DNA from: Acidimicrobiales bacterium
Lineage (GTDB): Bacteria; Actinomycetota; Acidimicrobiia; Acidimicrobiales; Aldehydirespiratoraceae
DNA length: 64,000 nucleotides
NCBI GenBank assembly: GCA_029246685.1
Contig: JAQWMR010000004.1
Coordinates: 84,841 to 148,840 of the forward strand
Reading direction: 5' to 3'
The translations under genes and the position numbers were made by a program. The notes beneath the pieces are model-generated. The model did not search any database, was not told the origin of the DNA, and saw only the letters and a list, made by a program, of their open reading frames with translations. Positions 1-64,000 of this stretch are shown piece after piece. How positions within the stretch are numbered: the first letter of the stretch is position 1; every line of letters begins with the position of its first letter.

Positions 1-1
1 T

Positions 2-676
2 GCGCTCGAGCTTGTCGGACTCAACGACTTCGCCGAGCGGGCACCGGCGACATTGTCGGGAGGCCAACAGCAACGAGTTGCGCTGGCCCGAGCACTCGCC
101 CCCCATCCCGATGTGCTCCTTCTTGACGAACCGTTTTCAAGCCTCGACACCGCACTGCGGGTCGAAGTCCGCACTGAGGTGCATCGGCTGCTCGCTGAGC
201 TCGAGATCACAACGATCTTTGTGACCCACGACCAAGAAGAAGCATTCGTGGTTGGCGATGAAGTTGCCGTGATGAACGCGGGCAAGGTCGTGCAGGTAGG
301 GACCCCGGCCGAACTCTATCGACGCCCGGCCGACCGCTGGGTCGCCGAATTCGTCGGCACGGTCTCGCCTGTGAGAGGCATGGCTTCTGGCGGCGACGCA
401 GCGACTGCGATTGGGCCTATCCGTTTGCACGAGCCGCTGACCGGCGACGTTGATGTGTTTCTGCGACCCGAACAGCTTGTTCTCGGGGTGGGGGAGGCGG
501 GGCTCGTTGAGCTCGTCGAGTTCTACGGGCACGACAACATGGTCTTTGTTCGCGTGGGTGACTCTCTGTTGAAGGTTCGCACCGGACCGGAGAGCGAATA
601 TCGGCGAGGCGATCGCGTCGCCGTGAAGTTCGTCGGACGAAGTGCCGCTGCATTCGCTCTGCCCGGTCGTTCCTGA
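2..676 (+). CDS. ABC transporter ATP-binding protein, C-terminal part (5' end outside window); Fe3+/polyamine-importer type
   Basis: Frame open from nt 2; ABC signature LSGGQQQR, Walker B LLLDEPFSSLD, H-loop FVTHDQ, then a ~100-aa TOBE-like C-terminal domain; stop TGA 674-676. Confidence 0.9.
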   Translation, partial: ALELVGLNDFAERAPATLSGGQQQRVALARALAPHPDVLLLDEPFSSLDTALRVEVRTEVHRLLAELEITTIFVTHDQEEAFVVGDEVAVMNAGKVVQVGTPAELYRRPADRWVAEFVGTVSPVRGMASGGDAATAIGPIRLHEPLTGDVDVFLRPEQLVLGVGEAGLVELVEFYGHDNMVFVRVGDSLLKVRTGPESEYRRGDRVAVKFVGRSAAAFALPGRS

Positions 677-769
677 CTCGCTGAACGTCTCGCGATGGAC
701 GTTCGGAGAGACGCGAAAACGGGGACGCCCGAAGGCATCCCCGTTGCCGATCCCTGGAGGGGGGACGTC

Positions 770-1981
770 TTAGCTGAGTGTGCCGATGTCGTCGGCGGAA
801 ATTCCGAGAGCGGTCCACGCTGGCGCGAGTGCGGTTCGCACATCATCGCCATTTCCGTTTGCGCCAGGCTCACTGGAGAGGTCGAGAATCGCGTTGATGG
901 CGTCGGCGTCAGCGCCGGCGCCAACGAGTACGGATTCCATCACTCGCCAGAAGGCGTAGCCCTCGGCCTGGTGCGTGCGGGCACCTTCCGCATCGCCATC
1001 GGCAAGGTCGCCCTCGATGAGGGTTGCGTAGCGGACGGTCGCCTGGCTGTAGATGATGGCAAGGTTGCGTACGGCCTCCTCCGCCGCAGCTTCTGCGCCG
1101 GCAGCATCTGAAGCGATGAGTGCATCGCGGCCTTCGATCATGGCGGCGAGAAGGCCCTCGTTGGCGAGCGCCGTTTCACCATCGGCCCCTTCGGTGCCAA
1201 AGTTGCCCGCTCGCTTGTTGCCGGTGGCAAACGGAGCGCAGCCCGATTCGGCGCCGTGGTAGAACGCCCAGCCTTCGTCCCAGTTGTGTACGGCACCTTT
1301 GGCAACGTCGAAGTTGCCGTCGGCCGCCTTCGCCAGTGCGCTGTTCAGTTCGTGGATCGTCCACGCAACCATGACCTGGTTCTGAATACCCTTTTCGACG
1401 CCCTGTCCGCGAACACTCTCGGACTCGCCTTCAAAGGCACCGGTGCCGTCGAGGGCGGCACGAATGAACTCATCGAGCGGTGCCGGCGTGCCGTAGTACG
1501 TTTCGAGTCCATGTGAGCGGTCGTCGCGGGCGGCGAATCCGCCGATGGTGCGAACGGAACCGTCGCCTTTCACGGAGTTGACCCCGTCGGTGTAAATCGC
1601 GTCGACAGCGGCGTAGTCGCCGGCGTCGAGCAGGTCGCCAATGCCGCAGATGTCGGCAACGACGAGACGGTGGCTATCGACGTTGGAGGCGTATTCGTAA
1701 CCACCGTCGCCTGGAGTCGCCGCTGCGGGCTCTTCGCTATCAGTGGCTGGCGCAGAGGCCGAACCGGACGAGCTTCCTGATGAGGAACCAGAGGACGAGC
1801 CGGACCCTGAAGCAGAGCTTGACTCGGAACCTTCGGCGTTCTCGTCGAGATCACGGACTGCCGCGCCGTCGTCGTCATCGCCACAAGAGGCGGCAACGAG
1901 GGCGAGCACCAGCAACAGAGCGGCAAGCAACTTTCTACTCAGCGCAGGCGCCGCCTGCAGCTCAGGGGATTTGGTAGGCAT
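770..1981 (-). CDS. Secreted lipoprotein with Asp-rich and Ser/Gly-rich linker; possibly an iron-acquisition periplasmic protein (FEA1/ISIP2-like or imelysin-like), function tentative
   Basis: Met at 1981 with an AAAGGA RBS-like sequence upstream; lipobox LVAASC followed by GDDDDG and an (S/G)n linker; mature domain contains WDEGWAFYHG; sits next to Fe-ABC genes. The track ORF extends to 2056 but that extension is not signal-like. Confidence 0.7.
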   Translation of the reverse strand: MPTKSPELQAAPALSRKLLAALLLVLALVAASCGDDDDGAAVRDLDENAEGSESSSASGSGSSSGSSSGSSSGSASAPATDSEEPAAATPGDGGYEYASNVDSHRLVVADICGIGDLLDAGDYAAVDAIYTDGVNSVKGDGSVRTIGGFAARDDRSHGLETYYGTPAPLDEFIRAALDGTGAFEGESESVRGQGVEKGIQNQVMVAWTIHELNSALAKAADGNFDVAKGAVHNWDEGWAFYHGAESGCAPFATGNKRAGNFGTEGADGETALANEGLLAAMIEGRDALIASDAAGAEAAAEEAVRNLAIIYSQATVRYATLIEGDLADGDAEGARTHQAEGYAFWRVMESVLVGAGADADAINAILDLSSEPGANGNGDDVRTALAPAWTALGISADDIGTLS

Positions 1982-2078
1982 GGGAAAGGTCCTTTCGGGA
2001 CATTTGAAATTCGTAGTGATAGGCAACCTCAACTTAAGACGGCAGTCGAAACACACTTGTGTCGCAAGATTGGTGGAA

Positions 2079-3719
2079 CTACACGGCGTTGAGCTCGCGA
2101 TACACCGCCGGGACTACCCGTCGGAGATAGGGCCCAAGACTGATGAAGCTCTCACCAGTCATGCGGAAGTGATAGCTGATCGGAACTTCCTGATAGCGAA
2201 AGCCCTTCCCAAGGAGATCGAGTGTTATCACTTGGGCGTAGTTGAAGTCGTGAATCACCTCAGCCGACGCTGCGGCGGCTGGTGAAAATGCCCGGTAGCC
2301 CGTTTGGCCGTCGGAAATCCGCCGGCGTGCAATGATCGAGAGGATTCGCGTGAGAACCAGATTGCCGATACGGCGATGCGGGCGCATGTGGTCGATGCGG
2401 CCAAGAAATCGGCTACCGGCGACGTAGTCGGCGCGGTCGTCGAGAATTGGTTCAACGAGGTTCGCCAGTTCCTCTGGCGGGTACTCGCCGTCGGCATCGC
2501 AGAACACGACGACAGCGGCGCCTCGGTCCACGCCGGTTTGCAGCCCGAACCTGACCGCGGCGCCGAGTCCTTGATTCTGAGGCAACGAGATGACTTCGGC
2601 GCCGGCCTCTCGCGCCCGTTCGACGGTCGCGTCCGATGACCCATCGTCAATGATCAGCACATCGACGGGGCGACCAACGACATCGGCCGGGCAACGCCGC
2701 ACGCAATCAGCAACCGCATCTTCTTCGTTGAACGCTGGCATGAAGAGTAGGACGGGAGCGTCATCCCGAGGCGGCTCCGCACGAACGGGTGGGGCCTGAT
2801 GTGTCGGGTCGAGTCGGAGCCGGCCCAGCAGCGATGGGGCAGGGAAGAGTGCGCCGCTTGCTCCGGCGACGAGTGAATAGGCAGTCTTCAGGGCGTGCGC
2901 GCCGATCGCAGCGACGAGTGCATCGCCAGCGTCGTGTCCCAGCGTGACATAGGCCGCGACGGCAGCGGCTTCGTAGGTGCCAAATCCGCCGGGAGCGATA
3001 GCCGCGATTTGTGCCGCGACGGCGACTGTGGTGACCAGGAGTGCGTCCGACCACGACGCGTCAATCCCGGCCCAATGGGCGGTCTTCCAGACCAGCACCG
3101 CTTCCAAGCCCCAGGCCGAAGTCGCGAGAAGCAGTGTGAGAACGTTTGGCATGGCGACGTCTCGCCGTTGCCGCACCACGGCGGACATCCAACGCCAACC
3201 AACGACCGCCGCGATCGCGACCGCGACGACGCAGATCCACCCGACCCAACCCAGGAGACGAGAGAAGCTCGACGGTGCAACGACAAGTCCCAGGCCGACG
3301 ACAGCAAGGATGTCGGCCGCTCGCAAGGTCAGAGTGGATGCGGTCGCCGCTTCAAGTCCCACCTTTTCGCGCCGGACGACGCTGACGACACGAAACGGCT
3401 CGCCTAACCGAAACGGAAGGATGTGGTTGGCGCCGAGTGCAACGTGGATGCCCGCCAAAGCGTGGCGGAATGAGAGGGCTGGCATGGCTCGGGTCCACGC
3501 CACGGCGCGCAGGGCGAACGCCGCTCCGAATGCCGCGAGCGCGATGGCGACTCCGGTTGGGTCGCTCGTTGCCTCGGTCGCCGAGCGACGGAAGGCACCG
3601 ACATCGATGGTTCTGAGCACGACGATGGCCGCAACGATGCTTGCAACGGCACCGATGCCAAAGGCCCATCTCAATGGGAGTTGTCGCCAAGGCGGCGTAT
3701 TGGAATTCACCATACGCAC
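2079..3719 (-). CDS. Fusion protein: N-terminal flippase-like/LPG-synthase-type polytopic membrane domain + C-terminal family-2 glycosyltransferase
   Basis: About 300 aa of Ala/Val/Leu-rich TM segments, then GT-A motifs LIIDDGSSD, FCDADGEY (DxD) and QTGYRAF. Start is GTG 3719 or ATG 3713. Confidence 0.85.
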   Translation of the reverse strand: MRMVNSNTPPWRQLPLRWAFGIGAVASIVAAIVVLRTIDVGAFRRSATEATSDPTGVAIALAAFGAAFALRAVAWTRAMPALSFRHALAGIHVALGANHILPFRLGEPFRVVSVVRREKVGLEAATASTLTLRAADILAVVGLGLVVAPSSFSRLLGWVGWICVVAVAIAAVVGWRWMSAVVRQRRDVAMPNVLTLLLATSAWGLEAVLVWKTAHWAGIDASWSDALLVTTVAVAAQIAAIAPGGFGTYEAAAVAAYVTLGHDAGDALVAAIGAHALKTAYSLVAGASGALFPAPSLLGRLRLDPTHQAPPVRAEPPRDDAPVLLFMPAFNEEDAVADCVRRCPADVVGRPVDVLIIDDGSSDATVERAREAGAEVISLPQNQGLGAAVRFGLQTGVDRGAAVVVFCDADGEYPPEELANLVEPILDDRADYVAGSRFLGRIDHMRPHRRIGNLVLTRILSIIARRRISDGQTGYRAFSPAAAASAEVIHDFNYAQVITLDLLGKGFRYQEVPISYHFRMTGESFISLGPYLRRVVPAVYRELNAV

Positions 3720-3723
3720 TGTA

Positions 3724-3742
3724 TGGCGTTAGGCTATCTTTA
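3724..3742. promoter_or_regulatory. Candidate IdeR/DtxR-type iron box in the divergent promoter upstream of the Fe-ABC binding-protein gene
   Basis: TGGCGTTAGGCTATCTTTA matches 13/19 positions (counted by eye) of the iron-box consensus TTAGGTTAGGCTAACCTAA; it ends 34 nt upstream of ATG 3777. Confidence 0.35.
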
Positions 3743-3776
3743 CAAAACCGACGAAACCCCGATATCATCGATCGCT

Positions 3777-4856
3777 ATGTCCCGCCGCTTTCTTGTCGTT
3801 CCATCCCTTGTTCTGGTCTTCAGCTTGTTTGCCGTGAGCTGCAGTGAGAGCAGCGACCCCGAATCGCTCTCTGGCGTTGCCGCGCAGATCTATGCTGGTG
3901 AATGCGCCGAACAGTCGGGCAATGAGGTTGTGATCTATTCAGGCCGGACGGAGAACCTCATCGAGCCGGTGCTGGATGCATTCGCCTGTGAAACCGGTGT
4001 TCCTGTCGCGGTGCGATGGGGCGCATCAACAGATCTCGCGCTTCTCGTTGAGGCTGACGGAGACCGCACGGAAGCGGACGTGTTCCTGTCGCGCTCGCCT
4101 GGTCCGGTGGGCTTCCTTGAGTCACGAGACCTTCTTGGCGAAATTGATTCAGATGTGCTCGACCTTGTCTCGCCAGAGAATCGCAGTGGCAGCAACACGT
4201 GGGTGGGCTTCTCTGGGCGGAAACGAGTGCTCGTCTACAACGTCGACCAACTTGAAACAGGCGAACTTCCGGCCTCGGTGTTCGAGCTCACTGATGAGAA
4301 GTGGAGAGGGAAGGTTGGAATCCCCGCCACGAACGGCTCCTTCGTCGACTGGTTCACGGTGTTTCGCGATGTGCATGGTGACGATGTTGCGACTGAGTGG
4401 CTCGACGACATGGTTGCGAACGACGCAGACCTCTACTCCAACAACCGTTCGATCGTTGAGGCGGCGGGCCGAGGCGAAATCGATGTTGGTCTCGTCAACC
4501 ACTACTACAACTACCAAGAAGTGGCAGCCGCTGGAGAGACCCACCGGGCGCTGAACCACGACTTTGCCGATGACGACATTGGTTCATTGCTGATCATCAC
4601 GGCCGCCACCGTCCTCAAGTCCACTGATGCGCCCGACGAGGCTGCGCAGCTACTTCGGTACCTGCTGTCGGCTCCGGTGCAGCAGTACTTCACGGACGAG
4701 ACCTTCGAGTACCCGTTGGCCGCGGGTGTCGAGGCCAACAGCACGCTGCCGCCGCTCACCGCGCTTGAGATTGGTTCTGTCGACTTCGACGCACTCGGCG
4801 GCGGCTTCGCCACCACGAACGACATCATCGAAGCCAGCGGCATCCTTGACTCCTGA
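3777..4856 (+). CDS. Fe(III)-type ABC transporter substrate-binding lipoprotein (FbpA/AfuA-like)
   Basis: Signal and lipobox MSRRFLVVPSLVLVFSLFAVSC from ATG 3777; mature part has VVIYSGRTENLIEPV, WVGFSGRKRVLVYN and GEIDVGLVNHYY, typical of ferric-binding-protein family SBPs. Confidence 0.85.
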   Translation: MSRRFLVVPSLVLVFSLFAVSCSESSDPESLSGVAAQIYAGECAEQSGNEVVIYSGRTENLIEPVLDAFACETGVPVAVRWGASTDLALLVEADGDRTEADVFLSRSPGPVGFLESRDLLGEIDSDVLDLVSPENRSGSNTWVGFSGRKRVLVYNVDQLETGELPASVFELTDEKWRGKVGIPATNGSFVDWFTVFRDVHGDDVATEWLDDMVANDADLYSNNRSIVEAAGRGEIDVGLVNHYYNYQEVAAAGETHRALNHDFADDDIGSLLIITAATVLKSTDAPDEAAQLLRYLLSAPVQQYFTDETFEYPLAAGVEANSTLPPLTALEIGSVDFDALGGGFATTNDIIEASGILDS

Positions 4857-4871
4857 CGTGCGTGATCACCG

Positions 4872-6470
4872 ATGTCGATGACTCCTCGATCAGCGCCCGT
4901 CGGCCTGCGGCTTCTGGGAGGTGTTGTCGCGCTCTTGTTCTCGGGTCCAGCGCTGTACCTTCTCTGGCGCAACTTTGATGAGAGCGCCGATCCGTTCGGC
5001 CTGCTGGGGTCGGCTCCCACGCTTGAGCCGCTCGGAAGAACACTGCAGCTCGCGGTTGCCGTTTCGGTGAGCGCTGCGCTCCTGGGCACGTTCCTCGCGT
5101 GGATAAGCATTCGGACCGATGTTCCGGGTGCTCGAATTTGGCGCGTTCTGCTGCCGATCCCATTGGTCTTTCCGACCTTCCTTGGCGCCGCGGCGTTCAT
5201 CCGGACGTTGAGCCCCGGCGGTCTCGTCAGTGACCTGTCTGCTGAGGTTGGTGTGGATCTCACCCGCGATATCCGGGGCTTCTCCGGCGCCTGGTTGGTG
5301 CTGACACTCTTCACCTACCCCTACGTCTATCTCCCTGTCGCGGCCCGGTTACGACAGCTTCCTGGCTCGTTAGAAGAGTCGGCTCGTGTACTTGGTGATT
5401 CACCCACGATGACGTTTCGTCGAATTGTGATGCCGCAGATCGCCTCGTCGGTCATGGCCGGCTCCGTTCTCGTGTTTCTCTACACGATCAGCGACTTCGG
5501 TGCGGTGCAGCTCATGCGCTACGACACCCTCACACGGGCGATCCATACCAACCATCTCGCTCGGCCCCCGGTTGCGTTGGCGCTCAGTCTTATTCTTCTC
5601 GTTCTCGCTCTTGTCGTGGTGGTCGGCGAACGAATTGCGAGTAAGCGCCTGGTTGCCGTCACGACGAACCGAGCCCAACGGCCGATGATCTATCGCCTCG
5701 GCCGTGGTCGATGGGTGTCGTGGGGTGTGGTTTCTGCGGTCTTCTCGCTCGCCGTGATCGCCCCGCTTGCGACACTGACCGACTGGGCGTGGGACGGGCT
5801 TCGGCGGTCTTCGACGGGTGGGCGCTCGCTGACGATCGACAGCGACAAGGTGATCGAATCCAGCGTGAACACGCTGCAGGTCAGCGTGATCGCGGCGGTC
5901 GTTGCGGTCTTGGCAGTGCTTCCGGTTGCGTTTCTCGTCGGCCGCTACCGGTCGAAGGTGGGTTCCTGGTCGCACGTCGTTGTCGTCAGTACGTTCGCGC
6001 TTCCGGGAATTCTGATTGCCCTCGCTCTGACCTATTGGGTGCGCAGCTCGTCCACGGCCAACGACCTCTTTGCCGGCACGATGCTGCTACTGATCTTCGG
6101 TCTCGTGGTGCGGTTCGGGTCACTCGCGCTTGGTGTCACCCTCGACGCCGTCCGGGCGGTCCCCGGTGGATTCCATGATGCTGCTGCGACGTTAGGGGCG
6201 GGCAAGCTACGTCGTTTCCGCACGATCGATCTACCGATCATGGGGCCTGGGTTGCTAGCGGGCGGTGGGCTCGTCCTTTTGTCGGTGATGAAGGAACTGC
6301 CAATCACGCTTTTGGTTGCACCGTTGGGCTTTCCAACGTTGACCACCCGGATCTTCCAGAGCTTTGAAGACGCCTTCGTTGCCGAAGCGGGAATCATGGC
6401 GGTTGTTCTTGTCGCGATGTCCTCGCTTTTGTCGTGGTTCCTGGTTATCCGGCGGGCCGACCATCTCTAG
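4872..6470 (+). CDS. Fe(III)-type ABC transporter permease, duplicated-domain (FbpB/AfuB-like)
   Basis: 532 aa, about 12 TM segments, two tandem binding-protein-dependent permease domains; starts 15 nt after the SBP stop. Confidence 0.85.
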   Translation: MSMTPRSAPVGLRLLGGVVALLFSGPALYLLWRNFDESADPFGLLGSAPTLEPLGRTLQLAVAVSVSAALLGTFLAWISIRTDVPGARIWRVLLPIPLVFPTFLGAAAFIRTLSPGGLVSDLSAEVGVDLTRDIRGFSGAWLVLTLFTYPYVYLPVAARLRQLPGSLEESARVLGDSPTMTFRRIVMPQIASSVMAGSVLVFLYTISDFGAVQLMRYDTLTRAIHTNHLARPPVALALSLILLVLALVVVVGERIASKRLVAVTTNRAQRPMIYRLGRGRWVSWGVVSAVFSLAVIAPLATLTDWAWDGLRRSSTGGRSLTIDSDKVIESSVNTLQVSVIAAVVAVLAVLPVAFLVGRYRSKVGSWSHVVVVSTFALPGILIALALTYWVRSSSTANDLFAGTMLLLIFGLVVRFGSLALGVTLDAVRAVPGGFHDAAATLGAGKLRRFRTIDLPIMGPGLLAGGGLVLLSVMKELPITLLVAPLGFPTLTTRIFQSFEDAFVAEAGIMAVVLVAMSSLLSWFLVIRRADHL

Positions 6471-6482
6471 AAGTCTGCGCTG

Positions 6483-7877
6483 ATGACGCTGCGGCAGCGG
6501 ATGCTCGTAGTCGCGCTGTTGACCCTCGTGGTCGCGGTGATGGCGCTTGACGCCCGAGCGACGTACGGAGCAAGGGTGACCGCTGACGAGCCGCAGTATT
6601 TGCTCACTGCGCTAAGCCTCGGAACGGACCTCGATCTCGATATTCAAGATGAGATTCGCGGGCGGGAGTACCTGCCTTTTCACGAGGTCGGCCTGAACGG
6701 GCAGACAATTGCGTTGCGCGAGGATGGTCAACGGCTGAGCCCGCACGATCCGTTGCTTCCGCTCGTGTTGGCGATCCCGATGGCCCTCGGCGGTTGGGTC
6801 GCGGCGAAGCTCTTTCTGGCTGCGATTGCGGCGGCCACCGCGGCGGCGACGCTCGCTTTGGCTGTTCGCCGGTTTGGGGCGGACCCCCGTGTCGCCATGT
6901 GGATCGTCGGCGCGTTTTTCGTGGCACCACCACTGACGTCCTATGCGACCCAGGTGTACCCGGCGATGCCGGCGGCATTCACGATCGTCCTCGGGCTGTG
7001 GGGAATCACCGGTCATCGGGAAGCGCGAAATGACGCGCTCGTGATCGCCGCGATCATTGTGCTGCCCTGGTTGGCCGCGAAATACGTGCCCCACGCTGGA
7101 GTTCTTGCGTTTTTCTACGGAGTGTCCGCGCTGCGGGCCGATCGTCGCCGACTCGCGCTTTCGGTGATCACTCTCGCGATCGCCGGCGTGGTGTATCTCG
7201 CCGTGCATCAGCGGGTGTACGGCGGCTGGACGGTCTACGCGGCAGGCGATCACTTTGTCGACGGTGAGTTTCAGGTCGTGGGGACGAATCCGAATTATGT
7301 CGGGCGGTCTCCGAGACTCGTGGGCCTCCTGCTCGATCGAGGATTCGGCCTTGGCGCATGGACGCCCAGCTACCTCCTCGCACCTGCTGCGATCGTCTGG
7401 CTGTGGCGATCGGGCCGCCCGGGTCGTGGGGTGATGTGTGCAATGGCGGCCGTTGGATGGTTTGTCGCGACGTGGGTGGCGCTCACGATGCACGGATGGT
7501 GGTGGCCTGGACGTCAGGTCGTGCCGGTCGTGCCGATACTTGTGGTCGCGGTTGCCCTGTTGGTTTCAGATTTGGGCAAGCGACTCGTGCTGGTGATACT
7601 GAGCTCAGTGGTCGGCATGGTCACGTGGCTCTGGCTGGTGTTTGAGGCGTCAACGGATCGACGGACGCTCATTGTCGACTTCGAGGAGACGTCGAACCCC
7701 TGGTATCGGGTTTGGCGTCTTGCACTTCCGAATCACCGGGTCGATGCCGGTTTCGACAATCTGTTGACCGTTCTCTGGTCGACCGCGTTGTTGGTGTCGG
7801 CTCTCTGGGCATGGCGGTCGCCCGGCAATCAGCGAGCGGCGACCGTTGAAGCGGAGGCGGCCGACGTCGTCCGCTGA
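6483..7877 (+). CDS. Polytopic membrane protein, putative GT-C-type glycosyltransferase
   Basis: 464 aa with many TM helices; acidic DEPQYLL motif in the first extracytoplasmic loop as in ArnT/PMT-like GT-C enzymes; starts 12 nt after the permease stop. The function call is tentative. Confidence 0.6.
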   Translation: MTLRQRMLVVALLTLVVAVMALDARATYGARVTADEPQYLLTALSLGTDLDLDIQDEIRGREYLPFHEVGLNGQTIALREDGQRLSPHDPLLPLVLAIPMALGGWVAAKLFLAAIAAATAAATLALAVRRFGADPRVAMWIVGAFFVAPPLTSYATQVYPAMPAAFTIVLGLWGITGHREARNDALVIAAIIVLPWLAAKYVPHAGVLAFFYGVSALRADRRRLALSVITLAIAGVVYLAVHQRVYGGWTVYAAGDHFVDGEFQVVGTNPNYVGRSPRLVGLLLDRGFGLGAWTPSYLLAPAAIVWLWRSGRPGRGVMCAMAAVGWFVATWVALTMHGWWWPGRQVVPVVPILVVAVALLVSDLGKRLVLVILSSVVGMVTWLWLVFEASTDRRTLIVDFEETSNPWYRVWRLALPNHRVDAGFDNLLTVLWSTALLVSALWAWRSPGNQRAATVEAEAADVVR

Positions 7878-8857
7878 CGATGCCAACTCCATTGCGATCG
7901 GAGTCCTTCGGCGAGGGGTGTCTTTGGCTCCCACCCGAGTAGCCGACGAGTTGTCTGTGAGTCGGCTTCGGTTTGTGTCGGATCGCCCGAGGGGCTCGGA
8001 ACCACGCGTACCCGTGCCGAGACGCCACTAATCTTCGCGATCTCATTGATGACATCGTTCAACGAAGCGACACTCCCGCCCCCAATGTCGAGCGCGGCAT
8101 TTGCGGCGAGCGGCGCATGGCTTGCGGCGATGGTGGCTTCGACGATGTCGGCGACATAGGTGAATTCGCGTTCCTGGTGTCCATCACCGCGCCGAACGAA
8201 GGTGGGTCCGTCGGGAATGGTCGCCTCGAAGATCCGATGCATCGCCATGTCCGGACGTTGTCGTGGCCCATAGACCGTGAAGTATCGAAGGGCGGAAATC
8301 GACAGTCCGCGGAGTCGGTAGACCTCGGCCAGTTGCTCGCCGGCGAGTTTCGTTACCCCATAGGGGCTGATCGGCGTCGTGGCGCGGTCTTGTCCTGGAG
8401 AGGCGTGGTTCCCATACACCGATGACGATGAGGCGTAGACGACTCGTTCGACAGCGCACGCGAGTGCGTGTTCATACACTCGTCGGGTGACCTCAACATT
8501 TTGACGCGTGGCATCACCGAAGCCGGGGCCCCAGGAGTCTTGGACGCCGGGTCGCCCGGCGAGGTGAAACACGCGATTTGCGCCCTCGAACGGTTCGATA
8601 GCCGCTGGGTCGAGCAGATCGATCGTCGCGAGTTCGAAACGGTGGTGACGAGTCGCGAGCGCAAGGTTGGCCTGCTTCTGATGAGGCGAGTACCACGGGT
8701 CGAACGAGTCGATACCGATGACATGCTCGCCACGCGCCAGTAGCTCGTCAACGAGGTGCGAGCCGATGAATCCGGCCGCTCCGGTGACGACGACGTGCCC
8801 GATGTGTTCTCGTGTCGAAGAGGTATCGTCATGGGATTCGGATGAATGTACGGACAT
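7829..8857 (-). CDS. NAD-dependent nucleotide-sugar epimerase/dehydratase
   Basis: VVVTGAAGFIGSH Rossmann motif, YASSSSVYG, catalytic YGVTKLAGE (YxxxK). Start is ATG 8857 (GTG 8869 alternative). The 3' end overlaps the convergent gene by 49 nt. Confidence 0.9.
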   Translation of the reverse strand: MSVHSSESHDDTSSTREHIGHVVVTGAAGFIGSHLVDELLARGEHVIGIDSFDPWYSPHQKQANLALATRHHRFELATIDLLDPAAIEPFEGANRVFHLAGRPGVQDSWGPGFGDATRQNVEVTRRVYEHALACAVERVVYASSSSVYGNHASPGQDRATTPISPYGVTKLAGEQLAEVYRLRGLSISALRYFTVYGPRQRPDMAMHRIFEATIPDGPTFVRRGDGHQEREFTYVADIVEATIAASHAPLAANAALDIGGGSVASLNDVINEIAKISGVSARVRVVPSPSGDPTQTEADSQTTRRLLGWEPKTPLAEGLRSQWSWHRQRTTSAASASTVAAR

Positions 8858-8940
8858 GATTAGGTACACCTTACACGCCTGGTTGACGCTTTCGTCATCG
8901 AAGCCCGGGTTCGGTCGATCCCCTCTCGCGGACTCGGATC

Positions 8941-10314
8941 ATGGCTGAGCTCATTGTCGCCGGCGCTGGGCCGACCGGGCTCATCCTCGCCTTGAATGCC
9001 GCCCAGGCCGGCCACCGCGTGACCATTCTCGAAGCGGCCGATTCTGTCGGCGGCATGGCCGGAAGCTTCGAGGTCGCCGGTCAGCGCGTCGACTACGGCT
9101 CGCACCGTCTCCACGGGCTTGCCGACCCGCAGCTTCTTGCGCAACTCCAGGATCTGCTCGGGACTGATTTGCAGGCACGCGAACGCAACGGACGGATCCT
9201 GCTTCGCAGGCGGTGGGTTGGCTTCCCGCTCCGTCCGCTCGACATGGTGCGGAGCCTTCCGCTTGGCTTCTCGAGCCGAGTAGCGAAGGACACACTCATG
9301 GGCCCATTTCGTTGGGCCGCGGGTGATTCATTCGACGACGCCGTGCGCTCGCAGCTGGGGCCGACCGTGGCGTCAGAGTTCTACGCGCCGTACGCCCGGA
9401 AGCTCTATGGCGTGGAGTCGACCGAATTGACCAATGAGTTGGCCGCTCGACGGGTCTCGGCCCGCTCGCCGCTCGCCATTGTAGCCAAGGCCCTGCGGGC
9501 CACTCGGTCGTCCGGACGCACCTTCTATTACCCGCGCTTGGGGTATGGCCAGATCTCCGAGCGGCTCGCTGAGGCCGCAGTTGAAGCGGGTGTTGCGATC
9601 GAACTCTCTTGTCGGGTCCGCCGCGTGACCTCAAGCGGGGGAGTGGAAGTGGAGGCGGGGAATCAACGGTTCCATGGCGACACGTTGTTCTCGACGATCC
9701 CCACCGCAGCACTGGCCGACGCGGTAAGCCCGGCGCCACCGTCGGTTGTCGCGAACAGTCTCGGCCGGCTGCGCACACGTGCCATGTGCCTCGTGTATCT
9801 GGCACTGGATCGTCCGCAGTTCACGGATTTCGATGCGCACTATTTCCCCGATGACCACATGGCGGTCGCGCGGCTTTCTGAACCGAAGAACTACCGCTCA
9901 GGCCCGGACCCTCAAGGTCACACCGTGTTGTGTGCCGAGCTTCCGTGTTGGGTGGGCGACGAAGTGTGGAACGGGTCCGACGAAGCGCTCGGGGAACGTG
10001 TGGCGCAAGAACTGCGCGACGCTGGACTACCTGACCCCGGTTCCTACGACGTCGTTTCGCGGCGACTCCCGTCGGTGTACCCGGTCTATGAGCGTTCGAC
10101 GGAGGCCGATCGTGTCGTGGTCGACGGTTGGCGAGATGCCGCGGGTCCCATTGTGTCGCTCGGCCGCCAGGGACTTGGCGTTCCTGACAATCTGCATCAT
10201 GTACTTGCGATGGGCCAACGGGCCGCAGCGGTGCTTGATCCTGGCGGGTCGTTCGATCCTGTTGGTTGGGCCGAAGCCCGTAGAGATTTCCGCGACCACG
10301 TAGTTGAAGACTGA
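8941..10314 (+). CDS. FAD-dependent oxidoreductase (amine-oxidase/protoporphyrinogen-oxidase fold, UDP-galactopyranose-mutase-like context)
   Basis: N-terminal dinucleotide motif IVAGAGPTGL...ILEAADSVGG; 457 aa; divergent from the epimerase gene. Confidence 0.8.
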   Translation: MAELIVAGAGPTGLILALNAAQAGHRVTILEAADSVGGMAGSFEVAGQRVDYGSHRLHGLADPQLLAQLQDLLGTDLQARERNGRILLRRRWVGFPLRPLDMVRSLPLGFSSRVAKDTLMGPFRWAAGDSFDDAVRSQLGPTVASEFYAPYARKLYGVESTELTNELAARRVSARSPLAIVAKALRATRSSGRTFYYPRLGYGQISERLAEAAVEAGVAIELSCRVRRVTSSGGVEVEAGNQRFHGDTLFSTIPTAALADAVSPAPPSVVANSLGRLRTRAMCLVYLALDRPQFTDFDAHYFPDDHMAVARLSEPKNYRSGPDPQGHTVLCAELPCWVGDEVWNGSDEALGERVAQELRDAGLPDPGSYDVVSRRLPSVYPVYERSTEADRVVVDGWRDAAGPIVSLGRQGLGVPDNLHHVLAMGQRAAAVLDPGGSFDPVGWAEARRDFRDHVVED

Positions 10315-10373
10315 TGGCGCTGCATCGGCTCGTTGCAACGTAAAGGGACAATGCATAGTGAGTTAGTTGCGCT

Positions 10374-10706
10374 TCATGTACCTCGTCGAGGAGAGTGCAC
10401 CGTGGACGGTTCCACCACAAGCAGCATGATCAGGATCGTTGACGTGGTGCCGAGGGCGAACGGTGGAACCTCGGTCGTGACCGCGGCAGGCATCTGGCGC
10501 GTCGACCAGACGGCCAACCCTGTCTTGGCGAGGAAATGGGCCGCGACGATTCGCCGGGTGAGCCGGTTAGAGATCAATTTGGCCTCTGGCGTTGCCGTCG
10601 TTTACGGGACTGGCGCGTCGGAGCTGCCGTCGCTATCGGAGCTACATCCGACAGCCACGCCGACTGCGAGGGTCACGATGGCCGCTGTGATTCGAAGTGA
10701 TGCCAT
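10374..10706 (-). pseudogene. Small lipoprotein gene interrupted by an in-frame TAA (or a 34-codon mini-lipoprotein ORF)
   Basis: MASLRITAAIVTLAVGVAVGCSSDSDGSSDAPVP then TAA (10604..10602); the same frame continues open for 75 more codons to TGA at 10376..10374. Confidence 0.35.
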
Positions 10707-10759
10707 GGGTCGCGACGCTAACGTCCGCCGAGTCCAGCTGTCGGGTCGTACGCTGCGAG

Positions 10760-11509
10760 CTAGACGATCACCGCAGAGCGCAGACGGTCGAGCGCTCCCG
10801 CGTCCAGGCCGTAGCCGTCGTGGAACAGGCCGTCCACGCCGCCCCATTGGTCGTTCACCACGGCGAGCTGGGCGCGGATGTAGTCCTCGTGCACTTCGAG
10901 GAAGGGTCGGATCAGATCCTTGAGCTCGCCGTCCTTGAACAGTGCGCGCGTTCCCCGCGCCTCGTTGCTCTGGAGGTAGTGGTGGACGATGACCTGCGTG
11001 GGCGCCCCCACGGCGAGCAGTACGGACGTGCCGACCCAGCCGGCCCGGTCCTTGCCGGCCGAGCAGTGCCAGATCACCGGCCAGTTGTCGGGTTCCGTCA
11101 CGATCGCCATCGCCTGGGCGAAGGAGGCCATGCGGTCGGTGTTGGCGACGAACTCGGCAGCGCCGTCGAGCGCGATCTGGTGTCCGCGGCCGTCGCCCAT
11201 CATCTCCCGCAACTCGTCGATGTCGCCGCGCATGATGATGGCGCGGAGGTCGTCGCCGCGGCCGGCATCGTCGAAGATCGGCACTCGGTGGTGGGTGACC
11301 CCAGGCGGCACCCGGTCGGAGCCTTCGCTCTCGATGTCGCCGTCGCTGCGGAGATCCACGATGGTGCGGATTCCGTGGTCGGCGAATCGAGCGGAGTCGG
11401 CGTCAGACATCGCGCCGAGGTGCCCGGACCGAAAGAGGCGGCCTGGTGCGACCGAGCCGTTGTCGGCCGGAAGGCCACCCAGCTCGCGGAAGTTGCTGAT
11501 CGAATCCAT
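10760..11509 (-). CDS. Protein-tyrosine phosphatase family protein (PF13350-like)
   Basis: NFRELGG near the N-terminus and active-site HCSAGKDRAG (CX5R). ATG 11509 avoids overlap with the upstream TauD gene (the track ORF extends to 11548). Confidence 0.85.
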   Translation of the reverse strand: MDSISNFRELGGLPADNGSVAPGRLFRSGHLGAMSDADSARFADHGIRTIVDLRSDGDIESEGSDRVPPGVTHHRVPIFDDAGRGDDLRAIIMRGDIDELREMMGDGRGHQIALDGAAEFVANTDRMASFAQAMAIVTEPDNWPVIWHCSAGKDRAGWVGTSVLLAVGAPTQVIVHHYLQSNEARGTRALFKDGELKDLIRPFLEVHEDYIRAQLAVVNDQWGGVDGLFHDGYGLDAGALDRLRSAVIV

Positions 11510-11525
11510 CGTCGGTGCGGGGCGG

Positions 11526-12374
11526 CTAGACGGCGTCGCGGCCGACACCGACGTACGTGTCGGCGGTGGCGAGTGCGGCGATGCGATGGACGACGCGGCG
11601 TTCGCTGGCGTCGTTCACGGCGTAGTGCTGCACGGCCTGCTGATCCCACATGAGCAGGTCGCCTTCCCTCCACGAGTGACGGAACGCGAACTCGGGCTTC
11701 TGCATGTGGCGCAGAAGCATGTCCAGCAGCATCTCGGCTTTGAGTCGGCCGACGCCGCGGATGAAGCGGGTGTAGACGGTGTTGACCGTCAGCCACTTCC
11801 GCCCGGTGACGGAGTGCTCCTTCACGACCGGGTGACTGTGGATCAAGCCCTTGCCGAGCGCATCGGAGACGAGAGGGCCGAGATCGTGGCCGCCCTGCCA
11901 CGCCAACTCATACAAGCTGCCGTAGTCGTGGACGGCCTCCAGGCCATCGAGCAGTTCCTGGAACTTCGGCGAGAGGCCTTCGTAGGCGAGCGCGGTGCTC
12001 ACGAATGCGGTGTCGCCGCCGGTGGGTGGGATCTGCTTGCCGTAGAGGAGGTTCACCAGCGGTGGGTTCTCGAGGAAGGTCTCGTCGGCGTGCCACATGC
12101 TGGCGGTGTGGCCTTCCTCGGAGTCGATCACGGTGATCTCGGGGACGGTCGGGTGGTCGCCGAACTGGTCGGTCTTGTTCTCTTCGAGGCCGCCGAACCG
12201 GCGAGCAAGCCGCAGATGCTGCTCCGGCGTCATGTCGGCCGCCTCGATCGTCACGACCTGGTGGGCGAACAGCGCCTCGGCGATGGCATCGATCATGGCG
12301 TCGTCGAGTCCGGCCGCGAAGTCGAGGCCCTCGATGCGGGCGCCGATATTTGTGCCGATCTTTCGAACCTGCAT
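11526..12374 (-). CDS. TauD/TfdA-family Fe(II)/2-oxoglutarate dioxygenase
   Basis: 282 aa; WHADETF (HxD iron ligands), GGDTAFVS, and typical TauD N-terminus IGARIEGLDF. Confidence 0.9.
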   Translation of the reverse strand: MQVRKIGTNIGARIEGLDFAAGLDDAMIDAIAEALFAHQVVTIEAADMTPEQHLRLARRFGGLEENKTDQFGDHPTVPEITVIDSEEGHTASMWHADETFLENPPLVNLLYGKQIPPTGGDTAFVSTALAYEGLSPKFQELLDGLEAVHDYGSLYELAWQGGHDLGPLVSDALGKGLIHSHPVVKEHSVTGRKWLTVNTVYTRFIRGVGRLKAEMLLDMLLRHMQKPEFAFRHSWREGDLLMWDQQAVQHYAVNDASERRVVHRIAALATADTYVGVGRDAV

Positions 12375-12447
12375 CGAGACTCCTCCGTCTGTCGCAGAGA
12401 GTCTCGCGGCTCCGGCCGTCCCCAGCCAGATTGGCGACGGGTCCGTT

Positions 12448-12960
12448 TCAGATCCCGGACGGATGGATCTCGGCGTACTCGGGCCGGAGTTCGTGGAACA
12501 GGTTCCAGAAGTCGGGTAGCGGCTGCTCGTCCAGCTGCGCTGACAGCCAATCGAGGTGGGCTTGCCATCCAGCGGCGTGGTCGAGGACAGTCGTGCCGCT
12601 CGGGTTGCGACTATGGGTCAATGTGAGGGTCGTGCTGCCGGCCGCCTCGGTGAGCTTGAATCGAACCGTGGAGTGCGGGGGCTCATGGCCGGTGGTCCTG
12701 GTGTACTCGAGCACCGACGGGGGAGTGAGCTCGGTGATCGTTCCGGGCGGACCCATACCTTCCTCGTTGAAGCCGATCGCCCCGCCGACCCGCAGCTCGA
12801 GAACTGATGTCTCCATCAGCCAGACCGCGAGTTGATCGGGCTCGGTGAGCGCGGCCCACACGACGTCGATCGGGTGGCGAAGCTCGCGCCGGAGGATGAC
12901 GTCGTCTCCCGAGTCGGTCGCGTTGATGGTGCCGAGGTCTGATCGCATTCGTTCCTTCAT
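12448..12960 (-). CDS. SRPBCC/AHSA1-domain protein (Aha1-like)
   Basis: ATG 12960 overlaps the ArsR stop (ATGA); has the LRRELRHPIDVVWAALTEPDQLAVW motif of the AHSA1/SRPBCC family; a classic ArsR partner. Confidence 0.8.
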   Translation of the reverse strand: MKERMRSDLGTINATDSGDDVILRRELRHPIDVVWAALTEPDQLAVWLMETSVLELRVGGAIGFNEEGMGPPGTITELTPPSVLEYTRTTGHEPPHSTVRFKLTEAAGSTTLTLTHSRNPSGTTVLDHAAGWQAHLDWLSAQLDEQPLPDFWNLFHELRPEYAEIHPSGI

Positions 12961-13262
12961 GGGTTGGTCTGGTCGAGGTGGGCTTCGAGGGCGTCGAGGT
13001 TCGCGGACCACGTCGCAGTGGTCGTCGCGATCCACTGCTCCGCCTCGCTGAGTGGCCCCGGATCCAGTCGGTAGAGCCGCTGCGTGCCGGCTTGGCGGAC
13101 CGACACGAGGCCCGCATCGCGCAGGACTCGGAGGTGCTTCGACACGGCGGGGCCTGACATATCGAAGTTCTCGGCGAGCCAACCGGCCGGTTGCTCTTGG
13201 CCGGCCACCAGCTCGAGGATGCGACGGCGAGTCGGGTCGGCGAGTACCTCGAAGACGGTCAC
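12957..13262 (-). CDS. ArsR/SmtB-family transcriptional regulator
   Basis: LADPTRRRILELV...MSGPAVSKHLRVLRDAGLV winged-HTH; GTG start at 13262. Confidence 0.9.
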   Translation of the reverse strand: MTVFEVLADPTRRRILELVAGQEQPAGWLAENFDMSGPAVSKHLRVLRDAGLVSVRQAGTQRLYRLDPGPLSEAEQWIATTTATWSANLDALEAHLDQTNP

Positions 13263-13313
13263 GTGACCGAATATAACTTTAAAGCTATCTAACTACCAAG
13301 TTAAGGAGATGTC
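13263..13313. promoter_or_regulatory. AT-rich promoter/operator region upstream of the ArsR-SRPBCC operon
   Basis: A locally AT-rich 51 nt in a GC-rich background; inverted repeat TAACTT (13274-13279) / AAGTTA (13298-13303). Confidence 0.35.
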
Positions 13314-14027
13314 TCAGTCGCCTTTGGCGACCGGGACCTCGGTGCCCGCTTCGGCCGCACGGCCGAGCACCTTCAGATAGCCCTCGTATGCGGCGATGAG
13401 CTCGCCCTCGTCAGGACTCGTCGCGACGACGTGCGGGTCGGCGACGAGCGTGTCTCGCCAGGCCCGCACCCTGCCGAGATGCTCGGGCACGTCGATCCCG
13501 TAGAAGTGTCGAAGGCCGCAGAACCGGACCCACATCGGGGCCGCGGTCGCATCGACGACGCCGATGGACTCACCGTGCCAGTAGCCGTCGGTGTAGCCCC
13601 GCGCTTCGAGGCGGCGCTCCATCTCGGTGAGATGATCGACGAGCGCCTCGGTGAGTGCATCGTCGCGCTCGGGGCGGACATTCATCAGGCGGCGTTCGTA
13701 CGCCGGGCACGGGCCGTCGTTCCACCATTCGATCCACAGTCTCGTGGCGGCTCGTTCGTCCGGGTCCGTCGGGAACAGCGGGGGATCCGGCCAGCGTTCG
13801 TCGATCCACTCGTTGATCACGTGCGACTGGTGGATCTCGAGGTCGTCCCATTCGAGGAGCGGAACGGACCCGCCCGACGACTTGGTCATGTACCAATCAG
13901 GCCGGTTGACGAGGTCGATGTCGACCGTGTCGATCTCGATGCCCTTCGCGGCAAACGCGATCTCGCTTCGATGACAGAAGTTGCATGTGATCGCGCGATA
14001 CAGGGTGGGACGGGTGGTGGCCTCCAT
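13314..14027 (-). CDS. Glutathione S-transferase family protein
   Basis: Thioredoxin-like N-domain (LYRAITCNFCHRSE, SVPLLE) followed by a helical C-domain; 237 aa. Confidence 0.8.
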   Translation of the reverse strand: MEATTRPTLYRAITCNFCHRSEIAFAAKGIEIDTVDIDLVNRPDWYMTKSSGGSVPLLEWDDLEIHQSHVINEWIDERWPDPPLFPTDPDERAATRLWIEWWNDGPCPAYERRLMNVRPERDDALTEALVDHLTEMERRLEARGYTDGYWHGESIGVVDATAAPMWVRFCGLRHFYGIDVPEHLGRVRAWRDTLVADPHVVATSPDEGELIAAYEGYLKVLGRAAEAGTEVPVAKGD

Positions 14028-14428
14028 GGAGCGACGGTAACACCCGCCGTTCCTCTCCTCCCAAGGCTCAGGGCGTGGATCGGCGCGGCGGCGTCCGTTT
14101 CGCCGGCCATCGTCTGCACGAGACGCTCGATGTCGTCGAATCCTGCGGTCTGGCGCGGGAGGTCGAGGCCGGGGGACCGGACGTGATGACGCAGCGAGAG
14201 GTCGCGGAGCTGGCGTTCGACGTCGTCGGCAATTAGCCGAAGATCCGGGTCATCCCGCTCTGGGCCGCTGGTGGTCTGGTGAAGGTCGTTCGGATGCTGT
14301 CGAAGCAGTTCGGCGATCTTGCCGAGTTCATCGTCGTCGCCGGGGAAGTGGACGGCGTGGGCCCGCCGCTCGGGACCACGACGCTGCGCAGCTACTTCGA
14401 GCGGCTCGCGGCCGACGATCCCGACGCC

Positions 14429-14683
14429 TCATCGCACGCGACGGCTGATGGCTACCGCTCCAAGGAGTCCGACGACAACGGTCGTGACTGCGATCACCAC
14501 GCCACGCTGCAGGAACGCAGCGATCGCGGCGCCGCCCAGAACGACGACGGCAACGACCTCTGCGCCACAGATGACGGCGACGAGGCCCGCCCAGATCGCG
14601 GCGCGGCGCGAGCGCTTGCGTTGCGGTTCGTCGGGCGGACGCGAGGACGGAGCTTCGTGAGCGGTGGGGGTGTGGCTGGTCAT
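14429..14683 (-). CDS. Small membrane protein, two predicted TM helices
   Basis: MTSHTPTAHEAPSSRPPDEPQRKRSRR then AAIWAGLVAVICGAEVVAVVVLGGAAIAAF and GVVIAVTTVVVGLLGAVAI; stop TGA 14431..14429. See the finding on the open frame beyond this stop. Confidence 0.55.
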   Translation of the reverse strand: MTSHTPTAHEAPSSRPPDEPQRKRSRRAAIWAGLVAVICGAEVVAVVVLGGAAIAAFLQRGVVIAVTTVVVGLLGAVAISRRVR

Positions 14684-14762
14684 GCGTCGACCGTACGAAC
14701 TCAACCGCGGTCGAGGTCAAGGGGTCGTCACGGGCTGCCCGCGTAGGACTACCGTCCCGGAC

Positions 14763-15488
14763 ATGACCTCCGAGACGATCATCGACGCCGAGACGGCCGA
14801 CGGCACGATGGCCGTCGTTCGAAAGACTGCCGAAGGAGGTTCGGACCGCCGGGTCATGATTCTGATGGACGCGCCCGGCATCCGGCCGTCGCTGCACGAT
14901 TTCGCGGCACAACTCGCGGGTGAAGGGTACGACGTCGCCATCCCCGACCTCTGGCACCGGCACGGCCGCCTGATCGGCTACGAGCCGGCCGACATCGCGG
15001 CGGATCCGAGCCGGCGAGGTCACATCGGCGAGATGCTCGGCACGCTGACGGACGAAGGCACGTCAATGGATCGCGACGCCGCGCTTGGCGCACTGGGATG
15101 GGACGACGGACTCGTCGGTGCGATCGGGTTCTGCATGGGCGCCCGCGGCGTGCACGTGGCGATGACCGCCTACCCCGACCGGTTCGTCGCCGGCGCGATG
15201 TGGCACCCGTCCTTCCTCACCGACGACACCGAGGTGTCGCCCCACCTGACAGCGCCAGATCTCACGGGCGAGCTCTACATCGGGATCGGCACCGCCGACC
15301 AGGTGCAGTCGATCGAGATGCATCAGCGCTACCTCGACGCCGTGGAGCCGATGGCGACGGTCAACGTGAACGTCATCGACGGCGCCGACCACGGGTTCAC
15401 GTGGCCGATCTCGCCGAACTACCACGACGCCGGCGCGACGCAGAGCTGGGGCGCGACGCTCGACCTCTTCGCTCGCCGCCTGGGCTGA
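14763..15488 (+). CDS. Dienelactone hydrolase family protein
   Basis: Nucleophile motif GFCMGARG; C-terminal DHGF; about 240 aa from ATG 14763. Confidence 0.8.
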   Translation: MTSETIIDAETADGTMAVVRKTAEGGSDRRVMILMDAPGIRPSLHDFAAQLAGEGYDVAIPDLWHRHGRLIGYEPADIAADPSRRGHIGEMLGTLTDEGTSMDRDAALGALGWDDGLVGAIGFCMGARGVHVAMTAYPDRFVAGAMWHPSFLTDDTEVSPHLTAPDLTGELYIGIGTADQVQSIEMHQRYLDAVEPMATVNVNVIDGADHGFTWPISPNYHDAGATQSWGATLDLFARRLG

Positions 15489-15490
15489 GT

Positions 15491-16466
15491 TCAGCCGTCG
15501 GTGGACGGTGGCGTCGCCCGGACCTGCCAACCCTCCCGGAGCACTTCGGTGCTGTCGGCGGTGATCAGACGTGTGATGTGACGACCATGGTCGGTCAGCC
15601 CCAGGAGGTGGTCGTACGAGATGCTCGACAGGATCGGCTCGCGGAACCAGGGCGCGTAGAACTCGATGTTGGGCAGCGGCCGCGGCTCGTCGGTGAGGTT
15701 CGGCGTGCCCCTGTGCCAGGCTCGAACGTCGCGGATCAGCGCCGCGCCGGCAGGCGCGGCGCAGACCGTGCTCAAGCGCATCCACTCCGGTTCGTCTTCG
15801 AGGCCCGGGAAGGGCGCGCGGCTGTTCTGCGTTCCGGGGATCTGACGCGTCGGTCCACTGAGCGCCGTCATGTCGACGACGAAGAAGTTCGTGGTGATGT
15901 ACGGCGTCGGTAGTTCTCGGGTGGTGATCGCTCCGCTCGGGTCGACATAGGAGGAGAACGGCGTGCGCTCGCCGCGGCGGTCCCCGACATCGGAGTGGAG
16001 CGGCTGGTAGTCGACGGCACCGGGTAGGCAGAAGTCGCCACCGGCGGCGCGCACCATGTAGTCGGTCGACCCGAACAGCGCCGTCATGATCGGCGTGAGC
16101 GGAGGCAGGTCGACGAGCATCTGCCACTCCGGCAAGTGCAGAAGCGAACGGGTGACGCTGGACCCCCCCGAACGAGTATCGGTGCGAGCCGCGGTTGCCG
16201 GTCCGAGCTTCGTCGTGGAGGGCGACGATCTCGTCGATCGCGCGGAAACTCGCCTCACCGAGGCGATCCTGCTGGCCGCGATCGAGCACGTTGGCCACGA
16301 GCACGAACCCGTCCCGACGAAAGAGCCGCACCGCGCGCTCGATGTCGCCGGGCTCGACCATCTCGAGATCCCGAATGCCGTTCTCGGCCACGAGACGCTC
16401 ACGAAGCGCGACGACTTCGGGGTCATCGCGGGCTGCGCCGCGCCAGCCGAGGTTCGTTGCCGCCAC
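15491..16466 (-). pseudogene. Phytanoyl-CoA dioxygenase (PhyH)-family gene split by a frameshift in a C7/G7 homopolymer
   Basis: The N-terminal part ([14 protein letters not shown]...[12 protein letters not shown]) is in the frame of track ORF 15063..16904. The C-terminal part ([14 protein letters not shown]...PLHSD...AWHRGTPN) is in the frame of ORF 15491..16504. The junction is the C7 run at 16163-16169. Start is uncertain (GTG 16466 or ATG 16361). Confidence 0.8.
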
Positions 16467-16529
16467 GGCGGCGACGCTAGCAGTGCGGCTACGTTGCCCC
16501 GCATGGCTCAACCAGCAGTGAATTCGGAG

Positions 16530-17495
16530 ATGGAGTATCGACGCCTCGGCGCGACGGGACTGAAGGTGAGCGTGCTGTCGTTCGGCAGTTGGGTCACGTT
16601 CGACACGCAGCTCGACGACTCCCTCGCCATCGACTGCATGGCTGCGGCCGGCGACGCCGGCTGCAACTTCTTCGACAATGCCGAGGCCTACGCGGGCGGC
16701 GAGTCCGAGGCGATCATGGGCCGCGCGTTTCAGGAGTTGGGATGGCCCCGCTGGTCCTACGTTCTGACCACAAAGGTCTTCTTCGGCATTCACACCGGCG
16801 TTCCCAACATGGGGATGACGCTCAACCGCAAGTACCTGCTTCAGGCGATCGACGGATGCCTCGAGCGGCTCCAGACCGACTTCATCGACGTCCTCTACTG
16901 CCATCGCTACGACCGCGACACACCGATGGAAGAGGTCGTGTGGGCGATGAGCGACATCGTCTCGTCAGGCAAGGCGACTTACTGGGGCACGAGCGAGTGG
17001 TCAGCAGCGGAGATCCGTGAAGCGATAGAGATCGCCGAGCGGCACCACCTCCACAAGCCCGTCACCGAGCAGAGCCAGTACAACCTGATCCAGCGATCGA
17101 GGGTGGACGAGGAGTATGCCGACCTCACTGCAGAAACCGGTTACGGCAACACCATCTGGAGCCCTCTGGCGTCCGGTCTCCTCACCGGCAAATACCGCGA
17201 CGGCATTCCCGAGGACTCGCGGCTCGCACTCGACGGGTATGGCTGGCTGGCGAAGAGTCTCAACGACGAAGAGGTCATCGCTCGCATCGAACGCCTCCGT
17301 CCGATTGCTGACCGGCTCGACTGCACGATGGCCCAGCTCGCGCTCGCATGGTGCACCACCAACCCGGCGGTCTCGACGGTCATCACTGGAGCTTCGAAAG
17401 TGGAGCAGGTCGTGCAGAACTTCGAGACGCTTGCGGTCATCCCGGAGCTCACCGACGAGGTGAGAAGCGAGATGGAGGCAGCTGTCGCGGAGTAG
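16530..17495 (+). CDS. Aldo/keto reductase (Kv-beta-subunit-like)
   Basis: [42 protein letters not shown]; the alternative ATG is 16503. Confidence 0.9.
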
Positions 17496-17539
17496 GAAGT
17501 GAGGGCTATCGTCGCCCGGTCTGTCAACGGAGGACCAAG

Positions 17540-18475
17540 ATGACGAAGCTTCTCGAGGGCAAGGTGGCCCTGATCACCGGCGCCGGTCGCGGCATCGGCC
17601 GCGAGCACGCCCTGATGATGGCCGAGCAAGGAGCCAAGATCGTCGTGAACGATCTTGGTGGTGACGCGGCCGGCGGCGGTGAGGACCTCACGCCCGCCCA
17701 GGATGTCGTGGCCGAGATCGAGGCAATGGGCGGCGACGCCGTCGTCAACGGTGGCAACGTGGCGATCTTCGACGACGCCAAGGCGATGATCGACCAGGCG
17801 CTCGACTCGTTCGGCGATCTCAACATCGTGGTGAATAACGCGGGCATTCTCCGGGACCGCATGCTCTTCTCGATGAGCGAGGAGGACTGGGACTCGATCA
17901 TGGCGGTCCACCTGAAGGGCACGTTCGGTCCTGCGCACCACGCGTCGAGCTACTGGCGGGCGAAGGCCAAAGCGGGCGACGAGGTCTACGGCCGCATTAT
18001 CAACACCGCGTCGCCGTCGGGCATCTACGGCAACATCGGCCAGACCAACTACGGCGCCGCGAAGGCCGGCATCGCCGCCTTCTCGATCATCGCCGCGCAG
18101 GAACTCATCAAGTACGGCGTGACGGTGAACTGCATCGCCCCGGGCGCCATCTCCCGCATGACCGCGGCGCTCTCCGGCGGCATGGACGCGATCCCCGAGG
18201 AGCGCCTGGAGGCCATGTCGCCGCGCTGGATCGCCCTCATCGTGACGTGGCTCGCCAGCCCGGAGGCCGCGAACGTGACCGGCCGCGTGTTCGACGTGCG
18301 AGGCGAGAATCTCGCCATCGTCGAGGGCTGGCACATCGGCCCGGGTGCGAAGCAGCCTGATGACCCCACCCAACTCGGCCCGGTCGTGGCCGAGCTGATG
18401 GCGCAGGCCCGCGGCAACGCCGACATGAGCGGCAACGACGCGTACGGAGCCGGCTTCCCCCAGAAGGAGATCTGA
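17540..18475 (+). CDS. SDR-family oxidoreductase
   Basis: GGAGGA RBS; ITGAGRGIG, NNAG, YGAAK. Confidence 0.9.
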   Translation: MTKLLEGKVALITGAGRGIGREHALMMAEQGAKIVVNDLGGDAAGGGEDLTPAQDVVAEIEAMGGDAVVNGGNVAIFDDAKAMIDQALDSFGDLNIVVNNAGILRDRMLFSMSEEDWDSIMAVHLKGTFGPAHHASSYWRAKAKAGDEVYGRIINTASPSGIYGNIGQTNYGAAKAGIAAFSIIAAQELIKYGVTVNCIAPGAISRMTAALSGGMDAIPEERLEAMSPRWIALIVTWLASPEAANVTGRVFDVRGENLAIVEGWHIGPGAKQPDDPTQLGPVVAELMAQARGNADMSGNDAYGAGFPQKEI

Positions 18476-18476
18476 G

Positions 18477-19511
18477 ATGAAGATCAGCACCACAATCGCC
18501 CTGAGCGGTGACCCGCAGAAGCTTGCGGGACGAGCTCGAGACCTCGAGTCGGCCGGCGTCGACCTGATGTGGGGCGCCGAGATCTACGGCTACGACCTCG
18601 TCTCCGTCCTCGGATTCCTGGCCGGTCAGACCGAACACGCCCAACTCATGACGGGGATCATCCCGCTCTACTCGCGCAGCCCGGCCCTGATCGCCCAGAC
18701 GGCCGCGACCCTCGACGCGCTGTCGAACGGTCGGTTCGTCCTCGGCCTCGGCTCCTCGGGTCCGCAGGTGATCGAGGGGTGGCACGGTGTGCCCTTCGAG
18801 AAGCCGATGGGCCGCACTCGCGACACCATCGAGATCTGCCGCAAGGTGTGGAGCGGCGACAAGGTCGAGCACGACGGCCCGACCTACACGCTCCCGCTGG
18901 CCGACGGCGGCACCGGGCTCGGCAAGCCGATCAAGTTCATGGAGAAGAAGCCCGAGCGCGACATCCCGATCGGTATCGCATCGATCGGCCCGAAGAACGT
19001 GGAGCTCACAGCCGAAGTCGCCGACCTCTGGCAGACGATCCATTTCGTGCCGGACCGATTCCAGCAGGTCTGGGGCGATTCGCTTGCCGCCGGCACCGCC
19101 AAGCGTTCGCCGGATCTCGCGCCACTGCAGATCATGGCGGGCAGCACCGTGGCGATCGGCCCCGGCGATCACATCCAAGAGGCGCGCGACATGCACCGCG
19201 GCACCATCGGGTTCTACGTCGGTGGCATGGGTGCGAAGTCGAAGAACTTCTACAACGACCTCTTCAAGCGCTACGGCTGGGAGCAGGAGGCCGAAGAGAT
19301 CCAAGACCTCTTCCTCTCCGGCAAGCGCATGGAGGCGATGGGCGCGGTCCCCGACGAGTACATCGACCTGTCCGCCCTCATCGGCGACGAGGGCTACATC
19401 CGCGAGCGCCTCCAGGTGTTCAAGGGCGTCGGCGTCACCCACCTCAATGTGATGCCGCACGGCCCGGACACGCTCGGCACGATCGAGAAGATCAAGGCCT
19501 GGTCGGAGTAG
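18477..19511 (+). CDS. LLM-class (luciferase-like) F420-dependent oxidoreductase
   Basis: 344 aa; LDALSNGRFVLGLGSSGPQVIEGWHG is typical of LLM-class F420 enzymes; starts 1 nt after the SDR stop. Confidence 0.85.
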   Translation: MKISTTIALSGDPQKLAGRARDLESAGVDLMWGAEIYGYDLVSVLGFLAGQTEHAQLMTGIIPLYSRSPALIAQTAATLDALSNGRFVLGLGSSGPQVIEGWHGVPFEKPMGRTRDTIEICRKVWSGDKVEHDGPTYTLPLADGGTGLGKPIKFMEKKPERDIPIGIASIGPKNVELTAEVADLWQTIHFVPDRFQQVWGDSLAAGTAKRSPDLAPLQIMAGSTVAIGPGDHIQEARDMHRGTIGFYVGGMGAKSKNFYNDLFKRYGWEQEAEEIQDLFLSGKRMEAMGAVPDEYIDLSALIGDEGYIRERLQVFKGVGVTHLNVMPHGPDTLGTIEKIKAWSE

Positions 19512-19517
19512 CGCTCG

Positions 19518-20042
19518 CTACCCGCCTTGCCGGCAGCGGAGATCGGCGAGTTCCTGCGCGTGACGGCGTTCGAACCATGGGGCCAGCAGCGGCAGGTACT
19601 CGTGCTGGATCTCCGGTGGAAGGGTGAAGAAGCTGTACCCGGTTGTGCCTCGACATCGGGCAGCCCCGCAATTGCATGCCCGGCTGTCTCCGCCGCTGTT
19701 GTTGATCAGGTAGTCGACCTGGATCTCGTCGCCGGGCGGAATCGGCCGACGAGCGATGATCTCGGTCGCGTCGTCGTGGCGTTCCCAGGCACGGGGATCG
19801 CAGCTGTGGTTGTAGTAGCGGTCCGGGATGCCGTAGAGCACAACACGGCCGTCGGGATAGGCGCAGTGTTCCGGGCGCTCACCCGCCTCGGTGCGAAGCG
19901 GCTCGGCGTCGGTGATCTCGCGCAGGACGTTGACCGACCGGATCAGCTCACCTTCGTTGAATTGCCGGGCCGCGAACACGCCGAGGCCTTCGCTGCCTGA
20001 CGCGAGGACCTGCACGTCGTTGTCTTCGTATTCGTCGTCCAC
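19518..20042 (-). CDS. SET-domain protein (putative protein-lysine methyltransferase)
   Basis: YYNHSCDP core motif, EIQVDY, and a post-SET-like CNCGAARCRG. Confidence 0.8.
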   Translation of the reverse strand: MDDEYEDNDVQVLASGSEGLGVFAARQFNEGELIRSVNVLREITDAEPLRTEAGERPEHCAYPDGRVVLYGIPDRYYNHSCDPRAWERHDDATEIIARRPIPPGDEIQVDYLINNSGGDSRACNCGAARCRGTTGYSFFTLPPEIQHEYLPLLAPWFERRHAQELADLRCRQGG

Positions 20043-20109
20043 GGGCCGATGATCGCAGGCCGGAGCCGAGGATACGGCGGCCGAAGGCGGTCCGCACCAG
20101 ACTCTTCCG

Positions 20110-21171
20110 GTGAGCGTCTACCTCGTCCACGGACTCACGCGGTCGTACTTCACCCGCAAAGTGACCGGCTATCTCGACTACACCGATCGGCCGTGGCGGC
20201 TCGAGTCGGGGCTCATGGAGCACACCGCCGCAACCGAGGCGGGCTGGAACGGCGAAATCCCGGTCGTCGCGGATCCGGATGGCGTACCGATGTGGGACTC
20301 CACCGGGATCATCGAGCATCTGGACACGCACAGCGGCGAGGACCTGTCCGTCCTTCCGCCAGATCCAACGCTGCGGTTCCTCGCCTACCTACTCGACGAC
20401 TTCTCCGACGAGTGGTTCTATCGTCCTGCGGTCGGAAGCCGCTGGAGCTACCCGGACAACACGGTGGCCGCCGGCTGGCAGATCGCAGAGGAGTTGTCGG
20501 TCGCCGTCGGATTCCCGGGCGCGACGGTTCGGGAGATGGCTGTCCCCACGATGCAGGCGAGCCTCATCCGGCTCGGGGTGACCGCGGACAACATCGACTC
20601 GTGGATGGACGAAGTTCTCGTGCCGTGGTTGACGGCAGTTGACACCCACATCGGCGACGGAGGCTATCTCCTCGGCGACCGTCCGAGCATCGCTGACTTC
20701 GCGGTCTTCGGCGCCAACGTCGCCCGCTTCGTCGGCGACCCGTACTGCCGGGCGCTCGTGGACGAACATGGGCCCCGCGTGACCGCCCACACGCATCGGC
20801 TCATGCGTCCCCAACAACAGACCTTCGGGTCATGGATCGACGGCGATATGCCGGACTCGCTGATCGCCGTCGTGGCCGAGGCGGGCCGGCACTATCTGCC
20901 GTGGGTCGCCGAGGCAACGGTAGAAGGGTCGGCCACGTTCGAATTCGACAGCGGCGCAACCGCCGAGATCGAGTCCACCCCGTTCCTCGACCCCGCGCGA
21001 GGTGTCATGCTCGCCCGCTACGTCGATGCGCGGTCATCTGAGCTCGACGCCGTCCTCCAACGAGCCGGCGTGCTGCAGTGGTTCGCCGACTACGTCGACC
21101 AGGCGACAATCGTCCCCGACGCATCGGGCCCGGCGCAGCCCCAGGACAACCGCCCCTGCGCCGTCAACTAG
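20110..21171 (+). CDS. GST N-terminal-domain-containing protein
   Basis: Thioredoxin-like N-domain (IPVVADPDGVPMWDSTGIIEHL) followed by a long helical C-region; 353 aa. Confidence 0.65.
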   Translation: MSVYLVHGLTRSYFTRKVTGYLDYTDRPWRLESGLMEHTAATEAGWNGEIPVVADPDGVPMWDSTGIIEHLDTHSGEDLSVLPPDPTLRFLAYLLDDFSDEWFYRPAVGSRWSYPDNTVAAGWQIAEELSVAVGFPGATVREMAVPTMQASLIRLGVTADNIDSWMDEVLVPWLTAVDTHIGDGGYLLGDRPSIADFAVFGANVARFVGDPYCRALVDEHGPRVTAHTHRLMRPQQQTFGSWIDGDMPDSLIAVVAEAGRHYLPWVAEATVEGSATFEFDSGATAEIESTPFLDPARGVMLARYVDARSSELDAVLQRAGVLQWFADYVDQATIVPDASGPAQPQDNRPCAVN

Positions 21172-21229
21172 CGCCAGCCTCATCGACTGCCTACCCCCGA
21201 ACCCCACCAGAAGGAGTGATTGGTGGGGT

Positions 21230-22162
21230 TCAGGTGCCGGCGAGTTCGGCAACGACCGGGCGTAGGGCTTCGACTGTCTCCATGCTCTGCACGATGATGT
21301 AGCTGAAGCCCCACCGTTCGCGGCGCTCGCGCAAGTGGTCGGCGATCTGGTCGGTCGAGCCGATGAGGAGAATCGGGGTCTGGCCGACGGTCTCTGCGTC
21401 CATTCCGAACATCGCGCCCGTGCCATCGAGAGCGGCCTGGCGATCGTCGGTGATCTGGGTCGACATGACGAGGCAGTTCAGCTCGATGTCGTCCATGCGG
21501 TCGCCTGCAGCCGCGCGAACCCACTCGAGTTTCTCGTCGAACTTCTCAGGACTGAGGTCGTCGACCGCGTCGGGACCGACCTCACCGGCCCGGAGATTCG
21601 CGGTCACGCCGACGATGTCGGCTTGCTGGGCGGCGATGGTCAGCATGCGTTTGCCGCCGCCGCCGATGAGCAGAGGAGGCGGTGACTGGATCGGCTTCGG
21701 AAGACCGTTCATCGCAGTGATCGTGTAGTGCTCGCCCGCGAAGTTCACCGGATCCGGACCCATGAGTCCGCGGATGATCTCGATCGCCTCCACCATCCGT
21801 TCGATGCGGAGCCCCGGGCGCTCGTAGTCCATGCCGGCCGCGATGTAGTCGGTTCGCATCCATCCGGCGCCGATGCCGAACTCCATTCGGCCGCTCGAGA
21901 GCACGTCGACGCTCGCCATCTCCTTGGCGAGGATCACCGGGTGGCGGTAGTCGTTGCCGAAGACGAGTGCTCCGACTCGGAGGTCTGTGGTCGCCTCGGC
22001 GGCAACGGCGAGGGCAGGGCCCACCGCAAGCTGGTCCTCGAAGTGGTCGGGCATGACGAGTGTGGAGAAGCCTGCGTCCTCGACCCTCCGTGCGGTCTCG
22101 GCCCACGAGAGGCCAGATTCGGGGTGAACGATCTGGACGCCGAAGCGGAACGGTCGAGTCAT
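21230..22162 (-). CDS. LLM-class F420-dependent oxidoreductase
   Basis: MTRPFRFGVQ..., MEFGIGAGW, PPLLIGGGGKRML; AGGAG RBS before ATG 22162. Confidence 0.85.
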   Translation of the reverse strand: MTRPFRFGVQIVHPESGLSWAETARRVEDAGFSTLVMPDHFEDQLAVGPALAVAAEATTDLRVGALVFGNDYRHPVILAKEMASVDVLSSGRMEFGIGAGWMRTDYIAAGMDYERPGLRIERMVEAIEIIRGLMGPDPVNFAGEHYTITAMNGLPKPIQSPPPLLIGGGGKRMLTIAAQQADIVGVTANLRAGEVGPDAVDDLSPEKFDEKLEWVRAAAGDRMDDIELNCLVMSTQITDDRQAALDGTGAMFGMDAETVGQTPILLIGSTDQIADHLRERRERWGFSYIIVQSMETVEALRPVVAELAGT

Positions 22163-22612
22163 GAGTACTCCTGCCGGAGGCTGTTGAGAGCCGGACGCGG
22201 AGCCTAGACGGATCGGCTCACGGCCACGCTTGGGGCCCTCGGCGTGGCAACGATCCCGCGAGATGTGTCACCATCGGTGGTTTGCTGGCCACGTAAAGCG
22301 ATGCGGGGAGCCGTGCGGTGAAATCTCGGTCATTGCCCGCCTTGACGCGGAGACACGCAGTGGAACTCGGTCTCGCGTTGGCCCTCGTCGAGCCCGCCCT
22401 GCTTATACGCCGACTTCCGATCGAATGATCACCGGGATCGCCGTTGCCCTGGTCGCGGTCCTTGTCACGGCGGGGTCGGGCATTCGTCCACTCCGCGAGC
22501 CGCTCAGCTACACGCATGTGGGCACGCGGTCAGCGAACGAGTTCATTGCCGACGTCACCGGCCCGCGCGATGCGACCCTCGTGACGTGGAACAGATCGCC
22601 GTCGGCGTGTAG

Positions 22613-24370
22613 TCAGGCCCTGACGACCCGGGCACCGGGCATATCGCCCGCATCGCGCCAGCGTTCGAGGTAGCCCGCGTAGTGCAGGAGGCTGCCGGGG
22701 TAGACGAGGTTGCGCGCTCCCTTGCCGGAGGTGGCGCCCTCGCTGTTGTAGTAGCCGGGGATGCATGTGGCGGAGTAGTGAGCGAGCCCGATCGCCACTT
22801 CGTACAGCGTGGCGAGCCACTCCTCCTCGGCCTCCGGCGTCGCCTCGATGGTGGCGATGTCTTCGTCGAGGCAGGTACGAATCACCGAGGCGACATGGAT
22901 CGCCGATTGTGACAGGAAGTGGACGAAGTTGGTGCCGAAACCCGCTTGCACGGTGCTCATTACGAGCATGTTGGGGAACTCGGCGGTGAAGATTCCGTGA
23001 AGTGTGTGCGCACCGTCTTGCCAGCGCTCGGAGAGCCGAACACCGCCGCGGCCGGCCGGGTCGAAACCGAGCCGTTGCGCGAGTGGCGTGGTGACTTCGA
23101 AGCCCGAGGCGAAGATCAGCAAATCGACCGGGTACTCCACGCCGTCCACGATCGGCCCCCGCGAACCGATCTCGCGCACACCGGCGCCGTCGGTGTCGAC
23201 GAGGTGGACATTCGGTCGGTTGAACGCGGGCAGGTAGTCGTCGTGGAAACAGACGCGCTTGCAGTGCTTGCCGTACCAGGGCTTCAGCTTCTCGGCGGTC
23301 TCCGGGTCGTCGATCTCCTCGTCGACTCGCTTGCGCAGCGCAGCCATCGTCTCCATGTCGGACTGTTCGAGCTCGGCCCGATGCTCGGGGCTCGTCGTGG
23401 TCTGATTCGTGGCCTCCCACAGCACCTCGGTCCAGCCGTCGCCGACGAGATCCTGCAGCGGCTTCTCGCCCGTGACCGCCTGGGTGAAGTTGCGCATCCG
23501 CTCGTCCTGCCAACCGGGCTCGAGCGTGCGGTACCACGCCTCGTCAGTCGGGCCGTTGTTGCGAACGCCGACGGCCGACGGGGTGCGCTGGAAGACGTAG
23601 ACGTCCTTGGCCGCTCGACCGAGTTGGGGGACGACCTGGATGGCCGTCGCTCCGGTGCCGATGATGCCGACGCGCTTGTCGTCGAGCTTGTCCATCGGCT
23701 CACGGGGTGCGCCGCCGGTGAAGTCGTAGTCCCAGCGCGCCGTGTGGAATGTGCGGCCCGCATAGTCCTGGATGCCGGGAATGCCGGGAAGTTTCGCTTT
23801 GTGGAGGATGCCGCCCGCGGTGACGAAGAACCGACTCGTCAGCGAGTCCCCGCGCGAGGTGGTGACCGTCCACCGTTGGGATTTGTCGTCCCACGTTGCG
23901 TCGTCGATGTCGGTCTGGAACAGGGCGTGGGGATACAGGTCGAAATGGTTCCCGATCCGTTGGCAGTGTTCGAAGATCTCCGGCGCGCTCGCGTACTTCT
24001 CGGTGGGCATGTAGCCGGTCTCTTCGAGGAGTGGCATGTAGGTGTAGGACTCGACGTCGCACATGCAGCCCGGGTAGCGGTTCCAGTACCAGGTACCGCC
24101 GAAGTCGCCGCCCTTCTCGATGATGTGGAAGTCGCAGATGCCGCGGCGGGTCAGCTCGACCGCCGCCAACATGCCGGCGAAGCCGCCGCCGACGATGACG
24201 ACCGTGACGTCCTTCGTGATCGCGTCACGGGTGAACCCGGGCTCGACCCAGGGGTCGATGTCGAAGTCCTCGAACTGACCGGTCAGGTCGACGTACTGGG
24301 CGAGTCCGTCGTCACGCAGACGCTTCTGGCGCTCGCGTTCGTACCGCTCCCGGATCTCGTCTTCGTGCAT
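22613..24370 (-). CDS. Baeyer-Villiger (flavin-containing) monooxygenase
   Basis: [26 protein letters not shown] fingerprint [12 protein letters not shown], second Rossmann motif GIIGTGATA. Confidence 0.9.
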
Positions 24371-24376
24371 GTGGCG

Positions 24377-25806
24377 TCAGTTTGCCCGATCTCGGGCCCA
24401 CTCGATGTGTCCGCGGAGGCGATCGAGCGACTGCTCCCACCACTGGACCGGAACGGACTCGGTGTGGGTGTCCGCCTCCAGCGCCACCGCGTCGGCGATC
24501 TGAGCGGACCACTCGTCGAGAAGCGCGTTCACGTTCTCTTCGGAGAAGGGCCCAGCGAGGAACTCGTCGACCTTGGCATCTATCTCGCTCTCGAACGACG
24601 CGAACGCATACAGGATCGGATCGCATACCGAGGGGACCTGCGGAATCATGAAACCTTGCGGTTGGCAGTCGTTGCTGATCTCGCCGAAGGGATCGCTCAG
24701 CGGAGTGACGGGATTCGCCGGTGATATGAGATTGGCGAACGCGTGGTCGAGATCCCACGGGATCAGGTGCATCGTTGCCCGAGACGGGTCCTCGTACCAG
24801 TAGTAGTTGTGCGGCGAACACATGTCGGCGCTACCACCCTCGAAGCAGTAGACGTGGAAGGCGCCGTCGTCGTTCGCGATCGTGCGATCCACGGCGACAT
24901 ACGCGGCGACCTCGTCGACGGACATCCATCGTCGGAGTGTGTCGGCTCGGTCGTCTTCGTCGGCGGCCGCCATGGCCGCGCCGAAGGCCTGGATCTGATC
25001 GAACGTCGGGTCCTCGTCCTCGTTCGTCTTCAGCCCCGCGAAAGCCGCTTCCTCGGTGACGGCCTCACCGGCGAAGACCGGCCACACCTCCTTGTAGAGG
25101 TTGCCGCCGCCCTCGTCCCAGTTCTGGCGGTTGAAGCGGCCGTCGATCTGCTCGATGAGCGCGAAGACGCCGACCTCTTCGCCGTTGATCACCAGGCGAG
25201 CGTGGACGGCGCTCGGCGCAGCGATGCCCATCTCTCGATACATGTGATAGCCGAGGCGCTCGTGCATCATGCTCTGGTCGTTGCTCATCGCATGGAACTG
25301 GAGTTTCCTGACGTCGTAGAAGGTCTGGTCCTGGCCGTCCCAGTTGACCTTCACCTTCATCGAGAGCTTCCGGCAGGTCTTCTCGCCTCTGAGGTCGCTC
25401 AGGTCGCCGAAGCTCACATCGGAGACGCACGAAAAGAACGCGCGATGGAGCCCTTGTAGCGGATGCCGACCCGGTCGAGCGTCTCACCGTTGAATGTGAG
25501 GCTGCCCTCCATGTACTCCTCGTCGGTGGGGTCTGCGTCGAGGAACGCGAGGTTTTCCTCGGAGAGCGTGAGTTCGTAGGTGTGCAGCTGCTCCTAGTCG
25601 AAGAGGAACGACGAGTCGCCGTTGCGCCATGCTGCGTCGCCGTCCGGGGCAGGCTCCGTGTTGGTCGGGGCGGGGTCGTCGCCCGCCGAGGTCGTCGTCG
25701 GGTCGGTCGCGGTGGTGTCGTCCACCGGCGACGCGTCCTCGGCGCAGGCCGCCGCCACGAGCGCGAGCGCGACCAGGGCCGCGAGGAAATGGGGGAGGCG
25801 TCTCAT
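24377..25806 (-). pseudogene. CotH-kinase-family lipoprotein gene disrupted by an in-frame TAG and a frameshift
   Basis: Signal/lipobox MRRLPHFLAALVALALVAAAC from ATG 25806; ...SSFLFD then TAG (25596..25594); EQLHTYELTLSEEN...GIRYKGSI then a frame change near 25438-25446; AFFSCVSDVSFGDL... continues into track ORF 24377..25417, which carries CotH motifs (HNYYWYED, IPWDLDHAF). Confidence 0.8.
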
Positions 25807-25856
25807 CGTCCGTCGAACGTGCTCGCTGGGCGGCCCTTCACCAGATCGTGCCGGTG

Positions 25857-27383
25857 TCACGGGCGGTACTGGTCGCGCAACTGGTGGCGGTAGAGCTTGC
25901 CGTTGTCGAGCCGCGGCAGGGCCTCGGTCACGTGAACGGTGGTCGGGCATTTGAACGCGGCCAGACGCTCGTGGCACCACTCGATGAGCGCGTCCTCGCC
26001 GGCGAGATCGTCCAGTTCGACCACCGCGGCGACAGATTCTCCCCATTCGGAGTCCGGGACGCCGATCACCCCCGCATCGCGGACGGCGGGATGGGCGAGC
26101 AGTGCGGCCTCGATCTCTGCTGGGTAGATGTTCACCCCGCCGCGAAGGATCAGTTCGGCGTTGCGGTCGGTGACGAAGAGCCAACCGTCGTCGTCGATGT
26201 ACCCGATGTCGCCGACGGAGGCGTAGCCGTCGCCCCGCTTCGAGGCTGCGGTCTTCGCGTCGTCCTTGAAGTAGGAGAACGTGGCGGTGTCGTCGTGGCG
26301 GAAACAGATCTCGCCCACCTCGCCCGGCGGACATGTGTGCCCCTCGTCGTCGAGGATCCGGACGTGGTCCGGGTGCGGTGGCCGGCCGACCGTTCCTGGT
26401 CTGGCCAGCCAGTCCTCGCTGTTGCACGAGGATCCGGATCCCTCCGTCGCAGCGAAGTACTCCCACACGACCGGGCCGAACCAGTCGATGACCGCGAACT
26501 TGGTCTCAACCGGACACGGCGCCGCGCCGTGAAGAACGAACTCGAGCGACGAGACGTCGGCCTGCTCCCGCACCTCGGCGGGAAGCCGCAGAAGGCGGTG
26601 GAACATCGTCGGCACCATGTGGGTGTGGGTGACGCGATAGCGTTCGATCAGCTCCAGCGCCGTTGCCGCATCCCATCGGTCCATCATCACCACGCCGACA
26701 CCGCTCGAGAGCGGGACGGTGAGGCTCAGGCCGTGCGGCCCGCCGTGATACAGCGGGCCGGTGCAGAGGTGGCGTTGGCCGAGTCCGGCGCCGTAGCCGG
26801 GAGCGGTCGTGAGGGCCTCGAGTCCCGTCGAGTAGTTCGGTGGGCGCACGACCCCCTTCGGTCGGCCGGTCGTGCCGGAGGTGTAGAGCATCCGGGAGCC
26901 GGGCTGTGGGTCGTCGATCAGATCCTCGGACTCATCAGCGATGACGGCGTCGTAGTCCTCGTAGCCCTCGATCGGCCCGCCGACGGCGATCGCGATGTCC
27001 ACGGCCGGCGCTCGTGCCGGTACGACGGCAAGCGTTCCCGCGATGTGCGCGTCGCCGATCACCGCCCGCGCCTCGCAGTCGTTGACGATGTAGGCGATCT
27101 CATCGGCGACGAGATGCCAGTTGATCGGTGTGTAGCGCACGCCCGCGCGGACACAGGCGAACACGATCTCCGCGTACTCGACGCGGTTCGTGCAGACGAC
27201 GGCGAGCGAGTCGCCCGCCCTCATGCCGAGCGCTCGCAGTCCATGCGCGAGGCGATTGATGTTCGCCTCGAGTTCGGCGAACGTCCGGTTGCCGCTCGGC
27301 GAGATGATCGCGGCTTCGTCCGGTTGCTGCTCGGCCCAGTGCGCAAGCACGGCGCCGCGCGCCGTGAGCCAGTCGCGATTCAT
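25857..27383 (-). CDS. AMP-dependent acyl-CoA synthetase/ligase
   Basis: AMP-binding motif LYTSGTTGRPKGV, GDIGYIDDDGW, C-terminal DNGKLYR. Confidence 0.9.
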   Translation of the reverse strand: MNRDWLTARGAVLAHWAEQQPDEAAIISPSGNRTFAELEANINRLAHGLRALGMRAGDSLAVVCTNRVEYAEIVFACVRAGVRYTPINWHLVADEIAYIVNDCEARAVIGDAHIAGTLAVVPARAPAVDIAIAVGGPIEGYEDYDAVIADESEDLIDDPQPGSRMLYTSGTTGRPKGVVRPPNYSTGLEALTTAPGYGAGLGQRHLCTGPLYHGGPHGLSLTVPLSSGVGVVMMDRWDAATALELIERYRVTHTHMVPTMFHRLLRLPAEVREQADVSSLEFVLHGAAPCPVETKFAVIDWFGPVVWEYFAATEGSGSSCNSEDWLARPGTVGRPPHPDHVRILDDEGHTCPPGEVGEICFRHDDTATFSYFKDDAKTAASKRGDGYASVGDIGYIDDDGWLFVTDRNAELILRGGVNIYPAEIEAALLAHPAVRDAGVIGVPDSEWGESVAAVVELDDLAGEDALIEWCHERLAAFKCPTTVHVTEALPRLDNGKLYRHQLRDQYRP

Positions 27384-27454
27384 GGGAGCCGACGGTAGAC
27401 CGTGACGCGACGGGCGACCGAATGGGCCCGGCGCGGTGTCCTACAGTGCGCGCC

Positions 27455-27763
27455 ATGGGCGAACAGGCGGCGCAACATCGACGTCGGGTGATGGTGTTCG
27501 GTATCGGCATGGTGGTCGTCGTGCTGGCCGTTGTGGTCGCTGTCGGCCTGGTTGCAGCCCTCGATGACGGGTCTGCGGATGACTCCATCAGCGATGAGGA
27601 GCGGGCGCGCCGCGATCCTGGCCGTTGTTCGGCTCCTGATCGCGACGGCGTGTACGTACGCGTTGTTCACGGTGATCCGAGAGACTGGTGCCTCTACATC
27701 GACCTCGAAAACGGACGGATCGTGAACCCCGGCGAGGCGGTGTTCGCCGTACCCGTGGAGTGA
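27455..27763 (+). CDS. Membrane-anchored hypothetical protein
   Basis: Basic N-terminus, one TM helix (VMVFGIGMVVVVLAVVVAVGLVAAL), an acidic linker and a small C-terminal domain; high GC3. Confidence 0.5.
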   Translation: MGEQAAQHRRRVMVFGIGMVVVVLAVVVAVGLVAALDDGSADDSISDEERARRDPGRCSAPDRDGVYVRVVHGDPRDWCLYIDLENGRIVNPGEAVFAVPVE

Positions 27764-27782
27764 CGTCCGCGGTCGGGCCGCT

Positions 27783-28547
27783 TCACATCATCGCGAACTT
27801 CGTCGCTCGCACAGACAGACACGACGTGACGCGGCGAAGACCCAGTCGACCAGCGGCTCGACGCGCGATTCCCGCCGGTCGCCCGCCGGCGCGCGGTCCG
27901 AGGAGATCGAGGCGCGTCTGATAGCCGCACTCGTCCGGGATCCAGCCGGTGTGCAGGAGAAGCCGGGTGATCTCTTTGGGGGAGTAGCGCCGGAGGTGGT
28001 GCGGCTGGCCGGGTCGGTTCGGGATGTCGGCTCGTCGCCGGCGTCGTCGTTCGTCGATCGAGAGACGGTTCGGCAGGAAGGTGATCACCAACTGGACTCC
28101 GACCGCGCTCACTCGATTGAGTTCCTTGAGGCTCTCGTAGCCCATCGGAACGTGTTCGAGCACGCCTGCGGCGACGATGAAGTCGAAGCTGTCGGCTTCG
28201 TAGGGGATCTCGACCTGGTCGCGGAGCTGGCGGTATTCGATCGAGCTGGCCTTGTGAAAGAGCCCGAAGGTCGCTGGGTCATCGACCTCGGCGGCGTGGA
28301 GTTCGACGCCGTCTCCGTGTTCATGGCGAATGAAGTAGGCGTCCGGTGCGTGACGGCAACCCCAGTCGAGCACCCGACCCGTGTCGGGAACGTGCGGTGA
28401 GCACCACGAGAACACCTGCTCCGCCGCGGTGATGAAGGCGTCGTTCGTGTGGGACTCGACGTACACGTCGTGGGGATTCGCGTCGAGGTACTCCTGGCTG
28501 AGTGCGAGAAAGCCGTCGATTCGTTCTCGTCGGCGGTCGTCGGTCAT
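27783..28547 (-). CDS. Class I SAM-dependent methyltransferase
   Basis: VLDWGCRH (motif I), FDFIVAAGVLEHV; ATGA overlap with the upstream gene's stop. Confidence 0.8.
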   Translation of the reverse strand: MTDDRRRERIDGFLALSQEYLDANPHDVYVESHTNDAFITAAEQVFSWCSPHVPDTGRVLDWGCRHAPDAYFIRHEHGDGVELHAAEVDDPATFGLFHKASSIEYRQLRDQVEIPYEADSFDFIVAAGVLEHVPMGYESLKELNRVSAVGVQLVITFLPNRLSIDERRRRRRADIPNRPGQPHHLRRYSPKEITRLLLHTGWIPDECGYQTRLDLLGPRAGGRPAGIARRAAGRLGLRRVTSCLSVRATKFAMM

Positions 28548-30241
28548 CCGCGCTGGAAGTCGCGAATCACTCGTCCAGGTCGGCTACCGGTGTGCTCGCC
28601 TTGCGCGGTGACCACCTGGCCGTTGACGAGCGTGGCGGCGTAGCCGGTGGACTGCACCCGCAACCGGCCCTTCCCGTTCGGGAAATCGTGGACGTATTCG
28701 GGATACGCGAAGTCCACGGTGGCTGGGTCGAACACGTTGATGTCAGCGAAGCCGCCGACGTCCAGCGTTCCCCGATCTACGAGGCCAAGCACGTCGGCCG
28801 GCTTCTGGGTCAAGTGGTGGACGGCATCCTCGAGGCTGACCGCGCCGCGGTCGCGCATCCAGTAGGAGAGGTAATGGGTCGTGGCATCGGCATCGCAGAT
28901 CTGACCGGCGTGGGCGCCCGCGTCGCCGAGACCCGGGATGATGCCGTCGATCTGGAGGAACTCGGCCAGCGCCTCGGTGTGGCGATTGAAGAACCACACG
29001 TTGAAGAGCTCCTGGCCGTCGCTCTCGATGAGACGGTCGATGACCCATGCGGCAGGGGAGACCCCGGCGGCCGCAGCGTGAGCAGCGACCGATCGAGGTG
29101 CGTCGATGTTGTAGTCCGGGCGAGCCTCGGCCCCCATCGGATAGACGTGGTTCGCGTCGTACCAGAGCCCCTTTGCCTCGCCTTCGGCCAGCAGGTCGGC
29201 GCGGGTGGACGGGTCCTTCAGGGCCGCGACTCGTTCGGCGTGGGACGGGAGTGCCATCAGCGCGCCCCAGGCTTTACCCGCGATCGGCGGGACCTGATGA
29301 AGCCCCATCAGCATGCCGCTCGGCCGAGTCATGCAGATGCCGGAGATCCGCCCTGCAGCCATGCGGGTCTCGGTCAGGAAGCGATCCCACATCTCGACCA
29401 CGCGCATGTCGTTTCCCGAGGTGGATGTGCCGACGCCGCTGGAGAACAGCACGTCGCCAGCCCGGTCAGCCATCGCCTTCAGGAGCTCGAATTCGTGTCC
29501 GGCCTTGGTGTCGAAGTCGAGCACGGCTTGGAACAGCCCGCCGCCGGCGTCGTTCATGCCATCGGCAATGGCGAGGTACTCGTCGATCGACGAGAAGGTG
29601 CCCGGCACGCACCGGCCGTCGGGCACCCGGTGGCCGAGCAGGCGAGACGTCGAGTAGCCGACCGCACCGCCGGCGACGGACTCGGCCGCAATGTCACGCA
29701 TCTGGCCCAACTCGTCCGGCGTGGGCTCTTGGGTCTCGCTGAGGGATCGTTCGCCCATGACGTGGTAGCGGACGGCGCAGTGGCCGACCATGCCGACCAC
29801 ATTGAGCGCCGGACCCATTCGTTCGACCGAGTCGAGATACTCCGGAAACGTCTCCCAGTCCCACGGGATGCCATCGAGGATCGCCTCACGAGGAATGTCC
29901 TCGACGCTCTCCATCATCTCCGCGAGATACGACCGATTGTCGGGAGCGACGGGCGCGAACGTGACGCCGCAATTCCCCATGAGCACCGTGGTCACGCCAT
30001 GCCACGACGACGACGTCATGAACGGATCCCAGCCGATCTGGGCATCCATGTGGGTGTGGAGGTCGACGAAGCCAGGAGTGACTGCGAGGCCGGTCGCGTC
30101 GATCTCGCTCTCGGCCGTCGCGTCGGCCAGATCGCCGATCGCGGTGACCCGGTCGCCATCGATTGCGATGTCGGCTTCCACCGCGGCGGCGCCGGTGCCG
30201 TCGTGAACGGTGCCGTTTCGAATGATCAGGTCGTGTGCCAT
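28544..30241 (-). CDS. N-acyl-D-amino-acid deacylase (D-aminoacylase) family amidohydrolase
   Basis: LIIRNGTVHDGTG, PGFVDLHTHMD, VTTVLMGNCG; 565 aa. Confidence 0.85.
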   Translation of the reverse strand: MAHDLIIRNGTVHDGTGAAAVEADIAIDGDRVTAIGDLADATAESEIDATGLAVTPGFVDLHTHMDAQIGWDPFMTSSSWHGVTTVLMGNCGVTFAPVAPDNRSYLAEMMESVEDIPREAILDGIPWDWETFPEYLDSVERMGPALNVVGMVGHCAVRYHVMGERSLSETQEPTPDELGQMRDIAAESVAGGAVGYSTSRLLGHRVPDGRCVPGTFSSIDEYLAIADGMNDAGGGLFQAVLDFDTKAGHEFELLKAMADRAGDVLFSSGVGTSTSGNDMRVVEMWDRFLTETRMAAGRISGICMTRPSGMLMGLHQVPPIAGKAWGALMALPSHAERVAALKDPSTRADLLAEGEAKGLWYDANHVYPMGAEARPDYNIDAPRSVAAHAAAAGVSPAAWVIDRLIESDGQELFNVWFFNRHTEALAEFLQIDGIIPGLGDAGAHAGQICDADATTHYLSYWMRDRGAVSLEDAVHHLTQKPADVLGLVDRGTLDVGGFADINVFDPATVDFAYPEYVHDFPNGKGRLRVQSTGYAATLVNGQVVTAQGEHTGSRPGRVIRDFQRG

Positions 30242-30251
30242 ACGTCCATCC

Positions 30252-31352
30252 TCACTCGGTCGCAGCCTCGGTCACGACGTCTTGGAGTCCTTCCCACTCG
30301 TCCCAGATGTTGCACATCGCGTGCTTCGAGCGTTCCCATGGGTCGTTTCCGGGTTCGAAGTCGAGCCACTCGCCGAGCCAACCCCGGTCGGGGTGATCGG
30401 ACATGCCGGTGACAACGACATCGGGCTGGCGCTTCTTGTTGCGGATGCGAAACACCATCGTCTTGCGCGACTCGGTGCCGTTGACGTTCATCGAGCCGGA
30501 GTGGGGGATCTGATATGTCGCGATGAGGGCGTCGCCCGGCTCCATGAAGATCGGCGTCGGGCGTGGCCAGCGGCGACCGTCGGGCGTGGTGTCGGAGGTG
30601 TCATCGATGAACTGCGCCTGGACGGTCGGCGGCACGTAGACGAGGCCACACCGGTTCGGCGCGTCGTGGTCGAGCCGGGCCCACCCGGGCCCTTCCGGGC
30701 CGAGATGGTTGTTGATCGACCGCTGCTCGCGCAGGAAGGTCTGCATCGCGTGGTGCCCGCCAGGGAAGACGTTCGTCTGTCCGTAGCCCTCCATCGTCTG
30801 GTCGCTGAGCGCGACGAAGACGAACGAGGTGAAGCTGCCGAGGGCGAGCGTCATCTCGGGGTCCTGAAAGAGCGGTGTGAAGTTGCCGCCGATCACGTCG
30901 GCGCTGCGCCCGAGATCGCCCTTCGGGCCCCTCGTCATGTAGCGGGCGTAGATCTCCTCCGGGGTGCCCTGCTGAATCTCGTGAACCTGTGGCCCGTCGA
31001 ACATCGTGAGCATGCCGTCGATGTGAATCTGCGCGTTGTAGTACGGCATGTCGCAGGTGCGGTAGCCGAACGCGTTGAACGTCTCGTCCGGCTCGCTGCG
31101 TTTGATCAGCCCCATCTGACAGGCGGACGGCGGATCGAAGTCCCCGATGGCGTCGCGCAGAATTGGCGTGAGCTCCGACTGATTGATCAGGTCGGTCATC
31201 TCGGGCTCGTAGCCCAGGTACTCGCCCTTCTCCGCACGGGCGATGCGGTCCAGCGCCGCGTCGACGATCCGAGGCGCGACCGCGGCTTTCGCGACGACAT
31301 AGCCGTCGCGGTACAAGGCCCGCTTCTCATCGAGGGTGAGCACGCGCGTCAT
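30252..31352 (-). CDS. PhyH-like Fe(II)/2-oxoglutarate dioxygenase superfamily protein
   Basis: YRDGYVV N-terminal motif, HIDG (HxD), distal IPHSGS; 366 aa. Confidence 0.65.
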   Translation of the reverse strand: MTRVLTLDEKRALYRDGYVVAKAAVAPRIVDAALDRIARAEKGEYLGYEPEMTDLINQSELTPILRDAIGDFDPPSACQMGLIKRSEPDETFNAFGYRTCDMPYYNAQIHIDGMLTMFDGPQVHEIQQGTPEEIYARYMTRGPKGDLGRSADVIGGNFTPLFQDPEMTLALGSFTSFVFVALSDQTMEGYGQTNVFPGGHHAMQTFLREQRSINNHLGPEGPGWARLDHDAPNRCGLVYVPPTVQAQFIDDTSDTTPDGRRWPRPTPIFMEPGDALIATYQIPHSGSMNVNGTESRKTMVFRIRNKKRQPDVVVTGMSDHPDRGWLGEWLDFEPGNDPWERSKHAMCNIWDEWEGLQDVVTEAATE

Positions 31353-31395
31353 CCCTTGAGGGTGCCCGAGATTGTGAGGTGCCGTCGAGTCGATG

Positions 31396-31755
31396 TCAGG
31401 AGAGCTCGAGCGTTGCGGTCGACAGCAGTCCGGACTCGGTGGAGGCGGTTGCTGTTCGCTTCCCGCCGAAGAGCCAGACCGAGACGGACGGGTCGGCCGC
31501 CGCGTTCTTCATCCACTGTGAGCCGGCCCGCACGGTGGAAACGGTCACCGTGTTGCCGACGCGTCCGGCGACAAGTGGTACCTGACGGAGCCGGCCGCTC
31601 GAGCGTCCGGTCGTCTCGAGAACCACGATGCCGAGACCGACCGGTAGCGGGTTGGCGATCCCGGCCTTCACCGCGGGCAGCACGACGCGGTTCAACGCCC
31701 GGAAGGCATCTCTGGTCGCCGTTCGGCGAAGTTCGCTGAGCTGGGGGAGTGCCAT
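31396..31755 (-). CDS. Nitroreductase-family deazaflavin (F420H2)-dependent oxidoreductase (DUF385/Ddn-like)
   Basis: TTGRSSGRLRQVPLV ... GSQWMKNAAADPSVSVW pattern; 119 aa. Confidence 0.6.
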   Translation of the reverse strand: MALPQLSELRRTATRDAFRALNRVVLPAVKAGIANPLPVGLGIVVLETTGRSSGRLRQVPLVAGRVGNTVTVSTVRAGSQWMKNAAADPSVSVWLFGGKRTATASTESGLLSTATLELS

Positions 31756-31802
31756 GGGATCACCTCTGCGCCAACGCTACCGGCGCGAGCCAGGGCCGAG
31801 GC

Positions 31803-32048
31803 CTACTCGCGAGGGTCCTCGATCTCCACTGTGTTGAGCGCGGGGATATCGCCGGAGAGCATGTCGAGGGCGACGGTCTGCAGGAACGGCTTCGGCATCA
31901 CGCATTCCGCGCACTCAGCGGTGTCGAGCACCAGGCGAATCGAGATCGAGTCAGCGGTGGTGGCGACGAGTTCGACGCTGCCACCGTCGGCCTCGATGAG
32001 CTCGCGAACGGGAGCCAGAGCGGTCTCGGCGGTCGACGGGTCGATCAT
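31803..32048 (-). CDS. NifU-C-terminal-like (Nfu-type) small protein
   Basis: LIEADGGSVELV...LDTAECAEC (CxxC); 81 aa; 4-nt overlap with the upstream SDR stop. Confidence 0.6.
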   Translation of the reverse strand: MIDPSTAETALAPVRELIEADGGSVELVATTADSISIRLVLDTAECAECVMPKPFLQTVALDMLSGDIPALNTVEIEDPRE

Positions 32049-32875
32049 TGTGCGTTCGCTCCGGTCGGGGCTGACTTCAGGCCTTCGTCGTTGGCCGGTC
32101 GGCTGCGGGAGAGGAAGGCGCCCGCGTCGGTCAGGATGAACTGGCCGGTGATGCAGCGAGCGAGATCGCTGGTGAGAAAGGTGGCCAGTCGGGCCAGCTC
32201 GTCGTGCTCAACCTGGCGGCGGAGGGGAGTGGAGGCGGTGATGGCCGCGGCGCGCTCCTCGGTGAACGCCCACGCAACCGTCTCGGTCAGAGTGGTTCCC
32301 GGTGCCATCGCCAACACCCGGATGCCTTCTGGCCCGAGCTCGACCGCCATCGAGGTGATCAGATGGTTGATGGCGGCCTTCGCGGCGGCGTAGATCGAGT
32401 TGTACGGCGACGGGCGGGTGGTCTCGCCTGAGGTGACGAAGAGAATGACGCCCCCACCGGCAGAGCGCATGTGCTCGGCCTCGGCCCGTCCGCAGAGCGC
32501 AGCAAGCACGAGGTTCTGGTCGATGATGTCTCGCCAGTCGTCGCCGCGGTAGTCCACGAACGGCTTCACGCCTCGACCGGGCGGCAGCATCCCGATGTTG
32601 TTCACGGCGACGTCCAACCGGCCGAGCTGGGCGACCGCGGCGGCGACCATTGCGTCCACTGCATCGTCGTCACGGCAATCGGCGACCAGCGGGACGGCGG
32701 TGCCTCCCTCCGCTTCGATCTCGGCGACAACGGCTGCTGCCTTGTCCTCGCGGATGTCGTTCACGCCGATGGCCGCGCCCGCCCGCGCGAGCCAGAGAGC
32801 GACCTCACGGCCGATTCCCGCACCGCTCCCGGTCACGAGTGCTGCCTTTCCGGCGTGGTCGATCTCGATGGTCAT
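32045..32875 (-). CDS. SDR-family oxidoreductase
   Basis: VTGSGAGIG, NNIG, YAAAK; GGGAGG RBS inside the end of the upstream gene. Confidence 0.9.
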   Translation of the reverse strand: MTIEIDHAGKAALVTGSGAGIGREVALWLARAGAAIGVNDIREDKAAAVVAEIEAEGGTAVPLVADCRDDDAVDAMVAAAVAQLGRLDVAVNNIGMLPPGRGVKPFVDYRGDDWRDIIDQNLVLAALCGRAEAEHMRSAGGGVILFVTSGETTRPSPYNSIYAAAKAAINHLITSMAVELGPEGIRVLAMAPGTTLTETVAWAFTEERAAAITASTPLRRQVEHDELARLATFLTSDLARCITGQFILTDAGAFLSRSRPANDEGLKSAPTGANAQ

Positions 32876-32876
32876 G

Positions 32877-33395
32877 TCAGCCTCCCGTCAGCAGCGCGAG
32901 CGTCTCTTCGACCGCAGCGTCGGCCCACTCGCGAACCGTCGTTTCATCGGTGCCGCCGAGCGGGTGGTCGACCTGGACGATGCGCGCATCCGGACGGCCG
33001 AGCGACGCCGCGACCTGGTCGGTGAGCATGCGGAACTTCGTGGTGGTCAGAACGACGGTGGGCGTGCCGGCGGCTTCCAGCTGGACGAGGTCGTGGACAC
33101 TCCACGACGTGCAGCTACCTCAATCGGCCGAGCCGGTGAGAACGACGTCGACCTCCTTCTCGAGGCGGGCGATCACATCGTCCGGCGCGGCGAGAGCGGC
33201 GTTCTTCGTTTCGACCGGGCTGACCGTCGCGCCGGTGCGCTCGGCGATTCGCTCGGCAATTTGTGCGAGCAACACGCCTGCGTTGGGCTTTGTGTTGTCG
33301 AGGATGCCGATACGGGCACCGCTCATGACGGAGCGAGGGGCCGCGAGCGGTCCGGGTGCGTCGCCGATCTCTCCATCGGGTGTGTAGATGCGCAT
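32877..33395 (-). CDS. UGSC-motif protein; candidate selenoprotein with in-frame TGA (Sec) at 33122..33120
   Basis: The frame is open for 172 codons if TGA 33122..33120 is decoded: ...VVLTGSAD-U-GSCTSWSVHDLVQLEAAGTPTVVLTTT...VDHPLGGTDE.... A SECIS-like hairpin starts 11 nt downstream. Both gene ends are coupled to neighbours (TGAcATG at each end). Confidence 0.7.
33090..33108 (-). promoter_or_regulatory. SECIS-like recoding hairpin downstream of the in-frame TGA
   Basis: The mRNA reads UGA-GGUAGCUGCAC-GUCGUGGA-GUG-UCCACGAC: an 8-bp perfect stem with a G-containing apical loop (or 7 bp with an AGUGU loop). Confidence 0.55.
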
Positions 33396-33396
33396 G

Positions 33397-34440
33397 TCAG
33401 TGCTCCTCGATCGGGATCGTCACGCTCTTCGTCATGCCCCAGCTGGGCACGACACAACTGTGCTTGCCGGCGCCGCCGACCACCAGCACCTTGATGTTCT
33501 CGGGGTGCCCGGTCATCGGGACGGCGGCGTCGTCCGGCAATGCTCGCTGCCACGGTTCCCACGCGAGAAGGTTGAACGCGGCGCGCAGTTCACTGGCCGG
33601 CATGCGGGCCTTCTGGAACAGATAGGAAGCGACATCGCTTCGGGTCCAGCCGGCATCGGCGCAGGCGGCGGCGTGCTCCGGGCACAGCGCGACGAAGTAC
33701 TCGCCCTGCGCGATCGGTGCGTTGTTCTGGCCGAGCGAGGTCATCGCGGACGCGAGCTTGTCGAGGATCGCGGCTGGGTCGGCCGACTCCATGTCGTGTG
33801 CGTTGTGCGGCGCCTCGCCGCAATGAACCGTGACGGCGGACGGGGAATCGAGGCCGACGGAGCGGGCGTAGCCACCCCACGGCGACTCTGCCATGTTCTC
33901 GGCGACGCAGAACGAGTACTTCGCGGGGCCGCCCTGCGTTGACGCATCGCCTGGGCCCGGAATCGCACCGGCAATGTGAAGCAGTATGAGACGAACGGCG
34001 CGACCGGTTGTCGCGTTGGCGCGGTTGCCGGGGCCGAACGCACCGAGTCCGCTGTTGAACCCCGCCCGCTCGGCGATCTCGCCGTGCACGATGAGCAGCG
34101 GTGCGACGGGATGGGTGGTGGCGTTGACGCCGCGGAGGTTCATCTCCGGAGCGGCGAGCGCGCGTACCGCGGCGATGAGGACCGGGAGCTGCGCCGGTGC
34201 GCAACCGGCGAGGACCGCGTTGACGGCGATCATCCGTCTCGTGGCTGCACCCGAGCGCGGGGGCAGGATCGCGACTACGTCATCCGGGTCACCGGGGGCG
34301 CCGGCGAGCATCGCGTCGACGCGCGCCTCGGTGGGGGCGACCATCGGAAGGCCGTCGCCCCAACCTCGAGCGGCGTAGGCGTCCATGATCGCGATCGGGT
34401 CGTCGTCGACGTCGGTGAACGTGGCGCTGTCTGCAGACAT
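33397..34440 (-). CDS. Conserved hypothetical protein (347 aa), first gene of the operon, coupled to the UGSC gene
   Basis: ATG 34440; GWGDGLPMVAPTEARVDAML motif; no family recognised; its stop lies 1 nt before the UGSC gene's ATG. The track ORF N-extension to 34764 overlaps the TetR gene and is rejected. Confidence 0.7.
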   Translation of the reverse strand: MSADSATFTDVDDDPIAIMDAYAARGWGDGLPMVAPTEARVDAMLAGAPGDPDDVVAILPPRSGAATRRMIAVNAVLAGCAPAQLPVLIAAVRALAAPEMNLRGVNATTHPVAPLLIVHGEIAERAGFNSGLGAFGPGNRANATTGRAVRLILLHIAGAIPGPGDASTQGGPAKYSFCVAENMAESPWGGYARSVGLDSPSAVTVHCGEAPHNAHDMESADPAAILDKLASAMTSLGQNNAPIAQGEYFVALCPEHAAACADAGWTRSDVASYLFQKARMPASELRAAFNLLAWEPWQRALPDDAAVPMTGHPENIKVLVVGGAGKHSCVVPSWGMTKSVTIPIEEH

Positions 34441-34494
34441 CAGGCGTAAGTCTGATACATTTAGACACGAACGGCAACCCCTGAAGGAGTATCG
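34441..34494. promoter_or_regulatory. Divergent promoter/operator region between the TetR gene and the selenoprotein operon
   Basis: 54 nt, locally AT-rich; inverted repeat GTCT-N9-AGAC (34450-34466); GAAGGAG RBS before GTG 34495. Confidence 0.4.
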
Positions 34495-35064
34495 GTGGCT
34501 GCACGAGTCGGGATCAGCCGGCAGGACGTGGTGGAAGCGGGCGTGTCGTTGCTCGCGGAGACCGGGCCCGAGGGCCTTTCGCTCAGCGCAGTCGCCCGCC
34601 GGCTCGGTATTCGCACGCAATCGCTCTACGCCCACGTCGACGGGCTCGACGGTCTCCGTCGCTCGCTGGCGGTGCTCGGGCTTGGTCGACTGTGCGACGA
34701 CGTCACCGCTGCAGCGCTCGGCGTGGACGGACGAACCGCGATCGACCGGATCATTCGGGCTCATCTCGCCCTCGCAACCTCATCTCCGGACCTGTACGAC
34801 CTCTCGATCCACCCGCCGGGCGACGATCCCGAGTTGACCGCGGCGGTTGCTGACGCCGGCGTGCCTCTGTCGACCGTGCTCACCTGCCTGCATGTCCTCG
34901 ACGACGATGCTGTCCACTGGACCCGGCTGCTTCTGGCGAGTGTCTCTGGCTACGCCCGGCTGTGCGGCAGCGGACGGTTCGCGTTGCCAGTCGACGACGA
35001 GGGCACAGCCGAGCGGCTCGTCGAGATGCTCGTTGCCGCATTGCCGACAGCTGTACCAAGCTGA
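34495..35064 (+). CDS. TetR/AcrR-family transcriptional regulator
   Basis: N-terminal HTH: GISRQDVVEAGVSLLAETGPEGLSLSAVARRLGIRTQSLYAHV. Confidence 0.9.
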   Translation: MAARVGISRQDVVEAGVSLLAETGPEGLSLSAVARRLGIRTQSLYAHVDGLDGLRRSLAVLGLGRLCDDVTAAALGVDGRTAIDRIIRAHLALATSSPDLYDLSIHPPGDDPELTAAVADAGVPLSTVLTCLHVLDDDAVHWTRLLLASVSGYARLCGSGRFALPVDDEGTAERLVEMLVAALPTAVPS

Positions 35065-35083
35065 GGCCATAGCGAAGACGAAC

Positions 35084-35452
35084 ATGGAGCGGCTCGAGGA
35101 GATCGTGGCGGAGCTGGCCGATGCCGAGAAGGTGATCATCGAAGCGTGGGGCGACGAACCCACGTTCCGAGTGCGGAACAAGAACTTCATCTTCTGCAGT
35201 CAGGATGCGACGAGCATCTCGTTCAAGCTGCCGAAGGAGGAGACGATCGCTGTCGTTGCTTCCGACGAGAAGGCGCTCGAGTGCGGCTGCGGGCTCGGGC
35301 GTCATGGCTGGGTCAGCCTCGACCTGCCCAATCGAAGTTCGAAGGCGCGGTGGACGGAGGTCCGCGAGTGGATCCGCACGAGCTACACGATGGTGGCGCC
35401 GAAGACGCTTGCCCGCGTGGTGCTCGAAGAGGACGGGGTCAGCGCCGAGTAA
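35084..35452 (+). CDS. MmcQ/YjbR-family (DUF419) protein
   Basis: EAWGDEPTFRVRNKNFIF, GRHGWVSLDL; 122 aa from ATG 35084. Confidence 0.6.
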   Translation: MERLEEIVAELADAEKVIIEAWGDEPTFRVRNKNFIFCSQDATSISFKLPKEETIAVVASDEKALECGCGLGRHGWVSLDLPNRSSKARWTEVREWIRTSYTMVAPKTLARVVLEEDGVSAE

Positions 35453-35942
35453 GGCGATCCCACGACCCGTCGGCGTCTTGTTCCCAGAGCGTGATTTCCC
35501 AGTTGGCCTCGAGCGATGGGTCCAGGTCCGCGGCGATTCGGGCTACCTCGTCGATGTCGCCATCGCCATAGGCGATGTTCAGATGGAGCCAGTCCTTCGG
35601 CCGGAGTGGATCGTCGTCGATATCGAGCACGTGCTGTTCGACGAAGGCGGTGGTGCTGTCGAGCAGCCACGACGACGAGAGTTCGAGCCCGACCCACTCC
35701 GGTGAGAGCCGGAGCTGATCGACCGTCACGCGGCCGCTCGTCGGGCTGACTGCGGCTACTTCGTCGAGGATGCGCTCGAGGACGTTTCGCTAGCGCTGGA
35801 AGAATCCGGTCAGCGTGCAGTGAGGTGGATATGTCTGGGCCGTTGTCGGCGCTCGCTCGGCGAATTGCGCGAAAAGGCGGTCGAGTTCCTCCGCCAGCGG
35901 CCCCGTGGGCGTCGCGTAGAGGATCAGTTCCGCGCGGCTCAT
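35439..35942 (-). pseudogene. 2H-phosphoesterase-superfamily gene with an in-frame TAG, coupled to phnM-like
   Basis: MSRAELILYATP...PPHCTLTGFFQR (first HxTx motif) then TAG 35792..35790; the same frame continues RNVLERIL...DWLHLNIAYGDG (second H-x-N/S-x-like motif) to TGA 35441..35439. Its ATG overlaps the phnM-like stop (ATGA). Confidence 0.7.
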
Positions 35943-37075
35943 GGCGCCAACATTGCCACTCGACCGTCCACGATCGCGGCGCGCACACGAGCGTCGCGGC
36001 TCGCGGTCGCCGGTTCGACCACGATCAGATCGCCAAGTCGGCCGGTCTCGATCGCGCCACGATCGTCGAGCCCTGCGACCCGCGCCGGCGTGGCCGACAC
36101 CGTCGCCCAGGCCTCTGCGAGCGGCACGCCCATGTCCATCAGGACGAACGGTGCTTGCAGAAGCGAGGGGTAGTGATAGTCGGAGCAGAGGAGATCCGGA
36201 GCTCTGGCGGCCCACGCGTCGGCCACGGACAGGTTGCCGAGATGGGACCCACCCCTCACGAGGTTGGGGGCGCCGAGAAGGACTGGGATGTCGTGCGTCC
36301 GGCACTCATGAGCCAGTTCGATCGAGACCGGGAACTCGGCGAACCGGACGCCCAACCTGAGATCGCGGGCGAGATCCTCGTCATCCGCCGGGTCGTGGCA
36401 CGCTGTGGCGACGCCGGCATCGGCGGCTACCTCGGCGAGGCGGGTTTCCTGGGTCTGCCCGTCGGGGCGACGGCTGATCGCCTCGTCCTGCAGGTCCTGG
36501 AGCTCGTCTCGGCTCACGCCGGACCGCTGGACCCGCTGATCGCTGAGGCCCTTCACCAGTTTGATCCCACCGGTCGTGTGGTCGTTGTAGGAGACCATCG
36601 ACACCTTGCGAGTCGAGACCCAGGCGAGCAGCTCTTCGAAGTCGTCCGTGTTGCACGTCTCGTGCCGAACGTGGACCTCGAGCCGCGGTGGCCGGTCGAC
36701 CGAGCCGTCCGTCGCCAACTCGTCGACGAGATCACGGAGACGCTCGCGGCTACGGAGGCCGGGCTCCCAGCCGTCCGTGACCGAGAGGAACGCCGTGGTG
36801 ATCCCCTCAGCGAGGAGCTGGCCTCGAGTCTCGGCGACCGCGCGAGCGACGGGCATGAAAACCGACGGGCGGGGCATGATCGCCCGCTCGAACGCGTCGC
36901 CGTGGACGTCGATGATTCCGGGCAGGACGAGCGCCCCCGTCGCGTCGACCTCGGTGTCGCCTGTCGCAATGGGTGAGACGGAAGCGATCGTCGCGCCGTC
37001 GCACGCGACGTCGGTCCGTTCGGTGGCGCCGTCGGCGAGCAGGACGTTGCCGCCCTTGATGACCAGCCTGTTCAC
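35939..37075 (-). CDS. phnM: PhnM-like amidohydrolase (alpha-D-ribose 1-methylphosphonate 5-triphosphate diphosphatase homologue)
   Basis: 378 aa; LPGIIDVHGDAFER, SYNDHT, LGAPNLVRGGSHLGN and CSDYHYPSLLQA closely parallel my recollection of E. coli PhnM (MGAPNIVRGGSHSGN, SSDYYPASLL). Confidence 0.8.
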   Translation of the reverse strand: MNRLVIKGGNVLLADGATERTDVACDGATIASVSPIATGDTEVDATGALVLPGIIDVHGDAFERAIMPRPSVFMPVARAVAETRGQLLAEGITTAFLSVTDGWEPGLRSRERLRDLVDELATDGSVDRPPRLEVHVRHETCNTDDFEELLAWVSTRKVSMVSYNDHTTGGIKLVKGLSDQRVQRSGVSRDELQDLQDEAISRRPDGQTQETRLAEVAADAGVATACHDPADDEDLARDLRLGVRFAEFPVSIELAHECRTHDIPVLLGAPNLVRGGSHLGNLSVADAWAARAPDLLCSDYHYPSLLQAPFVLMDMGVPLAEAWATVSATPARVAGLDDRGAIETGRLGDLIVVEPATASRDARVRAAIVDGRVAMLAP

Positions 37076-37123
37076 GGCTTCAGAAACTACGCCCAGCGCC
37101 GTGGTGGCGCCCAGGGTTTTTGG

Positions 37124-38155
37124 TCACGGTCGACGGCGAGCGACGGCATCGAGCTGAGGCTCCATACGGAGGGTGTCAGCCGCGTCCACGCCTGTTCCGG
37201 GCGCCACCAACCCATCGAGCGCGTCGAGCATGTCGGCGTCGAGATGGACGTTGGCCGACGCCAGGGCGTCGTCCAACTGCTCCGGCGTGCGAGGGCCGAT
37301 GATGACCGACGACACGGCCGGATGCTCAGCGGCCCACGCGTGGGCGACGTGCGACATCGGCAGGCCCGCGGCATCGCAGAGTTCGCTGAAGCGGTCCAGA
37401 AGGTCGAACTTCCGCTGGTTCTCCGAACGTTCGAGATCCCAGCGGTCGCCGCGGTCTCCCATACGGTCGCCACGCGAGCCGTCCGGAATGCCATCGTCGC
37501 GGGTGTATTTGCCGGTGAGCCAGCCGCTGTTGAGCGGGCCGTACGTCATCACGCCGATCCCGAGCCGCTGGCACGCGGGCAGGACATCGCTCTCGATCGA
37601 GCGCGCGAAGAGGTTGTAGAGCACCTGTTCGGACCGGATGCGGACGTGGCCCCGGGCGTCCGAGATGTGGCGGGCTTCGACGATCCACTCGGCCGGGGTC
37701 GCGGACATCCCCGCGTAGCGGATCTTGCCGTCCCGCTGGAGTTGGCCGAGCGCGGACAGCGACTCGTCGAGATCGAGCGTGTGGTCGCGCCGGTGGAGTT
37801 GGTAGAGATCGATGTAGTCGGTGTCGAGTCGACGGAGGCTGTCCTCGACCGCCTTGATCAACCAGCGCCGCGAACCTCCTTGGTGATTCGGATCTCGGCT
37901 CATCGGGATGTACGCCTTGGTGGCCAGGACCACGTCGTCGCGCCGGCCGGCGAGCGCCTTGCCGACGATCTCTTCGCTGACGCCGCGGCTGTAGGCATCG
38001 GCCGTGTCGACGAAGTTCACGCCGCCGTCAAGCGCGGTGTGGAGCATCCCGATGCACTCGGCTTCATCGGTGTTCCCCATCGGGCCGAACATCATGGCGC
38101 CGAAGCAGTACTTCGAAACGCTGACGCCGGTTTGGCCGTAGTGACGAGTTTCCAT
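37124..38155 (-). CDS. Aldo/keto reductase
   Basis: FVDTADAYSRGVSEE, IDLYQLHRRD; 343 aa. Confidence 0.9.
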   Translation of the reverse strand: METRHYGQTGVSVSKYCFGAMMFGPMGNTDEAECIGMLHTALDGGVNFVDTADAYSRGVSEEIVGKALAGRRDDVVLATKAYIPMSRDPNHQGGSRRWLIKAVEDSLRRLDTDYIDLYQLHRRDHTLDLDESLSALGQLQRDGKIRYAGMSATPAEWIVEARHISDARGHVRIRSEQVLYNLFARSIESDVLPACQRLGIGVMTYGPLNSGWLTGKYTRDDGIPDGSRGDRMGDRGDRWDLERSENQRKFDLLDRFSELCDAAGLPMSHVAHAWAAEHPAVSSVIIGPRTPEQLDDALASANVHLDADMLDALDGLVAPGTGVDAADTLRMEPQLDAVARRRP

Positions 38156-38180
38156 GCTGCGACCCTAGGCAGCCGTGGCG

Positions 38181-39119
38181 TCAGCCGACCAGAGCGAGTA
38201 GGCCGTCATCGTTCCACTGGTATTCGAAGTAGAACCACTTCTTCTTCGCCGACCCGGTCTCGATCTTGAACGCGGCGATCAATCGCTCGCCGTCGGTCTT
38301 CAGATAGATTGAGCCCCAGACCGAGACGTTCGTTCGGCCGAGCCGCTCGATCTCGTCGGCGAGTTCCTGCCCGAGAGCGGGGTCGGGCGTGTCGCTCTCG
38401 GCCGCCTTCTTCACCTTGCGCATCAGCTTCTCGACCGTCTCCTTGTCCTCCCGCTCCCGGGTTGAGCGCTGGAGCTCGGTTGACAGAATCAGCGGCTTCT
38501 TGCCGCGACCGAACGTGCCGAAGCGTCCGAGCATGTCAAGCCGAGGATGGATGTTGCTGTCCTCGTCGGACGAGATCACGAACGTCGCGGCATTGACGGC
38601 CCGGAGGAACGCATCCGTCACTTTCTCGGACCCGTGGTGACACGCCTTCATGACGTCGGAACGGAAGGTCTTCGACGCGTCGGCGATCATGTCCTCGTAC
38701 ATCTGGCTTCCCTCCTTCGGGTACTCGTCGAGGCCCGTGTAGTGGCTGAGGAGGAACTTCTCGGCCCGGTCGTTCAGATCGCCGCCGAACAGCACCTTGA
38801 ACCGGCCGATCGTGAGCTTCATCAGCGCTGAGTGGCCGTTTTTGGTCTCGCCGTAGCTCCCGAGCTTTCGGAGACGAGGCACGCCGGCCTTCGACTCGAC
38901 GACGGGGCCAAGGATCTCGATCGTGTAGCCCCGCTCGTCGTCCGGGCCCGAACTCACACCGGAGACCTTCCAGATCGGCGCCGAGTCACTCGGCCCGATC
39001 GAGCTCCCGTTCAACAATGACGCGTCGATCGAGCCCGGGAAGTGGGATGCCGGCAACACCTTGCGCCTCGCCCGCTTCGACCCCGATCGCGGCGCAAACG
39101 GCGGCGCTGAGCCGATCAC
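38181..39119 (-). CDS. MBL-fold (ComEC/Rec2-type beta-lactamase domain) protein lacking the N-terminal HxHxDH half; possible 5'-truncated remnant
   Basis: NGHSALMKLTIGRFKVLFGGDLN, DVMKACHHGSE and SSDEDSNIHP match the distal half of ComEC-type MBL domains. No HxHxDH motif lies upstream, and only 25 nt separate it from the preceding gene. Confidence 0.55.
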   Translation of the reverse strand: MIGSAPPFAPRSGSKRARRKVLPASHFPGSIDASLLNGSSIGPSDSAPIWKVSGVSSGPDDERGYTIEILGPVVESKAGVPRLRKLGSYGETKNGHSALMKLTIGRFKVLFGGDLNDRAEKFLLSHYTGLDEYPKEGSQMYEDMIADASKTFRSDVMKACHHGSEKVTDAFLRAVNAATFVISSDEDSNIHPRLDMLGRFGTFGRGKKPLILSTELQRSTREREDKETVEKLMRKVKKAAESDTPDPALGQELADEIERLGRTNVSVWGSIYLKTDGERLIAAFKIETGSAKKKWFYFEYQWNDDGLLALVG

Positions 39120-39144
39120 CGATCTCGTGACGGTGGACTGACGG

Positions 39145-40632
39145 CTACGCCCGGCTCGGGATCTGGGCTCGAGTGAACTGCATGACCCCGTCGTCGAGCG
39201 GCCCCTCGCGGAATAGCTTCTTGTCCTCGCTGTAGCGCTGCGTATTCAGCCACGGCTCGCGGTCGCCCTGCTTGGGGAGCATCGGCATCATCCGTGTCAT
39301 GTAGCCGGACGAGAAGTCGTCGATGAACGGTCGCCTTGGCATGTCGCCGTCGGTTGCCCGCAACATCGGCACACACATGTCGGTACCGGTCGCCTGCATG
39401 TGATTGACCAGACGGCACACATACTCACACGTGAGATCGGCGCGGAGAGTCCACGAGGCGTTGATGTAGCCGAAGCTCGAGACGAGGTTGGGCACGTCGG
39501 AGTAGGCGAGGCCCTTGTAACTCCAGGTCTCGGCGAAGTCGATCTTCTCGCCGTCGACCTCGAAGTCGGCCTCGCCGAGCGTGACGAGCTGCAGGCCGGT
39601 GGCCGTGATGATGATGTCGGCATCGAGGTGCTCGCCGGATGCGAGCTGGATGCCGGTCTCGGTGAAGGTCTCGATCGTGTCGGTCACCACGCTGGAGGTG
39701 CCGGCTCGCAGCGACTCGAAGAGATCGCCGTCGGGCACGAGACACATACGCTGATCCCACGGGTTGTAGCTCGGCGTGAAGTGGGTGTCGACGTCGTAGT
39801 CCTCGCCGAGTTCCTTTCGGACCTGCTGCAGGAGCCGCTTCTTGATGCGGTCGGGACGGGTTCGCGTCTGCTTGTAGAAGAACTCGGTCATGCCGGAGTT
39901 CTTCTTGCGGGTCAGGGCGTAGGCCGCCTTCTCGGGGAGGAACTTCTTCAGGACCTTGTTGATGGGGTCGACCGACGGAGCCGACACGACATACGTGGGG
40001 GAGCGCTGGAGCATCGTCACGTGGGCCGCGGTGTCGGCCATCGCAGGAACGAGCGTGACCGCCGTGGCCCCGGAGCCGATGATCACGACCTTCTTGTCCG
40101 AGTAGTCGAGATCCTCCGGCCACCGCTGCGGGTGGATCACCGCGCCCTGGAACCGGCCTCGGCCCGCGAACTCGGGCTCGTAGCCGCCCTTGTAGGAGTA
40201 GTAGCCGCTGCACATGAAGAGAAAGTTGCCCGTGACCGTGCGGGTCTCACCGGTTTCGGGGTTGTCGGTGGTGAGCGTCCAGCGGGCGTCAGCGCTCGAC
40301 CATTCGGCGTTCGTCATGAGCTGGTTGAATTGGATGTGGGGCTCGATGCCGTTCTCGGCAACCGTCTCGCGGAGGTACGACATGATGGATGGGCCGTCGG
40401 CGATGGACTTCTCCGCAAGCCACGGCTTGAAGCCGTAGCCGAGCGTGTGCATGTCGCTGTCGGAGCGGATGCCGGGATAGCGGAACAGGTTCCAGGTGCC
40501 GCCGATGTCGCCTCGACCTTCGAGAATGGTGAACGTGCGATCGGGGCTCAGCGTCTTCAGGTGGTAGGCGGCGCCGATACCGGAGATCCCGGCGCCGACG
40601 ATGACGACATCGAAGTGTTCGGTCGAAGACAT
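39145..40632 (-). CDS. EthA-like flavin-containing/Baeyer-Villiger monooxygenase
   Basis: ATG 40632; FDVVIVGAGISGI, GGTWNLFRYPGIRSDSD, VVIIGSGATA. Confidence 0.9.
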   Translation of the reverse strand: MSSTEHFDVVIVGAGISGIGAAYHLKTLSPDRTFTILEGRGDIGGTWNLFRYPGIRSDSDMHTLGYGFKPWLAEKSIADGPSIMSYLRETVAENGIEPHIQFNQLMTNAEWSSADARWTLTTDNPETGETRTVTGNFLFMCSGYYSYKGGYEPEFAGRGRFQGAVIHPQRWPEDLDYSDKKVVIIGSGATAVTLVPAMADTAAHVTMLQRSPTYVVSAPSVDPINKVLKKFLPEKAAYALTRKKNSGMTEFFYKQTRTRPDRIKKRLLQQVRKELGEDYDVDTHFTPSYNPWDQRMCLVPDGDLFESLRAGTSSVVTDTIETFTETGIQLASGEHLDADIIITATGLQLVTLGEADFEVDGEKIDFAETWSYKGLAYSDVPNLVSSFGYINASWTLRADLTCEYVCRLVNHMQATGTDMCVPMLRATDGDMPRRPFIDDFSSGYMTRMMPMLPKQGDREPWLNTQRYSEDKKLFREGPLDDGVMQFTRAQIPSRA

Positions 40633-40681
40633 CCCGAGAGTCTGCCAGCCACCGGTGAGCATGGCGAAGCAAGCAGTGTCG

Positions 40682-41185
40682 TCAGCCGCCGCCGATGTCG
40701 ACGTTGTAGGCCTCGTAGACGAGGTTCGCGCCCCTTTGGCGGTGCCGTGAGATCGCGCGCAGCGCGTCGACGGTTGCTTCCCGAATCTGTTCGACCAGCA
40801 GCGCATCGCACTCGCCGTCGCACCCGCGCACGAGCGCAGAGGTGGCCTCGAGATCTGCGGTGATCGAGATGTGTTCGTGCTCCATCCGCCGCACGCCGTT
40901 GGCGACGCGCGGTGTGTCGTGGATCAGCCGGGGAAGGAGTCTGTCCTCGGACTCGACTTCGTCGACGTGCGCGGCGAACGCGTACTGCAGACCCTGAAGC
41001 GAGTCCGCGACCCGCATCGTCCACTGCGGATCCGAACCCGGTCGGGCGAGAATCTCCTCGATCAGGTCGGCGGCATCCCCGAGCGCCGTGCGGCGGACGC
41101 GGGCTTGGTCGAGGGCCTCATTGGTCGTCGTCAGATCGATCTCTGGCGTGTTCTCTTCGTTGTCATGGCGCGACTTCAGCGACAT
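40682..41185 (-). CDS. Hemerythrin-like (HHE cation-binding) protein, tentative
   Basis: Helical, His/Glu-rich (AHVDEVESEDRLLPRL, MEHEHISI); divergent from the CBS gene. Confidence 0.4.
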   Translation of the reverse strand: MSLKSRHDNEENTPEIDLTTTNEALDQARVRRTALGDAADLIEEILARPGSDPQWTMRVADSLQGLQYAFAAHVDEVESEDRLLPRLIHDTPRVANGVRRMEHEHISITADLEATSALVRGCDGECDALLVEQIREATVDALRAISRHRQRGANLVYEAYNVDIGGG

Positions 41186-41213
41186 CGAACGTGACGTCTG
41201 TCACGCTCTAGGC

Positions 41214-41636
41214 ATGTTGATCAGCGAGGTGCTCCGCAAGAAGGGCTCGGAGGTCGCGACTGTGGCCCCCGAGACCACGATCGAGGCAGTCGTCGAATCG
41301 CGCGCGCAGTTCGGTGTGGGCGCGCTCGTCGTGTTGATCGACGGCAGTTCGGTCGACGGGATCATCTCGGAACGCGACATCGTCCGCGCCCTCGCGACCG
41401 ACGGCGCGAGCACGCTCGCGAAGACTGCCGCCGACCTGATGACAGCCGAGGTGGTGAGCTGTGCAGAGGACGCGACCATCGAGCAGCTCATGGCAGAGAT
41501 GACGGAGCGCCGCATCCGCCACGTTCCGGTCACGACCGACGGCCAACTGGTCGGCATCGGCGACGTCGTGAACGCGCGCGTTCACAACCTCGAGATCGCC
41601 ACCGAAAGCCTGACCAACTACATCTCCGGCTACTAG
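41214..41636 (+). CDS. CBS-domain pair protein
   Basis: Two CBS repeats (GIISERDIVRAL; RHVPVTTDGQLVGIGDVV); 140 aa. Confidence 0.85.
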   Translation: MLISEVLRKKGSEVATVAPETTIEAVVESRAQFGVGALVVLIDGSSVDGIISERDIVRALATDGASTLAKTAADLMTAEVVSCAEDATIEQLMAEMTERRIRHVPVTTDGQLVGIGDVVNARVHNLEIATESLTNYISGY

Positions 41637-41638
41637 TT

Positions 41639-41669
41639 CTGTCACGGGGGGTCTGACCCCGCGTAACAG
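41639..41669. repeat. REP-like palindromic element, degenerate copy; probable bidirectional terminator
   Basis: CTGTCACGGGGGGTC-T-GACCCCGCGTAACAG lies between convergent stops (41636 and 41675); it shares its core with the elements at 58221 and 59148. Confidence 0.7.
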
Positions 41670-41674
41670 AAGCG

Positions 41675-42958
41675 TCAGCGCATTCGGCGTTCGACGTATT
41701 CGGCCCAGCCGTCGGCCATCTTCAGGAGCTCCGGGTCAGAGTCGAGCAAGGGCTGGAACTTCTCGCGAGCCAGGCGCCGCTTCTCCGGGATGTACTCGGT
41801 CGGCCAGTGCCCCTCGTGGGGCTCGTAGCCCTTGAGCACGTTGCGGGCGACGGTGGCCTTGTGGACTTCGTCGACGCCGTCGGCGATTCCCATCGTCGGC
41901 GCGGCCGAATACATGTCCTGCAACGGCGTCAGGCTGGTGGTGCCGAGTGAACCAAGGATGTGCAGCGCGTTGAACGAGACGTCGCGCAGCGTCTTGGCCA
42001 TCGTGAACTTCACCGCGGCGATGTCGGTGCGGGTCTCCTGGGTGGACGAGTTGTCGATCTTCCAGGCGGTCTCCAGGACGAACAGTCGCAGCATGCGGAT
42101 CTGCGCATAGCTGTCGGCGATCTTCTCCTGCACCATCTGGTGTTCGCCGATGATCTTGCCGTGCGACTCGCGACTGAGGGCTCGCTCGCACATCATGTCG
42201 AAGGCCAGCTTGCAGTTCGAGATGGTGCGCATCGCGTGGTGAATCCGCCCGCCGCCGAGCCGCCGTTGGGCCAGCACCTTGGCGCCGTCCTCCGGTCCGA
42301 GCAGATGATCGGCCGGGATCCGGACTTCGTTGTAGATGATGTGGTTGTGGTTCCGTGGGTAGGGCTGGATCTCGACGCCGGGGGTCCTGCGGGGCACCAC
42401 GAACATGCCGTTGGTGCACATGACGAACAAGATGTCGGCGATGCGTCCGGCGCTCGTGAACCACTTCTCGCCATTGATGACCCACTCGTCTCCGTCGCGC
42501 GTCGCGTGGGTTGTGAACAGGTTCGGGTCGGAGCCGCCCTGGGGCTCCGTCATCGAATACGCCGACCACATCTCCTGGTTGAGCATCGGCGTCAGCCAGC
42601 GCTCCTTCTGTTCGTCCGTACCGTACGCCGCGAGGAGTTCCATGTTGCCGGTGTCGGGCGCAGCGCAGCCGAAGAACTGCGGAGCGCTGCCATAGCGACC
42701 GAGGATCTCGTTGAGCAGGCCGAGCTTCAGCTGGCCGAAACCGGGACCGCCGAGCTCCTCATCGAGAAAGAGCGCCCAGAGACCCTGTGCCTTGATCTGG
42801 TCCTGGAGATCGGTGACCATCGCCTTGATCTTCGGATCCGGGTTGCGGACCGCATACGGGAAGACCATGTCCAGCGGCTCGATCTCCGTCTTGCAGAAGT
42901 TCTCGACCCAGTTGAGCTTCTCCTGGAATTCGGGTTCGGTCGAGAAGTCCCAAGCCAT
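41675..42958 (-). CDS. Acyl-CoA dehydrogenase family protein
   Basis: YSMTEPQGGSDP, INGEKWFTS, C-terminal ADGVDEVHK; 427 aa. Confidence 0.9.
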   Translation of the reverse strand: MAWDFSTEPEFQEKLNWVENFCKTEIEPLDMVFPYAVRNPDPKIKAMVTDLQDQIKAQGLWALFLDEELGGPGFGQLKLGLLNEILGRYGSAPQFFGCAAPDTGNMELLAAYGTDEQKERWLTPMLNQEMWSAYSMTEPQGGSDPNLFTTHATRDGDEWVINGEKWFTSAGRIADILFVMCTNGMFVVPRRTPGVEIQPYPRNHNHIIYNEVRIPADHLLGPEDGAKVLAQRRLGGGRIHHAMRTISNCKLAFDMMCERALSRESHGKIIGEHQMVQEKIADSYAQIRMLRLFVLETAWKIDNSSTQETRTDIAAVKFTMAKTLRDVSFNALHILGSLGTTSLTPLQDMYSAAPTMGIADGVDEVHKATVARNVLKGYEPHEGHWPTEYIPEKRRLAREKFQPLLDSDPELLKMADGWAEYVERRMR

Positions 42959-43029
42959 CGTGTGTCTCCATTGCTAAGTCGAGCAGCACCAAGGTCTAGC
43001 GCTCCGACGGCCGGGACGGCGAACGGGGC

Positions 43030-43776
43030 TCAGCTCGCCCAGACGTCGCTGCGCAGCAGTCGCGCCCACCGGTTCGACGGAAGGTCGGGCCGCAGCGAGG
43101 CGAGCCCGGTGCCGTATTTGCTGACCTTCGCCGGCCGGATGCGGTTGCGCCACAGCAGGCGGTCGACCTCGCTCGCGCGGTCAGTCGTCTTCGTCTCGAC
43201 GATTGCCGGCCGCAAGACCCGCTGCGCGCCGTTGACCGGAAGGCTGAACGCCACCTCGCGGTCGATCGTGAGTCAAGCGACGTCGCCGACCAACAGGGTG
43301 CTGCGGCCGAAGCGGGTCGTGAGCTTCTCGCCGAGGTCGCTGGACGCCACCTCCTCGCCGAGGATGCCGGCCACGATCTCGCGCTCATCGTCGCCGAAGC
43401 GGTGATCGTCGCCCTCGTACTCGAAGCGATGCTTCACGGTGATGCCGCGCCGGCTGCGCTGCTTCACCTCGAGCCAGTTTCGCCCGCTGTCCACGTAGCG
43501 CCGCGTCCGGATCTTGTGACGGAAGGGTCGGCGTCGTGCGGTGTCGAGGAAGCTCCGGAGCTCGGGGGAGTCGTAGTACATCGTGTCGTACGCGAACTCC
43601 CGACGACCGTCGATCTCCAGCGCTCGACACAGCGGGCCGACGGCTTCGAGCACGCTCGGCAGCACCTCGAGGGGCACCAGGTACTTCCGGTCGCGCCGCG
43701 TCGTGAGCTCCGCTCGGTCGTTCAGCTCATCGAGGCTGACCGGCGCGAGCTGCTCGACCGCGGCGAGCGCAGTCAC
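43030..43776 (-). pseudogene. VTC-domain (polyphosphate-polymerase-domain) gene with an in-frame TGA
   Basis: GTG 43776 overlaps the DUF4956 stop (GTGA); RRDRKYLVP...; ...STLLVGDVA then TGA 43275..43273; LTIDREV...IVETKT...AKVSKYG continues in the same frame to 43030. As I recall the family consensus, Arg occupies the stop position (R-[LV]-T-[IF]-D). Confidence 0.75.
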
Positions 43777-44468
43777 GACTTCTTCGACCGCCGGAGAGAC
43801 AAACGGCGCTTTTGGCGGGCGGGAACGGTAGGCGTGGCGAGGCGACACCGGACCTCGGCGACCGTCGTGTCGTTGACGAGATCGGTGCGGCGGATCTTCA
43901 CCGAGTGGATTGACGCGCCGAGGATCTCCTCGGCTCGCGCAATCAGGACGTCCTCGTGAGGAATCGCCTGGTCGATCGTGAGCACCTGGCGCCGGTAGCC
44001 GTTGAACATGCGGGGGTGATCGAAGATGTACATGAGGGCGACCAGCGCCACCGTCAACGCTGGTCCCAACCAGTCGTCGGCGATCTCGAGACCGCCGAGC
44101 AGCCCGAGTGACAATGCCTTGAAGTAGTAGGCGATCTCGGACTGATCGAGCTCCGCGGACCGGAGGCGAATGATGGAGAGAACGCCGAACAGGCCGAGGC
44201 CGAGCCCGAAGCTGACCTGGACACTGGACAGCGCCTGGGAAACGGCCAGGACGCCAGCGTTGAGCGCAATGTAGGCAAGCGCGAGATCGCGTCGTCGATA
44301 GCGGGGGAAGTAGATGAACACGACCAGAACGAAGATCGCGATGCCATCGACGATGAACGGAATGGAACTGTGCACGAAACTCTTTTTGGGCTGCCACCAG
44401 CGCGAACCGAGGTTGAACGGTGGCTGAACACCGCTCTGGGTTAGGAACGCGGACCTGTCAGACAGCAC
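43773..44468 (-). CDS. DUF4956-domain membrane protein (usual VTC partner)
   Basis: FGLGLGLFGVLSIIRLRSAELDQSEIAYYF core. Start is uncertain (GTG 44468 or GTG 44375; no in-frame ATG). Confidence 0.75.
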   Translation of the reverse strand: MLSDRSAFLTQSGVQPPFNLGSRWWQPKKSFVHSSIPFIVDGIAIFVLVVFIYFPRYRRRDLALAYIALNAGVLAVSQALSSVQVSFGLGLGLFGVLSIIRLRSAELDQSEIAYYFKALSLGLLGGLEIADDWLGPALTVALVALMYIFDHPRMFNGYRRQVLTIDQAIPHEDVLIARAEEILGASIHSVKIRRTDLVNDTTVAEVRCRLATPTVPARQKRRLSLRRSKKS

Positions 44469-44552
44469 CGATGCATCGGTCAGCTCGACGAGTATTCGGG
44501 GGCTGGCCGTCGTCGGCTGGCCCCGTCGCCGTACGCGAGCGACGATGAGGTC

Positions 44553-45545
44553 ATGACGACACCAGCAATCTCGATCGGCCTTCCGCCCAGCCCCGACGCG
44601 CCGGATCTCGCCGCGCTCGCTGAGGAGCTCGGCTTCGAGCGGCTGTGGCTCTATGACTCCGCCGCGCTCTATGAGGACATCTGGATCCATCTCGGCCTCA
44701 TAGCCGAGCGCACATCAATAATCGGTCTCGGCACGGCGGTGATCGTGCCGAACCTTCGCCACGTCATGACCACCGCATCGGCTGTCGCGACGGTCGCCCG
44801 CCTTGCTCCGGGTCGTCTTCAGGTCGCGATCGGAACCGGCTTCACGGCCCGAATGGTGCTGAACAAGGGGGCGCTGTCCTGGGCGACCACGGAGACGTAT
44901 GTGCGGCAGCTCCGCGGTCTACTCGCGGGTGAGGTCGTGGAGATCGCAGGCGAGCAATGCCAGATGAACCACCATCCGGCGATGAGCGATCCGCGGCCGA
45001 TCGACGTTCCGCTCATCCTCTCCGCGCTCGGTCCGAAGGGCCAGGCGATCGCCGCGGAGATCGCGGACGGCGTTATGCATGTCGCTCCGCCCGACGCGGC
45101 GACCGGTGGTCGCCACATCCACATGATCAACGGCACGGTGCTCGACGACGGAGAGGCGCAGGACTCGCCGCGTGTCGTGGATGCCGTCGGCCCCTGGGAG
45201 GTGCTCGGCTGGCACGGGGCCTGGCACATGGCCGGCGAAGAGATCGCGGCGATGCTTCCGGGTGGCGCAGACTGGGTCGAGCGAGTCAACACCGATCGTC
45301 CGGAGGGTGAACGCCATCTGGCGGTCCATGAGGGCCACTGCTCACACGTCACCGACCGGGACATGCCGCTGCTCGCCACGAAGGGGTCTGCAGAGGATCC
45401 GTGGAGTGGCTGGGTCGGCGAGGCCGCAGATATTCGCGCCCGAGTCGAGGCGGCCGGAGAGGCCGGTTCTACCGAGATTCTCTACACGCCTGCCGGCTCG
45501 GATCTCGAACGTGAGATCCGTGCGTTCGCCGCAGCGACCCTCTAG
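44553..45545 (+). CDS. LLM-class flavin/F420-dependent oxidoreductase
   Basis: LGFERLWLYDS, QVAIGTGF; 330 aa. Confidence 0.8.
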   Translation: MTTPAISIGLPPSPDAPDLAALAEELGFERLWLYDSAALYEDIWIHLGLIAERTSIIGLGTAVIVPNLRHVMTTASAVATVARLAPGRLQVAIGTGFTARMVLNKGALSWATTETYVRQLRGLLAGEVVEIAGEQCQMNHHPAMSDPRPIDVPLILSALGPKGQAIAAEIADGVMHVAPPDAATGGRHIHMINGTVLDDGEAQDSPRVVDAVGPWEVLGWHGAWHMAGEEIAAMLPGGADWVERVNTDRPEGERHLAVHEGHCSHVTDRDMPLLATKGSAEDPWSGWVGEAADIRARVEAAGEAGSTEILYTPAGSDLEREIRAFAAATL

Positions 45546-46756
45546 GTGAGGCAGCCGTAGACCACGTTGCGTAGCTCACGTCGCAGTGGGTACTGACTGC
45601 TCGGGACCTGCTGCGTCATCACCACGCAGATCACCTCTTCCTCAGGGTCGACCCAGAAGCCGGTGCTGGCTGCGCCGCCCCAGGCGAACTCGCCGTCACT
45701 CGCGATGATGCGGTTGGTGGGCGTGTCGACGAGGACGGAGAAGCCGAGGCCGAATCCCATCCCGGTCATCTGGGCCTCCGCGAAGGTCTGGGCGAGCCAC
45801 ATGTCTGCGACGGTCTTGCCATCTGGGAGGTGATTGCGCGTTGCCACCTGCAACGTCTTTCGACCGATGACCCGCTCGCCGTCGAGCTCACCGCCGTTCA
45901 GGAGGGCCTGGCAGAACCGGAGGTAGTCGTCGATCGTGCCGACCATGCCGCCTCCGCCGCCTTCGAATGTGGGCGGTGCCTTCCCGGGTGACGTCTCCGG
46001 GTCATCGATCAGGAACAGCTTCTCGTCGGGTGTCGCGGCGTAGTTCGCCGACAAGCGGTCGTGCTGGTGTTCTCGAACCCAGAAGGCCGTTTCCGTCATG
46101 CCGAGAGGGCCCGTGAGGTGCTCATCGAGATACGCACTCAACTGCTGACCGGACGCGACCTCGATGACGCGACCGCAGACATCGGTGGAAATCGAGTACT
46201 GCCAGTGGTCGCCGGGGGAGTACACGAGCGGGAGTTCGGCGAGAACGTCGCACACCTCCTCGAGCGTGCGAGTCTCGCGTCCGAAGACGCCGACGCCGTT
46301 GGCCGTGTAGATCGTGTCGACCGGGCCGGACTCCAGGAATCCGTAGGTGAGGCCGGAGGTGTGACGAAGGAGATCGACGACCTGCATCGGCCGGTCGACC
46401 GGCCGGGTGTCGAACGAGTCGGCATCGCCCGAGACATAGACCTCGGTGTCGGCGAAGGCCGGGATGTAGTCGCTCACCGGATCCTCGAGCTTGACGATTC
46501 CCCGCTCGACGAGTTGGAGCAGCCCGATCGACGTGATCGGCTTCGACATCGAGAACAGCCGGAAGACGGTGTCGTCCGCGACCGGGGTCGCGCGCTCCAT
46601 GTCCGCCATGCCGTAGACGTCGCGATAGACCTCCTCGCCGCGGCGATGAACAGCGACGACCGCACATGGCCACTTGCCCTCGTCCACGTAGCGGTGGGTG
46701 AGCTCGGCGATACGGGGCAAGCGGCGGGAGTCGAACCCGAGATCCTCTGGCGTCAT
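45542..46756 (-). CDS. Serine hydrolase (class-C beta-lactamase/esterase family)
   Basis: SxxK nucleophile motif FSMSKPITS; about 400 aa from ATG 46756. Confidence 0.85.
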   Translation of the reverse strand: MTPEDLGFDSRRLPRIAELTHRYVDEGKWPCAVVAVHRRGEEVYRDVYGMADMERATPVADDTVFRLFSMSKPITSIGLLQLVERGIVKLEDPVSDYIPAFADTEVYVSGDADSFDTRPVDRPMQVVDLLRHTSGLTYGFLESGPVDTIYTANGVGVFGRETRTLEEVCDVLAELPLVYSPGDHWQYSISTDVCGRVIEVASGQQLSAYLDEHLTGPLGMTETAFWVREHQHDRLSANYAATPDEKLFLIDDPETSPGKAPPTFEGGGGGMVGTIDDYLRFCQALLNGGELDGERVIGRKTLQVATRNHLPDGKTVADMWLAQTFAEAQMTGMGFGLGFSVLVDTPTNRIIASDGEFAWGGAASTGFWVDPEEEVICVVMTQQVPSSQYPLRRELRNVVYGCLT

Positions 46757-46793
46757 GTCGCGCACGATACCCCTAGGACGTAACCTGCCCGGC

Positions 46794-47216
46794 ATGACTC
46801 AGATCCTCGGACAGTTCTGCATCAACGTCGAAGACATCGACCGCGCGATCGAGTTCTGGGAGGGCGTGTGTGAGCTCGAGCTCCAACACCGCACCGAGAT
46901 CCCCGCCGCGTTCGAGGCGGTCCTGCAGTCGCCACACGGCGGATCGCGCCTGCAGCTCGCGCAGCAGAAGGACCAGGACGGCCCGATCGACATGGGCACC
47001 GCGATGTGGAAGATCTACATCAACACCTCCGATTGTCAGGCGGTCTACGACCGAGCGATCGCCGCGGGCTGCGAGTCCGTCACGGAGCCGCAGAAGCTCG
47101 ACCGGTGGCCGGTCACGGTCGCATTCGTGAAGGACTTCGACGGCTATCTCGTGGAATTCGTCGAGCACGCGGAAGGCACCCGTCCCGGCGTGCCGGATCC
47201 GAAGAAGGTCGGCTGA
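46794..47216 (+). CDS. VOC-family (glyoxalase/bleomycin-resistance fold) protein
   Basis: 140 aa, beta-alpha-beta-beta-beta type sequence; stop lies 3 nt before the mutase ATG. Whether it is a methylmalonyl-CoA epimerase cannot be decided by eye. Confidence 0.7.
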   Translation: MTQILGQFCINVEDIDRAIEFWEGVCELELQHRTEIPAAFEAVLQSPHGGSRLQLAQQKDQDGPIDMGTAMWKIYINTSDCQAVYDRAIAAGCESVTEPQKLDRWPVTVAFVKDFDGYLVEFVEHAEGTRPGVPDPKKVG

Positions 47217-47219
47217 TCC

Positions 47220-49154
47220 ATGCCTGACCGTCCGTGGATCATGCGGACGTACTCGGGTCACTCCTCGGCTGCCGCGAGCAACGAGCTCTACCGGACCAAC
47301 CTCGCCAAGGGGCAAACCGGGTTGTCCGTCGCGTTCGACCTGCCGACACAGACGGGCTACGACCCCGACCACGTCCTCGCCCGGGGCGAGGTGGGCAAGG
47401 TCGGTGTTCCTGTCACCCATCTGGGCGACATGGCCACGCTGCTCGAGGGCATCCCCGTCGACTCGATGAACACGTCGATGACGATCAACGCGCCAGCTGC
47501 GTGGCTCCTCGCCCTCTACATCGCCCACGCGGAGACCCAGGGTGTCTCCCGGTCCGCGCTTCGGGGCACCACACAGAACGACATCGTCAAGGAGTACCTC
47601 AGCCGCGGGACCTACATCTTCCCGCCTGAGCCGTCGAAGCGACTGATCGTTGACACGATGGCCTTCTGCGCAGCAGAGGTGCCGAAGTGGAACCCGATCA
47701 ACATCTGCTCGTACCACCTCCAGGAGGCGGGCGCGACGCCCGTCCAGGAGATCTCGATGGCGCTCGCCACTGCGGTCGACGTTCTCGATGCGGTGCAGGC
47801 CTCGGGCCAGGTCGACGGCGACCGGTTCACCGAGGTGGTCGCGGCCGTTTCCTTCTTCGCCAACGCCGGCATCCGCTTCGTCGAGGAGACGTGCAAGATG
47901 CGGGCGTTCACGCAGATGTGGGGTCGCATCACCGACGAGCGCTACGGCATCACCGACCCGAAGGCCCGCCGGTTCCGTTATGGCGTGCAGGTGAACTCGC
48001 TCGGGCTCACTGCGGAGCAGCCGGAGAACAACGTGCATCGGATCGGGATGGAGATCCTCGGCGTCACGCTCTCGAAGGACGCCCGGGCCCGCTCGATTCA
48101 GCTGCCGGCGTGGAACGAAGCGCTGGGCCTGCCCCGACCATGGGATCAGCAGTGGTCACTGCGGATGCAGCAGATCCTTGCGCACGAGTCCGACCTGCTC
48201 GAGTACGACGACATCTTCGCCGGCTCGCATGTCATCGAAGGCAAGACCGCCGAGCTGATCGAGGAGGCCGGCGCCGCGCTCGACGAGATCGTCGAGGCAG
48301 GCGGAGCGTTCGCCAACGTCGAGGGGCTCAAGGCGCAGTTGGTGCGTTCGCACGCCGAGCGACGGGCGCGGATCGAGCGGGGCGATCTCACTGTGGTCGG
48401 GGTGAACGACTTCGTGGAGGCCGAACCGTCGCCGCTCGGTGGCGCGGCCAGCATCCTGCGAGCCGACCCTGCTGTGGAGGCGACCCTGATCGAGGCGCTC
48501 GGCGAGTGGCGGGCCGAGCGTGACCAAACCGCGGTCGACGGTGCGCTGGCCACGCTCGCCGATGCCGCGGCCAGCGAAGCGAATGTCATGGAGCCCTCGA
48601 TCGCCCTCGCCCACGCGGGGGGCACCACGGGGGAGTGGGCCGACGTGCTGCGTGGGGCATTCGGCGAGTACCGCGGCCCGACCGGCGTTGCCGCGGCGGG
48701 GCCTCGTCCTGCCTCGTCGTCGCTGACGGCTGTTCGGACACGCCTCGGTGATGGACCGCCGCCCCGCGTTCTCGTCGCGAAGCCTGGCCTCGACGGACAT
48801 TCCAATGGCGCCGAGCAACTCGCGCTCGCAGGACGCGACGCCGGGATGGAAGTGATCTACGTGGGAATCCGTTCGACTCCCGCGCAGATCGCTCAGGCTG
48901 CGCAGGAGGAGGACGTCGATCTGATCGGTCTGTCCATTCTCTCCGGCAGCCACGTGTCGCTCGTGCGCGACACCATGGCGGCGCTCGGCGAGACTGGCGT
49001 TGACGCGCCGGTCGTGGTCGGCGGCATCATCCCCGACGCTGACCATGAAGAGCTCCGAGACCTCGGCGTCCAACGCATCTACACGCCGGTGGACTACGAC
49101 CTCGGCGTGATCGTCGGGGAGATGGCGGATCTCGCGATCGCACATCGGAGTTAG
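47220..49154 (+). CDS. Fused B12-dependent acyl-CoA mutase (methylmalonyl-CoA mutase family; catalytic + cobalamin-binding domains)
   Basis: IMRTYSGHS, GQTGLSVAFDLPTQTGYD; C-terminal B12 domain VLVAKPGLDGHSNG (DxHxxG), GLSILSGSH. Confidence 0.9.
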   Translation: MPDRPWIMRTYSGHSSAAASNELYRTNLAKGQTGLSVAFDLPTQTGYDPDHVLARGEVGKVGVPVTHLGDMATLLEGIPVDSMNTSMTINAPAAWLLALYIAHAETQGVSRSALRGTTQNDIVKEYLSRGTYIFPPEPSKRLIVDTMAFCAAEVPKWNPINICSYHLQEAGATPVQEISMALATAVDVLDAVQASGQVDGDRFTEVVAAVSFFANAGIRFVEETCKMRAFTQMWGRITDERYGITDPKARRFRYGVQVNSLGLTAEQPENNVHRIGMEILGVTLSKDARARSIQLPAWNEALGLPRPWDQQWSLRMQQILAHESDLLEYDDIFAGSHVIEGKTAELIEEAGAALDEIVEAGGAFANVEGLKAQLVRSHAERRARIERGDLTVVGVNDFVEAEPSPLGGAASILRADPAVEATLIEALGEWRAERDQTAVDGALATLADAAASEANVMEPSIALAHAGGTTGEWADVLRGAFGEYRGPTGVAAAGPRPASSSLTAVRTRLGDGPPPRVLVAKPGLDGHSNGAEQLALAGRDAGMEVIYVGIRSTPAQIAQAAQEEDVDLIGLSILSGSHVSLVRDTMAALGETGVDAPVVVGGIIPDADHEELRDLGVQRIYTPVDYDLGVIVGEMADLAIAHRS

Positions 49155-49156
49155 CG

Positions 49157-49897
49157 ATGCGGGTCGCGTCCTACAACATCCGAAACGCCCGGGCGATCGA
49201 CCCGACGTCGTGGTGGTGGCGCCGCCGCCGTCGGGTGGGCGACGTGATCGCCGATCTGGAAGCAGACGTCGTCTGCCTGCAAGAGGCGTACCCGTCGCAG
49301 ATCCGCTACCTACAGCGGGGGCCGTTGGCGTCGCCCGAGTGGGAGTTCGTGGGCCGGGGTCGCAACGCCCGCGGGGGTGGCGAGGCCGTGCCGGTGTTCG
49401 CTCAGGCCGCCCGGTTCACTCTGCGAGACGGCCACACGCAGTGGTTCGGCTCCACTCCGCACGACCCGGGTACTCACATGACCGGCGCCGCGCACCCACG
49501 GATCAGCACGAGCGCGAGCTACGACGTGGTCGGACGCGAGCAGGCCGTCACGATCGTCAATCTACATCTCGATCACGCCTCGGCCGATCGTCGTGGGGCA
49601 AGCGTCGACCAGATCGTGTCCACGCTGCCCGAGGTCCGCGAGTCGCTTGTCGTCCTCGGTGACTTCAACGGTCCGCTCACCGAGTCGTGGAGTGAGGCCC
49701 TCCGGGGTGTGGGGTTTCGGTCTGTTCTCGAGGACGGCAGCGGGCCGACGGCCAACGGGTTCGGCGATTCGTCCGGTCAGCAACAGATCGACCATATCTT
49801 CGTCCGCGACGACGTGACCGTCCTTGATGCCCGGATCGTGACCGAGGCCGGCCATGCGTCGGACCACTACCCGGTCGTTGCCGACCTCGAGTTGTAG
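49157..49897 (+). CDS. Endonuclease/exonuclease/phosphatase (EEP) family protein
   Basis: VASYNIRN, VVCLQE, C-terminal SDHYPVVADL. Confidence 0.85.
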   Translation: MRVASYNIRNARAIDPTSWWWRRRRRVGDVIADLEADVVCLQEAYPSQIRYLQRGPLASPEWEFVGRGRNARGGGEAVPVFAQAARFTLRDGHTQWFGSTPHDPGTHMTGAAHPRISTSASYDVVGREQAVTIVNLHLDHASADRRGASVDQIVSTLPEVRESLVVLGDFNGPLTESWSEALRGVGFRSVLEDGSGPTANGFGDSSGQQQIDHIFVRDDVTVLDARIVTEAGHASDHYPVVADLEL

Positions 49898-49906
49898 TCG
49901 GCTCAC

Positions 49907-50818
49907 TCAGTCGAGAGCGTCGCGGAGCGTTTCGCCGAGTTCGCGGTAGAGCGCGGCTGCGGGAGATCGTCGTCGCCAGGTCAGGACGAGCTGTCGGGTC
50001 GGTGGCTCTCCCCGGAAGGGACGCACGACGATGCCGGTGCCATCGCGGGCTTCGACCGAGCGGGCGCTGCGGGGCAAGAGCGTGATGCCCATGCCGGCTG
50101 CGACCATCTGACACAACGTGGAGAGACTCGTCGCCTGGATCTCGCCGGCCTCCTCGGCGCCAACTCGGCTACAGATCTCCAGCGCCTGATCGCGGAGGCA
50201 GTGGCCGTCTTCGAGCAGCAGAACGGCCTCGCCGACGAGTTCGTCGACGGGGACGTCTTCCACCCCTGCGAAGACGTGCTGGGGAGCGAGCGCCAGCTCG
50301 AACGGATCGTCGAGCACGTTCACATGGTCGAGAGACTCGTCCTCGACGGGGAGGGCCATCAAGCCGAGATCGATCTCGCCGCGGGCCAGCGCGGGAACGA
50401 GTGCCGGGGTCTGCATTTCCCGCAGGTGGGTCTCGGCCTCGGAATGGAGTTCGCGCAGCAGCGGCACGAACCGGGGGAGGAGATACGGCGCCACCGTGGG
50501 AATGGCTGCGATCCGAAGCCGCCCCCGGAGCTGCGTTGCCGACTGCCTCCCGAGGGCAACGAGGTCGTCGGTGTCACGAAGGACTCGGCGGGCTCGCTCA
50601 GCCAGATCGCGCCCGGCGGGGGTGAGCTGGATGCCCCGCCCGATTCGCTCGATGACGACCGTACCGACGGAGTGTTCGAGCTGCTTCAGCTGCGCACTCA
50701 ACGATGGCTGGGCAACATGGCACGACTCGGCCGCCCGGCCGATGTGGCCCTCGTCGGCAACCGCGACGAGGTACTCGAGTTGGCGAAGGGTCGGACGGGA
50801 ATCAGTCCCGGAATACAT
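49907..50818 (-). CDS. oxyR: LysR-family regulator, OxyR-like
   Basis: HTH LRQLEYLVAVADEGHIGRAAESCHVAQPSLSAQL; redox-Cys region LLLEDGHCLRDQALEIC as in E. coli OxyR (C199/C208 region). Confidence 0.8.
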   Translation of the reverse strand: MYSGTDSRPTLRQLEYLVAVADEGHIGRAAESCHVAQPSLSAQLKQLEHSVGTVVIERIGRGIQLTPAGRDLAERARRVLRDTDDLVALGRQSATQLRGRLRIAAIPTVAPYLLPRFVPLLRELHSEAETHLREMQTPALVPALARGEIDLGLMALPVEDESLDHVNVLDDPFELALAPQHVFAGVEDVPVDELVGEAVLLLEDGHCLRDQALEICSRVGAEEAGEIQATSLSTLCQMVAAGMGITLLPRSARSVEARDGTGIVVRPFRGEPPTRQLVLTWRRRSPAAALYRELGETLRDALD

Positions 50819-50827
50819 AGCTCTAGA

Positions 50828-50856
50828 CTATCAAATACATAGAATACATGTTCTAT
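50828..50856. promoter_or_regulatory. OxyR/LysR-type binding motif in the divergent intergenic region
   Basis: CTAT-N7-ATAG-N10-CTAT (CTATCAAATACATAGAATACATGTTCTAT), including the inverted repeat ATAGAA/TTCTAT; the stretch is AT-rich. Confidence 0.45.
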
Positions 50857-50888
50857 ACCCTCCAGACCCGTGAGTGCATACTGACCGT

Positions 50889-51473
50889 ATGACTGCACCA
50901 GACGATCTCTCTGTCGCCAACTTCGGACCGCTCCTCGCCCTCGCCGGCACGTGGGAGGGTCACGGTGGCGTCGACTTCTCGTTCCACCACGCCGACGAGC
51001 AAACGGGGGATACGGCCTACTTCGAGCGGGTGACGTTCTCACCATTCGGCCCTGTCGACAACGGCACGCAATCTCTCTATGGCCTCGACTACCGCATGGC
51101 CGCCTGGCGAGCGACGGAACTCGACCAGGACCCGTTCCACACCGAGGTCGGCTACTGGCTCTATGACCCGGCGGCTGAGCAGATCATGCGCTGCTTCGTG
51201 ATTCCGCGCGGCACCGTGGTGATCGCCGGTGGCAGCTGCGCGGCCGACGCCACGCAGTTCGAACTCGCGGCCGACCTCGGGAACACGAACTGCGGCGTTC
51301 TCGAGAATCGGTACCTCGCGGAGAACGCCTCGACCGTGGCCTACAAGGCGACGATCTCCGTTGGCGATGACGAGTGGTCCTACGACCAGGACTCCGTCCT
51401 GCGGATGGCCGGCCGCGACGAACTGCTGCACCACACCGATCGCAACACTCTCACCCGGGTGGCCGACGCTTAA
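50889..51473 (+). CDS. Nitrobindin-like heme-binding beta-barrel (DUF1794/THAP4-like) protein
   Basis: LLALAGTWEGHGG, PFHTEVGYWLYD, C-terminal LLHHTDRNTL pattern; ATG 50889 (GTG 50874 alternative). Confidence 0.65.
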   Translation: MTAPDDLSVANFGPLLALAGTWEGHGGVDFSFHHADEQTGDTAYFERVTFSPFGPVDNGTQSLYGLDYRMAAWRATELDQDPFHTEVGYWLYDPAAEQIMRCFVIPRGTVVIAGGSCAADATQFELAADLGNTNCGVLENRYLAENASTVAYKATISVGDDEWSYDQDSVLRMAGRDELLHHTDRNTLTRVADA

Positions 51474-52204
51474 GCGGGCTGAGGCGCCTGGATGAACTCC
51501 AGGCAGGCGCCATCCGGGTCGCGGAAGAATGCGGCCCACAGTCCGTCGATCGGGATGGTCGGACCCATGTCGAGCCACACCGGATCGGGACACTCGACCC
51601 CTCCGGCTCGCACCTGAGCGACCGCCGCCGCGGCATCGTCGACGAGAATCGCCATCCGGAAGACCCCGAGGTTCGTGGCCGACGAGTACGCGGGGATCGA
51701 GACGTCGCCCGGTCGCAGGCTGATGGTGAACTCGTCGCCCGGAAGACGCATTCCGCCTGCCGACTCCTCGAATCCGAGGACCGAGCCGTACCACTCGTTG
51801 GACGCCTCGACGTCGACGACGTTGATCACCGCGCCCGCGAAGCGGACCGCCGATCCCGGCGTGACTTCGAGGAGTGTGCGGTCAGGGTCAGTCATCACGG
51901 TCAGTTCGTTGACCGATGGGTGCTCGATGCACAGAGCGGCGAGCCCGAGGCCGTCGGCCGGCTGCGGTCGACCCACGGGGAGCGGCTGCTTCCACTCCAG
52001 AAGGTCGATCACCGGATTCGCGCGGCCGTCCGACATCATCCACGCGTCCCATTGGGCGGCGCCGTCGATGCCGAACCCGCCGCCGTCCTGCGGTTCGGGG
52101 TTCGTGCGAATCAGCGGGCTCAGCCCGAGCTCGTCCCGATAGAACGCCAGCGCTTCGTTGAGGTCCGAGCAGTTCACATTGCAGTGCTGGACGTGGCGGA
52201 TCAC
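51470..52204 (-). CDS. Two-domain VOC-family protein (glyoxalase/dioxygenase fold)
   Basis: Two VOC modules (IRHVQHCNVNCSDLNEALAFY; FAGAVINVVDVEASNEWY); ends FFRDPDGACLEF. Confidence 0.75.
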   Translation of the reverse strand: MIRHVQHCNVNCSDLNEALAFYRDELGLSPLIRTNPEPQDGGGFGIDGAAQWDAWMMSDGRANPVIDLLEWKQPLPVGRPQPADGLGLAALCIEHPSVNELTVMTDPDRTLLEVTPGSAVRFAGAVINVVDVEASNEWYGSVLGFEESAGGMRLPGDEFTISLRPGDVSIPAYSSATNLGVFRMAILVDDAAAAVAQVRAGGVECPDPVWLDMGPTIPIDGLWAAFFRDPDGACLEFIQAPQPA

Positions 52205-52206
52205 GC

Positions 52207-53097
52207 TCAGCCCGGGTCTGCCGCGTCGCGGAATGACTCGAGGATCTCGCCGAGGCGTCCCTCGTCATAGATGTCTTCGGGGTTCGCTCGCACCATCTGA
52301 TCGAGGATCTTGGCGTCCTCGCCGACCAGGATCCTCCAGCGGTTCTCGCGCACGCCGTCGAGGATGACGGTCGCCGCTTCAGCAGCGGTCATCGGCGCGT
52401 TCTTCTCGAACTCCTCGGCTGCGGTGTCCATCATCCAGCGGATGTCCTCTGTCACCTCGGGGTTGTTGCCGTGGCGGAGCGAGCTCTTCACGATTCCCGT
52501 TCCGATGTGGCCGGGCATGACGAGCGAGACGCCGACGTGGGGTGTGTGGTTCCGCAGGTCGATGATGAGCGCTTCGGTGAACCCCTTCACCGCGAACTTC
52601 GCTGCTGAGTACGCGGTGTGGGGACGGTCCGGCCCGAGACTCGCCCAGAACCCGTTCACGCTCGACGTGTTGATGAGGTGGCCCTCGTCGGCGGCCTCGA
52701 GGAGCGGGAGGAACGCCCGGGTGCACCAGTACACGCCACCCCAGCAGATCTCGAACGTGCGGTCCCAGCTCTCACGCGTGCCCTCGAACAGGCTGCCGCC
52801 GCCGCTGATGCCGGCGTTGTTGAACACGAGATTCACATGATCGGTCTCGTGCTGTTCGACGACCTCGTCACGAAACCGGAGGATGGCCTCTTCGCTTCCG
52901 ATATCGCAGTGGTGGCTGGTGATGCGGATGCCGGTCGCCTCTTCGCGGATCTCCGCGACCGTGTCAGCCATGTCGTCGTCGGACAGGTCACAGATGGCGA
53001 CGTCGCACCCTTCGGCGGCGAGCTGGCGGGCCAGTTGACGGCCCATCCCGCTCGCCCCGCCTGTGATGACGGCCAACTTGTCGGAGAAATCGCGCAT
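52207..53097 (-). CDS. SDR-family oxidoreductase
   Basis: ITGGASGMG, NNAG, YSAAK; ATG 53097. Confidence 0.9.
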   Translation of the reverse strand: MRDFSDKLAVITGGASGMGRQLARQLAAEGCDVAICDLSDDDMADTVAEIREEATGIRITSHHCDIGSEEAILRFRDEVVEQHETDHVNLVFNNAGISGGGSLFEGTRESWDRTFEICWGGVYWCTRAFLPLLEAADEGHLINTSSVNGFWASLGPDRPHTAYSAAKFAVKGFTEALIIDLRNHTPHVGVSLVMPGHIGTGIVKSSLRHGNNPEVTEDIRWMMDTAAEEFEKNAPMTAAEAATVILDGVRENRWRILVGEDAKILDQMVRANPEDIYDEGRLGEILESFRDAADPG

Positions 53098-53143
53098 CGG
53101 CCGAGCATACGATCGGCCGGTCGCGACCACCTAAGCTCCGGCG

Positions 53144-54151
53144 ATGTCCGACCCGGCCACGATCGACGACCTGCCCACCCCGAGCCTCGTCGTCGAGCGC
53201 ACGGTGTTCGACGCGAACGTCGCTGCCATGGCCGCGGCCCGGCCCGGAGCGGAGCTACGGCCCCATGTGAAGGCGTTCAAGTCAACGGCCCTGGTGAAGG
53301 AGTTGGCGGCGGCCGGGCACAGCAACTTCTGCGCCGCGACCGTCCGAGAGGTGGAGGGGATGGCGAAGGCCGGGCTCGGCACGGATCTCCTGCTCGCGAA
53401 CCAGTCTCTCGACGTGCGGCGGCTCGGGGCCCTCACCGACGATGGCCACCGAATCACCGTGGCGATCGACTCCGCCGAGACGATCGCGGCAGCGGTCTAC
53501 GGCGGTGTCACCGAGGTGCTCGTCGACGTCAACGTCGGCATGCCCCGCTGTGGGTGCTCGCCCGACGATGCCGGTCGGCTCGCCGATGCCGCTCGTGCGG
53601 TCGGGCTCACAGTGCGCGGCGTCATGGGTTACGAGGGGCACCTGATGATGGCGTCGGCCGACAAGAAGGCCGGTGCGGTCGAGGCGTCCATGGCCGAGCT
53701 GCTGCGGGCCGCCGAGGCGGTGGGCGGCGACGTGATCTCCGCCGGCGGCACGGGCACCTACGCGGCCAACACCTGGGCGACGGAGATCCAAGCCGGGTCG
53801 TACTGCCTCCTCGATACGGACTACGCCAAGCTCGACTCCCCATTCGAGATAGCGATCACCGTGCTGGCGACGGTCATCTCCGTGAACGCTGCCGGATGGG
53901 CTGTGGCCGATGCCGGGCTGAAGGCGTTCGGTATGGACCACGGCGACCCGACCTGGCCCGACGGTGACCTGTTCTTCTGCTCGGATGAGCACACGACGCT
54001 CGTCAACCCCGACGGTCAGCTGCGGGTCGGCGACCGCGTGCGAATGCAGCCCGGACACCTCGACCCCACCATCGCCCGCCACGAACAGATGTGGGTCGTC
54101 GACGGCGAGTCCGTGATCGATCGATGGGCCGTCGACCTGAGGCACTGGTGA
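53144..54151 (+). CDS. Alanine-racemase-fold PLP enzyme (D-threonine aldolase / D-serine dehydratase DSD1-like)
   Basis: DLPTPSLVV, PHVKAFKS (PLP lysine), MGYEGH, GGTGTY, C-terminal SDEHT. Confidence 0.8.
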   Translation: MSDPATIDDLPTPSLVVERTVFDANVAAMAAARPGAELRPHVKAFKSTALVKELAAAGHSNFCAATVREVEGMAKAGLGTDLLLANQSLDVRRLGALTDDGHRITVAIDSAETIAAAVYGGVTEVLVDVNVGMPRCGCSPDDAGRLADAARAVGLTVRGVMGYEGHLMMASADKKAGAVEASMAELLRAAEAVGGDVISAGGTGTYAANTWATEIQAGSYCLLDTDYAKLDSPFEIAITVLATVISVNAAGWAVADAGLKAFGMDHGDPTWPDGDLFFCSDEHTTLVNPDGQLRVGDRVRMQPGHLDPTIARHEQMWVVDGESVIDRWAVDLRHW

Positions 54152-55455
54152 GTCGCACGTACCGGAACTGGGCGGGAAACCAGGTCTGTTTGCCGGCGGA
54201 GATCCTGACGCCGTCCACGCCCGATGAGGTAGCGGCGATCGTGGCTCGGGCGGCCGAGCACGGCCAACGGGTGAAGGCCGTCGGTGCGGGGCACTCGTTC
54301 ACCTCCGCGGCGATGACCGATGGCGTTCTGCTCTCGCTCGACAAGGTGAAGGCGGTCGAGTCGATCGACAGTGCCACCGGGCGCATCACGGTCGGTGCGG
54401 GCATGCGGCTCACCGAACTCAACAAGGTTCTCGACGGTGCCGGGCTGGCCATGCCCAACCTCGGCGACATCGCGTACCAGTCCATCGCCGGTGCGACGGC
54501 TACCGCGACACATGGCACGGGAGCGGACCTCGGCAACCTCGCCACGACGATCGTCGGCATGGAGATCGTGGACGGGCGCGGTCAACGGATCTGGTGCGAT
54601 GAGACGGAGCGACCAGAATTCCTGCGGGTCGCCAGCGTCGGTGTCGGCGCGCTCGGGATCATCACGCGGGTGACGCTGCAGTGCATGCCCGCGTTCGATC
54701 TGCGAGCCACCGAGTCGATCGAGAGTCTGGACGATCTTCTCGAGTCGTTCGGCGACGACGTGGCGGCCAACGATCACTTCGAGTTCTTCTGGATGCCCGG
54801 CGCCCGACGCTGTCAGGTCAAACGCAACAACCGCACGGCCGACCCGCGTGAGCCCGAATCGCGGATGACCTACTTCCGCAACAAGATCCTCACGGAGAAC
54901 ATCGCCGCGGGGCTCGTCGTCAAGGTCGGTGCCCGGTTCCCATCGGCCGCGCCTCGGATCGGCGAGCTGGCGGGAAGCAGCGTGAAGCCCCGCGAGCTCG
55001 TCGACAAGAGCTACAAGATCTTCGCCAGCCCTCGCTGGATCCGGTTCTACGAGATGGAGTACGGCATCCCCCGCGAGGCCTTCCCCGAGGCGATGTCACG
55101 GGTTCGTGATCTCGTCGCCGGGATCGGTGAACCGATCTTCTTTCCGGTCGAGGCTCGAGTTTCGGCAGCCGACGACATTCCACTGTCCACGGGCTATGGC
55201 CGAGACAGCGCCTGGATCGCCGTTCACGTGCACAAGGGCGGGTCGTACGAGACGTATTTCCAAGGAGTCGAGAAGATCATGAACGACTACGAGGGGCGGC
55301 CCCACTGGGGAAAGCTCCACTTCCAGGATCACACGACGTTGGCGTCGCGTTATCCCGAATGGGACGCGTTTCAGGCGGTGCGGGCCGAACTCGATCCCGC
55401 CGGTCGGTTCGCCAACGCCTACACCGACCGAGTGCTCGGGCCGGTGCGGTCATGA
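54148..55455 (+). CDS. FAD-linked sugar-1,4-lactone oxidase (D-arabinono-/L-gulono-1,4-lactone oxidase family)
   Basis: YRNWAGNQ, VGAGHSF, C-terminal GRPHWGK; GTGA overlap with the upstream stop (ATG 54124 alternative). Confidence 0.85.
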   Translation: MSRTYRNWAGNQVCLPAEILTPSTPDEVAAIVARAAEHGQRVKAVGAGHSFTSAAMTDGVLLSLDKVKAVESIDSATGRITVGAGMRLTELNKVLDGAGLAMPNLGDIAYQSIAGATATATHGTGADLGNLATTIVGMEIVDGRGQRIWCDETERPEFLRVASVGVGALGIITRVTLQCMPAFDLRATESIESLDDLLESFGDDVAANDHFEFFWMPGARRCQVKRNNRTADPREPESRMTYFRNKILTENIAAGLVVKVGARFPSAAPRIGELAGSSVKPRELVDKSYKIFASPRWIRFYEMEYGIPREAFPEAMSRVRDLVAGIGEPIFFPVEARVSAADDIPLSTGYGRDSAWIAVHVHKGGSYETYFQGVEKIMNDYEGRPHWGKLHFQDHTTLASRYPEWDAFQAVRAELDPAGRFANAYTDRVLGPVRS

Positions 55456-56369
55456 GGCGAGCAGTGGTGATGGCGGTGCTCGCCACAGGACTGCTGGCGT
55501 CGAGTTGCGGCGAGGCCGAACTCCCGGCCGGCATCGAAGCCCAAGTGGAGATCACGGCAGACAACCGGTCAGCAAACGCGGGCGTCGACTTCAACGAGGG
55601 ACTCACGCCCGCGGAGGAGGACTGTCTCACCGAATCCGTCGGGGTGCAGGTGCTGGGCGGCAATGTCTTCGAGGGATCAGATACGGGTGATGACGCCCGC
55701 ACGGCGGTCGCTCAGAGCATCCTCGACTGTGTCGAGGATCCATCAGAATGGACCGGTTTCGTCGAGGGTGTGGCCGTGGGCATGGAAGCTGCGTTCGCCG
55801 ACGGCGTGGACCTGTCCACGGACGAGTCGGCGTGCTTTGTTCGAGAAGTAGTCGCGAACGCCGATGATCCGGCGCGGGTGTTCGCCGTAGGTGACTCGGA
55901 GGATGCGCTCACCGTTCTCGCGGCGGCCCTGTACGACTGCTTGACTGCGGAGAACTTCTCGTTGGCAACCGGGGCCGAATCCGATCTTCGCGCCTACGGC
56001 GACGACCCCGATCTCGACGACCTCCACGATCGTTGCTCCGCCGGGAGCATGACCTCGTGCGACCTCCTGTGGTGGCAGAGCGCCGTCGGGACCGAGTACG
56101 AGGAGCACGCGCGGGCGTGTGGCGGCCTGACGCAGGTCGACGACTGGTGCTCTGGCGTGGTGACCGGGCTGGACAGGCTTGTCGACGACGCGGCTGATCC
56201 CGGTCTCGCAGTACTTGTGGCCGACTGTCAGGACGGTGACCTGTTCGCCTGCGACCTCGTGTTCCAATTCTCGATTCCCGGCACGGACGCGGAGGAGATC
56301 GGTCGACGGTGTGGTCCGCTCGAGATCCCGAGTCGCATCGGGAACTGCCGCCGGTTCGACGACGAGTGA
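55452..56369 (+). CDS. Acidic, Cys-rich secreted lipoprotein, unknown function
   Basis: MRRAVVMAVLATGLLASSCG lipobox; two copies of a C-x(n)-CDL-x3-[QW]-x-S...CG motif (CSAGSMTSCDLLWWQS...ACG; CQDGDLFACDLVFQFS...RCG); ATGA overlap with the upstream stop. Confidence 0.7.
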   Translation: MRRAVVMAVLATGLLASSCGEAELPAGIEAQVEITADNRSANAGVDFNEGLTPAEEDCLTESVGVQVLGGNVFEGSDTGDDARTAVAQSILDCVEDPSEWTGFVEGVAVGMEAAFADGVDLSTDESACFVREVVANADDPARVFAVGDSEDALTVLAAALYDCLTAENFSLATGAESDLRAYGDDPDLDDLHDRCSAGSMTSCDLLWWQSAVGTEYEEHARACGGLTQVDDWCSGVVTGLDRLVDDAADPGLAVLVADCQDGDLFACDLVFQFSIPGTDAEEIGRRCGPLEIPSRIGNCRRFDDE

Positions 56370-57466
56370 GCGCAGACACCGAAGCTCTGGCCGCCTGGTG
56401 GCGTTCGTTCGCCCGTTACTCGCTCGCGGACTACGCGCCGCGCTACGACGCGATGGTCCGCGCCGCGGCCGAGAACAGCGACGTTCTCGAGCTCGTCGCG
56501 GCGGCGCCGCCCGAGGCGCATGTACCGAACAACCTCCAGGCTGCGGCGCATTATCTCTTGCTGTCCGGGGTCGATCACCCGCTGGCCGCGGCGTACGAGC
56601 CGGACTTCTCCGGCGATCCGGGCCCGCTGTTCTGCGACCTCGTTCTGAGCCACAGCGACGCCGTCGCCGATCTCTTGGCGACTCGTGTCGTGCAAACCAA
56701 CGAGGTCAACCGCACAGCCGTCATCGCGCCGGCGGTCAATCGGATCGGGGGCGAGGCTGCTTCGTCGCTCGCCCTCATCGACGTCGGCTGCAGCGCCGGA
56801 CTGAACCTGATCTTCGATCGGTATCGGATCACCTTCGGCGATATCTCGCTCGGCCCGGCCGACGCGGCGCTCCGACTCACCGCCGAGAGTCGCGGCGCCG
56901 ATCCTGTCGCGACTCCTGCGGAGGTCGCCTGGCGCCGAGGCATCGATCGCAACCCGATCGATGTCTCCGACCCGGCGCAGGCGATGTGGCTCGAGGCGCT
57001 CCTCTGGCCAGATCAGCTGGGCCGCCTCGATCGCCTACGAGCGGCGATCGGCGAGTTTCGGTCCGACCCTCCGGAGCTTGTGAAGGCCGATGCACTCGAT
57101 GGCCTCGCGGCGGCGCTGGCCGATGCGCCCCCCGACGCGCTGGCACTGATCGTCACGACGTGGGTCGTCTTCTACTTCGACGAAGACCTACGCCGCGACT
57201 TCGAGGCCATGCTGCTCGACGCGGACCGACCCACAGCCTGGCTGGCGATGGAGATGGCCGGGATCGTTCCTGGCGTCGACGTCCCGCCCACGTCCGAGTC
57301 GGCTGGCGAGGTCAGCGCGATCACGCTCGTCACCGGTGGCGCGGGCCGCTCCGTCGAGCGGCGATTCTGCGGCTGGACGCATCCCCACGGCGCGTGGGTG
57401 GACCTCGCGCCCTGTACGGAGCGAGCGGTCAGGCGACGAGAGTCACGCCGCCGTCGACCGGGATGA
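56366..57466 (+). CDS. DUF2332-domain protein
   Basis: VQTNEVNR, LIDVGCSAGLNL; GTGA overlap with the upstream stop; the 3' end overlaps the convergent SDR gene by 38 nt. Confidence 0.7.
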   Translation: MSADTEALAAWWRSFARYSLADYAPRYDAMVRAAAENSDVLELVAAAPPEAHVPNNLQAAAHYLLLSGVDHPLAAAYEPDFSGDPGPLFCDLVLSHSDAVADLLATRVVQTNEVNRTAVIAPAVNRIGGEAASSLALIDVGCSAGLNLIFDRYRITFGDISLGPADAALRLTAESRGADPVATPAEVAWRRGIDRNPIDVSDPAQAMWLEALLWPDQLGRLDRLRAAIGEFRSDPPELVKADALDGLAAALADAPPDALALIVTTWVVFYFDEDLRRDFEAMLLDADRPTAWLAMEMAGIVPGVDVPPTSESAGEVSAITLVTGGAGRSVERRFCGWTHPHGAWVDLAPCTERAVRRRESRRRRPG

Positions 57467-58196
57467 TCTGACCGGTGATGAATGCGCCAGCCTGGCTCGC
57501 CAGCATGAGCGCGACGCCCTTGATGTCGTCCGCGTCGCCCCATCGGTGCATCGGGATCATGCGCAGCTCGGCGTCGTACGACGCCGGGTCGGCCTTCGCG
57601 AACTCCGTCATGTCAGAGTGGAAGCGACCGGGGGCGATGGCGTTCACCCGCACGTTCTGCTGCGACAGCGTGAACGCGAGGTTGCGGGTGACCATGTGGA
57701 TGCCGGCCTTCGAGACGTCATAGCTGTATGTGTCGACCGGGTTGGCGGTCAGTCCGGCGATCGACCCGATGTTGATGATGCTGCTCGTCTGTTCCGGAGT
57801 GGCACGACGGGTCAGGAGGGGTATGAGTTCCTGAGTCAGGAAGAACGGCGACTTCACGTTCAGATCCATCACCTTGTCCCAGCCTCGCTCCGGGAAGTCG
57901 CCGAGAGGAGCCATCCAGCCGCGGCCGGCATTGTTCACGAGCACATCGAGGTGGCTCTCCCGTTGCGCGATCTCGGCTGCGAGGTTCTCGACGTCCTCCA
58001 TCGTCGACAGGTCCCCGGCGATCGGAATGCAGTCACCCTCGTGGGCCCGAGTGAGCTCCTCGGCCGTGGCCTCGACGACCTCGGTGTTGCGAGCGGTGAT
58101 GTAGACGCGGAACGCCCCAGCCTCGAGGAACACGTCGGCCATGTGCCGCCCGAGCCCCTTCGAACCCCCCGTGATCAAACACGTCCGCCCCGCCAT
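57429..58196 (-). CDS. SDR-family oxidoreductase
   Basis: ITGGSKGLG, NNAG, YDVSK. Confidence 0.9.
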   Translation of the reverse strand: MAGRTCLITGGSKGLGRHMADVFLEAGAFRVYITARNTEVVEATAEELTRAHEGDCIPIAGDLSTMEDVENLAAEIAQRESHLDVLVNNAGRGWMAPLGDFPERGWDKVMDLNVKSPFFLTQELIPLLTRRATPEQTSSIINIGSIAGLTANPVDTYSYDVSKAGIHMVTRNLAFTLSQQNVRVNAIAPGRFHSDMTEFAKADPASYDAELRMIPMHRWGDADDIKGVALMLASQAGAFITGQIIPVDGGVTLVA

Positions 58197-58220
58197 AGAG
58201 ATTCCGAGATCATCCAGCGA

Positions 58221-58251
58221 CTGTAACGGGGGGTCAGACCCCCCGTTACAG
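58221..58251. repeat. REP palindrome (perfect 15+1+15)
   Basis: CTGTAACGGGGGGTC-A-GACCCCCCGTTACAG; it overlaps the TAA stop of the RAYT-like gene. Confidence 0.85.
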
Positions 58252-59116
58252 TCCGTCGGTTGCGAGCCGCATGCGGGCGGTCTCGACGATCGTCGCGAAG
58301 TCGTCGTCGGTCGCGATCAGTGCGCGGGCCCGGGAGAGCGCTGTCCGCAGCGCGCCGGTGTTCTGGAAGCCATACCGGCTGGCGAGCTGTTGCGCCGTCA
58401 TGGGGCTCACCTCGCGGCAGAGGAGAATGCATGCGAGCCGCTGGTGGTTCCGCACGCCCCGCGCCCGCCTCGCAGCAGAGCGCGCTCTGGCGGAGATGCA
58501 ACGCCCACGGCCGACTCGACGAGGCTTGCGGCCGTGGTTCTCGTCGGAACCTCGTTGCCCAGGAAATCGCCGGCACCGTGCCCATCGTCTACCTCGATGA
58601 AGACCCGGTAGCTGGCCTTGTCGCCGATCGCCTGTCGTAGCGACTCGAGCGTGAGCCATCGCGGGGCAGGGGAGATCCCGGCGTAGGCGAGGTGGCTCGT
58701 CCAGCGAAATACGCGCGGCCGACGATCGCCGTGCGAGACCTCCAGCGGGTTGCGATGGATGTAGCGAAGAACTTCGTGGAGGTAGCGGTCCGAGTCGATT
58801 CCGATGAACCGATATCGCCCACGGCAGAGGGGCCGTCGAGTCCATGGCGATCATTGAATCGCCGGGTGTACGAGCCGCCGATGAGCCGCATTGCCGCTGA
58901 CAGGTCCGCAACCGAACTTCGAACGAGCAGGTGGTAGTGGTTGTCCATGAGGGCGTAGGCGTGGACCTCGAACCGCCGAGGTTCGGTGGCATCTCCGAGT
59001 AGGCCGAGGAACATCTTCCGGTCGACGTCGTCTCCGAAGACCGGAAGCCGTCGGGCTCCGCGATTCATCACGTGGTGCCACTCGGTTTCGCTCGCCTGCC
59101 TCGGTGTTCGGGCCAT
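58246..59116 (-). mobile_element. REP-associated tyrosine transposase (RAYT, IS200/Y1-like) with C-terminal DnaA-C-like HTH; decayed by at least two frameshifts
   Basis: Frame 1: WHHVMNRGARR...LMDNHYHLLV (HUH)...RFNDRHGLDGP. Frame 2 follows the G4 run at 58829-58832: LCRGRYRFIGIDSDRYLHEVLRYIHRNPL (catalytic Tyr region). Frame 3: RLACILLCREVSPMTAQQLASRYGFQNTGAL...; flanked by REP copies. Confidence 0.8.
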
Positions 59117-59147
59117 GCTCGTGAAGCTAGGAACGGGGTGTGACAGC

Positions 59148-59186
59148 CCTTTTGTAACGGAGGGTCTGACCCCCCGTTACAAAAGG
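59148..59186. repeat. REP palindrome (extended, one mismatch), inverted relative to the copy at 58221
   Basis: CCTTTTGTAACGGAGGGTC-T-GACCCCCCGTTACAAAAGG; the central base is T versus A in the other flank. Confidence 0.85.
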
Positions 59187-59277
59187 TTCTCGCAGGTGTG
59201 CCAACGGGCGGATTGGTCGTCTAGGGTCCGGGGACTCCCCCGCAAACTACTCGGTTCACAGACAGAGGAAACTTTCA

Positions 59278-60192
59278 ATGGCAACTTCGCAGCCCGCGAT
59301 CCTCGGGGATCTCCAGAAGTACCAGTGGTACGTCCACATGAGCCGCGACGAGGGCGCTGATCTCGGCGTCATCAAGTCCGCGCTCAAGGCTGCTCAGGCC
59401 GACGCGGCCGCGCAAGGCGTCAACTTCTGCATTCTGGTCGGCCCGACTCTCGCCGCCGACCTCGGCATCGAGACCGACGGCGACTTCGAGGCCTACCCCG
59501 GTTACGAGTCGCCCGACGGCTCCAAGGTCGCCAAGGGCACCCAGGAAGAACTCCTCCTGTGGCTGCACGACGCGGACAAGGACCTTATCTGGGAAGTCCA
59601 GCACACCGCTCGTCGTGCGCTCGCCGGCCACATGTCCGTCGCCCGTGAGACCCCGACGTTCATCTACAAGAACAGCCTCGATCTCACCGGCCACATCGAC
59701 GGCACCGGCAACCCGGAGCCCGAGGACCAGCAGGACCGCGGCATCATCGCCGACGGTTCGGCCGGCGAAGGCGGCTCGTACTGCATCGCCCAGCGTTGGG
59801 TCCACGACATGGACTACTGGGCAAGCCTGAGCCTGGACGAGGAGGAGAACACCTTCGGTCGCACCAAGGCCGACTCCACCAAGCTCGAGACGCAGGTTCC
59901 CCGCTCGCACCTCTCCCACGTGGAGCTGCGTGAAGGCACCACTGCCGACGAGTCCACCGCCAAGCGCGGCGAGATGGTTCGCCGGTCCACGCCCTACGCC
60001 TTCCACGACGGCACTGTCGGCCTCTACTTCATGGGATTCTGCAAGACGCAGGCGCCCATGCGTGAGCGCATGGAGGCCATGTACGGCCACAACGGTCACG
60101 AGACGGACTTCATCACCGACTACTCGACGCCCGCGTCGGGTTCGTACTACTTCGCTCCGTCGGTCGAGGCGCTCGCAGCAGCACTCGGGTAA
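59278..60192 (+). CDS. Dye-decolorizing (DyP-type) peroxidase
   Basis: GXXDG motif LTGHIDGTGN, distal-Arg region VRRSTPY; 304 aa. Confidence 0.9.
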   Translation: MATSQPAILGDLQKYQWYVHMSRDEGADLGVIKSALKAAQADAAAQGVNFCILVGPTLAADLGIETDGDFEAYPGYESPDGSKVAKGTQEELLLWLHDADKDLIWEVQHTARRALAGHMSVARETPTFIYKNSLDLTGHIDGTGNPEPEDQQDRGIIADGSAGEGGSYCIAQRWVHDMDYWASLSLDEEENTFGRTKADSTKLETQVPRSHLSHVELREGTTADESTAKRGEMVRRSTPYAFHDGTVGLYFMGFCKTQAPMRERMEAMYGHNGHETDFITDYSTPASGSYYFAPSVEALAAALG

Positions 60193-60241
60193 CCGAATGC
60201 GCAGTGTGACTGCACTCGGCTAGGTAGCCAAGGGTTTCGAG

Positions 60242-60275
60242 ACAGCGGCTCCTTCGGGGGTCGCTGTTTCGCGTT
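60242..60275 (+). terminator. Rho-independent terminator after the DyP gene
   Basis: ACAGCGGCTCC-TTCG-GGGGTCGCTGT (11-bp stem with two G-U pairs, UUCG loop) followed by TTCGCGTTT. Confidence 0.6.
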
Positions 60276-60307
60276 TCGGCGGCGGGCGGCGAGTACCGTC
60301 AACGGCC

Positions 60308-60781
60308 ATGGCGACGAAAGATGTGAGCGCAGTCGACGACACGGACGGCTCCGGCCTTCGCGTCGCCGTTGTGCGGACTCGCTGGAACCCGGAGATCATC
60401 GGCCGCCTTGCTGACGGTGTCGCGAGGACGTTGGCGGGGCTGGGCGTGACCGACGTGGCGGACGTCGAAGTGGCGGGTGCGTTCGAGATCCCGTTCGCAT
60501 GCCGCACGATCGCCTCATCCGGTCGAGTCGACGCGATCGTCGCGATCGGTGCCGTGATCCGCGGCGAGACGACGCACTACGACATCGTCTCCGAGGAGTG
60601 CGCGCGCGGTCTCCAGGACGTGCAGATCCAGACCGGCGTGCCGATCGGCTTCGGTGTACTGGCCACGGAGAATCTGACCCAGGCCGAGGCGCGCAGCGAA
60701 CCAGCCGGCGGCCACAACGTCGGCGCGGACGCCGCGCAGGTGGCAGTCGAGATGGCGTTGTTGGCCCGCGACTGGAGCTGA
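60308..60781 (+). CDS. ribH: 6,7-dimethyl-8-ribityllumazine synthase
   Basis: RVAVVRTRWNPEI, VAGAFEIP, AIGAVIRGETTHYD, GFGVLAT. Confidence 0.9.
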   Translation: MATKDVSAVDDTDGSGLRVAVVRTRWNPEIIGRLADGVARTLAGLGVTDVADVEVAGAFEIPFACRTIASSGRVDAIVAIGAVIRGETTHYDIVSEECARGLQDVQIQTGVPIGFGVLATENLTQAEARSEPAGGHNVGADAAQVAVEMALLARDWS

Positions 60782-60782
60782 C

Positions 60783-61961
60783 GTGCCCAACACCGGATTG
60801 CCATCCGCGGCGGAGGTGATCCACCAACGTCTTGTGGATGGCTCCACGCCTGGCAACCGCCAGGACGACTTTCGCCTCGCCCTCGCGATCGAGGGTGGCG
60901 GCATGCGTGGCGTGGTGAGCGCGGGAATGCTCGTCGCGCTCGAGCAACTCGGGATGACCGGCACGGTCGACATGGTCGTCGGTACGTCCGCGGGCGCGCT
61001 CGCGGGAGCGTTCTTCGTGGACGGTCGTGCGGTCGAGGGGAGCGTCCTCTTCTACACGGAGCTCCATCAGGAGCCGTTCCTCGATCGCAGTCGTCTCCTC
61101 AAGCGCGAGGCGGCGCTCAATCTTCACTACCTCGTCGAGGAGGCAGCGGTTGATCGGGGGCTTGACGTCACGGCACTCGTCGCCAACCCGATTCCTCTCT
61201 ACGCGACGGTGGCGCCGGTCGATCCGACGTCGGACGTTCGTCACTTCGAGGTGAACGGGAGCTCGGAGCGGGTCAATGCGATTCTCAAGGCCACCGCATC
61301 GCTGCCGGTGCTCGCCGGCTCTGCAAAGGAAGTCGACGGCGATGAGTATCTCGACGGTGGCCTCCATGAGCAGATCCCGTGGCGCACGGCCGCTCGGCTC
61401 GGCGCCACCCACGTACTCGTCCTGCCCTCTCAACCCGTCACACCCGATCTCGAACTCGACACGCTTAGCTTCGTGGAGCGGGTCTCCGTCGTGCCCGTCG
61501 TCAAGCGCGTCCACAACGACCACATCGGCGATCTCGTCGCATCGCTGCCGGAACGGTCGTCGCGCGAGGCCTGGAATCTGCGAGCAGTGAGCGAGGGTCG
61601 AGCGACGCCGCTCGAACGGATGCCGGGCCATGGCCAACCACGGTTCGACATTGTCCATGTCGACGAGTCGGTCGAGCTTCCCGGTCGGCTCGAGCGGGAT
61701 CGCCGGGTGCTCGTCGATGCGTTGATCGCCGGCGCCAACGCAGTCGTCGACCACTTCGGACTCGGCGGCCCGGACGCCGTCGCCGTGGAACAGCGGGTGG
61801 TGTTGACGCACCCCGCGGCTCCCGTGAAACACTTCCGAGCGTCGCAGTTGATCGAGCTGGTGATCGAACGAGGAGCTGGGGGACAGGATGGAGATCCGGA
61901 GAATCGGCGGCGTGATCGGCGCCGAAGTGGAGGGCGTCGAACTGAAGACGGTGACGACTGA
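60783..61961 (+). CDS. Patatin-like phospholipase
   Basis: IEGGGMRG oxyanion motif, GTSAGA (GxSxG), DGG; GTG start 1 nt after the ribH stop. Confidence 0.85.
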   Translation: MPNTGLPSAAEVIHQRLVDGSTPGNRQDDFRLALAIEGGGMRGVVSAGMLVALEQLGMTGTVDMVVGTSAGALAGAFFVDGRAVEGSVLFYTELHQEPFLDRSRLLKREAALNLHYLVEEAAVDRGLDVTALVANPIPLYATVAPVDPTSDVRHFEVNGSSERVNAILKATASLPVLAGSAKEVDGDEYLDGGLHEQIPWRTAARLGATHVLVLPSQPVTPDLELDTLSFVERVSVVPVVKRVHNDHIGDLVASLPERSSREAWNLRAVSEGRATPLERMPGHGQPRFDIVHVDESVELPGRLERDRRVLVDALIAGANAVVDHFGLGGPDAVAVEQRVVLTHPAAPVKHFRASQLIELVIERGAGGQDGDPENRRRDRRRSGGRRTEDGDD

Positions 61962-62736
61962 GTCGGTCGCGCCGATCGAGGACGCCCTCTACGAACACGG
62001 CGTGCTGTTCTTCCGGGCACAGCATCTGACGAGCGATGAACAGATCGAGCTGGCCCGAGCGTTCGGCGAGCCATCGATCTATCCGATCTCGAAGATCCAC
62101 GGAGCAACCGAGCCTGTGTGTTCGGTGATCGAGGATGGTCCCGACAGTCCGCCGACCACCGACGGCTGGCACACCGATGTCACCTGGATCGAGAGCCCGC
62201 CGAAGATCGCGATTCTGTGCGGCCTCGAAGTTCCCGAGTACGGCGGCCACACGATGTGGGCGTCCGCCGCGGACGTCTACGACAGCCTGTCGCCGAGCAT
62301 CCAGGGACTGCTCGAGGGCATGGAAGCCGAACACACCTGCTGGCCCGGATTCTGTGAGACGGCAGAGCGGAAGTCCGAGGTCGAGGGCCTCGGCCGGCGC
62401 ATCGCCGATGCGTACCCGCCGGTCATGCACCCCGTCGTCCGGACCCATCCGGTCACCGGCCAGAAGGCGTACTACGACGGGTCGAGCACGATGAACGGTG
62501 TCGCCGAGCTGAGCGACGCGGAGTGGGAACCGCTGCGTCTCATGCTCCGGGCGATGTTCGACGAACCCAAGCGGCAGGTCCGTTGGTCGTGGACGGAAGG
62601 CGACGTCGCGATTTGGGACGAACGGCTCGTCGTGCATCGCGGCGTGTCGGACCACTTCCCGCTGCGTCGGGTGGTTCGCCGGATCACGGTGGACGGGGAG
62701 CGCCCGTTCTTGGACGCGATCGCCGGCGCCAACTAG
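61888..62736 (+). CDS. TauD/TfdA-family Fe(II)/2-oxoglutarate dioxygenase (second paralogue)
   Basis: IGAEVEGVEL, WHTDVTW (HxD), GGHTMWAS; overlaps the patatin 3' end by 74 nt. Confidence 0.85.
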   Translation: MEIRRIGGVIGAEVEGVELKTVTTESVAPIEDALYEHGVLFFRAQHLTSDEQIELARAFGEPSIYPISKIHGATEPVCSVIEDGPDSPPTTDGWHTDVTWIESPPKIAILCGLEVPEYGGHTMWASAADVYDSLSPSIQGLLEGMEAEHTCWPGFCETAERKSEVEGLGRRIADAYPPVMHPVVRTHPVTGQKAYYDGSSTMNGVAELSDAEWEPLRLMLRAMFDEPKRQVRWSWTEGDVAIWDERLVVHRGVSDHFPLRRVVRRITVDGERPFLDAIAGAN

Positions 62737-62746
62737 ACACTCGGCC

Positions 62747-63283
62747 ATGTCCACACCGTGCATCGACGGCCTCGAGGCATCGTTCACCGACGTCAACGCC
62801 GAAGACGACGGGATCCCCTTCATCCCGGTTCGCAGCCAGCGCAACGCCGATGGCACCGACTCCCACGTCTGGGAGAAGTGGGTCGCGTTCTCCGTCGAGC
62901 CGCTCTACCTCGCGCTCTTCGCCCGTTGGGATCCCGGCATGATCGTCCGTCACCACGGCCACTACTCGCCGCACACGCTCACCGTCCTGAAGGGCGAGCT
63001 CACGTGTGAGGACAAGAAGCTCGGCGTGGGCGGACACATCGAGTTGCCGCTCGGCGCGTCGTTCGGGCCGTTCGTGGCGGGGCCTGACGGCTGCGAGCTC
63101 TATGAGGTGATGATGGGCGATCCGCGATCGTGGTCAGAGGATCCGGATTCGATCCACGAGTGGCTCGCCGAACGCGGCGCGGTCCAGCTTCCGGATCCGC
63201 CGATCGAGCTCCCGGGTGGGCTCGAGGATCTTCGTGCGGTCTTTGCCAAGGGAGCCGAGCAAGAAGCCGAGGCGTCGGACTGA
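62747..63283 (+). CDS. Cupin-domain protein
   Basis: HHGHYSPHTLTVLKGEL cupin-like core; 178 aa. Confidence 0.55.
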   Translation: MSTPCIDGLEASFTDVNAEDDGIPFIPVRSQRNADGTDSHVWEKWVAFSVEPLYLALFARWDPGMIVRHHGHYSPHTLTVLKGELTCEDKKLGVGGHIELPLGASFGPFVAGPDGCELYEVMMGDPRSWSEDPDSIHEWLAERGAVQLPDPPIELPGGLEDLRAVFAKGAEQEAEASD

Positions 63284-63322
63284 GCGCGTCGGCTGAGTCG
63301 CGATCGGCGCAGTCGCTCCGAC

Positions 63323-63884
63323 TCAGACGAACACGACCTCGAATGTCGTGGCGAGCTCGAATGGTGTCCCCGCGGCGGCTCGCTCGGCGTTGCCTCGAAG
63401 GAACGTCTGGGGGTCGGTCGGCTTCGCCAACGCGTCCATGTAGGTGCGGTGGCACTCGAGCGACGCGATCCCGCGATTCGGCGATGTCGACGACATGGGT
63501 CGGTACCGGGGACGCGTTGAAAGCGACGAAACGAACCCCGGACCACGCCGGTCCGGCATCGGGGAAGAGCCACTCGTTGCCGGCGTCACTCGCCGCGTCC
63601 AGCAACGCTCGCCCGCCGGCGCGATGGTCGACGTGGTGCCACGACGGACCTCCCCACGAGTCGTGATGGTCGATCGACGCGATCACGTCCGGTCGAACGT
63701 CTCGGATCACGGCGGCGAGGTCCCGGCGCAGCTTCGTGGATTCCTCCACGAGTCCGTCCGGGTGGGCGACGACGGCCAGCCCCTGGTCCCAGTCCTCCGG
63801 GATCGTCTCCAACATGGCGCCGGGTGTAGGGATATCTCGGCGGCCGGGTCCTCGAGGCGTCTTCTCCGTGGACTCGCTCGGCAT
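63323..63884 (-). pseudogene. PIG-L/LmbE-family deacetylase-like gene, frameshifted and apparently internally shortened
   Basis: LAVVAHPDG..., RPDVIAS, HHVDHRAGG (HxDH) lie in one frame. The C-terminal IASLECHRTYMDAL... lies in another (track ORF 63323..63589). The frame change is near 63465-63485. Confidence 0.55.
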
Positions 63885-63909
63885 GGGTGCTCGCCCTAGG
63901 GTCGCCCGC

Positions 63910-64000
63910 ATGGCTGACCGCAAGATCATCACGGTGCTCAACCCCGAAGACGAGTACACCCACGAGCCCGACCCGGTGCCCAACTACAACGAGTCGATGT
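63910..64000 (+). CDS. Hypothetical protein, N-terminal 30 codons only (continues beyond the window)
   Basis: ATG 63910; MADRKIITVLNPEDEYTHEPDPVPNYNESM; high GC3. Confidence 0.45.
   Translation, partial: MADRKIITVLNPEDEYTHEPDPVPNYNESM

Follow-up and report, generated by a model that had tools for sequence, protein, structure and literature searches.

A probable UGSC-family selenoprotein gene, annotated as two hypothetical fragments, on an Acidimicrobiales-like contig

UGSC is one of the selenoprotein families of the GOS survey by Zhang and Gladyshev; it is abundant in aquatic metagenomes, and 255 selenocysteine (Sec) forms were counted there against 21 cysteine (Cys) forms (PMC2398784). The family has been counted in 26 sequenced organisms (PMC5029168), and it is entered in current reviews with the NCBIfam model NF041046 (PMC13188914; PMC9312934). 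The stretch of DNA analyzed here (64 kb of a 281.9-kb contig, referred to as the window) harbors a gene that shares with the UGSC family a full-length profile match, the U-G-S-C column, the Sec/Cys pair, and a SECIS element directly downstream. Nothing essential was found to differ; the gene lies on an Acidimicrobiales-like MAG contig and has been annotated as fragments, and its partner domain is encoded by a separate upstream gene and not as a fusion. As UGSC has been published repeatedly as a selenoprotein family, the window gene is a mis-annotated further member of an already known family, with a biology that is ordinary for that family. UGSC-motif selenoproteins are also present in Geodermatophilaceae, which likewise belong to the Actinomycetota, and according to work cited in PMC5330540, Sec is encoded there by UAG and the tRNA-Sec carries a CUA anticodon, whereas the window gene uses the canonical UGA. 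Bacterial SECIS elements are modeled as hairpins with a loop of 3–9 nt, a stem of 4–16 bp, a distance of 16–37 nt from the UGA, and a ΔG ≤ −7.5, with a G at loop position 1 or 2 according to N1-G-[G/U]-N-N2 (PMC13188914).

The ORF list of the window contains only a 91-aa piece of the UGSC gene (33395..33120, minus strand), ending at the TGA 33122..33120. The minus-strand reading is ATG (33395) ... GGC TCG GCC GAT TGA GGT AGC TGC ACG TCG TGG AGT GTC CAC GAC ..., and readthrough gives ...LTGSAD-TGA-GSCTSWSVHD... with 80 further open codons. The first-pass annotation of this DNA had extended the frame in this way to a second TGA (32879..32877) and a product of 172 aa, which proved to be correct to the base (Table 1). 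The end of the upstream 347-aa gene and the UGSC start adjoin as TGAcATG at 33399..33393, and the true stop of UGSC lies between a GGGAGG (32886..32881) and the next ATG (32875), again as TGAcATG; the upstream coupling and the elements flanking the second TGA had both been described earlier and are present in the sequence. In each public record examined, the gene is called as a 91-aa and a 50-aa fragment, both "hypothetical," so that the earlier warning that ORF callers would truncate it is literally true.

Table 1. Coordinates of the UGSC gene, its decoding elements, and the neighboring genes in the window
Feature	Position	Strand	Remarks
UGSC selenoprotein gene (probable), complete	32877..33395	minus	ATG 33395; Sec codon 92; true stop TGA 32879..32877; 172 residues
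In-frame TGA, probable selenocysteine, U of U-G-S-C	33120..33122	minus	Aligned with the invariant Cys in homologues
SECIS hairpin	33090..33108	minus	5' arm 33108..33101 GUCGUGGA; loop 33100..33098 GUG; 3' arm 33097..33090 UCCACGAC
347-aa partner gene	33397..34440	minus	Translationally coupled to UGSC (TGAcATG); without known family
SDR-family oxidoreductase gene	32045..32875	minus	Directly after UGSC (TGAcATG, RBS GGGAGG 32886..32881); Pfam adh_short, adh_short_C2
NifU-like 81-aa gene, C-A-E-C motif	31803..32048	minus	Two genes downstream of UGSC; syntenic in L252

The composition of the gene does not change at the internal TGA. GC3 is 0.79 before the TGA and 0.85 after it, with the neighboring genes alike, and the GC content by codon position 3' of the TGA (0.71/0.53/0.85) is the same as that of the neighboring genes. 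TGA is the normal stop in the window, where it terminates 28 of the 41 long coding frames; hence, the genetic code is standard, without reassignment. The 91-aa product is recorded on 13 contigs from independent samples, and the internal TGA was common to all 10 of the independent contigs examined, which rules out an assembly error; eight of these 10 were identical to the window at each base covered. The contig L007 (626..1061, coverage 1.8x) equals the window over the first 276 nt of the gene, after which 19 of 160 nt differ, which points to assembly chimerism or to strain recombination. The contig L010 carries ACG to AAG at gene position 287 (T96K), at an invariant residue next to the SECIS stem, and this change is probably an error.

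Profile searches were carried out with the 172-aa product in which U was replaced by C. Pfam PF24696 (UGSC) matched with 161 bits (cutoff 25) over model positions 2–171 of 172, across the TGA, and the NCBIfam equivalog NF041046 matched with 138 bits (cutoff 125) over positions 2–147 of 147, which bears out the UGSC membership that the motif had suggested earlier. A homologue search among 5.8 billion proteins returned 185 matches, the best 120 of which were compared. These best 120 of 185 were ~175 aa or longer with 45–68% identity, and the named sources among them were Acidimicrobiia or Actinobacteria MAGs. A Cys occupied the TGA column in 120/120 of the full-length homologues listed, and the surrounding motif A-D-C-G-S-C-T was invariant.

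The occurrence of the same TGA in other organisms was evaluated by scanning species-representative genomes with the pattern ACN GGN NNN GCN GAY TGA GGN WSN TGY AC (T-G-x-A-D-TGA-G-S-C-T). The scan gave at least 119 loci, compared with ~4 expected by chance in our own estimate; 116 of the at least 119 were UGSC genes and three were chance matches. At the TGA column, for which an alignment with homologues had been proposed as a check, Cys stands in the 120 proteins listed and TGA in these 116 loci. Conserved protein sequence continued after the TGA in the 116 listed UGSC loci for ~80 codons, or for ~435 codons in fused forms. Titles were seen for 80 loci, comprising ~45 from Acidimicrobiia or other Actinomycetota, 14 from Rokubacteria/Methylomirabilota, 10 from Myxococcota/Deltaproteobacteria, and a few from Bacillaceae, Gammaproteobacteria, Burkholderiales, Spirochaetes, and Acidobacteriota. 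The closest orthologue (L252) is a locus with 82% DNA identity in the closed 4.48-Mb Acidimicrobiales genome GCA_033344915.1, and it retains both the TGA and the hairpin. Between the window and L252, 25 synonymous and 15 non-synonymous codon changes were found before the TGA and 22 and 11, respectively, after it, and the region across the TGA and the hairpin showed 0–2 differences per 30 nt against an average of ~5 per 30 nt. These codon changes, along with the conserved continuation in the 116 listed loci, show purifying selection on the frame 3' of the UGA.

The hairpin that the first-pass annotation had placed 11 nt past the TGA was found exactly as described, with the arms and the loop given in Table 1. 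It is a perfect 8-bp stem with a ΔG of −11.1 kcal/mol, separated from the UGA by 11 nt, with 19 nt between the UGA and the loop. All four values fall within the bacterial SECIS (bSECIS) model outlined above, namely, the loop (A-GUG-U, 3 nt), the stem (8 bp), the distance (19 nt), and the energy (−11.1 kcal/mol). Similar to the bSECISearch/E. coli fdhF-type consensus, the element lies within the ORF, at 19 nt (16–37 allowed), with an 8-bp upper stem, N1-G-U-N-N2, and a ΔG < −7.5; it differs from the fdhF type in having another sequence, a very small loop, and a lower helix that is not conserved in the family. The E. coli fdhF SECIS has a bulged U, whereas the window hairpin is without one. A longer, two-helix SECIS was considered as a family feature and rejected, the lower helix being 58% paired and no better than shuffles. 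Rfam, searched at gathering thresholds over the whole window, gave no match, and it holds no curated bacterial SECIS family for the hairpin.

The RNA fold that had been suggested as a check, over 66 nt, had a z-score of −0.38 and was unremarkable alone. Perfect 8-bp hairpins numbered 26 in the GC-rich window vs. ~15 in shuffles, and a scan of the window for TGA codons with a G-loop hairpin 16–37 nt behind them listed 11 combinations, many of them sharing one hairpin. By itself, the hairpin is within chance, and its significance comes from the cross-genome comparison. The hairpin was nearly invariant in nucleotides across the 111 Sec forms whose flanks were complete, with the 8-bp stem and a GUN loop in essentially all of them. 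The consensus 8-bp stem was 99.3% paired among 100 distinct Sec-form sequences, and the changes observed in it were one compensatory G-C to A-U pair (six sequences) and one G-C to G-U (five sequences). Classical covariation support is thin, as no variation at all is seen in six of the eight stem pairs.

A control for this invariance was obtained from the Cys forms by a metagenome scan with the identical pattern carrying TGY in place of TGA. Among the Cys forms, 83 encoded C-G-S-C-T-A-Y-S and 18 encoded the Sec-form residues S-W-S. The Ser codon in the loop was AGU in 111/111 Sec forms and AGC in 18/18 S-W-S Cys forms (Fisher p = 2e-22), the latter being a set of only 18 sequences from metagenomes whose relatedness to one another is not known. 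In the same comparison, the third base of the codon following the loop Ser was C in 111/111 Sec forms vs. 5/18 S-W-S Cys forms (p = 4e-14). The Ser located two codons past the TGA, outside the hairpin, was encoded by six different codons among the Sec forms, so the codon choice is otherwise free. The mean hairpin ΔG was −12.6 kcal/mol in the Sec forms, −9.2 kcal/mol in the Cys forms with S-W, and −4.3 kcal/mol in those with A-Y. The SECIS is conserved at synonymous sites in the Sec forms only, and the comparison with the Cys forms is decisive. The argument for the SECIS is synonymous-site invariance measured against the Cys-form control, and not covariation, and on this ground the earlier assignment of the hairpin as a SECIS, already in line with the four published values, holds. 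The full 8-bp stem was still formed in 5 of the 18 S-W-S Cys forms (L134–L228), with GC and not GU in the loop, and the stem was lost in the A-Y forms; in the S-W-S Cys forms, it may be a fossil SECIS left by a Sec-to-Cys conversion. The single synonymous site (AGU vs. AGC) provides a simple Sec/Cys classifier and a clean mutational test.

The structure of the gene, its place in the UGSC family, and its linkage to the partner are direct observations, and so is the fact that the TGA, the SECIS, and the frame beyond them have been conserved. The internal TGA can be assigned with high confidence as a Sec codon of a genuine UGSC-family selenoprotein gene of 172 residues. With the TGA encoding Sec, the two annotated pieces become one 172-residue protein. 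SelB carrying Sec-tRNA(Sec) would bind the hairpin that starts 11 nt past the UGA 33122..33120, and with SelB at the hairpin, Sec would be inserted instead of termination and translation would proceed to the stop at 32879..32877. The fixation of the SECIS at synonymous sites implies a SelB that reads it, and from this we infer SelB-dependent decoding in the organism of the window. Neither the 64-kb window nor the 21-kb orthologous locus yielded selA, selB, selD, or a tRNA-Sec, and ARAGORN detected no tRNA in the window or in L252–L254. When the window and all retrieved loci were searched for SelA, SelB, and SelD by motif and by tblastn, matches were obtained in three loci only. These belong to three proteobacterial MAGs, in which selA and selB (L040, 56..2601), selB (L087, 454..2292), and selD (L051, 1173..2069) lie <8 kb from Sec-form UGSC genes, and this neighborhood lends the Sec assignment indirect support.

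A full-length product could also arise if the UGA were read through without selenium, either by a near-cognate Trp or Cys tRNA or with Cys inserted via the Sec machinery, which would give a non-selenoprotein, and the Cys forms of the family clearly function. This is very unlikely, however, as a conserved SelB-type hairpin with a G-U loop would be difficult to account for if SelB were lacking, the window relies mainly on TGA for termination, and several surveys have listed UGSC among the selenoprotein families.

It is extremely unlikely that the TGA is a true stop resulting from a nonsense mutation, in which case the locus would be a UGSC pseudogene or would yield a shortened product of 91 aa, its 3' part being a dead remnant. 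The 91-aa ORF in the output of the gene callers, the Sec machinery not being seen in the window, and the presence in the window of another TGA-interrupted gene (a VTC-domain gene, with Arg at this position in a relative) would be in agreement with such a mutation. However, the TGA is shared by at least 116 other genome loci and by the 82%-identical orthologue, and the 3' part of the orthologue differs by 22 synonymous and 11 non-synonymous changes in a frame that has not decayed. Furthermore, GC3 remains at 0.85 past the TGA, and the Sec-specific hairpin is conserved. The VTC-domain gene (43030..44397, minus strand) has its in-frame TGA at 43275..43273, with a GC3 of 0.94 on one side of it and 0.93 on the other, and its readthrough product matches Pfam PF09359 over positions 2–234 of 235. 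In L252, the VTC gene is intact (248 aa), with Arg (CGC) at the position of the TGA and no Cys nearby. The interruption resembles a nonsense mutation/pseudogene or an error in the contig rather than a Sec site, and with a non-Sec in-frame TGA in this gene, disrupted genes do occur on the contig. A scan of TGA-interrupted coding frames revealed no further selenoprotein gene in the window; of its five candidates, three were adjacent same-frame genes, one was the VTC nonsense site, and one was UGSC itself.

That the locus comprises two genes, one for a 91-aa N-terminal protein and one for an independently initiated C-terminal protein of 50–80 aa, is hardly credible: the public 91-aa and 50-aa calls do each have a partial match to the UGSC Pfam model, but the 50-aa call begins at an internal Met and leaves 30 conserved codons unassigned, including the invariant G-S-C-T-S-W-S, the Cys homologues are single chains of ~175 aa, the AF2 model of a Cys homologue places the motif in the middle of a single compact domain, and neither the hairpin nor the synonymous-site constraint would have a role.

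For the structure of the UGSC selenoprotein, an AF2 model was made of P0001, a Cys homologue 68% identical to the window protein (pLDDT 90.9). The model consists of five successive β-α units (flavodoxin/Rossmann-like), and the best matches in a PDB fold search were flavodoxin-like domains with a TM of ~0.5. This flavodoxin-like prediction differs from the "likely Trx-like fold" given in PMC2398784. The thioredoxin fold (a mixed sheet, β-α-β-α-β-β-α) was rejected for the model with its five β-α units, the comparison being one with a prediction only, and it was absent among the 50 best PDB fold matches. A PDB sequence search with UGSC gave no meaningful match. The (U/C)-G-S-C motif is located in the model at the N-terminus of helix 93–108, right behind strand 84–88. 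In this respect, UGSC resembles the CxxC/UxxC thioredoxin-like oxidoreductases, in which the redox pair is also two residues apart at a helix N-terminus following a β-strand; it is unlike them in that no thioredoxin-fold protein is among the 50 best matches and the sequence relatives of UGSC are without a solved structure. Owing to this thioredoxin-like placement of the redox pair, Sec92 and Cys95 are proposed to cycle between the selenol/thiol and selenenylsulfide states.

The 347-aa partner encoded upstream of UGSC is present in 100/115 Sec-form and 80/101 Cys-form loci, and in the Sec-form loci it was found immediately upstream in 66 and downstream or fused in 29. In the mechanical ORF list, the partner has a length of 455 aa, and the real start gives 347 aa. 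It has >3400 homologues; those named among the 120 listed are all "hypothetical protein," none of the 120 has a Pfam domain, and the listed ones are 70–90% identical and mostly from Acidimicrobiia-type MAGs. Searches against Pfam and NCBIfam gave no match for the partner, a PDB sequence search gave none that was meaningful, and a PDB fold search with its AF2 model (pLDDT 83.9) gave no credible match. Fumarate hydratase and cyanuric acid hydrolase came up as partner folds and were rejected as unreliable (TM <0.3). Many Cys, His, Gly, and Trp positions of the partner protein are invariant, some of them in the motifs GWGDGLP, NATTHP, and GGxGKHS.

Homologues of the SDR oxidoreductase encoded directly after UGSC occur in 48/115 Sec-form and 36/101 Cys-form loci (~40%), and the gene is syntenic in L001 and L252. 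The NifU-like gene scored 24.9 bits against Pfam PF01106, just below the cutoff of 27. In L057, a NifU-like domain is fused to the C-terminus of UGSC, and L036 is apparently a similar fusion, judged by a tail with CxxC, the profile scan having covered L057 alone; PF01106 and PF24696 also occur together in one protein, P0116. In Rokubacteria, Bacillaceae, and Gammaproteobacteria, the long UGSC forms (~550 aa) seem to combine UGSC and the 347-aa partner in one chain, an arrangement that is probably the "Unknown_1" fusion of PMC2398784. At least three UGSC architectures were seen, namely, UGSC alone (~175 aa), with the partner (~550 aa; L012, L014, L040, L087, and others), and with the NifU-like CxxC domain (~270 aa; L057, L036, and others); in the window, UGSC, the partner, and the NifU-like protein are encoded by separate co-oriented genes. 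A 119-aa deazaflavin (F420)-dependent nitroreductase-like gene (31396..31755, minus strand) is syntenic with the UGSC cluster in L252 (12669..13028). It adjoins UGSC in just one other locus and is probably a lineage-specific context.

As the partner shows high conservation, occurs fused to UGSC in some lineages, and has no relative in Pfam, NCBIfam, or the PDB, it is tentatively proposed that UGSC and the 347-aa protein together make up an enzyme that has not been described so far, with UGSC as its redox subunit and, in some lineages, with the NifU-like CxxC protein and the SDR oxidoreductase as further members. UGSC would be the redox-active small subunit in a complex with the protein encoded upstream, and the NifU-like CxxC protein and the SDR would be added in some lineages. 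We infer the redox couple U92/C95 from the placement of the motif, and a physical complex of UGSC with the 347-aa protein from linkage and fusion.

For annotation, the split "hypothetical" fragments should be replaced by one 172-residue selenoprotein, and the gene is a sign that the Acidimicrobiales-like lineage probably uses selenocysteine. With UGSC on record from the Sargasso Sea and GOS surveys onward, the biological gain is incremental; it lies in the near-invariance of the SECIS across phyla, the use of AGU vs. AGC to tell the two forms apart, a fold predicted to be other than thioredoxin-like, and the uncharacterized partner. The tightly linked or fused 347-aa protein is the obvious lead to the function of the UGSC family, and if the proposed enzyme is real, UGSC and its partner would constitute a new class of selenoenzyme.
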